Virus record (IMG/VR): IMGVR_UViG_2778261154_000010
Span: 1 to 8,314 of that record
DNA: 8,314 nucleotides
Source of the DNA: a virus
Lineage: Duplodnaviria; Heunggongvirae; Uroviricota; Caudoviricetes
Strand: one strand, 5' to 3'
In this document: positions 1 to 8,314 of the stretch, in pieces
Layout of the letters: the number at the start of each line of letters is the position of its first letter
Position numbering within the stretch: position 1 is the first letter of the stretch
The notes under the pieces: generated by a model
Seen by the model: only the letters and a program-made list of their open reading frames with translations
What the model was told of the DNA's origin: nothing
Databases searched by the model: none
Made by a program: the position numbers and the translations under genes

Positions 1-13
1 TTTTTCTGCTCAT
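1..13 (-). CDS. Start of an unidentified minus-strand gene running off the window (only 4 codons, MSRK, visible)
   Basis: ATG at 13..11 preceded by AGGAG (plus-strand CTCCT at 20-24) with a 6-nt spacer, downstream of the stop of the 75..455 gene. Too short to assign a product. Confidence 0.3.
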
Positions 14-74
14 TATTAGCTCCTTCTGATGCCATTCTATTTCAGGAAGGAGTGTCCGTTAAACTCAGGCTACC

Positions 75-455
75 TCAGTTTGCCGCATGCAGTGATGGCA
101 GAATCACATAATCCTGCTGTTTTTCAGTAAACGCAGGGATTGGCTGAACAACTTCTGTCACATCTGCATGCTGACCCGTGTTTTCTGTTCCGGACGCTTC
201 CTGTCTGGCTGTTTTTTCACTCTCAGTCCCTCTCTGTGGGATTAAATCCACAACGGGGGTTTCACGATACCCGGCCTGTTTTTCCTCATCGCCGGATGTC
301 AGCCACCACATCGGGCCTTTGTTGTCTGCCTCACCCCGACGCTTCAGTTTCCACAGCTCGTTGATTGCTTCATCCCGGGTCATGCCCAGGCGTGCTGCAA
401 CTTCCTGTGAAGAGGCTTTTCCCATTGCTTTCAGTGCGTCAAAAACGGTCTCCAT
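75..455 (-). CDS. Small phage protein of unknown function, possible winged-helix fold, immediately downstream of P
   Basis: ORF track 75..521; I prefer the internal ATG at 455 (METVFDALKAMGK...), which has GGGAGA 9 nt upstream. The ATG at 521 has AGGAG only 1 nt away and would overlap P. The segment SSQEVAARLGMTRDEAINELWKLKRRG looks HTH-like. Family assignment from memory is uncertain. Confidence 0.6.
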   Translation of the reverse strand: METVFDALKAMGKASSQEVAARLGMTRDEAINELWKLKRRGEADNKGPMWWLTSGDEEKQAGYRETPVVDLIPQRGTESEKTARQEASGTENTGQHADVTEVVQPIPAFTEKQQDYVILPSLHAAN

Positions 456-489
456 AAAATTTTTCTCCCGGTAAAAATCACTTCTCAAC

Positions 490-1155
490 TCAAACAAAAC
501 CAGCCGCTTTCCGGCGTTCATACTCCTGTTTCAGCAACTCAATTGGCGTTGGTCCCGCAGGACGTTTTGGTCCTGCCAGTTGTCGCCGGATGGGCGGAAC
601 ACTGAAGCCATTACCAACATGCTTTGCCCATTTCGTCAGTTGCCGTTCTGCAAGTCGTTTTAACTCCCCTTCGGTCATCTGCCGCTCAATCCCTTTTGAA
701 CGCATCTCGAGGCAGATGTGATACAGCACGGGCTGGGGCCACGGGTATTTATCGCTCCCGTCGTATCGCCAGGACTCATTGCGCCAGCGACGGTACTCTT
801 CCATCACGGCATCCACCGTCAGACCGAATGGATTGGCTCCGCTTTCCGAAATCAGCGCCACAAACTCAGCCAGGTCCGGAGGCCATGTTTCACCCGCCCG
901 ACAACGCTCCATGCACTGGCGGCAGACCTGCCGGATTTGCTGCTCAGTCATCGCGCCAATCTGTGCAATCCAGAGCTTCGAAGGTGCGGCTCCGTTCTTC
1001 CGGGTCCAGCGGTTCGAATAAACCTCCCCCATGAGTTCCCACAGCTTCCAGGCCGTTTCCGTCGCTGATAAATCCGTTTTCACGTTCCCACTGCTCACGT
1101 GCTGCCCGAATTTCCTGAACTGCCCGTGATGCGGTGCCACCTGGTGCTGCTGCAT
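490..1155 (-). CDS. Replication protein P-like (helicase-loader family of lambdoid phages)
   Basis: 221-aa ORF directly after the O-like gene. The C-terminal two-thirds resemble lambda P as recalled from memory (YPW motif, basic C-terminal tail). ATG at 1155 has a G-rich SD (AAGGGGGG) 5 nt upstream. An alternative start at 951 (MTEQQ) overlaps the O stop in an ATGACTGA arrangement. The 5-prime boundary is uncertain because 944-1155 is also covered by the O frame. Confidence 0.7.
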
Positions 1156-1984
1156 GGCTGCCCCCCTTGCTGACTGGTTTGACCTGTGCCCTGACGTGAT
1201 TTACGTGACGGGCGAATTTCTGCTCCCACTGAACCTGCGTGAACACTTTGCCCTCCGCCATCCAGTAATCCCGGAATGCGGCAAGTTCAGCAGGTGTAAA
1301 TTCCGGCTCCGGCAGAGCCACTCCCCACAATGCAGCCCGCCGTCGAAAATCCGGCGACGGATGCCAGCCATCGGTCATCGGAAATTTCCCGATGGGTTCA
1401 CTCAGGCCGTCCGGAAATTCAGGTTCCGCCACCTGCAACGGCGTACCGTTCGACTCGCTGGTCGGAGCACTCTCGCGCACGCGCGCGTTATGTGTGGGGT
1501 TTAATTCTTTATCTGTATCTTTATCTGTCGTGACTCGTCGTGACATGTCGTGACATATGCGTGACTCATCGTGACATCCCTCATCCTTTTTTCGTGATTT
1601 TTCCCTCTCACGCTGCGCTCTCTTCCGCTCTGCCGGGGATTTCGCGGTTTGCGAAACATTACCGTTATCCTCTTTCGCTACCTGGCGTTTTTCCCATCCG
1701 GTGATTAAATCTCCATCAAGTACCCGCCCCTGCATTGCCCGCAAAATTGAATCAATTGACTCTTCTGTCACGTCGAGCGCACTTGCCAAATCTTCTGTCG
1801 TGACATCAATGTGACCACGTCGTGACACGTCGTGACATGTCGTGACATTTCGTGACGCACTCACCAGAAGGTGAACATAAACCGCCATCACCGTTGCGAT
1901 TGGCTGCCCTGACACCCTGGAAATTGTTCGCCACTTGGGATCATTTGGCATGTCATGCCATAATCTGAGCCATGAAGTAGCCAT
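944..1984 (-). CDS. Phage replication initiation protein, O-like / replisome organizer, containing origin iterons
   Basis: 346-aa ORF with an N-terminal wHTH-like segment ([25 protein letters not shown]), a charged low-complexity linker and a C-terminal domain, followed by a P-like gene. Two arrays of CGTGAC 10-bp repeats lie inside it, as iterons do in lambda O. Its start ATG sits 2 nt after the stop of the upstream ORF (TAATTATG). Confidence 0.75.
1528..1575. repeat. Iteron array 1: five phased copies of (T/G)CGTGAC at about 10-bp spacing, flanked by an AT-rich tract (1500-1527); putative ori
   Basis: CGTGAC at 1529, 1539, 1549, 1560 and 1570, with a degenerate CGTGAT at 1593. The adjacent ttaattctttatctgtatctttatctg is AT-rich. 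Lies in the linker-coding part of the O-like gene. Confidence 0.6.
1798..1856. repeat. Iteron array 2: six phased copies of the same CGTGAC(A) 10-bp unit inside the N-terminal coding part of the O-like gene
   Basis: CGTGAC at 1799, 1821, 1831, 1841 and 1851, plus TGTGAC at 1810; spacing 10-11 bp. Same unit as array 1, about 270 bp away. Confidence 0.55.
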
Positions 1985-1986
1985 AA

Positions 1987-2718
1987 TTAATACCAGCGCT
2001 CCGCTACCAGTTTTTTCCAGTTCCGGGTATCCTGGTACGCAATATCAATACCGTGACTAAGGTTCATATCACGGAACCATTGACGCTGCTCCCAGATCTG
2101 CCATCTGCGACATTTCACTTTCTTCGGGATTACCAGGACTGAAAGAACACCAAGAACCGGTGCTTTCCCTGTATAACGTCTTCGGGCATAATCACGTCTG
2201 CATACTGCCTTTAGACCAAAGTAAACCCCTGACGGAAATACAATCACAGCGCCAGCCAGCAGAACCAGGAGTAATCGGCGAGAACCATGGATACTATCTG
2301 GAGTGAATTTGTTACCTTGTTCAATACGAATCCAGCTCTCATTTCGTTCATATGGACCGTGATTACCTTTGGGTTGGGTATCTGTTTCGGTCATTGGCTG
2401 GCAGTAAACAGGGACAGACGCAAGGAATTCAACGCAATCGCAGATCCTATCGCGGCCGAATTGATGCAAAAAATTAACCTTGCCAGAAAAGGGCTTCTCA
2501 ACATAGTGCAAATTAGCCCGCGTGATATCGCTGAACTCGAAAGAATGCTTAGCGCCAGGAAAGCGCGAAGACTCAGCCATGCCTTCATGGCATATGAGAA
2601 GGCATGCGAAAATTGCGGTAGTTATTCTGTTGATGGTCTTTACGAATTTCACTCCCCCGAGATTTTTATTAAAGGGGCTGAAAACCTTCTGGTTTTTCTC
2701 AAGCGTCGATGATTTCAT
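1987..2718 (-). CDS. Hypothetical 243-aa protein embedded in the early operon between ydaT-like and O; predicted hydrophobic segments near the C-terminus
   Basis: ATG at 2718 lies 11 nt after the ydaT-like stop with GAGGA 7 nt upstream. Its stop TAA is 2 nt before the O start, and O has no good SD of its own, which suggests translational coupling. Codon usage in 1987-2286 is E. coli-like (ctg, ccg, cgt, ggt). Caveat: the 5-prime 430 bp is antisense to a plausible plus-strand ORF, so only one of the two may be real. Confidence 0.5.
2287..2712 (+). CDS. Hypothetical 141-aa single-pass membrane protein, antisense to the early operon (possible moron or exclusion-type gene)
   Basis: ORF with a clean N-terminal TM helix ([24 protein letters not shown]) followed by NRDRRK and an amphipathic helical domain, so a very protein-like sequence. 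AGGAG at 2267-2271 is 15 nt from the ATG, which is poor spacing. It is the exact codon-aligned antisense frame of the 1987..2718 ORF, so it could be a shadow ORF. Confidence 0.35.
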   Translation: MDTIWSEFVTLFNTNPALISFIWTVITFGLGICFGHWLAVNRDRRKEFNAIADPIAAELMQKINLARKGLLNIVQISPRDIAELERMLSARKARRLSHAFMAYEKACENCGSYSVDGLYEFHSPEIFIKGAENLLVFLKRR

Positions 2719-2728
2719 TAATGCTTCC

Positions 2729-3154
2729 TCAATGTACAGCCACGGCATTTCCCGCCGGGCCACCACGATTCATCTGGTTGAAACCGGCGATCGCCACTGC
2801 GACAAAATCATCAGCATCTCTCACCAGTCGTTCCCGCGTCTCCACCAGCTCCCGAAAATAAGCTGAACTGTGGCTGCGCATTCTGGCCACCAGCAAAGGT
2901 GGCATTGCCTTTTCGATCGCTGGTAACAACGCCTGAATTTTTTCAACTGCATCAGGGGTGTCTTTCTCCACCCAGCGGAAAATTTTCTGAGTATTGCGAG
3001 CCAGGGCTTCCGGATGTGAATCGTCGTACAGCTCCGGAAACGTCATTCCCAGTTCAAAATACGCTTTGGTAATCTCTGCAGCCGGTACTTTCTCACCGTC
3101 CGGATGCGCCCAGGTATTCATCGCCATGCGGATGTGTTCATGCCTGATTTTCAT
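2729..3154 (-). CDS. ydaT: YdaT-like protein (cII-position gene of Rac-type prophages)
   Basis: 141-aa ORF (MKIRHEHIRMAMNTWAHPDGEK...) immediately downstream of, and overlapping by 17 nt, the Cro/YdaS-like gene. GGAG sits 7 nt upstream of the ATG at 3154. Size and position match the YdaS-YdaT pair of Rac-like prophages; the assignment is from memory. Confidence 0.7.
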   Translation of the reverse strand: MKIRHEHIRMAMNTWAHPDGEKVPAAEITKAYFELGMTFPELYDDSHPEALARNTQKIFRWVEKDTPDAVEKIQALLPAIEKAMPPLLVARMRSHSSAYFRELVETRERLVRDADDFVAVAIAGFNQMNRGGPAGNAVAVH

Positions 3155-3410
3155 GAATCAACTCCGGTTCATTTGATCTGTTAACCTTACATCCAACAGG
3201 TAAACCGTCGGTCGGGTTAGGGTATTTATCAGGGCGCAATTCATGCGGAGTCACTCCCCAGTCAAGCGCCTCACATGCAGGAATAACCTCCTCCGCAGGA
3301 ACTCGTTTTTTAAACCACCCACTTATGGTTTGTGGAGTTTTACCAAGACGACGCCCTAATTCTGATTGGCTCATTATCGACAGGATTTTTATTTGAGTAC
3401 TTTTTTGCAT
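3138..3410 (-). CDS. Cro/YdaS-like HTH DNA-binding protein (first gene of the early operon)
   Basis: ORF track 3138..3422 begins at a TTG. I prefer the ATG at 3410 (MQKSTQIKILSIMSQSELGRRLGKTPQTISGW...), which has GGAGGG 4 nt upstream. The HTH is near the N-terminus and an LRPD motif near the C-terminus is typical of YdaS/Cro-like proteins. Divergent from the repressor gene. Confidence 0.75.
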   Translation of the reverse strand: MQKSTQIKILSIMSQSELGRRLGKTPQTISGWFKKRVPAEEVIPACEALDWGVTPHELRPDKYPNPTDGLPVGCKVNRSNEPELIHENQA

Positions 3411-3536
3411 GTTTCCCTCCAAACTTTACGATGGTATCGATAATTACAAATTTAATTTTAAATTTCAACTTCTATTTGTAATGCCACTTATCAATTTTTT
3501 CTGTAGAATTGCGAGATTAGTTTTCGAGGGGTGGTG
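3411..3536. promoter_or_regulatory. Divergent promoter/operator region between the cro-like and repressor genes
   Basis: AT-rich 126-bp intergenic region. Contains the 15-mer AATTACAAATTTAAT (3442-3456), which recurs exactly at 4684-4698, plus a partial inverted partner ATTTGTAA (3475-3482). Candidate -10 TAGAAT at 3504-3509 for the repressor gene; candidate -35 TTGAAA on the minus strand for the cro-like gene. Confidence 0.55.
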
Positions 3537-3929
3537 ATGATCTTTGTAAAACGCCTTCAGCAGGTGTTGCAGGAATTGAATATAAACCAGTCAGAGCTGG
3601 GAAGACGTCTTGGTGTAAAACCCCAATCCGTGCAAGGTTGGTTGAAAGGCGTGATGCCAAGAATGGATAAACTGGAAAAATTAGCAGAGCTCTCACAACA
3701 TCCCGTCCATTGGTTCTTTATGGAAGAAGAAGCTCTCGGCGATAAGATGGCTGTATCCACTAATGACAACCAACCGCAACTTACAGAACAGCAACGAAAA
3801 ATCATATCGCTTTTAGATGAGTTACCTCAAAGCGACGCAGAGCAGATCATTCGAGATATGGAGCAAAAACGCGATTTCTATAAACGAAAACTTGAAGAGT
3901 TACTGCGGCAGAAAAACAAAACTGCCTGA
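3537..3929 (+). CDS. Prophage immunity repressor, XRE-family HTH (DicA/RacR-like)
   Basis: ORF track 3531..3929 begins at a GTG; the ATG at 3537 has GAGG 6 nt upstream. N-terminal HTH (QSELGRRLGVKPQSVQGWLKG) and a C-terminal helical region resembling DicA as recalled. Divergent from the cro-like gene. Confidence 0.8.
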   Translation: MIFVKRLQQVLQELNINQSELGRRLGVKPQSVQGWLKGVMPRMDKLEKLAELSQHPVHWFFMEEEALGDKMAVSTNDNQPQLTEQQRKIISLLDELPQSDAEQIIRDMEQKRDFYKRKLEELLRQKNKTA

Positions 3930-3975
3930 TGCGTTCCTTTTCTGGAACGAGTATCAGGCAAATGACTAGCAGATT

Positions 3976-4335
3976 TTATAATCCCACCAAGCTTTCCAAG
4001 GGGATACCAAATTGATTATGAAGACGGCGAATCATTGGTAACGTAAGGCTTCTGGTGCCATTCAACACCTCGTAAACCCGATTTTTTTTCCCAATTGCGG
4101 GTTCCAAATCTTTCACGGTCAGCCCCTGCTGTTCCATGCGAAATCTTATAGCTTCAATTGGGGATGGTGGCTCAATGGGATAATGTTTTTTTTCATATTC
4201 CTCTATTAGCAAACACATCACCTCAAAGAAATCCCCCTCAGGCGTGTTAATTTCCGGTTCATTGTCGAACATAGGCTCAACAGCACGCAACGCGGCTTCA
4301 TAATCTTGCTCTGTACGAATAGGTTTGATGTTCAT
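3976..4335 (-). CDS. higA: HigA-like antitoxin (XRE-family HTH) of a type II toxin-antitoxin pair
   Basis: 119-aa ORF starting 2 nt after the toxin stop, with GGAG 5 nt upstream. C-terminal HTH (GLTVKDLEPAIGKKNRVYEVLNGTRSLTLPMIRRLHNQFGI) typical of HigA antitoxins. Toxin-first gene order is typical of HigBA. Confidence 0.75.
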   Translation of the reverse strand: MNIKPIRTEQDYEAALRAVEPMFDNEPEINTPEGDFFEVMCLLIEEYEKKHYPIEPPSPIEAIRFRMEQQGLTVKDLEPAIGKKNRVYEVLNGTRSLTLPMIRRLHNQFGIPLESLVGL

Positions 4336-4337
4336 GC

Positions 4338-4640
4338 TTACTCCAGTTCGATGGTATCAGCATCAATGGCATCGTATTCCTTGTGGCTTCCGATGAATTT
4401 AACAAATACCCATCCTCGCTGATACGCAATTGCAACAATTAAACGGTAATGATTACCTTTTATGTTGAATACCACACGCCGGCTTTTCAATATACTAGCC
4501 GTTCGGTATTGTGCCTTAATGTCTGCCGGGCTTTTCCAGTCAGCTTTTGCTGCCTCATCCACCCATGCCCTTAGCGGTTGTTCTGCATCGGGATTCTCCG
4601 CCCAAAAATCCCTGAGTGTTTTAACTGAGATGATCTTCAT
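4338..4640 (-). CDS. higB: HigB-like toxin (RelE/ParE superfamily mRNA interferase)
   Basis: ORF track 4338..4685; I prefer the ATG at 4640 (MKIISVKTLRDFW..., 100 aa) because a sigma70-like promoter sits inside the upstream extension. The motif NIKGNHYRLIVAIAYQRGWVFVKFIGSHKEYD parallels the E. coli HigB C-terminal region as recalled. Confidence 0.7.
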   Translation of the reverse strand: MKIISVKTLRDFWAENPDAEQPLRAWVDEAAKADWKSPADIKAQYRTASILKSRRVVFNIKGNHYRLIVAIAYQRGWVFVKFIGSHKEYDAIDADTIELE

Positions 4641-4646
4641 AACTGC

Positions 4647-4675
4647 ATGATAGTCCCATTTTGGGACTAATGCAA
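4647..4675 (-). promoter_or_regulatory. Putative higBA promoter with a palindromic operator in the spacer
   Basis: Minus strand reads TTGCAT - 17 nt - TATCAT, with the perfect inverted repeat TAGTCCCA-AAA-TGGGACTA (4651-4669) filling the spacer. The -10 ends 6 nt before the ATG at 4640, implying a leaderless or near-leaderless toxin mRNA. Confidence 0.5.
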
Positions 4676-4683
4676 TCGTTCGC

Positions 4684-4743
4684 AATTACAAATTTAATAA
4701 TAAATATATTGACCAATTAAATTTTAATTTGTAGATTGTATCC
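4684..4743 (+). promoter_or_regulatory. Putative early-left (dicB-operon, Pb-like) promoter with repressor operators
   Basis: -35 TTGACC (4709-4714), 17-bp spacer, -10 TAGATT (4732-4737). The 15-mer AATTACAAATTTAAT (4684-4698) lies just upstream of the -35 and its degenerate inverted partner (ATTAAATTTTAATTTGTA) fills the spacer. Confidence 0.55.
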
Positions 4744-4912
4744 ATCAACCCACCCCGCCCCACAGAACGCAGGGCAATACTTCGAGTTACCAGGCAGTGG
4801 TCAGGGGTTAAGTAGCCAGCCCGAGGCGTAAGAACATGACGGCAGGGTTCAAATTTTGCAGTGCAGCAGGTTTTAGTTCCGCCACCCGGCGTTAAGGGGA
4901 AATGAGGTCAAC

Positions 4913-5068
4913 ATGAATACTATCGATCTTGGCAACAACGAATCTCTGGTATGTGGCGTGTTCCCCAACCAGGATGGAACGTTCACCGCCATGACTTATA
5001 CCAAAAGCAAAACGTTTAAAACCGAAGCTGGCGCGCGTCGCTGGCTGGAAAGAAACTCAGGTGAGTGA
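4913..5068 (+). CDS. ydfA: YdfA-like small protein (51 aa)
   Basis: ATG at 4913 with GAGG 5 nt upstream; MNTIDLGNNESLVCGVFPNQDGTFTAMTYTKSKTFKTEAGARRWLERNSGE. Size and position as first gene of a ydfABC-dicF-dicB operon as in Qin; below the ORF-track length cutoff. Confidence 0.7.
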   Translation: MNTIDLGNNESLVCGVFPNQDGTFTAMTYTKSKTFKTEAGARRWLERNSGE

Positions 5069-5069
5069 T

Positions 5070-5198
5070 ATGGATTTCGACACAATCATGGAAAAGGCTT
5101 ACGAAGAATACTTCGAAGGCCTTGCCGAAGGCGAAGAAGCTCTCAGCTTCAGCGAATTTAAACAGGCGCTTTCCAGTTCGGCAAAATCTAACGGCTGA
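5070..5198 (+). CDS. ydfB: YdfB-like small protein (42 aa)
   Basis: ATG at 5070, 1 nt after the ydfA stop, with AGGTGA 6 nt upstream; MDFDTIMEKAYEEYFEGLAEGEEALSFSEFKQALSSSAKSNG. The ORF track instead shows a 90-aa ORF in another frame (5065..5337), which I reject. Confidence 0.7.
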   Translation: MDFDTIMEKAYEEYFEGLAEGEEALSFSEFKQALSSSAKSNG

Positions 5199-5226
5199 TA
5201 AGCGAAACAGCACGCGAGGAATCAGT

Positions 5227-5337
5227 ATGCAGAAACGAGAACCCGTCATCATCGCGCCAGACTATACCGATGATGAACTTTATGAGTGGATTTTGGCGGC
5301 ATCAGTTTCATTGCTGGCTGATGTCCGCCCTTTTTAA
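5227..5337 (+). CDS. YdfC-like short ORF (36 aa) whose 3-prime end reads through the DicF-like sRNA sequence
   Basis: ATG at 5227 with GAGGA 6 nt upstream; MQKREPVIIAPDYTDDELYEW.... The stop TAA lies in the terminator T-tract. Shorter than K-12 YdfC as I recall it, and the tail may be fortuitous translation of the sRNA region. Confidence 0.4.
   Translation: MQKREPVIIAPDYTDDELYEWILAASVSLLADVRPF
5279..5335 (+). ncRNA. dicF: DicF-like small RNA (cell-division inhibitor sRNA of dicB-type operons), divergent variant
   Basis: The core GGCGGCATCAGTTTCATTGCTGGCTGATGTCCGCCCTTTTT closely resembles K-12 DicF as recalled, and the following AAAGTGAATTTTGTGATG..GGTGAATGCGGCT.AGCGCACGCGG also resembles the K-12 downstream sequence. 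The 5-prime end is set by processing and is approximate. Confidence 0.7.
5295..5335 (+). terminator. Rho-independent terminator forming the DicF 3-prime end
   Basis: Stem GGCGG-c-ATCAG (5295-5305) pairs with CTGAT-gt-CCGCC (5318-5329), leaving a 12-nt loop, followed by CTTTTT (5330-5335). Confidence 0.65.
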
Positions 5338-5619
5338 AGTGAATTTTGTGATGCGGTGAATGCGGCTAAGCGCACGCGGCACAGTTAAAAGTCATGTTAG
5401 TCCTTATTGTTTTGGGTGGGAAAGCCGACTGTAATTGTTAACTGGTTAACGTCACCTGGAGGCACTAGGCACCGCATCAACAAAGTTCACTTCGGTGATG
5501 AAAGGAAAGAGAAAATGTTGAATGTAGCTATTGAAAACCAGAACGGGTGGAATTATAGTGCACCTGCACCTCATAAAACGGGTGCCGGGATTAGCACCCC
5601 GAAAGTTACTCGAGCGCAT

Positions 5620-5642
5620 AACCGCGCTGAAGCGGTTTTTTT
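5620..5642 (+). terminator. Short hairpin plus T7 tract; weak candidate intrinsic terminator or attenuator
   Basis: AACCGC-gctgaa-GCGGTT followed by a run of seven T (5636-5642). The stem is only 6 bp, so function is uncertain. Confidence 0.3.
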
Positions 5643-5808
5643 ATGCGTAATGCACAGCTACATTCAAATTATGGTGAGGCGTGCGGGGCAGCCGCAAGGC
5701 TGGCCGGGTTCTCGAGTGACCGGTAGTGCTAACCCTGTGCGTCTCACCACCCATGAGATTAGCACCTCTGGTGGTGAGTTAATTAACTTATCACTTGAGG
5801 ATGTCATT

Positions 5809-6357
5809 ATGGCTACTACCCTTTCTCACCCTGACGTAACCATCGAAAATGGTCGCGCCGTCACTACTTCTATTTCGATTGCTGAGTTTTTTGGCAAGCA
5901 GCATCACCATGTTGTTCAAAAAATAGAATCCCTCGAATGTTCTGAACTATTTTTAACCAGCAACTTTTCGCGGGTTAAATTTGAACACCGCGGCAATTCT
6001 TATAACGCCTACCAAATCACCAAAAACGGCTTCGTTTTCCTGGTGATGGGCTTCACTGGCAAAAAAGCCGCTGCATTCAAAGAGGCATACATTGCTGAGT
6101 TCGACCGCATGGAGGCCGAACTGCGCCAGAATAACACCCCACCTGCTGACAAGATGATTCCGGGTGATGGTCGCACTCTGGTTGTTCACTTCGACAAATT
6201 CGGCAATGTCGAATTCACCGAAACCGTTCCTGATGGCGCACTGGTCTGTACCCTGGAGACTTTCCGGTTTTATCTGGAAAAACAGGGATGGACTCTTGTT
6301 AACCGGGGCGCAATTAAAAATATGACTGTGGAACAATTACTCAAAATTCATTGTTGA
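5809..6357 (+). CDS. rha: Phage regulatory protein Rha (pRha domain) inserted between DicF and dicB
   Basis: MATTLSHPDVTIENGRAVTTSISIAEFFGKQHHHVVQKIESL...FVFLVMGFTGKKAAAFKEAYIAEFDRMEAEL matches the Rha-family N-terminal domain as recalled. GAGG sits 8 nt upstream of the ATG at 5809. The ORF track extends the frame to 5407, but the extension is not protein-like. Confidence 0.75.
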   Translation: MATTLSHPDVTIENGRAVTTSISIAEFFGKQHHHVVQKIESLECSELFLTSNFSRVKFEHRGNSYNAYQITKNGFVFLVMGFTGKKAAAFKEAYIAEFDRMEAELRQNNTPPADKMIPGDGRTLVVHFDKFGNVEFTETVPDGALVCTLETFRFYLEKQGWTLVNRGAIKNMTVEQLLKIHC

Positions 6358-6367
6358 GGACGCAATA

Positions 6368-6556
6368 ATGGAGACGTTATTACCAAACGTTAATACGTCT
6401 GAAGGTTGTTTTGAAATTGGTGTCACTATCAGTAACCCTGTATTTACTGAAGATGCCATTAACAAGAGAAAACACGAACGGGAGCTATTAAATAAAATAT
6501 GCATTGTTTCAATGCTGGCTCGTTTACGTCTGATGCCAAAAGGATGTGCACAATGA
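6368..6556 (+). CDS. dicB: DicB cell-division inhibitor (62 aa)
   Basis: METLLPNVNTSEGCFEIGVTISNPVFTEDAINKRKHERELLNKICIVSMLARLRLMPKGCAQ is near-identical to E. coli K-12 DicB as recalled. GAGGA sits 7 nt upstream of the ATG. Confidence 0.9.
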   Translation: METLLPNVNTSEGCFEIGVTISNPVFTEDAINKRKHERELLNKICIVSMLARLRLMPKGCAQ

Positions 6557-6744
6557 ATACAGTATTTGCACTCGTTCTGACGGTTTTTCTTGTTTCCGGT
6601 GAACCGGTTGACATGGTTACTGGCGTATACAGCTCAATGAAAGAATGTATGACTGCCGCAGCGAAACAGAAAATTCCCGGTGACTGTTATCCGGTCGATA
6701 AAGTTATTCACCATGATAATAACGAAATCCCGGCAGGTCTTTAA
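6553..6744 (+). CDS. ydfD: YdfD-like small membrane/lysis protein (63 aa)
   Basis: ATG at 6553 overlaps the dicB stop (ATGA). MNTVFALVLTVFLVSGEPVD... has an N-terminal hydrophobic segment and closely resembles K-12 YdfD as recalled. The ORF track shows a longer 6499 start that overlaps dicB. Confidence 0.8.
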   Translation: MNTVFALVLTVFLVSGEPVDMVTGVYSSMKECMTAAAKQKIPGDCYPVDKVIHHDNNEIPAGL

Positions 6745-6828
6745 AACAGTTCCGTAATAAATATCCGGTTTCATTCTTATATGCCAGCAATGGCAGGGGT
6801 TCGCTCAACCTTAATTAAGGAGAAAAAC

Positions 6829-7026
6829 ATGATTACCAGTTATGAAGCCACTGTTGTAACTACTGATGACATTGTTCACGAGGTTAATCTGGAAGGAAAG
6901 CGTATTGGCTACGTGATTAAGACAGAAAATAAAGAAACCCCATTCACTGTGGTTGATATCGACGGTCCATCAGGCAACGTTAAAACACTTAACGATGGTG
7001 TAAAAAAATGTGTCTGGTGCACATAG
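6829..7026 (+). CDS. Hypothetical small protein (65 aa) ending in a CVWC motif
   Basis: ATG at 6829 with a strong AAGGAG 5 nt upstream; the ORF-track start at 6781 would include that RBS. MITSYEATVVTTDDIVHEVNLEGKRIGYVIKTENKETPFTVVDIDGPSGNVKTLNDGVKKCVWCT. No confident family assignment. Confidence 0.6.
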   Translation: MITSYEATVVTTDDIVHEVNLEGKRIGYVIKTENKETPFTVVDIDGPSGNVKTLNDGVKKCVWCT

Positions 7027-7102
7027 GAAAGAATCTGCCCGCAGAAAAAAAAGCCGAATTTCTGGCAACTCTGATTGCAATGAAATTAAAAGGTGAAATC
7101 TG

Positions 7103-7132
7103 AAAAAAAGAAAGCCTGCACACTGTGCAGGC
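7103..7132 (-). terminator. Hairpin with a U-tract on the minus strand: intrinsic terminator oriented against the flanking plus-strand genes
   Basis: Perfect 8-bp stem GCCTGCAC / GTGCAGGC (7114-7121 and 7125-7132) with a 3-nt loop. On the minus strand it is followed by TTTCTTTTTTT; on the plus strand no T-tract follows it. Confidence 0.4.
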
Positions 7133-7202
7133 CTGAGTGAAGAACCTGGGACATTTATTCATCACTCGCAGTAATTTTAATCTGAGTTGAGGTTAAAAAA
7201 CA

Positions 7203-8314
7203 ATGAGCACCGATAAACAAGTTTACCCACTGTATTACGAAGCAAAAAATGACAAAGTAAGAAAACGCCTCGGTATTAAAGGCGGTTTTTACTGGGCTGA
7301 AGCGAAAAAATTATCCATTGCCATCTCCCGTGGTGCTGTTGCGATTGACGATGCAGGCTACGATGAAGATGACTTTAAAAAACCTGTTCACGTCAATTTG
7401 CCCGTTGTTGATGACCTCCCGCCAGAAGGCGTGTTTGATACGGAATTCTGCAACCGTTACGAAAAAGGCGGGGAAGATGGCATCACAATGGTATTTATCG
7501 CATCTTCTCCCTCTGTTCAGGACAAACCAGCCAGCACTGACAATACCAACGTCAACGGCGAAGACATGACAGAAATTGAGGAGAACATGCTCCTGCCAGT
7601 TTCCGGTCAGGAACTGCCCATTCGCTGGCTTGCGCAACACGGCAGCGAAAAACCGGTAACGCACGTTTCACGCGACGAACTCCAGGCATTACACATTGCT
7701 CGGGATGAAGAACTACCGGCTGTTACTGCTCTGGCTGTTTCGCATAAAACCAGTCTGCTCGACCCGCTGGAGATTCGCGACCTCCACAAACTCGTGCGTG
7801 ATACTGACAAAGTTTTCCCTAATCCTGGCAATTCAAATCTGGGACTGATGACTGCTTTTTTCGAAGCATATCTGGATGCCAACTACACCGATCGCGGTCT
7901 GCTGACAAAAGAGTGGATGAAAGGAAATCGTGTTTCGCGTATCACTCGCACGGCTTCCGGTGCTAATGCTGGCGGCGGGAACCTCACCGATCGCGGCGAA
8001 GGTTTCGTCCACGATCTGACGTCGCTGGCGCGCGACGTAGCCACTGGCGTACTGGCCCGTTCAATGGACGTGGATATTTATAACCTTCATCCGGCACACG
8101 CTAAACGTGTCGAGGAAATTATCGCTGAAAATAAACCGCCCTTTTCTGTTTTCCGCGACAAATTCATCACCATGCCTGGCGGGATGGATTATTCCCGCGC
8201 CATCGTGGTTGCGTCAGTGAAAGAAGCACCGATTGGTATCGAGGTCATCCCCGCGCACGTCACTGAATATCTGAACAAGGTACTGACTGAAACCGATCAT
8301 GCCAACCCTGATCC
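7203..8314 (+). CDS. recE: RecE-like (exodeoxyribonuclease VIII family) N-terminal region, open at the 3-prime window edge
   Basis: Uninterrupted frame from ATG 7203 to the window end (at least 370 codons); it is absent from the ORF track presumably because it has no stop in the window. Segments such as [43 protein letters not shown] and [20 protein letters not shown] match the Rac RecE N-terminal region as I recall it. Its position at the distal end of the early-left operon fits a recombination gene. The family call is from memory and not verified. Confidence 0.55.

Follow-up and report, generated by a model that had tools for sequence, protein, structure and literature searches.

The replication initiator gene in the 8,314-nt stretch of phage DNA analyzed here (the window) contains two arrays of helically phased CGTGAC hexamers, both of which, judged from the comparison of relatives, are maintained by selection at the DNA level. 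On balance, these arrays are probably iterons for the N-terminal domain of the initiator itself, and together they would constitute one bipartite origin inside the initiator gene. The outcome is a mapped candidate origin for a widespread initiator module: the N-module with both arrays is present in 2198 of 5426 complete Escherichia coli genomes (about 40%), O157:H7 and further Shiga-toxin strains among them, and can reach five or six copies in a single genome; the whole gene together with P is present in 658. No description of the origin of this initiator family, or of its binding or replication, was found in the searchable full-text literature, and papers on Stx-phage replication regions mention neither iterons nor this initiator (PMC8044961, PMC8951638).

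The initiator gene (944..1984, minus strand) encodes 346 amino acids, has the same limits as the RefSeq CDS, and stands at the position of lambda O, with a YdaT/cII-position gene on one side and a P-like gene on the other. The protein is assigned to PHROG 1408/3729 ("replication initiation protein") and consists of an N-terminal winged-helix domain, a disordered linker, and a DnaT-like C-terminal domain (DnaT PF17948, aa 201–267, E 3e-18; Pfam). The N-terminal domain (aa 1–101; 1682..1984, minus strand), the presumed iteron reader, has a winged-helix fold of the DnaD N-terminal type, as do the DnaD and RepA_N initiators, and bears a distant resemblance to phage replisome organizers. In the N-terminal region, 118 of the 119 profile positions of TIGR01714 are aligned at 18.6 bits (cut-off 49.8; E 0.0016), and many close relatives are named "phage replisome organizer" in RefSeq. 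Pfam scans of the whole initiator and of the N-domain alone gave no match to Phage_rep_O; the domain alone gave a weak HTH_Crp_2 match and nothing else, and a PDB sequence search with it returned nothing meaningful. The first-pass annotation had taken the protein for lambda O, an identification that gives way to a DnaD-N-terminal-like winged helix combined with a DnaT-like C-domain. A conserved basic helix (aa 117–134; 1583..1636, minus strand) lies between the N-domain and array 1 in the structure model, and its coding region is purine-rich on the coding strand. Arg120, Lys121, Gln124, Arg125, and Arg127 of this helix are invariant in relatives of the GTCACG class, and the region varies from one hexamer class to another. 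The adjacent lambda-P-like helicase loader gene (490..951, minus strand; start as in RefSeq) overlaps the initiator stop by 8 nt (Phage_lambda_P, E 4.5e-16, Pfam; PHROG 109, "P-like helicase loader").

The window contains 13 copies of CGTGAC, vs. 3.4 ± 1.9 expected from 200 dinucleotide-preserving shuffles, none of which reached 13. Eleven units, ten exact CGTGAC and one TGTGAC, are held in two phased clusters that lie where the first-pass annotation had placed them and with the phasing that it described; Tandem Repeats Finder gives a period of 10 for both. Array 1 (1529..1575; minus strand, GTCACG on the coding strand), the proposed core iterons, has five units with plus-strand starts at 1529, 1539, 1549, 1560, and 1570 (spacing 10, 10, 11, 10). 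It encodes aa 137–152 in the linker, which is predicted to be disordered around the array (pLDDT <50 for aa 136–160). Array 2 (1799..1856; minus strand, GTCACG on the coding strand) has six units with plus-strand starts at 1799, 1810 (TGTGAC, one mismatch), 1821, 1831, 1841, and 1851, spaced by 11, 11, 10, 10, and 10. As had been noted, this array falls within the coding region of the N-terminal domain: it encodes aa 43–62, which in the structure model form the loop joining helix 29–45 to helix 63–70. The HD(V/M)SRR-type peptide repeats are likewise real in both encoded segments.

One further hexamer stands alone in inverted orientation (1767..1772, plus-strand GTCACG) and codes for Asp71-Val72-Thr73. 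It is conserved in position in most GTCACG-class relatives, its synonymous positions are partly constrained (0.83 and 0.51 bit), and it is a possible extra site. Bases flanking the hexamers are weakly conserved among relatives, and T precedes about half of the units, giving TGTCAC. A palindromic 10-bp unit, suggested by GACATGTC at unit junctions in the window, was considered and rejected: relatives do not keep the palindrome, which therefore does not belong to the site. The same prophage in E. coli CFSAN029787, scanned over 41 kb, has CGTGAC clusters at array 1 and array 2 only and no third, distant array comparable to SPP1 oriR. No promoters or terminators internal to or near the arrays rise above background; a pR-like promoter region is located at about 3440–3480, and both arrays lie in its transcribed path.

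Array 1 adjoins an AT-rich (GATAAA/GATACA)n tract (1500..1528, minus strand) that codes for DKDTDKE and is proposed to be the DNA unwinding element. The tract has a Tandem Repeats Finder period of 6/12, and the low GC content of positions 1500–1529 (23%) bears out the earlier placement of array 1 beside an AT-rich tract in the linker-coding region. This neighborhood is conserved in every hexamer class. No AT-rich tract adjoins array 2, either in the window (43–57% GC) or in relatives. Array 1 thus shows the adjacent unwinding element expected of an iteron-type origin, and array 2 lacks it. The other flank of the AT tract is occupied by a GC-rich element of the C-terminal module (1472..1499, minus strand; 67–73% GC), which reads CCCCACACATAACGCGCGCGTGCGCGAG on the coding strand, contains the stem-forming CGCGCACGCGCGCG, and is also found in the relatives L009 and L010 and in Rac-SA53 ydaU, the last of which carries another N-domain. 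The BLAST matches of the N-module end at window position 1506 and those of the C-module at about 1526, and from these limits we propose that the AT tract is the joint at which the N- and C-terminal modules recombine.

For the analysis of co-variation, the hexamer classes of array 2 and array 1 were cross-tabulated in 125 distinct loci. A first scan of viral contigs yielded close relatives only, with copy-number polymorphism, and a second scan seeded with distant members supplied extra classes. An automatic top-hexamer screen in the linker was swamped by (GATAAA)n; a shared-hexamer test with control windows and the class cross-table were used. Array 1 is present in 117 of the 125 relatives, always directly upstream (in the gene direction) of the AT tract; both arrays are present in 112 loci, array 1 alone in five, and array 2 alone in none. 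The hexamer class is identical in the two arrays in 111 of the 112 loci having both (GTCACG in 44, GTAACG in 8, (C)GAACG in 58, GTGACG in 1), with one locus discordant. Among control windows, 10 of 449 share a hexamer at no fewer than 2 + 2 copies. The N-domain is the sole constant neighbor of the arrays, as downstream genes (P-like, helicase-like, LygF, and others) and repressors vary, and the array-bearing relatives reside in Escherichia, Pseudomonas, Aeromonas, Bordetella, Chromobacterium, and Sphingomonas.

Within the arrays, the hexamer is translated in each of the three frames, as VT, xHx, and SR. In 23 four-unit relatives from several genera, the entropy of third codon positions inside the array 2 hexamers is 0.10 bit, vs. 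1.52 bits at 80 other third positions (Mann–Whitney p = 2e-6), and these frozen synonymous sites substantiate the suggested overlap of DNA-site and coding constraints. At the protein level, the GTCACG-class locus L016 is closely related to L030 and L034, which belong to the GTAACG class, and between them the Val codons of all Val-Thr units differ synonymously (GTC vs. GTA). Relatives that lack array 2 have loops unrelated in sequence (AEDRGHTEGW, AVERGTLVNV, and others), and therefore the protein does not need the array 2 peptide. Multiple phased direct repeats selected as DNA, as in an iteron-type origin, are accordingly what the comparison points to. The same block of roughly 32 nt occurs in both arrays in L186, L189, and L009, so that gene conversion between arrays could partly maintain the co-variation; such conversion would explain the identity of the arrays, not their long-term retention.

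A four-unit array 2 is common to several genera and specificity classes. The idea that array 2 is an in-frame insertion thus fails for the array as a whole, four units of which are shared across genera, and holds for two extra units, which were added by a lineage-specific in-frame insertion of 21 bp (about 1820..1840, minus strand; aa 49–55, TCHDVSR) whose exact placement within the repeat is ambiguous in protein alignments, including one of 55 loci. In 80 close relatives, array 2 has six units in 77 and four in 3, and array 1 has 4, 5, 6, or 9 units in close relatives. Five lineages have lost array 2, which is therefore not essential. Array 1 has about four units whether array 2 is present or absent, with no sign of copy-number compensation, and across gaps of 158–340 bp no helical phase between the arrays is conserved beyond shared ancestry. 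The comparison favors neither a positive nor a negative effect of array 2.

In the bipartite origin proposed here, the core would consist of the five units of array 1 and the adjoining (GATAAA)n tract. Each helical turn would take one initiator molecule, the molecules lining up head to tail along a single face of the helix; the AT tract beside the bound array would melt, and the DnaT-like C-domain and the P-like loader would then recruit host DnaB helicase. Array 2 would be an auxiliary array, probably ancient, located about 230 bp upstream in the gene direction, matching array 1 in specificity and orientation, and housed where the coding sequence of the DNA-binding domain itself specifies a loop that tolerates insertions. 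It may raise occupancy and aid a higher-order initiator–DNA complex through looping or wrapping of the ~230 bp between the arrays. With all sites inside the coding sequence of their reader, site and reader would not be parted by the mosaic recombination that is frequent in lambdoid phages. The repeats and their phasing, the selection on the DNA, the shared specificity class of the two arrays across four classes, the occurrence of array 1 without array 2 but never the converse, and the positional homology with proven origins are observed; that the initiator is the binder, that the region fires as an origin, that the arrays are joined by looping, and that the effect of array 2 is positive are steps that we infer. 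Of the options raised by the first-pass annotation, the comparative data favor a bipartite origin, or else auxiliary sites for the same protein.

The arrangement could instead arise from repeats that have no function as DNA, being peptide repeats or persisting slippage-prone simple sequence. The variation of unit numbers among close relatives (4/5/6/9 in array 1 and 4/6 in array 2), a frameshifting extra unit in one E. coli strain, and the presence of Cys and His in the encoded motifs would fit this explanation. A single hexamer serving three reading frames, synonymous sites frozen solely inside hexamers, and the synonymous GTC-to-GTA switch do not; moreover, the Cys is not conserved (GHD variants occur), the linker is predicted to be disordered, and the loops of relatives without array 2 vary greatly. 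We regard this explanation, which the synonymous-site and co-variation tests already contradict, as the least probable of those considered. It is also very unlikely that one or both arrays are sites for another protein, either a host factor such as the winged-helix protein PhoB or another phage protein. The pho-box consensus consists of CTGTCAT/C direct repeats, and TGTCAC at 10–11-bp phasing, which results where T precedes a unit, resembles such boxes. A conserved host factor, however, would keep its site unchanged, whereas four classes co-vary within one protein family from Enterobacteria to Pseudomonas, Bordetella, Chromobacterium, and Sphingomonas; the neighboring phage genes are not conserved, and the weak conservation of the hexamer flanks also speaks against this reading. 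The earlier option of a second set of sites for another protein is disfavored by the agreement of classes and by the N-domain being the only constant neighbor.

If the initiator does bind both arrays, array 2 could have the opposite effect and restrain the origin or the operon, a possibility that we hold tentatively and at well below an even chance. Restraint might act by handcuffing in cis with array 1 (as for P1 incA and F incC), by titration of the initiator, or by blocking RNA polymerase within the gene, in which case the initiator and the P-like loader would be autoregulated. Array 2 shares the specificity of array 1 and lies away from the unwinding tract and the origin core, as a distal control iteron would; it is dispensable in five lineages, array 1 does not compensate in copy number for its absence, and both arrays are in the path transcribed from the pR-like region. 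A negative role of second iteron arrays is established for the P1 and F plasmids, which supports restraint. Against this, a limit on copy number brings little gain to a lytic or induced phage, known control arrays sit outside the rep gene, and some CGAACG-class origins combine just two units beside the AT tract with three in array 2, which suits a shared complex better. As improbable as sites for a foreign protein is a second, independent (duplicated) origin at array 2 in the same gene. Array 2 has at least as many units as array 1 in the same orientation, and SPP1 offers a precedent with two origin-like sites bound by G38P (PMC6316719). The duplicated-origin option is nevertheless disfavored: array 2 has no neighboring AT tract in the window or in relatives, its conserved domain-coding setting leaves no room for an unwinding element, and it never occurs without array 1 in the 125 relatives.

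A separate question is whether the loop encoded by array 2 helps to read the iteron, so that the same nucleotides would be both the site and part of the code for its reader, which we consider improbable. The loop and the post-wing segment (an indel and the basic helix, aa ~107–134) hold the main class-specific differences of the N-domain. The helix that would normally serve for "recognition" (aa 74–84) is acidic, which counts in favor of the loop and is a point against the N-domain as the reader. In L047, which has GTCACG iterons, the loop retains Arg-Gly-His without a DNA-level need, and this was also counted in favor. On the other side, L047, L170, L172, and L202 have GTNACG-type iterons and loops unrelated to iteron-coded peptides, and the basic helix is class-variable too. 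Should the loop take part in reading, conversion of a variant unit from array to array would change the site and its reader in the same event, which would open a single-step path to new origin specificities and thus to new classes of replicon incompatibility.

Among known systems, Bacillus phage SPP1 is similar in several respects. Its initiator G38P has an N-terminal origin-binding domain, as is presumed for the window initiator, to which TIGR01714 aligns along its full length but below threshold. OriL, like array 1, has short repeats phased at 10–11 bp that lead into an AT-rich tract for unwinding, inside the segment of the initiator gene that encodes the linker. The repeats lie at nt 360–450 of gene 38 and at nt 410–480 of the window initiator gene, and in both phages the helicase loader gene comes next downstream. 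For SPP1, binding by G38P and origin activity have been proven (PMC5737612, PMC6316719). SPP1 differs in that the part of gene 38 encoding the N-domain lacks a second array; the other G38P site, oriR, is intergenic, lies about 13 kb away, and comes with an AT tract of its own. The two initiators are marginally similar in sequence, and the window has a DnaT-like C-domain and a lambda-P-like loader. In the RepA_N-type Rep of pSK41/pTZ2162, four Rep boxes are located centrally in rep, and the peptide encoded by the origin is a dispensable linker (PMC5703833); the proven origin of pSK41 is thus at the same place as array 1, in the linker-coding part of the gene. RepA_N plasmids differ in their Gram-positive hosts and in having a single set of boxes, with none in the N-domain-coding part, and their initiators have no detectable sequence homology to the window initiator.

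Lambda resembles the window in that the initiator belongs to the early right operon with a P-family loader downstream, and lambda ori resembles array 1 in the order of iterons and AT-rich tract (gene direction) within a linker between origin-binding and loader-binding parts. In lambda O/P and the window initiator alike, the N-module and the C-module recombine separately. The Phage_rep_O domain of O, however, is absent from the window initiator, and lambda has a single array rather than two. Lambda iterons are four inverted repeats of roughly 19 bp bound by O dimers, unlike the window units, which are direct repeats of 6-bp cores every 10–11 bp with flanks that are non-palindromic in relatives. 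In P1 (incC/incA) and F (incB/incC), one initiator is served by two iteron arrays of the same specificity, one at the origin and the other distant; these arrays flank the rep gene, and the distal one is a proven negative element of copy-number control. The window arrays differ from them in being both inside the gene, ~230 bp apart, and in a phage. The origins of Staphylococcus pathogenicity islands (SaPIs) contain hexamer or octamer iterons in two sets with class-specific sequences, bound by the element's own initiator, a helicase fusion, and the sets flank an AT-rich region outside the rep gene. Two sets of short, class-specific iterons are thus common to SaPIs and the window, and the location of the SaPI sets outside the rep gene is a difference.

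At least four natural specificity classes, each a matched set of site and reader, are ready for studying how this DnaD-like winged-helix domain reads DNA, and the classes predict which co-resident prophages should cross-activate or compete for origins. Sites within the coding sequence of their presumed reader domain make a strong and unusual case of overlapping codes, and array 2 is one that synonymous changes could abolish. A 10-bp unit also renders the gene prone to slippage frameshift, a route to prophage inactivation that is seen in E. coli SCU-104, in which one extra repeat unit frameshifts the initiator gene.

The hexamer CGTGAC (GTCACG on the coding strand) occurs 13 times in the window, compared with 3.4 ± 1.9 times in shuffled sequences, none of which reached 13. 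Two clusters lie inside the gene for the 346-aa initiator. Array 1 (1529–1575) consists of five exact copies spaced by 10, 10, 11, and 10 bp, and array 2 (1799–1856) of five exact copies and one TGTGAC spaced by 11, 11, 10, 10, and 10 bp, in agreement with the two phased arrays reported in the first-pass annotation. The AT-rich tract that it placed beside array 1 is likewise present: the 30 adjoining bases (1500–1529) have a GC content of 23% and are followed by a stretch of 67–73% GC, and no comparable tract flanks array 2. GTCACG is used in all three reading frames (GTC ACG, Val-Thr; nGT CAC Gnn, x-His-x; nnG TCA CGn, x-Ser-Arg), which accounts for the array-coded peptide repeats also noticed there. 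An inverted copy encoding Asp-Val-Thr (1767–1772) is located 32 bp from the nearest array 2 unit; its position is kept in most GTCACG-class relatives, its sequence is CGTTAC in locus L034 and unchanged in L030, and its synonymous sites are constrained in part only. No third array was found within 41 kb of prophage. About half of the units in 1529–1575 and 1799–1856 carry TGTCAC at 10–11 bp phasing, and pho boxes are direct repeats of CTGTCAT; this likeness is judged to lie in the binding mode, with a winged helix sitting on direct repeats, and not to be evidence for PhoB binding.

The initiator belongs to the PHROGs category 'replication initiation protein' and has a DnaT DNA-binding domain in its C-terminal part (aa 201–267, E 3e-18). 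The N-domain has no lambda O match in Pfam, and the full length of TIGR01714 (the N-terminal region of phage replisome organizers) can be aligned to it, with only 18.6 bits against a cut-off of 49.8. In an AlphaFold2 model built from 31 homologues (mean pLDDT 70.7; 88–95 across most of the domain core), this domain is predicted to be a winged helix (helices 29–45, 63–70, and 74–84; wing 85–95), preceded by two N-terminal helices and followed by a basic helix (117–134) and a disordered stretch. Array 2 encodes the loop or hairpin joining helix 29–45 to helix 63–70 (pLDDT 64–69), and array 1 encodes part of a disordered linker (pLDDT <50).

Array 2 is conserved by selection on DNA. Across several genera, 23 GTCACG-class genes with a four-unit array 2 were compared: mean entropy is 0.10 bit at the eight third-codon positions inside the array 2 hexamers and 1.52 bits at 80 other third positions of the N-domain (Mann–Whitney p = 2e-6). 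Loops of members without array 2 diverge widely (AEDRGHTEGW, AVERGTLVNV, AEARGSLQNL, SEERGTVQ), which indicates that the iteron-coded peptide is not required by the protein fold. The loop also accommodates large insertions: in L028 (Pseudomonas sp. JAI111; gene nt 140–225) it is expanded by 22 residues and contains seven GTCACG-type units, four of them forward and three inverted.

The two arrays change together. Relatives comprised one genome per species (52 loci) and viral contigs, 125 distinct sequences altogether, and were classed by the dominant hexamer in gene nt 100–240 (array 2) and 300–560 (array 1). Both arrays are of class GTCACG in 44 loci, GTAACG in eight, (C)GAACG(C) in 58, and GTGACG in one; a single locus with degenerate units (L010) is discordant. 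Array 1 occurs without array 2 in five loci, array 2 never occurs alone, and eight loci have neither. Control windows from other parts of these loci had a hexamer in common, with two-plus-two copies, in just 10 of 449 cases. Among close protein relatives, the Val-Thr units that read GTC ACG in L016 (Erwinia, twelve GTCACG) read GTA ACG in both arrays of L030 and L034 (Pantoea, Enterobacter), a synonymous change. A block of about 32 nt is identical between the two arrays in L186, L189, and L009, so conversion or duplication between arrays occurs. The loci are non-independent samples; the four classes nevertheless imply at least three concerted switches. On these sequence comparisons, one factor appears to read both arrays, and both are very probably functional sites of a single specificity. 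The N-domain, whose coding sequence surrounds them, is their sole constant partner across hosts and gene neighbourhoods, which makes the initiator the likely binder.

Iterons within initiator genes are well established (lambda O, SPP1 G38P, RepA_N plasmids), and two arrays of one specificity are found in the P1 and F plasmids. Array 1 with its (GATAAA)n tract has the same layout as proven origins. In SPP1 gene 38, 11-bp phased repeats (gene nt 360–410) are followed by an AT tract (411–450). They correspond to the AB boxes bound by G38P and to the oriL unwinding element; in vitro, replication depends on a 356-bp fragment that includes both, and that fragment suffices for it (PMC5737612; PMC6316719). 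The rep gene of pSK41 encodes a DnaD-like protein and has its four Rep boxes in the central part, and the linker encoded by these boxes is dispensable (PMC5703833). Array 2, however, has no counterpart in the SPP1 or pSK41 origins, and the N-domain part of gene 38 contains no second array. Among open-access papers, no description was found of this family's origin or of a second co-evolving array inside the DNA-binding domain's own coding sequence, although an older account may exist.

On balance, we favor a single bipartite origin, in which array 1 and the AT tract would form the core and array 2 would provide auxiliary sites aiding assembly of the initiator–DNA complex, with the roughly 230 bp between them looped or wrapped. 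In some CGAACG-class members array 2 has three units and the AT tract is adjoined by only two, an arrangement consistent with a shared complex. As the main alternative, the same binder might use array 2 as a brake, through handcuffing, titration, or a transcription roadblock, which we consider less probable; the inter-array gaps (158–340 bp, with no conserved phase) and the size of array 1 (about four units with or without array 2) are neutral between auxiliary and brake roles. Of the options in the first-pass annotation, the bipartite origin is retained. A duplicated origin, with array 2 firing independently, is unlikely because array 2 lacks an AT tract and is alone in no locus, and sites for another protein are unlikely because the array classes co-vary across hosts. 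An explanation of the repeats at the protein level alone is contradicted by that co-variation and by the low synonymous-site entropy of array 2.

The array 2 loop might additionally help to read the iteron, such that the same bases would write both site and reader. The canonical recognition helix is acidic, and systematic differences between classes in the N-domain are concentrated in this loop, once the segment after the wing (an indel and the basic helix, aa ~107–134) is set aside. However, basic helix 117–134 likewise varies by class, and the array-1-only members L047, L170, L172, and L202 have GTNACG iterons with unrelated loops, and we regard such a role as very doubtful.

The window comes from a lambdoid E. 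coli prophage, of which it represents the immunity and replication region, and positions 900–2050 (1,151 bases) are 100% identical to CFSAN029787, one O121 isolate, and others. A cI-like repressor gene (3531–3929, plus strand) adjoins a HigB-family toxin and HTH antitoxin pair (3976–4640, minus; RefSeq annotation). On the minus strand follow a Cro/YdaS-like gene (3138–3422), a YdaT-family gene in the cII position (2729–3154), an extra ORF (1987–2766), the initiator ORF in the place of lambda O (944–1984), and a lambda-P-like helicase loader (490–951). The extra ORF (in RefSeq 243 aa, 1987–2718, hypothetical protein WP_001300539.1) has no family match in Pfam, NCBIfam, or PHROG; in L001 and L004–L006 the YdaT gene immediately precedes the initiator, and the ORF looks like a moron-type insertion. 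A mechanical ORF list extends the P-like ORF to 221 aa (490–1155), overlapping the initiator by 211 nt; the RefSeq start at 951 leaves an 8-nt overlap with the initiator stop, which would fit translational coupling.

The order array 2, inverted copy, gap of about 200 bp, array 1, AT tract, with an identical hexamer, recurs in E. coli phage Evi, Pseudomonas phage phita81A (66% nucleotide identity), Aeromonas phage pAEv1818, and O157:H7 prophages, despite unlike neighbouring genes. In most of the family array 2 has four units, encoding NVTRGHVDVT; an in-frame insertion, which the first-pass annotation proposed looking for, accounts for just two extra units in the window lineage (21 bp, TCHDVSR). 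Array 1 has 4, 5, 6, or 9 units among 80 close relatives, with the frame intact in 79; single-unit slippage would readily inactivate the gene. In L005 (E. coli SCU-104; 958–2005), array 1 (1540–1596) has one additional 10-bp unit, and the initiator gene is marked as frameshifted in RefSeq.

Of 5426 complete E. coli genomes, 2198 carry the N-module (window 1490–1990), at up to five places per genome, and only 658 have the whole gene with P at ≥80% coverage. A single genome can contain up to five or six initiator modules, and several O157:H7 strains have three; all are of the GTCACG class, so co-resident prophages may share or compete for initiator. BLAST matches end at 1506 for the N-module and at about 1526 for the C-module and P, which marks the AT tract as the joint of two separately recombining modules. 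The AT tract, the GC-rich CCCCACACATA(A/G)CGCGCGCGTGCGCGAG element after it (together window 1472–1528; gene nt 480–545 in L060, Rac-SA53 ydaU), the whole C-terminal module, and P are common to Rac-type ydaU, the N-domain of which is DUF1376-type and the linker repeat of which differs (GTGTTCAAACA / TGTTTGAACA). In L050 and L056 (gene nt 300–470), the same N-domain is joined directly to an unrelated C-terminal part, with ACTACG/GTAGTA repeats at gene nt 320–360 and 455–470 and both usual arrays absent. In L196 (gene nt 400–560), the ORF stops after about 135 aa; beyond it come an AT tract and reversed GTTACG units, as if part of the origin had been inverted.

Follow-up and report, generated by a model that had tools for sequence, protein, structure and literature searches.

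Few long antisense overlapping genes are known from bacteria and phages, and most of them are disputed, resting on expression data from a single strain. Reported examples are ano and others in E. coli O157:H7 (PMC5960689, PMC9927249) and the pair olg1/olg2 in Pseudomonas aeruginosa (PMC8850804). The locus described here lies in an 8,314-nt stretch of phage DNA, the whole of which is referred to as the window, and like ano and olg1/olg2 it has two coding frames on opposite strands, one older and constrained, the other younger and weakly constrained. It differs from them in that the unannotated ORF is the older, constrained gene and lies entirely inside the annotated one, and in that the younger frame forms the 5′ part of a gene whose conserved core lies outside the overlap. 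Furthermore, the case rests on comparison (frame-specific avoidance of stops in 16 lineages from several genera) and not on expression. We consider it probable that both ORFs are real genes, forming an antisense overlapping pair with the plus-strand gene embedded in the minus-strand gene.

Membrane exclusion proteins of the kind that temperate phages express in the lysogen include lambda RexB, P22 SieA, HK97 gp15 and T4 Imm; rexAB is found directly after cI, and HK97 gp15 among the tail genes. The plus-strand protein is likewise a small inner-membrane protein encoded at an accessory position and oriented with the repressor gene, but we detected no similarity in sequence or fold to any of these four, and its gene is found outside the cI operon, embedded antisense in the early operon. 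In lambda, the oop RNA is transcribed from the promoter pO as an antisense transcript between cII and O. The plus-strand unit similarly occupies the junction of ydaT (the cII analogue) and O, points back into the cII analogue and is antisense to the early operon; unlike oop it encodes a protein of 141 aa and is ten times longer, and a pO-like match is not conserved in the closest relatives. The sieB-esc arrangement of P22 and lambda is a nested one, in which esc shares both the strand and the frame of sieB and its product counteracts the exclusion protein. In both cases a single segment of prophage DNA yields two products, one of which possibly protects the lytic growth of the phage itself, but the genes described here are antisense to each other and an antagonism between their products is hypothetical.

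A true homologue of the plus protein is encoded by gene L13 of the Stx2e phage phiP27 (NP_543065, UniProt Q8W646; 42% identity, Foldseek E = 1.9e-10, TM-score 0.88), which is embedded antisense in the same way, its neighbours being cro (L12) and ant (L14). L13 differs from the plus gene in being annotated as 223 aa, with an 82-codon upstream extension, and in its neighbours, which do not include ydaT; its function is listed as unknown.

An insert with two reading frames between ydaT and O

The window covers the immunity and early region of an E. coli Rac/lambdoid prophage and is 100% identical to E. coli strain CFSAN029787 and six other genomes. The coordinates of its features are collected in Table 1; a P-like gene is also found on the minus strand. 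By megablast, the full insert region is present in 7 of 5426 complete E. coli genomes, whereas approximately 1780 genomes match the two flanks only, within a span of 228 bp, such that ydaT adjoins O. The ydaT-O spacer is 71 nt in a representative genome of this kind, which bears out the initial annotation that about 740 bp intervene here between the two genes. When aligned with the insert-less prophage L002, identity stops just past the O start and returns 19 nt inside the 3′-end of ydaT, the last six codons of which are replaced by novel DNA. The ydaT-O insert is thus a true insertion. No flanking direct repeats that could explain it were found around the insert.

The ORF listing likewise agrees with the two reading frames first described. 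The minus ORF extends over 1987..2766 when read from a GTG and gives 243 aa from the ATG at 2718, and the plus ORF of 141 aa is located wholly inside this 243-aa gene. As 1987 and 2287 are both 1 mod 3, the two ORFs use the same triplets and are in exact antisense frame. Which strand is called differs by annotator: the plus ORF (as L13) is called only in the phiP27 record and the minus ORF only in the PGAP annotation of E. coli, and gene callers have sometimes called both in assemblies of Klebsiella aerogenes and Enterobacter. A literature search found no mention of WP_001300539.

The minus ORF is, as initially noted, tightly fitted into the operon. Its ATG is located 10 nt past the ydaT stop, with the GAGGA overlapping that stop, and its own stop leaves a 2-nt gap to the O start, where the sole GGAG nearby is found 14 nt before the O ATG. 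The distance to the next start is also 2 nt in loci L009 and L013, while there is a 4-nt overlap in L015 and a 14-nt gap in L012; in most lineages the end of the minus ORF is a few nt from the next start or overlaps it, and the RBS and ATG abut the stop of the upstream gene. In most loci the upstream gene is ydaT; in prophages of the phiP27 type and of Pectobacterium it is cro. All lineages keep the start, the stop and the open frame of the minus gene. Translation of O is probably coupled to that of the minus gene.

Table 1. Features of the ydaT-O region and its surroundings (positions in the window)
Feature	Position	Strand	Remarks
O-like gene with DnaT domain	944-1984	minus	
Minus stop/O start junction	1982..1989	minus	TAA (1989-1987), 2-nt gap, O ATG (1984-1982)
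Minus gene, 243 aa	1987..2718	minus	PGAP: WP_001300539.1, hypothetical protein; member of PR early operon
Inserted module	~1988..2747	none	Approximate limits; DNA absent from prophages without insert
Minus core, residues 145-243	1990..2286	minus	Outside overlap; dN/dS 0.13-0.32 in minus frame; alignment A5
Core Trp/Arg-rich tail	1990-2112	minus	18-residue stretch, then ..AYxD..WKKLV
Weak candidate plus-gene promoter	2164..2192	plus	TTTCCC-17-CATAAT; 8/12 consensus matches
Core membrane helix	2206-2277	minus	22-residue stretch
RBS-like AGGAG	2269..2273	plus	13 nt before plus ATG
Plus gene, 141 aa	2287..2712	plus	Without PGAP annotation
Minus codons 3-144, read-through segment	2287..2712	minus	Antisense to plus gene; kept open, amino acids drift
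Plus-protein membrane helix, residues 17-39	2335..2403	plus	23-residue hydrophobic stretch; conserved in family
Signature N-R-D-R-R-K-E-F-N, residues 41-49	2407..2433	plus	Directly past membrane helix
Minus start region	2716..2731	minus	TGA of ydaT (2731-2729), GAGGA (2730-2726), 7 nt, ATG (2718-2716)
ydaT	2729-3154	minus	
cro/YdaS-like gene	3138-3422	minus	
cI-like gene	3531-3929	plus	

Constraint in the two frames of the overlap

In this frame, position 3 of a plus codon is position 1 of a minus codon, and a codon-aligned comparison can therefore separate the two frames. We fetched the DNA of all relatives and found both frames open in eight of eight diverged loci. Within 2287-2712, substitutions between the window and L003 number 51, 12 and 20 at minus positions 1, 2 and 3, respectively, i.e. 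they pile up at plus position 3, and the corresponding counts are 78/33/36 against L007 and 22/3/10 against L009. In the overlap, the minus frame has roughly double the amino-acid differences of the plus frame (57 and 27, respectively, between the window and L003). The Nei-Gojobori method, the estimates of which are biased in overlapping genes, gave a dN/dS of 0.11–0.28 for the plus frame and of 0.55–1.2, i.e. about 1, for the minus frame. The synonymous divergence of the plus frame is not lower than in the flank, and both GC and AT skew turn to the signature of plus-strand coding over 2251-2700. Purifying selection on amino acids within the overlap was thus found in the plus frame and not in the minus frame. 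Outside the overlap the picture is reversed: in 1990-2286, substitutions concentrate at minus position 3 (33/21/53 by minus positions 1, 2 and 3 between the window and L013), in line with the low dN/dS of the minus frame there. Estimating dN/dS for each frame had been proposed with the initial annotation, and the answer is that the plus frame is constrained in the overlap and the minus frame outside it.

What is conserved in the minus frame of the overlap is the lack of stops. The segment contains no stop in 15 of 16 diverged lineages, and the 16th has a single one near the minus start. In the enterobacterial group, the plus proteins of which start M..(I/L)W(S/T)EF...FNTNP, every contig of sufficient length has an antisense frame that runs uninterrupted over the whole plus ORF, and the same is true of every locus recovered by searching with the minus core. 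Homologues of the plus protein outside this group have 1–12 stops each in the antisense frame. The codons that would give an antisense stop are correspondingly avoided: among 22 sequences of the group, 334 plus Leu codons include no TTA and one CTA, and 186 Ser codons no TCA, while TTA and CTA make up 25–34% of Leu codons and TCA 16–21% of Ser codons in relatives outside the group. Counted as trinucleotides over the 16 lineages, a single TTA, CTA or TCA is found in the codon-aligned phase, compared to 234 and 81 in the two remaining phases. As the rare, A-ending codons ATA, AGA and CGA are common in the group, this is stop avoidance and not codon optimization. Even with an assumed average codon usage of E. 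coli, the joint probability over the 16 lineages is ≤ 1e-27, a value that treats related lineages as independent and thereby overstates their independence, although third positions are near saturation between lineages. The minus frame in the overlap is constrained solely to stay open.

These results do not fit the initial suggestion that one ORF is probably a shadow of the other, as the plus frame is constrained in the overlap while the minus frame avoids stops there and is under purifying selection in its C-terminal third. A shadow ORF may be recognized by stops in diverged homologues or by a lack of frame-specific constraint; within the group carrying the core both ORFs are conserved and intact in all 16 lineages, and constraint specific to the frame was found for each of them. 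Homologues with one frame interrupted and the other conserved, which had been named as the means of settling which ORF is real, do exist among relatives outside the group, but not within it.

Other features of the segment appear to be secondary. A signal peptide in the N-terminal part of the minus protein was considered and rejected, its hydrophobicity being no higher than that of antisense frames outside the group (p = 0.12); the stretch arises by default opposite a hydrophilic helix and is a by-product of antisense coding. The Cys/His clusters ACLLICH and RICDC pointed out initially are present, but they belong to the part that is free of constraint and relatives do not share them (GLLICN, ALLISG, GLLVQG and WIGNR, WISNS, LGDG, respectively), and they are not a metal-binding motif. 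The minus-protein model, based on an alignment of five sequences, is poor (mean pLDDT 37.6, and below 50 in the segment antisense to the plus gene), and given the low confidence and the few sequences it was set aside as an arbiter of which frame is real.

The plus-protein family and the minus-protein core

Relatives of the plus protein with 80%, 66% and 42% identity are found in K. aerogenes, Enterobacter and E. coli, respectively. A tblastn search with a profile of eight plus proteins extended the family to Yersinia, Morganella, Xenorhabdus, Serratia, Pluralibacter, Stenotrophomonas, Lysobacter, Balneola, Desulfobacterota, Virgibacillus and others, and 44 protein clusters were recovered with the plus-protein profile. 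Members have a total length of 115–150 aa and share a layout, which the protein of the window fits: a membrane helix near the N-terminus, R-D-[KR]-R-K-E-F-N immediately behind it and, towards the C-terminus, a helical domain of approximately 90–100 aa. In an alignment of 32 sequences (A4), columns R42, D43, K46, E47, F48 and N49 are nearly invariant; this signature motif is the search pattern by which the family was recovered. The AlphaFold2 model built from the same alignment has a mean pLDDT of 91.7 and a pTM of 0.70, and consists of a single long helix (residues 16–67) followed by three helices and a hairpin. The plus ORF is a real single-pass membrane protein in the same orientation as the repressor gene. 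The positive-inside rule suggests an N-out/C-in topology at the inner membrane, and the helical domain of about 95 aa is predicted to be cytoplasmic. A membrane-protein family found across several bacterial phyla is thus unannotated in these E. coli records, which represents a blind spot of annotation.

Searches of Pfam, PHROGs, PADLOC and NCBIfam yielded no functional assignment for either protein or for ten distant plus homologues. PADLOC gave 0 matches, and homology to a described defence or exclusion family was not found in these libraries; in PHROGs there were weak matches to phrog_13469 and phrog_34525 alone, both of unknown function. PDB sequence profiles contained no relative, and a Foldseek comparison of the plus model with the PDB returned nothing at E ≤ 0.001. 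The sole fold match of the plus model in BFVD was Q8W646, the phiP27 L13 protein. The initial annotation had considered that the real gene could turn out to be an ordinary replication-accessory protein of a family with known function; no such family was matched in the Pfam, NCBIfam, PHROGs, PADLOC and PDB searches.

In five of ten loci tested, the plus relative directly follows a CI-type repressor gene (HTH and peptidase S24) on the same strand; these five are enterobacterial-type prophages from Morganella, Serratia and Pluralibacter and two unassigned viral contigs. In Xenorhabdus stockiae the relative follows an Arc-like repressor, and in Stenotrophomonas it is found between the tail-terminator and major-tail genes. 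Sites next to a repressor and among tail genes are classic positions of accessory genes ("morons"). The variable positions of the family, its orientation for or linkage to lysogenic expression, and the occurrence of the insert in 7 genomes and its absence from approximately 1780 are what is expected of an accessory gene. The initial proposal of a moron position for the plus ORF is therefore supported by the context of its relatives, whereas the function attached to it, superinfection exclusion or abortive infection, is hypothetical.

Relatives of the minus protein have 86–38% identity, and an exhaustive profile search of 1.84 billion representative proteins recovered only 22 members. The plus gene is older, widespread and fully constrained, and the minus family is young and narrow by comparison. 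The conserved core of the minus protein has a membrane helix and a very basic, Trp-rich tail, which the positive-inside rule suggests is cytoplasmic. Two types of tail are found, type A (26 residues in the window) and type B, KRRRWMRYH.LKA.RFHRK.P...Y.MPRK.F.QW.WF, in K. aerogenes, Morganella and Xenorhabdus. When the core alone was used as the query, every locus recovered had a long open minus frame together with an ORF of the plus family on the other strand. The minus frame is 250–295 aa in these loci where the contig allows it, and 195 aa in L108, where the contig end cuts both the minus frame and the plus ORF. In L088, the only locus in this analysis to have the core but no plus gene, a free-standing gene of 112 aa encodes the core; it directly follows a YdaS-like cro and has a GGAGGGG-GTG start of its own. 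In L018, from Morganella, a core of 81 aa with GGAG-TTG is divergent from a plus gene located after cI, and the 5′-ends of the two overlap by 27 nt. The core is the functional unit of the minus protein. Reading the sequence of the window, we found no in-frame ATG, GTG or TTG with a binding site near the core. Lacking its own start, the core can be made here only if the long ORF is translated to its end, and it would be lost if a stop arose at any point in the overlap; this accounts for the selection against stops.

Alternative readings, expression and possible function

Could one of the two ORFs be sufficient to explain the locus? If only the annotated minus ORF were a gene, the plus ORF would be a shadow kept open by chance or codon bias, which would agree with the PGAP annotation of the minus ORF alone and with the failure to find a plus-strand promoter. 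We find this hardly credible, as the substitution pattern and dN/dS place the constraint in the plus frame, many phyla have members of the plus family with no ORF antisense to them, the model of the plus protein is of high confidence and the skews favour the plus strand. Conversely, the plus ORF alone might be a gene, with no translation of the early transcript across the insert and the whole 243-aa minus ORF open by chance. This reading draws on the exact antisense frame being the one most prone to long shadow ORFs and on the phiP27 annotators having called the plus ORF alone. It appears to us just as far-fetched: purifying selection acts on the minus frame beyond the plus ORF, in 1990-2286; in 16 lineages stops are avoided in this phase only, and they are present in relatives outside the group; the junctions of the minus ORF with its neighbours are conserved at both start and stop; and the core is also found as a free-standing gene.

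A third alternative grants that both strands are translated and assigns the long minus frame the sole task of carrying ribosomes across the insert, preventing Rho-dependent polarity and delivering ribosomes to the core and to O, with the segment of 142 residues as a spacer. Its minus-frame dN/dS of about 1, the low pLDDT and the by-product nature of its hydrophobic stretch all agree with this, and so do the loci with an absent or displaced plus gene, in which the core uses a start of its own. On the other hand, the length and start position of the minus ORF are conserved, and a topological role of the segment is conceivable, for example as a signal-anchor keeping the N-terminus of the core outside the membrane. 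The spacer explanation differs from the antisense pair that we favour solely in denying the segment a role, and we judge it to be quite improbable.

We favour the reading of the insert as a cassette of two genes, in which a shared segment of 426 bp would be translated from both of its strands. The plus gene would encode a small inner-membrane protein with a short N-terminal tail, a membrane helix and the R-D-[KR]-R-K-E-F-N motif just inside the membrane. For the minus gene, in the PR early lytic operon, ribosomes would start at the site overlapping the ydaT stop, read 142 drifting, stop-free codons antisense to the plus gene and then the 100-aa core, and end 2 nt before the O start, probably coupling the translation of O. 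The overlap may have been born de novo as read-through over an older gene, and the pair can be regarded as a natural example of gene birth by this route. Comparative evidence is clean in this case, with a constrained gene lying entire inside another on the opposite strand and the second frame avoiding stops across 16 diverged lineages.

Signals for expression were searched for on both strands. RBS-like sequences precede both the plus and the minus start. An A/G-rich, Shine-Dalgarno-like (A)AGGA(G) is found at about the same distance from the plus start in all lineages examined, but in the window this AGGAG is also part of minus Leu codons, and its conservation is not assignable to one strand. 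The weak candidate promoter of the plus gene is conserved in position in only 4–5 lineages. Scans for promoters and terminators in the window and three other lineages gave counts equal to the shuffled expectation, and nothing beyond this 8/12 candidate was conserved in position. The scan of the window included a 9/12 promoter match at 1935-1964 and a terminator-like hairpin at 2886-2903. The former was considered as an oop-like promoter, but its -10 element is lost in L009 and in the insert-less L002. Rfam had no match in the region.

As the two mRNAs are fully complementary and transcription is convergent, expression of the two genes should be mutually exclusive. With PR repressed in the lysogen, the plus protein would be made and would act at the membrane, most likely as an accessory protein of the exclusion or defence type. 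With PR active upon induction or infection, head-on transcription would silence the plus gene and the minus protein would be made. In our opinion, the case for reciprocal expression through the antisense arrangement is evenly balanced, and a role of the plus protein as a defence or exclusion factor is plausible but tentative. An antagonism of the minus core towards the plus protein we regard as doubtful. The same applies to the more elaborate idea of a strand-switch module, in which derepression of PR would silence a membrane effector (an exclusion or abortive-infection protein) made from the lysogeny strand, by head-on transcription and complementary RNA, and simultaneously yield the core that neutralizes this effector, to the benefit of the phage during its own lytic growth; we propose it as speculation and think it unlikely to hold as a whole. 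The pair may nevertheless link the lysogenic and lytic expression of two membrane proteins, and the system is testable because phiP27, with its L13 gene in the same arrangement, is inducible.

The conserved minus core and its exchange between lineages

The conserved core that forms roughly the last 100 residues of the minus protein was found as a free-standing gene only once, at the related locus L088 (1162–1500), where it encodes 112 aa. There it starts with a GTG codon preceded by a GGAGGGG ribosome-binding site and lies immediately 3′ of a YdaS-like cro gene. This copy may derive from an overlapping pair by deletion, as the antisense of its first codons (MHILWCQFIT) still resembles the N-terminus of the plus protein, i.e., the product of the embedded membrane-protein gene (M..IWSEFV). 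The two genes also occur together in a different arrangement from that of the window in Morganella morganii H1r (L018, 2779–3417). In this locus the plus gene is found 3′ of a CI/S24 repressor gene, and a core of 81 aa, carrying the alternative (type-B) tail, is divergent from it with a 27-nt overlap of the 5′ ends; the remaining antisense frame of the plus gene is closed by stops.

In three Klebsiella aerogenes loci (L003, L012 and L052) the plus proteins share 80% identity with that of the window, whereas the minus ORFs, of 215 aa, end in a type-B tail that looks unrelated to the window's. Recombination at the plus gene's 5′ edge has therefore exchanged the core.

Variants of the plus family

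A sub-branch of the plus family, comprising loci L092, L104 and L109 and proteins P0014, P0016 and P0019, has the signature RYRLDKFN in place of RDRRKEFN and retains the embedded antisense arrangement. One plus homologue (L068, 2863–3357), located 3′ of a cI gene, falls outside the group of loci in which the plus gene is embedded antisense in an open minus frame ending in the core. Antisense to it, 165 codons are free of stops and begin with a signal-peptide-like sequence, but the conserved core is missing; this may be either a shadow ORF that arose by chance or a separate instance of the arrangement.

Other elements of the prophage

A Rha/antirepressor-like ORF (5407–6357 from stop to stop) follows closely on the isrK and C4 RNA matches, an arrangement that resembles the antirepressor control modules of the P1 immI and Gifsy IsrK type. 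Both clusters of the 8-mer TCGTGACA are within the O-like gene, with copies mostly spaced by 10 nt, and look like origin iterons, in a position recalling lambda, where ori lies within O. The promoter-like site in O and the hairpin in ydaT together recall the geometry of lambda pO/oop; neither L009, the closest relative, nor L002, the prophage lacking the insert, has kept the −10 element of this site. The annotation of the DUF1627 gene as two pseudogene fragments suggests that the prophage is partly decayed. The HigB/HTH pair has the cI-like gene on one side and the prophage's ydfB/ydfC region on the other.

Table. Positions of further elements (window coordinates unless stated)
Feature	Position	Strand	Remarks
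DUF1627 gene, downstream of P	75–521; L001 2044–2556	− (window)	PGAP in CFSAN029787: two pseudogene fragments
TCGTGACA cluster, 4 copies	1528–1576	+	One mismatch allowed in one copy
TCGTGACA cluster, 5 copies	1798–1857	+	One mismatch allowed in one copy
Promoter-like site TTGGGA-18-CATAAT, upstream TG	1935–1964	+	O 5′ end, directed towards ydaT
Terminator-like hairpin	2886–2903	+	Inside ydaT
HigB-family toxin + HTH antitoxin pair	3976–4685	−	PGAP annotation
isrK Hfq-binding RNA	5566–5642	+	Rfam, 68.5 bits, above gathering score
C4 antisense RNA	5667–5754	+	Rfam, 78.6 bits, above gathering score

Follow-up and report, generated by a model that had tools for sequence, protein, structure and literature searches.

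The window, meaning the whole 8,314-nucleotide stretch of viral DNA that was analysed, carries on its minus strand a two-gene, intact-looking HigB/HigA toxin-antitoxin (TA) cassette, higB plus higA, which adjoins the gene for the repressor of a lambda-like E. coli prophage. We estimate a probability of about 75% that the two genes make up an intact type II TA system of the K-12 HigB/HigA family, carried by the immunity module as a self-contained moron and working by the mechanism proposed below. The features on which this reading is built are as follows.

3537–3929, plus strand: prophage repressor, HTH_3, a distant DicA relative (PGAP CDS), convergent with higA
3909–3960, minus strand: probable higBA intrinsic terminator, a stem-loop at 3923–3960 followed by GUUUUGUUUUU (3922–3912)
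3976–4335, minus strand: higA (ORF 4335 to 3976), 119-aa antitoxin with a C-terminal Xre-type HTH (Pfam HTH_3)
4338–4640, minus strand: higB (ORF 4640 to 4338; start ATG 4640–4638, stop TAA 4340–4338), 100-aa RelE-superfamily toxin of the HigB_toxin (PF09907) family
4341–4344, minus strand: GGAG Shine-Dalgarno (SD) sequence of higA, within the final higB codons (ctGGAGtaagcATG)
4647–4652, minus strand: -10 hexamer TATCAT, 17-nt spacer from the -35
4651–4669: perfect 8-3-8 palindrome TAGTCCCA-N3-TGGGACTA, predicted HigA (HigBA) operator
4670–4675, minus strand: -35 hexamer TTGCAT, read directly, 3/6 consensus match
4684–4704: predicted operator copy for the prophage repressor, OL2-like (AATTACAAATTTAAT...), flanked by the divergent higB and early-left promoters
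4709–4737, plus strand: early-left (PL-like) promoter TTGACC-17-TAGATT, from the promoter scan
4716–4734: second predicted operator copy, across the early-left spacer and -10 (inverted repeat I8 with 3445–3461, 88% complementary)

Identity of the two proteins

The chain of evidence for the protein identities begins with HigB, which matched the Pfam model HigB_toxin (PF09907) over all of its positions (1–74 of 74; E 5e-33) and the PADLOC PD-Lambda-2_A models (E 1.5e-40). The solved K-12 HigB/HigA, together with the Shigella counterpart, were the sole PDB relatives of both proteins (5ifg/5ycl/6kml for HigB, E about 3e-7; 5ifg_B/5ycl_A for HigA, E about 2e-9). HigA also matched PADLOC PD-Lambda-2_B (E 1.3e-42), covering only positions 1–119 of the 402-position model, and neither a ChAD tail nor a peptidase domain was found in it. 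An NCBIfam search returned no match for HigB or HigA, so the proteins are named on the strength of Pfam, PDB, and PADLOC. RefSeq/PGAP annotates higB from the identical ATG as a 'type II toxin-antitoxin system HigB family toxin'. All putative active-site residues of HigB are kept (F58, N59, G62, N63, R66, H86, Y89, and D90); these are the invariant positions, defined as at least 95% conserved across 76 sequences that include K-12 HigB.

Only 2 nt separate the higB TAA from higA, giving a tightly coupled, toxin-first bicistronic arrangement. The toxin-first HigB/HigA pair of the original prediction was therefore borne out, and it belongs to the E. coli K-12 HigB type (PF09907; PDB 5ifg/5ycl/6kml). 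We discarded a 115-aa ORF starting from a TTG at 4685, as PGAP and all homologues use the ATG; in-frame stops within 30 nt upstream of higB in 30 of 71 homologous loci exclude the longer ORF. An Rfam search gave no match inside the cassette region, and base composition did not mark the cassette as foreign.

Promoter, palindrome, and predicted leaderless toxin mRNA

Six nucleotides (gcagtt) lie between TATCAT and the higB ATG, and the predicted transcription start is therefore the A at 4640. The palindrome fills the promoter spacer and overlaps the first two bases of the -10. Taken alone, the promoter is weak: it matches the consensus at 8 of 12 positions, which is under the threshold of the promoter scanner, and matches of this quality are expected by chance about once per 270 nt of strand. 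The window contains four perfect palindromes with arms of at least 8 nt against about 1.06 expected, near chance when considered alone, and the exact operator pattern occurs once. Promoter and palindrome are thus not significant individually, and their significance derives from conservation in homologues. The built-in promoter and terminator scan omitted both the higB promoter and the higBA terminator, for which direct reading, folding, and conservation were used instead.

Across the 71 homologous loci, drawn from several phyla, a TAnnnT hexamer ends 5–7 nt before the higB start (mode 6) in 50; with 1.16 loci per position as the background, about 3.5 would be expected. In homologues a TTGnnn hexamer also recurs at a distance of 17 nt from this -10. 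Most homologues have the palindrome core, (A/G)TCCCA-N3-TGGGAC, with its centre at -20/-21 relative to the start codon. Distant clades carry different palindromes, GCTCCC..GGGAGC at -24 and GTTACC..GGTAAC at about -28 (-24 to -31), and both arms change together between these clades, indicating co-variation.

The same layout was observed in copies with other surroundings. Promoter geometry is unchanged in chromosomal copies (Leclercia, Kosakonia, Trabulsiella, and others), and near-identical cassettes are located among chromosomal metabolic genes in other genera. A second E. coli prophage copy, which lies behind the Q gene with unrelated flanks and is 79.6% identical, retains TTTACA-17(AGTCCCAAAACGGGAC)-TAGTAT, while the O26:H11 allele has TACTAT as its -10 at the same spacing. 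The conservation of the layout in unrelated genomic contexts upholds the earlier claim that the cassette brings its own promoter with a palindromic spacer. No close copy was found in sequenced phages, where all 44 matches fell below 60% identity.

The geometry at higB is of the leaderless type, with the -10 placed for a start at the A of the ATG and no SD. Leaderless mRNAs are rare in E. coli, and few natural leaderless genes are known there. An SD-like motif was detected upstream of higB in 4 of the 71 loci, versus upstream of higA in 40 of 69. Together with the 50/71 spacing and the 30/71 upstream stops, these counts back the original prediction of a leaderless toxin mRNA, and a leaderless higB transcript with a family-wide layout appears well supported on sequence grounds. 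Our literature search found no paper on the present cassette, nor on leaderless HigB outside mycobacteria.

Alternatively, transcription could start from a more distal promoter within the AT-rich operator DNA, such as TTGATG-16-TAAAAT on the minus strand at 4748–4721; the leader would then be ~75 nt long and would contain the palindrome, acting as a roadblock or as an RNA element. The scanner does report this upstream match (9/12) and omits the proximal promoter (8/12), and genuine leaders occur in some relatives, namely K-12 higBA, BP-4795, and the KY176 copy, in which an 18-nt insert with an SD precedes higB. However, the DNA upstream of the higB promoter is phage-operator sequence that is missing in all other homologues, and the proximal -35/palindrome/-10/start geometry, unlike the upstream match, is kept in the 50 loci. 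Chance promoter matches are common in AT-rich DNA (7 found versus 4.1 expected), and an SD before higB is missing whichever promoter is chosen. A conventional leader is accordingly quite unlikely.

Shine-Dalgarno site of higA and probable terminator

All eight enterobacterial copies that were aligned keep the higA SD, which reads CTGGAGTA; the one variant is CGGGAG in Silvania. Directly downstream of higA are the terminator and the convergent repressor gene; a third gene is absent. The terminator overlaps the 3' end of the repressor gene, and its fold is stable (dG -23.2/-23.9 kcal/mol, z -4.6/-5.1), with none of 200 shuffled sequences being equally stable.

Immunity region and distribution in E. 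coli

The order along the window is repressor (3537–3929), cassette (3976–4675), operators and promoter (4684–4737), and then ydfA, so that the cassette has the repressor gene on one side and the operator-controlled early-left promoter on the other. The original prediction had described an insertion into the dicA-ydfA gap of Qin, and this was not supported. The repressor, its operators, and the early-left promoter represent a different immunity type from Qin, and the repressor scored 49.9 bits against the NCBIfam DicA model, under the cut-off of 101. Qin DNA as the flanks of the cassette was rejected by alignment, with homology starting only about 40 nt before ydfA. The K-12 dicA-ydfA distance, given in the original prediction as within about 100 bp, is actually 166 bp. 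The remaining coordinates and sequence claims, for the genes, promoter, palindrome, and operator copy, all hold upon re-reading.

E. coli CFSAN029787 contains the window with 100% identity. Among 5426 complete E. coli genomes, 149 carry the cassette, always with the present repressor allele, which is full length in 148. Neither an empty site nor one with alternative cargo was found for this immunity type in the 5426 genomes, in which the repressor allele never occurs without the cassette. On this distribution, the cassette belongs as a fixed component to a heteroimmune immunity module, and an insertion into Qin DNA cannot be demonstrated.

The host prophage, which is Qin/Rac-like and lambdoid, is probably defective. 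In CFSAN029787 it contains pseudogenes (a split DUF1627, partial ydfC and recE), and in O26:H11 11368 its integrase is frameshifted. This decaying setting, along with the loss of a distal operator, would suit an inactive remnant in which the ORFs are intact, yet the working toxin-antitoxin pair has been lost. Such an outcome is highly improbable given that higB and higA are both full length, every invariant HigB residue is retained, the coupling SD is conserved, and the cassette is 95–100% identical in 148 of the 149 genomes with its promoter geometry kept.

Possible coupling to the prophage repressor

The original prediction also noted that the cassette abuts a repressor operator copy, and we confirmed the match: the 15-nt AATTACAAATTTAAT at 4684–4698 is identical to 3442–3456 in the cro/repressor intergenic region. 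Its core, ATTTGTA, occupies -53 to -47 relative to the higB start. The argument for coupling of higBA to the repressor is one of adjacency, read from the sequence. Upon capture, the prophage operator might have replaced a distal operator of HigA, and repressor binding some 50 bp before the higB start would then repress or stimulate transcription, such that TA expression also reports the lysogenic state. Two observations are consistent with this idea. A second HigA palindrome is centred at -50 in six of the seven closest chromosomal homologues, exactly where the window has ATTTGTA, and the operator at 4684–4704 is located between two divergent promoters that are 33 bp apart. However, whatever DNA joins just upstream of the -35 lands at -50, and the coincidence of positions may be fortuitous. 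The KY176 copy likewise has no distal palindrome, and it has no operator at that place. All 148 copies share one ancestry, and independent replication is therefore absent. We regard repressor control of the TA operon as unlikely.

Proposed mechanism and role

In our preferred reading, the self-contained TA operon, the sigma-70 promoter TTGCAT-17-TATCAT would place the transcription start on the A of the higB ATG or no more than 1 nt away from it. The higB message would therefore be leaderless, a form that E. coli translates inefficiently, and higA would be translated from the good GGAG site within the final codons of higB. The combination of a leaderless higB and GGAG-driven higA is proposed to yield an excess of antitoxin despite the toxin-first order. 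A HigA dimer or the HigBA complex would bind AGTCCCA-N3-TGGGACT in the promoter spacer and repress the operon, and the hairpin with its U-tract (3960–3909) would end the transcript. Free HigB is expected to cleave ribosome-bound mRNA. The likeliest pay-off in a prophage may be abortive-infection defence against other phages, prophage retention, or both.

The earlier suggestion of an anti-phage or stabilising role fits the known biology of the site by analogy, as proven defence cargo occupies the equivalent position in related phages (PMC8585504; bioRxiv 10.1101/2024.02.24.581848). The sensor parts of the proven relatives (ChAD, SecB-like chaperone, peptidase, and third gene) are absent, and a defence role is therefore suggested by analogy only. 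The main effect might instead be addiction, that is, post-segregational killing that retains a decaying prophage or immunity module with no anti-phage role. Because the host prophage contains pseudogenes, selection could favour addiction over defence; the prophages in both CFSAN029787 and O26:H11 11368 look defective. The cassette and repressor allele were never separated in the 148 genomes, and the phage-sensing parts of HigBAC and PD-lambda-2 are missing. Against an exclusive addiction role stands, besides the defence cargo just mentioned, the stability of near-identical cassettes among chromosomal metabolic genes, so a mobile element is unnecessary for maintenance. The two roles are also compatible with each other. 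We therefore treat addiction as the sole function as a genuine but minority possibility.

A broader interpretation concerns the HigBA clade, which is spread over Proteobacteria, Chloroflexi, Cyanobacteria, and others. Its design may be one in which the transcription start is the toxin translation start, the operator fills the spacer, and leaderless translation keeps the operon antitoxin-rich, with a prophage operator possibly replacing the distal operator at -50. This generalization is tentative, and the odds are clearly against it in full. If it is true, toxin output could respond to conditions that favour leaderless translation, such as phage- or stress-induced changes in initiation, and the prophage repressor operator at -50 may link TA expression to lysogeny. 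A leaderless toxin would be a simple answer to the need for antitoxin excess in toxin-first operons, and a leaderless HigB clade would add a natural leaderless gene family in E. coli. The seemingly clade-wide use of leaderless toxin mRNA with the operator in the spacer is the more useful, comparative by-product of this work. With the cassette itself, found in pathogenic E. coli (O26, O103, O111, and O121), the cargo known from the rexAB position in lambdoid prophages now includes a minimal two-gene HigBA. The basic picture of TA systems and prophage defence hotspots is unchanged.

Comparison with known systems

The cI-N region is a documented mosaic hotspot that houses the abortive-infection genes rexAB and bstA (PMC8585504), and the slot of the cassette is the equivalent of the rexAB site of lambda. 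The rexAB genes of lambda and bstA of Salmonella BTP1 share this slot with higBA, although the proteins are unrelated. Whereas rexAB and bstA use the promoter and strand of the repressor, higBA is convergent with the repressor and predicted to be self-regulated.

K-12 HigB/HigA (YgjN/YgjM; PDB 5IFG, 6KML; Shigella 5YCL) shares with the cassette the Pfam family, the toxin-first order, and, in HigB, the motif F-N-x-x-G-N...R...H-x-x-Y-D. The K-12 higBA operator, a CCA-N3-TGG-type palindrome beside a TATCAT -10, also resembles that of the cassette. Identity between the two systems is low, however (phmmer E about 1e-7), K-12 HigA has 138 aa compared with 119 aa, and the K-12 locus lies outside any prophage. 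The K-12 mRNA has a ~33-nt leader with a second palindrome, in contrast to the predicted leaderless transcript of the cassette. We therefore rejected K-12 higBA as a leaderless precedent, and likewise the BP-4795 copy, which has a ~25-nt leader.

Stx phage BP-4795, with HigBAC architecture, encodes a HigB 42% and a HigA 43% identical to the cassette proteins, and cassette HigA aligns to residues 9–120 of its 218-aa HigA. This pair and a third gene, which matches PD-T4-9_C (E 3e-11), are located between cI and N. H-19B-type Stx phages contain a 41%-identical HigB match, with one record annotated as immunity region. HigBAC of E. coli NT1F31, a proven anti-lambda system, occupies the rexAB site downstream of cI and makes infection by lambda-vir and Bas25 abortive (bioRxiv 10.1101/2024.02.24.581848). 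Unlike the cassette, HigBAC has a ChAD tail (~96 aa) on HigA and a SecB-like chaperone gene, and it is co-directional with the repressor, whereas the cassette is opposite to the repressor and has its own promoter. As the tail and the chaperone are absent, the sensing mode of HigBAC, in which gpV competes for the chaperone, cannot apply.

PD-lambda-2, a validated anti-phage system (Vassallo et al. 2022; PMC9519451), consists of a HigB-like A, a HigA-peptidase fusion B, and C. Cassette HigB matches A and cassette HigA matches the HigA-like N-terminal part of B, but the cassette has neither the peptidase domain nor a C gene. In PD-lambda-2, B is toxic alone and A rescues (PMC9519451); this logic should not be assumed for the cassette.

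The PaaR2-PaaA2-ParE2 system of the cryptic prophage CP-933P in E. coli O157:H7 is, like the cassette, a type II TA within the immunity region of a lambdoid prophage of the YdaS/YdaT type (PMC8630535). Its toxin belongs to the ParE family, which is unrelated to HigB, and the system shares a transcript with the cI-like repressor, which also regulates it. The paaR2 mRNA was experimentally demonstrated to be leaderless, as for lambda cI (PMC8630535). The leaderless gene in CP-933P is thus the repressor, whereas in the present cassette it is predicted to be the toxin.

Locus and Gene Identity

Over the 1851 bases of 3400–5250, the sequence matched the E. coli CFSAN029787 chromosome at 100% identity, as it did five further complete genomes. 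RefSeq annotates the matching CFSAN029787 region as a lambdoid prophage, in the following gene order:

O/P-like replication genes, minus strand
YdaT-family gene and Cro/YdaS-like regulator, minus strand
3537–3929, plus strand, HTH repressor
3976–4335, minus strand, 'HTH domain protein' (higA)
4338–4640, minus strand, 'type II toxin-antitoxin system HigB family toxin' (higB)
DUF1391/ydfA, ydfB, ydfC fragment, rha, recE, gam, xis, and int, plus strand

The CFSAN029787 prophage carries a split DUF1627 and partial ydfC and recE genes, and that of O26:H11 strain 11368 a frameshifted integrase, so both host prophages are probably defective. Rfam matches to the Hfq-binding sRNA isrK (5566–5642, plus strand, 68.5 bits) and the C4 antisense RNA (5667–5754, plus strand, 78.6 bits) both lay within the CDS annotated as Rha family (about 5514–6356), in its 5' part. 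This arrangement is suggestive of antirepressor control by a P1/Gifsy-like unit, and the CDS annotation is possibly over-extended.

The 100-aa HigB covered the whole Pfam HigB_toxin model (PF09907, E 5e-33), and the 119-aa HigA contained an Xre-type HTH (HTH_3). Among relatives, only HigB and HigA from E. coli K-12 and Shigella have solved structures (5IFG, 5YCL, 6KML; E about 1e-7 for HigB and 1e-9 for HigA). The window protein kept all of F58, N59, G62, N63, R66, H86, Y89, and D90, residues strongly conserved across 76 aligned family members, K-12 HigB among them. This HigB belongs to the K-12 type; Proteus/Rts1 HigB represents a different family (PF05015). The higB stop and higA start are separated by 2 nt, and a GGAG ahead of higA, within the final higB codons, was kept in all eight aligned enterobacterial copies, once as CGGGAG. 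The repressor and higA genes converge on a hairpin (3923–3960; dG about -23 to -24 kcal/mol, z about -5) that overlaps the repressor gene end. It is followed on the minus strand by GUUUUGUUUUU, with a U-tract on that strand only, and therefore looks like the terminator of the higBA operon.

Predicted Promoter and Operator of higB

The original prediction placed a sigma70-like promoter with a palindromic spacer directly ahead of the toxin gene, and direct reading confirmed every one of its minus-strand sequence details:

4675–4670, minus strand, -35 element TTGCAT
4652–4647, minus strand, -10 element TATCAT, 17 nt from the -35 element
4651–4669, perfect palindrome TAGTCCCA-N3-TGGGACTA

Six bases (gcagtt) separate the -10 element from the higB ATG at 4640. 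The promoter agreed with the consensus in 8 of 12 bases (only 3/6 in the -35 element) and was absent from the promoter-scanner output; equally good matches turn up about every 270 nt of strand in the window. The window contains four perfect palindromes whose arms reach at least 8 nt, versus about one expected, and the predicted higBA operator pattern occurred once. A further perfect palindrome, GCCTGCACACTGTGCAGGC (arms 8–9 nt), lies at 7114–7132 in the recE-side region. Taken alone, neither the higB promoter nor its palindrome is significant, and the case therefore rests on the comparison of homologues.

We compared the upstream 70–100 nt of higB at 80 homologous loci (L003–L082; one genome per species, toxins 52–88% identical) from Enterobacteriaceae, many Betaproteobacteria, Verrucomicrobia, Chloroflexi, Cyanobacteria, Bacteroidota, and others. 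The layout was uniform: TTGnnn, a 17-nt spacer holding (A/G)TCCCA-N3-TGGGAC, TAnnnT, 5–7 nt, and the start codon. The palindrome was centred 20–21 nt ahead of the start codon, and the first TA of TAnnnT directly adjoined its GGGAC. In distant clades, the same geometry was found with both arms changed together, to GCTCCC-N5-GGGAGC or GTTACC-N3-GGTAAC, and with centres a few bases farther upstream. Joint change of this kind is what co-evolution between an operator and its repressor should produce.

At 50 of 71 usable loci, 5, 6, or 7 nt (10, 29, and 11 loci, respectively) separated TAnnnT from the start codon, against a background of 1.16 loci per position, and an SD-like tetramer at -18 to -4 of higB was present at only 4 of 71, compared with 40/69 ahead of higA. 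This comparison backs the leaderless toxin mRNA of the original prediction, and we estimate the probability of a leaderless higB start in the window at about 80%. A longer higB ORF was ruled out by in-frame stops within 30 nt upstream at 30 of 71 loci, many of them a TAA or TAG belonging to the -10 element itself.

In the O26:H11 11368 allele, the sequence is TTGCAT-17-TACTAT-6-ATG and the palindrome core is unbroken. A second E. coli copy (strain JNEC-KY176, locus L002, 3357–3720; 79.6% identical) lies in a different prophage directly behind the antiterminator Q gene, the slot that stx genes occupy in Stx phages. Despite unrelated DNA on both flanks, it retains TTTACA-17-TAGTAT around AGTCCCAAAACGGGACT; an 18-nt insert with an AGAGGA motif (SD) separates its -10 element from the ATG. 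Leaders of about 33 and 25 nt precede K-12 higBA and the relative in Stx phage BP-4795, respectively. With leaders in these three relatives, the predicted leaderless layout is the rule in the HigB clade of the window, not across the wider family.

Leaderless mRNAs are translated in E. coli, yet they are few, lambda cI being the textbook example. A recent one is paaR2 (PMC8630535). A toxin-first operon must nonetheless yield more antitoxin than toxin. A toxin cistron devoid of any ribosome-binding site, together with the conserved GGAG for the antitoxin, would cap HigB synthesis relative to HigA. The predicted operator takes up the whole spacer and reaches the -10 element, so bound HigA would occlude RNA polymerase.

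The cassette genes are already in RefSeq as a HigB-family toxin-antitoxin system, and both the kind of element and the kind of location are known. No paper on this cassette, or on a HigB clade with leaderless toxin genes, turned up in a full-text literature search; as a design shared across the family, the leaderless promoter/operator layout is a modest new finding.

Origin of the Cassette and Possible Coupling to the Repressor

The cassette had been proposed to be inserted into the dicA-ydfA gap of a Qin-type prophage, taken to be about 100 bp; in K-12 Qin this gap measures 166 bp. The insertion claim held only in part. Alignment to Qin begins about 40 nt before ydfA and continues onward, but the repressor (49.9 bits against the DicA model, cut-off 101), both operator clusters, the early-left promoter, and the early-left leader are unrelated to Qin. 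Moreover, no empty site, that is, the repressor allele without the cassette, was found among 5426 complete E. coli genomes. The cassette occurred in 149 of these, and the repressor allele was full length in 148, adjoining the cassette every time. In O26:H11, the repressor-higBA-operator block is 95% identical and joined to early-left genes other than those in CFSAN029787. The constant adjacency and the differing early-left genes argue that the block acts as one immunity module carrying higBA. The closest relatives (83–88% amino-acid identity) lie amid ordinary metabolic genes of Kosakonia, Leclercia, and Trabulsiella, and homology to them spans exactly the promoter region through the higA stop codon. 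By these alignments, the cassette is of foreign origin.

The region upstream of the -35 element contains phage control sites:

4684–4698, 15-nt operator copy AATTACAAATTTAAT
4709–4737, early-left promoter TTGACC-17-TAGATT (promoter scan)

As predicted, the 15-nt sequence recurs, at 3442–3456 in the cro/repressor intergenic region. The repressor operators are presumed to consist of four TACAAAT/ATTTGTA half-sites: one pair at 3443–3482, spaced 30 bp apart between cro and the repressor gene, and one at 4684–4736, spaced 40 bp apart on either side of the early-left -35 element.

In six of the seven closest chromosomal homologues, a distal palindrome, centred at -50, lies 30 bp (in Silvania 29 bp) farther upstream than the proximal one. 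The window cassette has the proximal palindrome only, and the operator core ATTTGTA occupies -53 to -47 instead, exactly where the distal palindrome would lie. The prophage repressor might thus now influence the higB promoter, as the original prediction proposed. We consider this improbable: the position may equally be a trivial result of phage DNA joined directly upstream of the -35 element, and the KY176 copy likewise lacks the distal palindrome and has no operator at that spot. Furthermore, the 148 copies descend from a common ancestor and offer no independent replication of the arrangement. Since the U-tract of the 3923–3960 hairpin is confined to the minus strand, a second possible route of coupling is that transcription from the repressor gene continues past the hairpin and yields RNA antisense to higA/higB.

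Comparison with Known Systems

The lambdoid repressor-to-early-left stretch is described in PMC8585504, citing Degnan 2007, as a recognized hotspot, with rexAB in lambda and bstA in BTP1. The paaR2-paaA2-parE2 module of CP-933P is a toxin-antitoxin system within the immunity region of a YdaS/YdaT-type prophage (PMC8630535). A tblastn search of sequenced phages detected HigB genes of 41% identity in H-19B-type Stx phages; the matching region is unannotated or 'hypothetical' in many Stx-phage records (H-19B, many Stx1a). The nearest known counterpart is that of BP-4795 (L086, 2501–3842), where the order is cI, HigB (95 aa), HigA (218 aa), a third gene, and N. Its HigB and HigA are 42% and 43% identical to the window proteins, and the third gene, SecB-like, matches the chaperone component PD-T4-9_C. 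This architecture corresponds to HigBAC of E. coli NT1F31, which senses the tail protein gpV via its chaperone and thereby aborts infection by lambda-vir (bioRxiv 10.1101/2024.02.24.581848). PD-lambda-2 is a validated abortive system of three genes (PMC9519451). In PADLOC, the window HigB matched its component A (E 1.5e-40), and HigA matched positions 1–119 of the 402 in component B.

By position and kinship, a defence role is plausible for the cassette. The main alternative, addiction to the prophage or module, seems possible but doubtful. The trigger of any such defence would have to differ from those of HigBAC and PD-lambda-2, as the cassette fails the defining features of both. It occupies the same slot as the HigBAC-type system of BP-4795 but has no chaperone-addiction tail, chaperone, or third gene; compared with PD-lambda-2, it lacks the peptidase domain and the third gene. 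The window cassette is a plain two-gene HigBA with its own predicted promoter, on the strand opposite to the repressor.

Follow-up and report, generated by a model that had tools for sequence, protein, structure and literature searches.

The closest described counterpart of the locus analyzed here is the small RNA DicF of the Escherichia coli K-12 Qin prophage (RF00039; b1574). Its hallmarks are an Hfq-bound RNA of about 53 nt and filamentation of cells that express it. The DicF species of K-12 derive from a transcript that starts 5′ of ydfA, with the 53-nt DicF requiring RNase E and a 190-nt precursor requiring RNase III, and both cleavage sites lie upstream of the terminator hairpin (PMC10448788). 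The K-12 hairpin homologous to the one described below gives rise to a 1,146-nt ydfABC-dicF transcript besides read-through species (PMC10448788). The 5′ end of DicF pairs with xylR and pykA, and its 3′ region pairs with the ribosome-binding site of ftsZ (PMC5069750). Discussions of DicF copy number and function in pathogenic E. coli usually treat the copies as equivalent, but the alleles differ in their 5′ regions.

The window, meaning the whole 8,314-nt stretch of viral DNA analyzed here, carries on its plus strand a ydfA-like gene (DUF1391; 4913 to 5068; Pfam E = 1.6e-29), which aligns to K-12 ydfA, forms the first cistron of a dicB-operon-like early transcript, and is annotated as "DUF1391 family protein" in the near-identical E. 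coli CFSAN029787. It is followed by a ydfB-like gene of 42 aa (5070 to 5198, plus strand) that aligns to K-12 ydfB and is called ydfB in the near-identical locus L001, then by a ydfC-like frame that runs into a DicF-like hairpin. Further downstream, an isrK-like RNA (5566 to 5642, plus strand; Rfam, 68.5 bits against a gathering score of 50) and a C4-like antisense RNA (5667 to 5754, plus strand; 78.6 bits against 45) belong to a P1 immI-like antirepressor module (5566 to 5754) that stands where K-12 has dicB. A sequence-only reading had interpreted positions 5279 to 5337 as a divergent DicF whose altered 5′ region could shift its set of target mRNAs. The alignments indicate instead that this locus is the start of ydfC joined to the DicF terminator hairpin by a deletion of approximately 0.5 kb. 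We consider it very probable that the element is a DicF allele truncated at its 5′ end, that it belongs to an Escherichia lambdoid prophage, where it lies in the early-left (dicB-type) operon, and that it does not act as DicF. The ydfC-dicF fusion is ordinary prophage decay and not a diverged DicF sRNA.

The origin of the 5′ part was established by aligning window positions 5200 to 5530 to the K-12 Qin prophage (NC_000913.3; ydfC, 1648823 to 1649041; dicF, 1649382 to 1649434). The window matches K-12 without mismatch from 5′ of the ydfC start codon to position 5291 (ydfC nt 1 to 65), resumes 3′ of this position at nt 13 of K-12 DicF (TTTGGCGG...), and past the junction is collinear with K-12 through the hairpin base, the T-tract, and the 3′ flank. 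The K-12 stretch that has no counterpart in the window amounts to 506 nt and comprises ydfC codons 23 to 72, a 340-nt spacer, and DicF nt 1 to 12. The deletion junction falls at 5291/5292 on the plus strand (window letters ...gatgatgaa ctttatgagtggat|tttggcggcatcagtttcattgctggctgatgtccgccctttttaaag), with an ambiguity of 1 nt (T), in the alignments both to K-12 Qin and to an intact allele of a second type, class II, in E. coli RMDEC465 (locus L158), which shows one gap of approximately 0.5 kb relative to the window with the same breakpoints as in the K-12 alignment. Microhomology at the junction is at most 1 nt, and the event is therefore best described as a simple illegitimate deletion.

The 5′ part does differ from that of K-12 DicF, as the sequence-only reading had observed, but positions 5279 to 5291 are 100% identical to K-12 ydfC codons 18 to 22 (L-Y-E-W plus two bases), and K-12 contains the same 13 bases within its own ydfC, approximately 500 nt 5′ of its own dicF. 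Judged from these alignments, the 5′ part of the window element (TTTATGAGTGGATTTT) is ydfC sequence and not a true DicF variant, and the likeness between tttatgagtggat in the window and tttctggtgacgt at the 5′ end of K-12 DicF is coincidental. Of the interval originally assigned to DicF, only positions 5292 to 5335 are DicF derived. In a megablast search of 5,426 complete E. coli genomes, a 174-nt query (5227 to 5400) matched approximately 2,670 genomes as two pieces lying some 672 nt apart, and in three copies of the fused locus (L001, L155, and L156) PGAP calls a truncated pseudogene at this place ("ydfC, incomplete, missing C-terminus"). Two other accounts of the junction were considered and rejected. 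An insertion in K-12 is at odds with the full ydfC and spacer being the state of thousands of genomes and of every intact allele class, with the breakpoint lying inside coding sequence, and with the fused state occurring as one identical junction in only 8 genomes. A homology-assisted deletion between look-alike stretches of ydfC and DicF is at odds with the different 5′ region of the parent class and with the near lack of microhomology.

That parent class was recognized through the hairpin. An exact search of IMG/VR for the window hairpin returned 33 contigs, 32 of which have retained the conserved spacer, together with a 5′ region that bears no relation to that of K-12 (CCATGTTGATT(A/GGT/TGT)ACCTTT, i.e., ..CCATGTTGATTACCTTTT, ..GATTGGTACCTTT, or ..GATTTGTACCTTT); the ydfC fusion was found in a single contig of the 33, L010. 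Intact class II alleles are the likely parent of the window allele. In RMDEC465 (L158, 1481 to 1530) and SE11 (H91), their hairpin (GGCGGCATCAGTTTCATTGCTGGCTGATGTCCGCC) and 3′ flank are identical or nearly identical to those of the window, and some intact copies are followed by a Rha-type downstream module, as in the window. RMDEC465 displays the complete order of ydfA, ydfB, full ydfC, spacer, class II DicF-like allele, and Rha-type module. The class II parents keep the full ydfC, the spacer, and a single-stranded 5′ region of their own (..CCAUGUUGAUUACCUUUU), whereas the window has none of the three. An intact class II query had matches in 209 genomes, 81 of which matched at least 80% of the query, its 5′ region included, and among the matches listed no RefSeq feature lies under the query. 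The exact class II hairpin had no match in GTDB contigs representing one genome per species, a result that is uninformative on species spread.

What remains of DicF in the window is a remnant at 5292 to 5335 (plus strand), recognized from its fold, a terminator scan, and a sub-threshold Rfam DicF match. It consists of a U-run (5292 to 5294), a hairpin (5295 to 5329), C5330, and a U-tract (5331 to 5335). The hairpin arms span 5295 to 5307 and 5316 to 5329 around an 8-nt loop (5308 to 5315), with a bulged U at 5324. The predicted structure has 13 bp and this one bulge, with a folding energy of −21 kcal/mol (z = −3.48; none of 200 dinucleotide shuffles folded as well), and the terminator scan also selected this hairpin together with the T5 at 5331 to 5335. 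Positions 5295 to 5335 therefore have the predicted form of an intrinsic terminator, a G+C-rich stem-loop followed directly by a U-tract. The resemblance of the hairpin and downstream flank to K-12 DicF, noted in the sequence-only reading, holds as orthology. The hairpin and the next 60 nt are orthologous to K-12 dicF and its 3′ flank, positions 5331 to 5390 are nearly identical to K-12 in the alignment, and the flank itself (AAAGTGAATTTTGTGATG...; 5336 to 5390, plus strand) is nearly identical in K-12 and in all DicF alleles sampled. The window thus shares with K-12 DicF the slot after ydfA-ydfB-ydfC in the early-left operon, the hairpin base (GGCGG...CCGCC), the U-tract, the 3′ flank, and the U-run directly 5′ of the hairpin, and the terminator hairpin and U-tract are orthologous in position, with ydfA-ydfB-ydfC′ upstream. 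It differs from K-12 in the loop and upper stem, which come from another allele, in lacking DicF nt 1 to 12 and the upstream RNase E and RNase III sites, in the enclosure of the hairpin within a translated frame, and in the replacement of dicB by the isrK/C4/Rha module.

An Rfam scan of the window at gathering thresholds found no DicF and returned only C4 and isrK. A permissive scan of positions 5150 to 5450 (301 nt) gave a DicF match at 5281 to 5330 with 43.3 bits (E = 1.9e-08), below the DicF gathering score of 48; the sequence-only reading had itself named failure in a covariance-model search as grounds for abandoning its assignment, and at the curated Rfam threshold the search fails. The letters matched by the model concentrate in the hairpin. 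The intact class II allele of RMDEC465, which has nearly the same hairpin and another 5′ region, scores lower still (38.0 bits), so the score of the window reflects the hairpin and not the 5′ part. All four intact class II copies checked (L158, L004, L003, and L005) fall below the DicF gathering score. The window element is not filed as a member of the DicF family: it scores below this threshold, and neither the seed nor the ftsZ complementarity nor the processing sites are present. A terminator hairpin by itself can give a covariance-model match a good E-value, and what looks like a "diverged seed" may prove to be adjoining coding sequence that a deletion has placed there. The locus should be annotated as "ydfC pseudogene fused to a dicF terminator remnant" and not as a new DicF paralog with new targets.

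The deletion also bears on processing and on target recognition. Both mapped cleavage sites, for RNase III and for RNase E, fall in the 506 nt that are absent here. The single-stranded 5′ seed for xylR and pykA (UUUCUGGUGACGUUU) is missing, with DicF nt 1 to 12 replaced by ydfC codons 18 to 22, so that the altered 5′ end results from deletion and not from the divergence of a seed toward other targets. The class II loop has no CUCC anti-Shine-Dalgarno stretch complementary to ftsZ. Because the xylR/pykA seed is gone and the loop lacks this stretch, the element is not expected to have DicF activity.

Pairing predictions took in two known targets, ftsZ (−45 to +30) and the xylR translation initiation region. 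Binding energies were calculated by minimum free energy cofolding as the energy of the cofold minus those of the two partners folded alone, and 200 shuffled targets served as the control; these cofold energies replaced RNAduplex energies, which disregard intramolecular structure and were large and uninformative for all alleles. As the positive control, K-12 DicF recovered the known ftsZ duplex and the published xylR site at +7 to +19, with energies of −11.9 kcal/mol for ftsZ (12 of 200 shuffles as good) and −15.3 kcal/mol for xylR (0 of 200). The window RNA (5279 to 5335) reached −4.1 kcal/mol with ftsZ (129 of 200) and −4.1 kcal/mol with xylR (161 of 200). The corresponding values for an intact class II allele were −3.6 kcal/mol (127 of 200) and −1.5 kcal/mol (174 of 200), and an intact class III allele gave −6.6 kcal/mol with ftsZ (145 of 200). 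Predicted pairing by the window RNA and by the intact non-K-12 alleles was thus no better than with shuffled targets, unlike that of K-12 DicF, and the pairing check proposed with the original DicF assignment did not bear it out for ftsZ or xylR.

The retained 5′ part of ydfC (5227 to 5291, plus strand) begins with the start codon, comprises 21 intact codons plus the first 2 nt of codon 22, and is preceded by an AGGA Shine-Dalgarno sequence at 5216 to 5219. The fused frame read from the sequence and the open reading frame list, here called ydfC′ (5227 to 5337, plus strand), encodes 36 aa (MQKREPVIIAPDYTDDELYEWILAASVSLLADVRPF) and does read through the hairpin, as had been described. Its last 15 codons (from codon 22, which spans the junction, to codon 36) cross the DicF U-run and hairpin. 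The frame encloses the entire hairpin, and its stop codon TAA (5335 to 5337) overlaps the last T of the T-tract. Of the 72 residues of full-length YdfC, residues 1 to 21 are kept, followed by 15 unrelated residues. The 36-aa product matched no Pfam family; public protein databases list exactly this product on 64 contigs, under the name "putative prophage protein". The frame crosses the hairpin as a side effect of the fusion. The suggestion that the same nucleotides are both translated and processed into an sRNA is therefore correct as to the overlap, but the overlap is a fusion artifact that more likely conflicts with sRNA production.

On the basis of its structure and its homology to the experimentally defined DicF terminator, the remnant is most likely a working intrinsic terminator of the ydfA-ydfB-ydfC′ transcript. 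As the alignments show, a single deletion took out ydfC codons 23 to 72, the single-stranded 5′ seed, and the structured spacer bearing the cleavage sites for both RNases, and left ydfC codon 22 abutting the U-run and the terminator hairpin. The remnant would still end or attenuate the ydfA-ydfB-ydfC′ transcript ahead of the isrK/C4/Rha antirepressor module. The overlap of hairpin and frame would more likely hinder the production of an sRNA than add a second function. A ribosome on the hairpin could suppress termination, and any transcript whose 3′ end falls in the U-tract, no further than 5336, would lack a complete UAA (5335 to 5337) and become a nonstop message. Nonstop messages are subject to ribosome rescue (tmRNA mediated) and decay. 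According to one study, intrinsic terminators near or inside coding regions are repressed when ribosomes follow RNA polymerase closely, yet those in the first 100 bp of a coding region still work efficiently (PMC4824070). The hairpin occupies nt 69 to 103 of the 111-nt ydfC′ frame, and these two findings together make the effect of ydfC′ translation on termination uncertain.

Other explanations of the locus start from the same features. The DicF-derived U-run, hairpin, and U-tail, which constitute the Hfq-binding module in DicF, are intact, and stretches resembling the RNase E consensus RN|WUU can be picked out by eye 5′ of the hairpin (AC|UUUAU, 5277 to 5283; GA|UUUU, 5289 to 5294). Both observations count against reading the locus as a remnant, and both would suit a new sRNA, that is, an Hfq-binding RNA derived from the mRNA 3′ end that was created by the fusion, is cut by RNase E from the ydfABC′ mRNA, and acts on new targets through the class II loop, through what was once ydfC coding sequence (UUUAUGAGUGGAUUUU), or through both. 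The allele is moreover unchanged across different prophage mosaics, and DicF was the founding case of an sRNA from an mRNA 3′ end (PMC9438474). We nevertheless regard such an RNA as unlikely. The allele is rare (8 of 5,426 genomes) and of single origin, so that it offers no sequence variation that could reveal selection; its candidate seed is translated coding sequence, a transcript terminated here would leave the overlapping frame without a stop codon, the deletion removed the known processing sites, and no pairing to known DicF targets is predicted. Any RNA made here would be a terminator-proximal 3′ fragment like CpxQ, SroC, and SdhX (PMC9438474), but those sRNAs lie in the 3′ untranslated region after the stop codon, whereas the whole hairpin of the window is in frame and the stop overlaps the U-tract. 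Very unlikely, in our estimate, is a translation-gated attenuator kept for its usefulness, in which read-through into isrK/C4/Rha and recE/gam/xis would depend on ydfC′ translation. A stop codon overlapping the U-tract and a hairpin entirely within the frame are what such a device would need, ribosomes near RNA polymerase do repress terminators near or inside coding regions (PMC4824070), and K-12 makes both terminated (ydfABC-dicF) and read-through transcripts (PMC10448788). Set against this are the efficiency of terminators in the first 100 bp (PMC4824070), with the hairpin at nt 69 to 103 here; a promoter-like site (TTGAAA-17-TATAGT, 5531 to 5559) just upstream of isrK that would serve the downstream module; and the rarity and single origin of the arrangement, which offers no evidence of selection.

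The view with which the analysis of this locus began, an orthologous DicF whose 5′ region diverged by substitutions and shifted its target set, with a full ydfC-like gene overlapping it by chance, is scarcely credible. It can draw on the Rfam model, which aligns UAUGAGUGGAUUUU to the DicF 5′ consensus at a total E value of 1.9e-08, but that score is below threshold and derives from the hairpin, and the intact class II allele is lower still. Positions 5279 to 5291 are identical to ydfC codons 18 to 22, the frame has half the length of YdfC (36 versus 72 aa) and is a pseudogene by annotation, and the intact alleles with exactly this hairpin have an unrelated 5′ region. Taken together, the alignments to K-12 Qin, the IMG/VR class II contigs, and L158 refute this view.

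The frequency of the fusion was estimated with a 44-nt query centered on the junction, each flank of which is too short to seed a match alone. Its 12 matches, each with 100% identity, lie in 8 of the 5,426 complete E. coli genomes, and it had no match in 50,697 phage records. E. coli CFSAN029787, O121 201805972, and FDAARGOS_943 are among the carrier strains. The window and loci L001, L010, L155, and L156 are identical over 5217 to 5370, and the five copies diverge in ydfA, in the spacer 3′ of 5390, and in the Rha gene. The fusion copies sit beside two different replication/immunity modules, one with replication protein P, a DnaT-like protein, and HigBA and the other with a DnaB-type helicase. 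These comparisons point to one deletion event, the product of which would later have moved among prophage mosaics by recombination. Persistence of the allele in at least two prophage backgrounds fits neutrality and also a retained function, and by itself is no proof of function. Two copies of the identical ydfC′-dicF′ fusion are present in 4 of the 8 carrier genomes (CFSAN029787, RMDEC332, RMDEC364, and VL46). RMDEC332 was the one examined, and there each copy sits in a prophage of its own, the two prophages differing in replication and repressor genes, which is evidence of exchange between resident prophages.

The dicF slot is modular. Besides the K-12 type, it holds class II alleles (5′ region ..CCATGTTGATTACCTTTT, loop TTTCATTGCTGG), class III alleles (5′ region ..CATTGCTGTGTGTAGTCCT, loop TTTTTTTCTTGAAGTTCGG), and alleles in which 5′ and hairpin modules have recombined, and the slot is followed by dicB, Rha, or another gene. 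The alleles compared were those of IMG/VR loci L003 to L153 (e.g., L004, 5439 to 5473; L036; L081) and of E. coli loci L157 and L158, together with the window slot at 5292 to 5335. It would be a long step from there to a hypervariable sRNA cassette in which at least three 5′ seed types and several loop types recombine freely, with most non-K-12 types unannotated and below the Rfam threshold, and in which the seedless, in-frame allele of the window was retained, either as an RNA that binds Hfq and carries a new seed or as an attenuator through which translation controls read-through into the C4/antirepressor module, and we think this improbable. The dicF 3′ flank pattern was found in 13 stretches in GTDB species representatives, all from Escherichia/Shigella except for two metagenome-assembled genome contigs that are labeled otherwise. 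The reverse complement of the class II 5′ region (AAAAGGUAAUCAACAUGG) resembles a Shine-Dalgarno sequence followed by AUG, a likeness that suggests a putative mRNA target of this region. A search of 158 loci for a phage-encoded target, using the class II 5′ reverse complement AGGTAATCAACAT, returned dicF loci only.

The surroundings of the slot also differ from K-12. A HigB/HigA-type toxin-antitoxin pair (3976 to 4685, minus strand), so annotated in the near-identical L001, separates the dicA-like repressor gene from ydfA, and the promoter region upstream of ydfA therefore differs from that of K-12, to which homology begins only at 4875. The related intact locus L158 has RelB/RelE at the HigB/HigA position. 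On the downstream side, PGAP annotates a coding sequence at 5515 to 6357 as "Rha family phage regulatory protein", residues 14 to 105 of which match the Pfam family Phage_ASH (PF10554). The nucleotides of this coding sequence also score well above gathering for isrK, which has its own terminator at 5620 to 5642, and for C4. Either the start of the Rha coding sequence is overextended across a P1 immI-like c4/antirepressor leader or the region is dual coded, and some of what the Pfam Ash family models may be conserved RNA genes. A box (TAATTGTTAACTGGTTAACGTCACCTGGAGGCAC; window positions 5432 to 5480) is conserved upstream of the gene that follows dicF, which is dicB in K-12 and Rha here. It contains AACGTCACC, complementary to the 5′ end of K-12 DicF (GGUGACGUU), and the box and DicF could form a long-range stem in K-12-type transcripts, the DicF partner of which is deleted in the window.

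Follow-up and report, generated by a model that had tools for sequence, protein, structure and literature searches.

A probable IsrK-C4 RNA immunity module upstream of rha in a Qin-like prophage

Results

The region upstream of rha matches two RNA families

The window is the whole 8,314-nt stretch of caudoviral DNA that was analyzed (IMG/VR record IMGVR_UViG_2778261154_000010, positions 1 to 8,314). Positions 5497-5808 very probably form an RNA-based module for immunity and antirepressor control, with 5337-5492 as a separate element, and we put the probability of this reading at about 85%. The module belongs to the family that includes c4 of phages P1 and P7, seqA/CI of satellite phage P4, and IsrK/STnc1160(orf45) of Salmonella Gifsy-1. 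By analogy with these systems, the switch upstream of rha would have two RNAs: IsrK, a small decoy, and after it C4, an antisense RNA released by processing that occludes the regulator gene's ribosome site. The system has been described before, and nearly all features listed in a first-pass annotation of this DNA map onto it, so the module is not new. Feature coordinates are collected in Table 1.

The first-pass annotation proposed a covariance-model scan for known RNA families. Rfam isrK and C4 both scored above their gathering scores in the window, in 20 close homologous loci, in 6 distant phages, and in P4 itself. The 265-nt transcript folds with z = -5.4, which is structure well above chance and bears out the description of the region as rich in structure. 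The suspicion that the competing helices belong to a riboregulator or a processed noncoding RNA was right in kind: the RNAs are IsrK and C4 by Rfam, and their targets include the rha ribosome binding site. Conservation was measured in alignment A1, which holds 46 unique prophage homologues. Most of its sequence diversity comes from IMG/VR and GenBank phages because the Rha scan of the genome collection yielded only 12 loci. The C4 stems are conserved and covary across these 46 homologues; covariation in homologous prophages was another check put forward.

Table 1. Features between dicF and the end of rha in the window
Feature	Position	Strand	Evidence and details
DicF-like sRNA variant with terminator hairpin	5281-5330	+	Rfam DicF RF00039, 43.3 bits, below gathering score 48; context only
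Conserved dicF-dicB spacer, long imperfect hairpin	5337-5492	+	Outer stem 5337-5358 / 5470-5492; interior variable
Near-palindrome GTTAACTGGTTAAC	5437-5450	+	Inside spacer; small hairpin predicted in minimum-free-energy fold
Long ORF, Ash then Rha domain, 280 codons	5515-6357	+	AAGGA at 5502-5506 precedes ATG; P4 eta analogue
Internal sigma-70 promoter TTGAAA-17-TATAGT	5531-5559	+	Promoter scan, 10/12 matches; predicted start near 5566
IsrK sRNA (P4 seqA)	5566-5642	+	Rfam isrK RF01394, 68.5 bits, gathering score 50; 5' hairpin, second hairpin with b1 (5589-5598) in its loop, a1 5605-5614, Rho-independent terminator 5620-5642
C4 antisense RNA (P4 CI; Gifsy-1 STnc1160)	5667-5754	+	Rfam C4 RF01695, 78.6 bits, gathering score 45; predicted mature RNA about 5672-5749; loop a' (CUCGAGUGA) 5708-5719; single-stranded b' 5725-5735
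ATG, equivalent of first Gifsy-1 orf45 AUG	5671-5673	+	In frame with rha, no intervening stop
Alternative helix	5743-5778	+	5743-5751 pairs with GGTGGTGAG (5770-5778); perfect 9-bp inverted repeat
b2, downstream target of b'	5757-5766	+	Exact repeat of b1
Leader hairpin	5765-5800	+	CCUC pairs GAGG of rha Shine-Dalgarno; GGUGGUGAGUU pairs a2; inverted repeat
a2, target of a'	5791-5801	+	Overlaps rha Shine-Dalgarno GAGGA (5797-5801), 7 nt before ATG 5809
rha short form, 182 aa	5809-6357	+	Same-frame nested in long ORF; Phage_pRha; PHROG antirepressor families

IsrK has its own predicted promoter and terminator

The assignment to isrK combines a score above the gathering value with a dedicated predicted promoter and a predicted Rho-independent terminator. 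All A1 rows share the -35 hexamer, and all but L003 (TATAAT) have TATAGT as the -10 hexamer. The spacing between the -35/-10 pair and the 5' end of IsrK is the same in the 6 distant phages and in P4, and the promoter is predicted to be the equivalent of PisrK and of P4 PLE. The terminator scan found a 6-bp stem, a 6-nt loop and a run of seven T residues at 5620-5642; what had been described as a weak terminator at this position is thus real and is the terminator of IsrK. Hfq binding and activation of a downstream antirepressor in trans by IsrK were shown for Gifsy-1 only (PMC4825925). The Rfam c4-a1b1 model (RF03163) stayed below threshold in the window (23.8 bits at 5553-5605; gathering score 46.7). 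The a1 and b1 sites are present, but as parts of a terminated sRNA of the IsrK type, which explains the low score. Stx2a_F451 scores 50.6 bits on this model.

A 12-bp perfect inverted repeat (5518-5529 / 5656-5667) brackets the promoter and IsrK, and by our own estimate about 0.01 such repeats are expected by chance. It has a central mismatch in 42 of the 46 homologues, and no pair is changed on both sides. As a whole, the module is inserted with respect to K-12 Qin and lies between AAAGTTCA and AAAATTCA.

C4 is a complete, covarying structure

The C4 match spans model positions 1-87 of 87. A 76-nt element at 5673-5748 had been annotated with a 9-bp closing stem; the element and both of its hairpins are real and correspond to C4, but the closing stem is 17 bp (5672-5688 with 5733-5749). 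It encloses a CAGCC-GCAA-GGCUG hairpin and a GCCGG/CCGGU hairpin, so that the structure is the long closing stem around a capped hairpin and a second hairpin that characterizes C4, with support from covariation. The fold has a free energy of -46.3 kcal/mol (z = -4.6), a value matched by no shuffle. In the C4 helices, 27 base pairs form in 99-100% of the 46 sequences, and both partners have changed in 11 of these pairs. All 55 unique modules parsed keep an ATG at C4 position 5; the Gifsy-1 orf45 AUG lies at +107 (PMC4825925).

The target sites change together with the C4 loops

C4 exposes two segments, a' and b', that are complementary to the upstream sites a1 and b1 and to the downstream sites a2 and b2 on one transcript. 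The downstream target reaches into the ribosome binding site of an antirepressor-type gene. Complementarity read from the sequence pairs a' with a1 in IsrK and with a2 over the rha Shine-Dalgarno. The repeat GATTAGCACC at 5589 and 5757 constitutes the b1 and b2 sites, and GTGCTAA is C4 loop b'. Both the repeat and the GTGCTAA/TTAGCAC inverted pair lie exactly as the first-pass annotation placed them.

The three copies of each specificity element covary in the 46 homologues, which fall into 15 a-types and 9 b-types. Loop differences in C4 are associated with the differing immunity specificities of P1 and P7. For a':a1 and b':b1 together, 12 of 20 pairs are changed on both sides, with a covariation score of 0.54 versus 0.14 in shuffles, and all 5 core pairs of b':b2 have changes on both sides. 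The a':a2 columns of A1 are 56% paired at register 0, because the alignment shifts the a2 types by about 2 columns. The case for a2 is accordingly built on a per-sequence duplex test, in which duplex energies replaced the column-wise count. The duplexes between a-loop and leader had a mean of -15.3 kcal/mol for cognate and -9.0 kcal/mol for non-cognate combinations of the 15 types. Cognate duplexes are thus stronger by about 6 kcal/mol for a, and by about 3 kcal/mol for b across its 9 types.

Two further helices compete in the leader. The alternative helix is the 9-bp stem reported earlier. Its 5' strand re-uses the 3' side of the closing stem of C4, with CC added, and its 18-nt loop contains b2. 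It is 99% paired in the 46 homologues, with 2 pairs changed on both sides; it covaries to TCGCCACC / GGTGGCGA in L125, L177 and L194 and is retained through G-U pairs in L191 and L018. The leader folds at -26.4 kcal/mol (z = -3.4), and of the 35 leader variants folded, 34 have no less than three-quarters of the Shine-Dalgarno paired. In the minimum-free-energy fold of the full transcript, a1/b1 are paired with a'/b' and the Shine-Dalgarno is hidden in the leader hairpin. This fold matches 'structure A' of Gifsy-1, which was tested there by compensatory mutations (PMC4825925).

The rha frame is kept open through the RNA module

The rha frame had been noted as improbably long upstream of the gene, and this was borne out: 136 codons are open upstream of ATG 5809, back to TAG 5398, a length that only 10 among 20,000 mononucleotide shuffles attained. 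Of the 46 unique homologues, 43 keep the frame from ATG 5515 open and in phase, and 3 have +1 T frameshifts. Distinct stop-creating columns numbered 0, 17 and 15 in frames 0, 1 and 2, and 0, 12 and 9 when variable columns alone were counted. Length differences from type to type are multiples of 3 (291, 294 and 297 nt). Selection keeps the rha frame from ATG 5515 open.

The long product matches Phage_ASH (Pfam PF10554) at residues 14-105 (E = 2.3e-17) and Phage_pRha at residues 117-200 (E = 6e-26). Translated 5554-5829 covers Phage_ASH profile positions 1-102 of 107 with 63.8 bits. PGAP picks the start at ATG 5515 in a 98.8% identical genome. The rha product matches PHROG 995 and 518 and antirepressor families, and its short form is an analogue of P4 kil in position only. 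An ORF that runs through IsrK and C4 from upstream of the promoter is also present in ST64B, 1720a-02, phiP27 and Hafnia yong2; P88, Stx2a_F451, two Arsenophonus loci and L177 have no open in-frame ORF through C4. No upstream ORF overlaps the long ORF at the window's locus; in ST64B, sb41 overlaps sb40 by 4 nt.

No function is assigned to Phage_ASH (PMC8951638). Because its nucleotides are under selection for RNA pairing, the Ash 'domain' may reflect a conserved RNA translated in an open frame, not a folded protein domain. The coincidence of Phage_ASH with the IsrK-C4 region may explain the absence of a known protein function. A noncoding RNA and a long Rha N-terminus had been posed as opposites. 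That opposition does not hold, as the frame is under selection and corresponds to Phage_ASH; the P4 paradigm sets RNA elements inside a translated ORF, and both readings can therefore apply.

The dicF-dicB spacer is a separate element

Positions 5338-5808 had been treated as one unit upstream of rha. This grouping was not upheld, as 5338-5492 is a separate spacer hairpin common with K-12 Qin. The spacer (5337-5492) is 79.6% identical to the homologous E. coli K-12 Qin spacer, contains inverted repeats, and folds at -56 kcal/mol (z = -3.5). Its outer stem is 89.7% paired in the 46 sequences, with changes that are one-sided and of the G-U kind only. The near-palindrome GTTAACTGGTTAAC is present as described but begins one base earlier than had been given. 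It is retained in 44 of the 46 A1 rows (the exceptions are L086 and L022) and in K-12 Qin.

On the dicF side, a terminator-like site lies at 5298-5325. The alignment with K-12 dicF begins only at about the 13th base, which fits a divergent 5' end, and several homologous loci attain the DicF gathering score. An STnc100/PasD identity for 5342-5484 was considered and rejected. Rfam RF02076 gave 30.1 bits against a threshold of 47 over a partial model (22-154 of 206), the gathering score was reached in 0 of 20 homologous loci, and the context in a 2026 Pas sRNA preprint is unlike that of the window.

Discussion

A model for the control of rha

Transcription from the internal promoter is predicted to begin at about 5566. 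By analogy with Gifsy-1, most transcripts would end at the terminator as the 77-nt IsrK, and some would continue into C4 and the rha leader. C4 may then be cut out of the read-through transcripts, as RNase P does in P1 and P4. The exposed segments a' and b' would pair with a2 and b2 of the leader, a step for which complementarity and covariation are observed. Since the a':a2 duplex covers the rha Shine-Dalgarno, initiation at ATG 5809 would be blocked. The leader is also predicted to fold on itself into the hairpin that hides the same Shine-Dalgarno. Because IsrK holds a second copy of the targets, it could base-pair with the C4 region, whether in cis or in trans. Pairing in cis gave the translationally silent 'structure A' in Gifsy-1, and extra IsrK supplied in trans activated the downstream antirepressor there (PMC4825925); the action of IsrK on the C4 region of the window is modelled on this.

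The 280-codon ORF starts upstream of the internal promoter, so translation from ATG 5515 could take place only on transcripts of the upstream dicB-operon promoter. Passage of ribosomes over IsrK, C4 and the targets would be expected to melt these structures and bypass immunity, as reported for P4 eta. The Ash-Rha ORF of this Qin-like prophage would then be a two-promoter switch of the P4 eta type, possibly with a network of cross-talk among the a and b types. We advance this extension tentatively, at somewhat less than even odds, and by analogy. If it is true, internal-promoter transcripts would yield only IsrK and C4 while rha stays shut. On transcripts from the repressor-controlled dicB-operon promoter, translation would start at ATG 5515 and pass across IsrK, C4 and both targets. 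Translation through the module would melt its structures and give an N-terminally extended Rha, and may allow read-through into dicB. The a- and b-types, a mosaic of 15 by 9, may form a cross-talk or hetero-immunity network among prophage copies, which have a median of 2 and reach 11 per E. coli genome; 12,284 E. coli places were counted in all.

Other explanations

One alternative to regulation by RNA is that the region is plain coding sequence for a long Rha N-terminus with a true Ash domain and that its RNA structures are incidental. The ORF from ATG 5515 is open in nearly all homologues with stops excluded from its frame, a Shine-Dalgarno-like AAGGA or AAGGTGA precedes that ATG, a curated Pfam family matches, and the long ORF is annotated by PGAP and in several phages. 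The variable segments, however, change at all codon positions and yet do so as complementary triplets of sites, a pattern that points to selection on RNA pairing and not on amino acids. The stems covary and use G-U pairs, a promoter conserved in position and a terminator lie within the ORF, two Rfam families match far above threshold, and some modules are without any ORF. The P4 'cI protein' from which Phage_ASH was seeded is itself an RNA according to the P4 work that PMC3632133 and PMC10111431 cite. We consider the coding explanation highly improbable. Still less credence goes to the repeats and palindromes being protein-binding or recombination sites in the DNA, a possibility raised in the first-pass annotation. 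Inverted and direct repeats are many, and the module is inserted relative to K-12 Qin. Against this, the many conserved G-U pairs of the plus strand would turn into C-A mismatches in the opposite strand or in a DNA cruciform, covariation keeps pairing and not sequence, and the repeats map exactly to known RNA elements.

Among explanations that invoke RNA, a cis-acting attenuator or riboswitch would respond to a ligand or to ribosome position and make no trans RNA. It would account for the terminator upstream of a gene and for the conserved, mutually exclusive helices, namely the C4 closing stem, 5743-5751/5770-5778 and the leader hairpin. The Rfam matches up to E = 1 include no riboswitch or leader family, and the element instead fits known families of trans-acting RNAs. 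The hypervariable, mutually complementary sets of loops and targets indicate RNA-RNA specificity and not a ligand pocket, which makes this reading very unlikely. An arrangement centred on IsrK deserves more weight, though it too is unlikely. The C4 region would then be mRNA only, an orf45-like leader opened by IsrK in trans, with no processed antisense RNA. IsrK supplied in trans raised anrP translation about 100-fold in Gifsy-1, mutations of the orf45 start and stop lowered activation, and constitutive STnc1160 did not counteract IsrK (PMC4825925). The ATG at C4 position 5 is present in every module parsed, but the conserved AUGG could equally be the 5' end of the closing stem. Moreover, covariation with the C4 loops extends from a1 and b1 to a2 and b2, which pairing between IsrK and C4 alone does not need, and a2 overlaps the rha Shine-Dalgarno. 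The P1 and P4 homologues are processed trans repressors in the literature consulted (PMC8198154 for P1; PMC3632133 and PMC10111431 for P4).

If the IsrK-C4 module works as proposed, it decides whether the antirepressor-type regulator Rha is made, a role known in outline from P1, P4 and Gifsy-1. It would thereby bear on prophage induction and on cross-talk between co-resident E. coli prophages, including Stx phages. Annotation pipelines label the region as protein only ('Rha family', 'Ash family') despite the two Rfam RNAs within it.

Comparison with known systems

The closest parallel in layout is the Gifsy-1 isrK-orf45(STnc1160)-anrP region (Hershko-Shalev et al. 2016, PMC4825925). Both have the promoter, IsrK with its terminator, a C4-like region starting with AUGG, and a gene of the Rha/antirepressor type. 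Both Rfam families are shared, as is the pairing of mid-IsrK with the C4 loops ('structure A', helix b-I), and the C4 fold corresponds to 'structure B'. Gifsy-1 orf45 ends in an AUGA overlap with anrP that provides translational coupling, whereas AUG 5671 of the window runs stop-free into rha. With the orf45-like AUG fused in frame to rha, the coupling step cannot equal that of Gifsy-1. The window's frame is also open from ATG 5515, upstream of the promoter, unlike in Gifsy-1. The module of the window lies between dicF and dicB in a Qin-like operon, and that of Gifsy-1 lies downstream of antQ. In Gifsy-1, IsrK activates orf45 translation, and constitutive STnc1160 did not relieve IsrK toxicity (PMC4825925).

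The equivalence of IsrK with seqA and of C4 with CI, and the occurrence of the pair in lambdoid prophages, were noted by Barquist et al. 2013 (PMC3632133). The P4 immunity region comprises PLE, seqA, CI RNA and seqC, with eta and kil nested. Rfam isrK matches seqA and Rfam C4 matches CI, and in P4 as in the window the promoter lies directly upstream of seqA/IsrK. The RNAs sit inside a Phage_ASH ORF in both (in P4 the 'cI' ORF over CI RNA), with a shorter, same-frame nested product and a downstream gene of antirepressor-type function. P4 eta includes the constitutive promoter, seqA and CI, has kil nested inside, and suppresses termination when it is translated from a promoter further upstream (Forti et al. 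1999, as reported in PMC10111431). In P4 the ORF stops where it overlaps epsilon, of the Derepression family, whereas the Ash part in the window is fused to the Rha domain. Control in P4 is described as premature transcription termination, whereas in the window the nested start has a2 directly on its Shine-Dalgarno.

In P1 it is the ribosome site of the small icd gene that is blocked, which exerts polarity on ant. The P1/P7 immI region (c4, icd, ant) was compared through the RNA family and the literature. It shares Rfam C4 with the window, together with two loops that each match an upstream and a downstream site (Citron and Schuster 1990, as cited in PMC8198154 and PMC2864571). In both, the downstream target lies over a ribosome binding site that precedes an antirepressor. 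The emphasis of the published models differs, with C4 as a repressor in P1 (PMC8198154) and IsrK as an activator in Gifsy-1 (PMC4825925). Compared with a1 and b1 of P1/P7, those of the window sit within an IsrK-type terminated sRNA.

IsrK and C4 RNAs upstream of rha

The interval between the DicF-like RNA and rha contains an isrK RNA and a C4 antisense RNA, and both exceeded the curated Rfam thresholds in a covariance-model scan. The first-pass annotation had read this interval as a riboregulator or non-coding RNA upstream of a regulator gene. That general interpretation is right, its observations were accurate, and every feature it listed is present in the sequence. The weak terminator belongs to IsrK. 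The 76-nt element with GNRA and CCGG hairpins is C4, with a closing stem of 17 bp instead of 9, and the near-palindrome placed at 5438-5451 lies one base away at 5437-5450. The repeats GATTAGCACC are two target sites, b1 upstream in IsrK and b2 downstream in the rha leader, and GTGCTAA is the exposed C4 segment b'. A second set was missed. The CCGG hairpin has a 12-nt loop (a', CUCGAGUGA) that is complementary both to a1 within IsrK and to a2, which overlaps the rha Shine-Dalgarno GAGGA 7 nt upstream of the start codon.

The fold of the 265-nt transcript 5566-5830 is much more stable than those of its shuffles (z = -5.4), and the predicted minimum-free-energy structure of the window transcript matches structure A of Gifsy-1. 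Six distant phages and P4 have a -35/-10 pair at the position of the predicted promoter, amid unrelated surrounding sequence; in P4 this pair is PLE. The internal promoter and IsrK lie between the arms of a 12-bp inverted repeat, TTGAATGTAGCT with AGCTACATTCAA, that is perfect in the window. A single central mismatch interrupts it in 42 of 46 homologues, with no both-sided change, and only transcripts from upstream could form the pairing.

Features of the window and the DicF-to-rha interval
Feature	Position	Strand	Remarks
Lambda-P-like, DnaT-domain, YdaT, YdaS/Cro-like, HigBA pair		minus	replication and immunity genes
HTH repressor-like gene	3531-3929	plus	followed in order by ydfA (DUF1391), truncated ydfB/C region, DicF-like RNA, studied region, rha, dicB, DUF1482 gene
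HigB-like toxin (PF09907) and HTH antitoxin	3976-4685	minus	between repressor-like gene and ydfA
DicF copy	5281-5330	plus	43.3 vs Rfam threshold 48; 5' end unlike K-12 DicF
Spacer hairpin	5337-5492		fold z -3.5
Inverted repeat	5518-5529/5656-5667		
Sigma-70-like promoter, TTGAAA-17-TATAGT	5531-5559		promoter scan; predicted transcript start is the IsrK 5' end
isrK	5566-5642		68.5 bits vs gathering score 50
b1, b2	5589, 5757		
a1, a2	5605-5614, 5791-5801		
C4	5667-5754		78.6 bits vs gathering score 45
b'	5726		
Alternative helix	5743-5751/5770-5778		99% paired
rha	ATG 5809	plus	
dicB	6368-6556	plus	

Covariation of C4, IsrK and the rha leader

Homologous loci were fetched by a search with the 182-aa Rha only (92 loci), so the set has no bias toward an open upstream frame. 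The window was aligned with 45 unique upstream regions. In the C4 fold, 27 pairs reach 99-100% pairing, and 11 of them have changed in both partners; the IsrK helices are uninformative because they are nearly invariant in this set. The specificity elements are hypervariable, yet all three copies change together. Both-sided change occurs in 12 of the 20 b':b1 and a':a1 pairs, with a covariation score of 0.54, where shuffles score 0.14 and slid partners no more than 0.11, and the b':b2 core pairs changed on both sides in all five cases. The a2 columns are misaligned, so duplex energies were computed for each sequence. The a-loop:leader duplex has a mean of -15.3 kcal/mol for cognate and -9.0 kcal/mol for non-cognate partners, the corresponding b-loop values are -8.3 and -5.5 kcal/mol, and energies against the IsrK sites were similar. 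The 15 a-types and 9 b-types are found in 21 combinations.

The alternative helix, first noticed as mutually exclusive with the closing stem of C4, covaries in the alignment. Where the closing stem differs it becomes TCGCCACC with GGTGGCGA (L125, L177 and L194), and loci L191 and L018 have G-U-containing versions. A leader hairpin is the third competitor, pairing CCUC with the Shine-Dalgarno GAGG and GGUGGUGAGUU with a2, and in 34 of 35 folded leader variants three quarters or more of the Shine-Dalgarno is paired. A DNA-level binding or recombination site had been offered as the alternative to a riboregulator. Many of the conserved pairs are G-U on the plus strand, which argues for RNA structure on that strand over structure in the DNA.

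The hairpin at the upstream edge of the interval is separate, conserved and common to the K-12 dicF-dicB spacer. Substitutions in its 22-bp outer stem preserve pairing through G-U on the plus strand, and its interior is hypervariable, indels included. Its match to STnc100 falls below the Rfam threshold. The dicB operon transcript is cut by RNase III and RNase E, which releases DicF. A 22-bp stem would suit RNase III, and the spacer hairpin may be the RNase III processing site of this transcript, an idea that draws on Faubladier et al. 1990.

An open frame through both RNAs

The rha frame is open by selection. The first-pass annotation judged its openness unlikely by chance, and the 136 open codons upstream of the rha start were reached in 10 of 20,000 shuffles. 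Ahead of ATG 5515 lies AAGGA or AAGGTGA, in most sequences also a stop at 5499 or 5506, and the frame from this ATG reaches rha open and in phase in 43 of the 46 unique sequences. The three exceptions have one extra T each in a T-run, and the lengths of the types, 291, 294 and 297 nt, differ in steps of three. Between the two ATGs no alignment column creates a stop in the rha frame, compared to 17 and 15 distinct columns in the other frames (0, 12 and 9 in variable columns). Selection is concluded because the chance of the 0/17/15 pattern is about (2/3)^32, assuming equal rates.

The long translation matches Phage_ASH (PF10554, E = 2.3e-17, profile positions 1-102 of 107) and then Phage_pRha, and PGAP calls the long form a 'Rha family' protein in a 98.8% identical genome. 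Annotated ORFs likewise cross isrK and C4 in ST64B (sb41), phage 1720a-02 (antirepressor), phiP27 (p16) and Hafnia phage yong2 ('Ash family protein'). The ORFs of the first three extend into a Phage_pRha domain, whose match in phiP27 is below threshold. P88, Stx2a_F451, two Arsenophonus loci and L177 lack such an in-frame ORF. In P2-like P88 (1407-2063 of locus L193) an open frame starts upstream of IsrK, traverses C4 and continues 654 nt over the entire annotated derepression gene (1757-1987) in a different frame.

Prophage setting and spread

The window is a piece of a Qin/Rac-like lambdoid prophage. Compared to E. coli K-12 Qin, 5292-5489 is the dicF 3' part and dicF-dicB spacer (79.6% identity), 6342-6798 is dicB and ydfD, and 5490-6341, with all of the rha coding and control sequence, is an insertion that separates the spacer from the dicB ribosome site. 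Its short flanks, AAAGTTCA and AAAATTCA at 5484-5491 and 6343-6350, suggest that the module was gained or lost through recombination at a short repeat. A K-12 stretch of about 500 bases, inside ydfC to early dicF (289-794 of the fetched Qin locus), has no counterpart in the window, and ORF 5065-5337 therefore extends into the DicF sequence.

Of 5,426 complete E. coli genomes, 4,688 contain sequence like 5200-5900, at 12,284 places in total. The median is 2 copies per genome, with up to 11, so co-resident modules of the same or different a/b types are common. Some IMG/VR prophage contigs have a pair of C4 copies separated by about 415 bases, or two in one locus (L033, 942-1029 and 1357-1443; L114; L189), which look like tandem duplications of the module.

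Proposed mechanism and comparison with known systems

By analogy with the studied systems, C4 would be excised by RNase P and its pairing with a2 and b2 would block initiation at the rha start. IsrK, with its decoy sites, would oppose C4 in trans and lock the read-through transcript in cis. Ribosomes from ATG 5515 on transcripts of the upstream operon promoter would traverse and melt the module, and this melting may give immunity-insensitive expression as in P4 eta.

The system is already known at all three levels, RNA family, protein family and mechanism; the value of this case is as an annotation note, that the 'Ash domain' falls on the IsrK-C4 RNA region. The Rfam C4 family was founded on P1/P7 c4. 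P4 seqA and CI have IsrK and C4 as structural homologues, and lambdoid prophages carry the pair (Barquist et al. 2013, PMC3632133). In P4, Rfam isrK matches seqA (8692-8615) and Rfam C4 matches CI RNA (8507-8420). The old 'cI gene product, 137 aa' CDS over CI RNA is Phage_ASH, and its end overlaps epsilon, the derepression protein. PF10554 matches the translations of window 5554-5829 and P4 8168-8584 (minus strand); it served as the epsilon profile in a survey of P4 satellites (PMC8628076), and P4 epsilon itself matches PF25738 (Derepression).

As Forti et al. 1999 is summarised by Mageeney et al. 2023 (PMC10111431), P4 eta holds a constitutive promoter, seqA and CI, and the internal-promoter transcript is terminated and processed to CI. 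In the same summary Kil is a nested truncated form of Eta, and full-length Eta is translated only from the upstream promoter, its translation preventing termination. In Gifsy-1 the central part of IsrK base-pairs with the C4 loops, which there form the 3' part of orf45, a pairing tested with G28A/C162U and G31A/C159U (Hershko-Shalev et al. 2016, PMC4825925). There IsrK activates anrP about 100-fold in trans, orf45 is translated, and the region downstream of IsrK yields STnc1160, an RNA that is processed and stable (PMC4825925). The window differs from these studied cases in that its Ash part does not end at an AUGA overlap but is joined in frame to Rha, its module is located between dicF and dicB, and its a/b types make up a wide mosaic.
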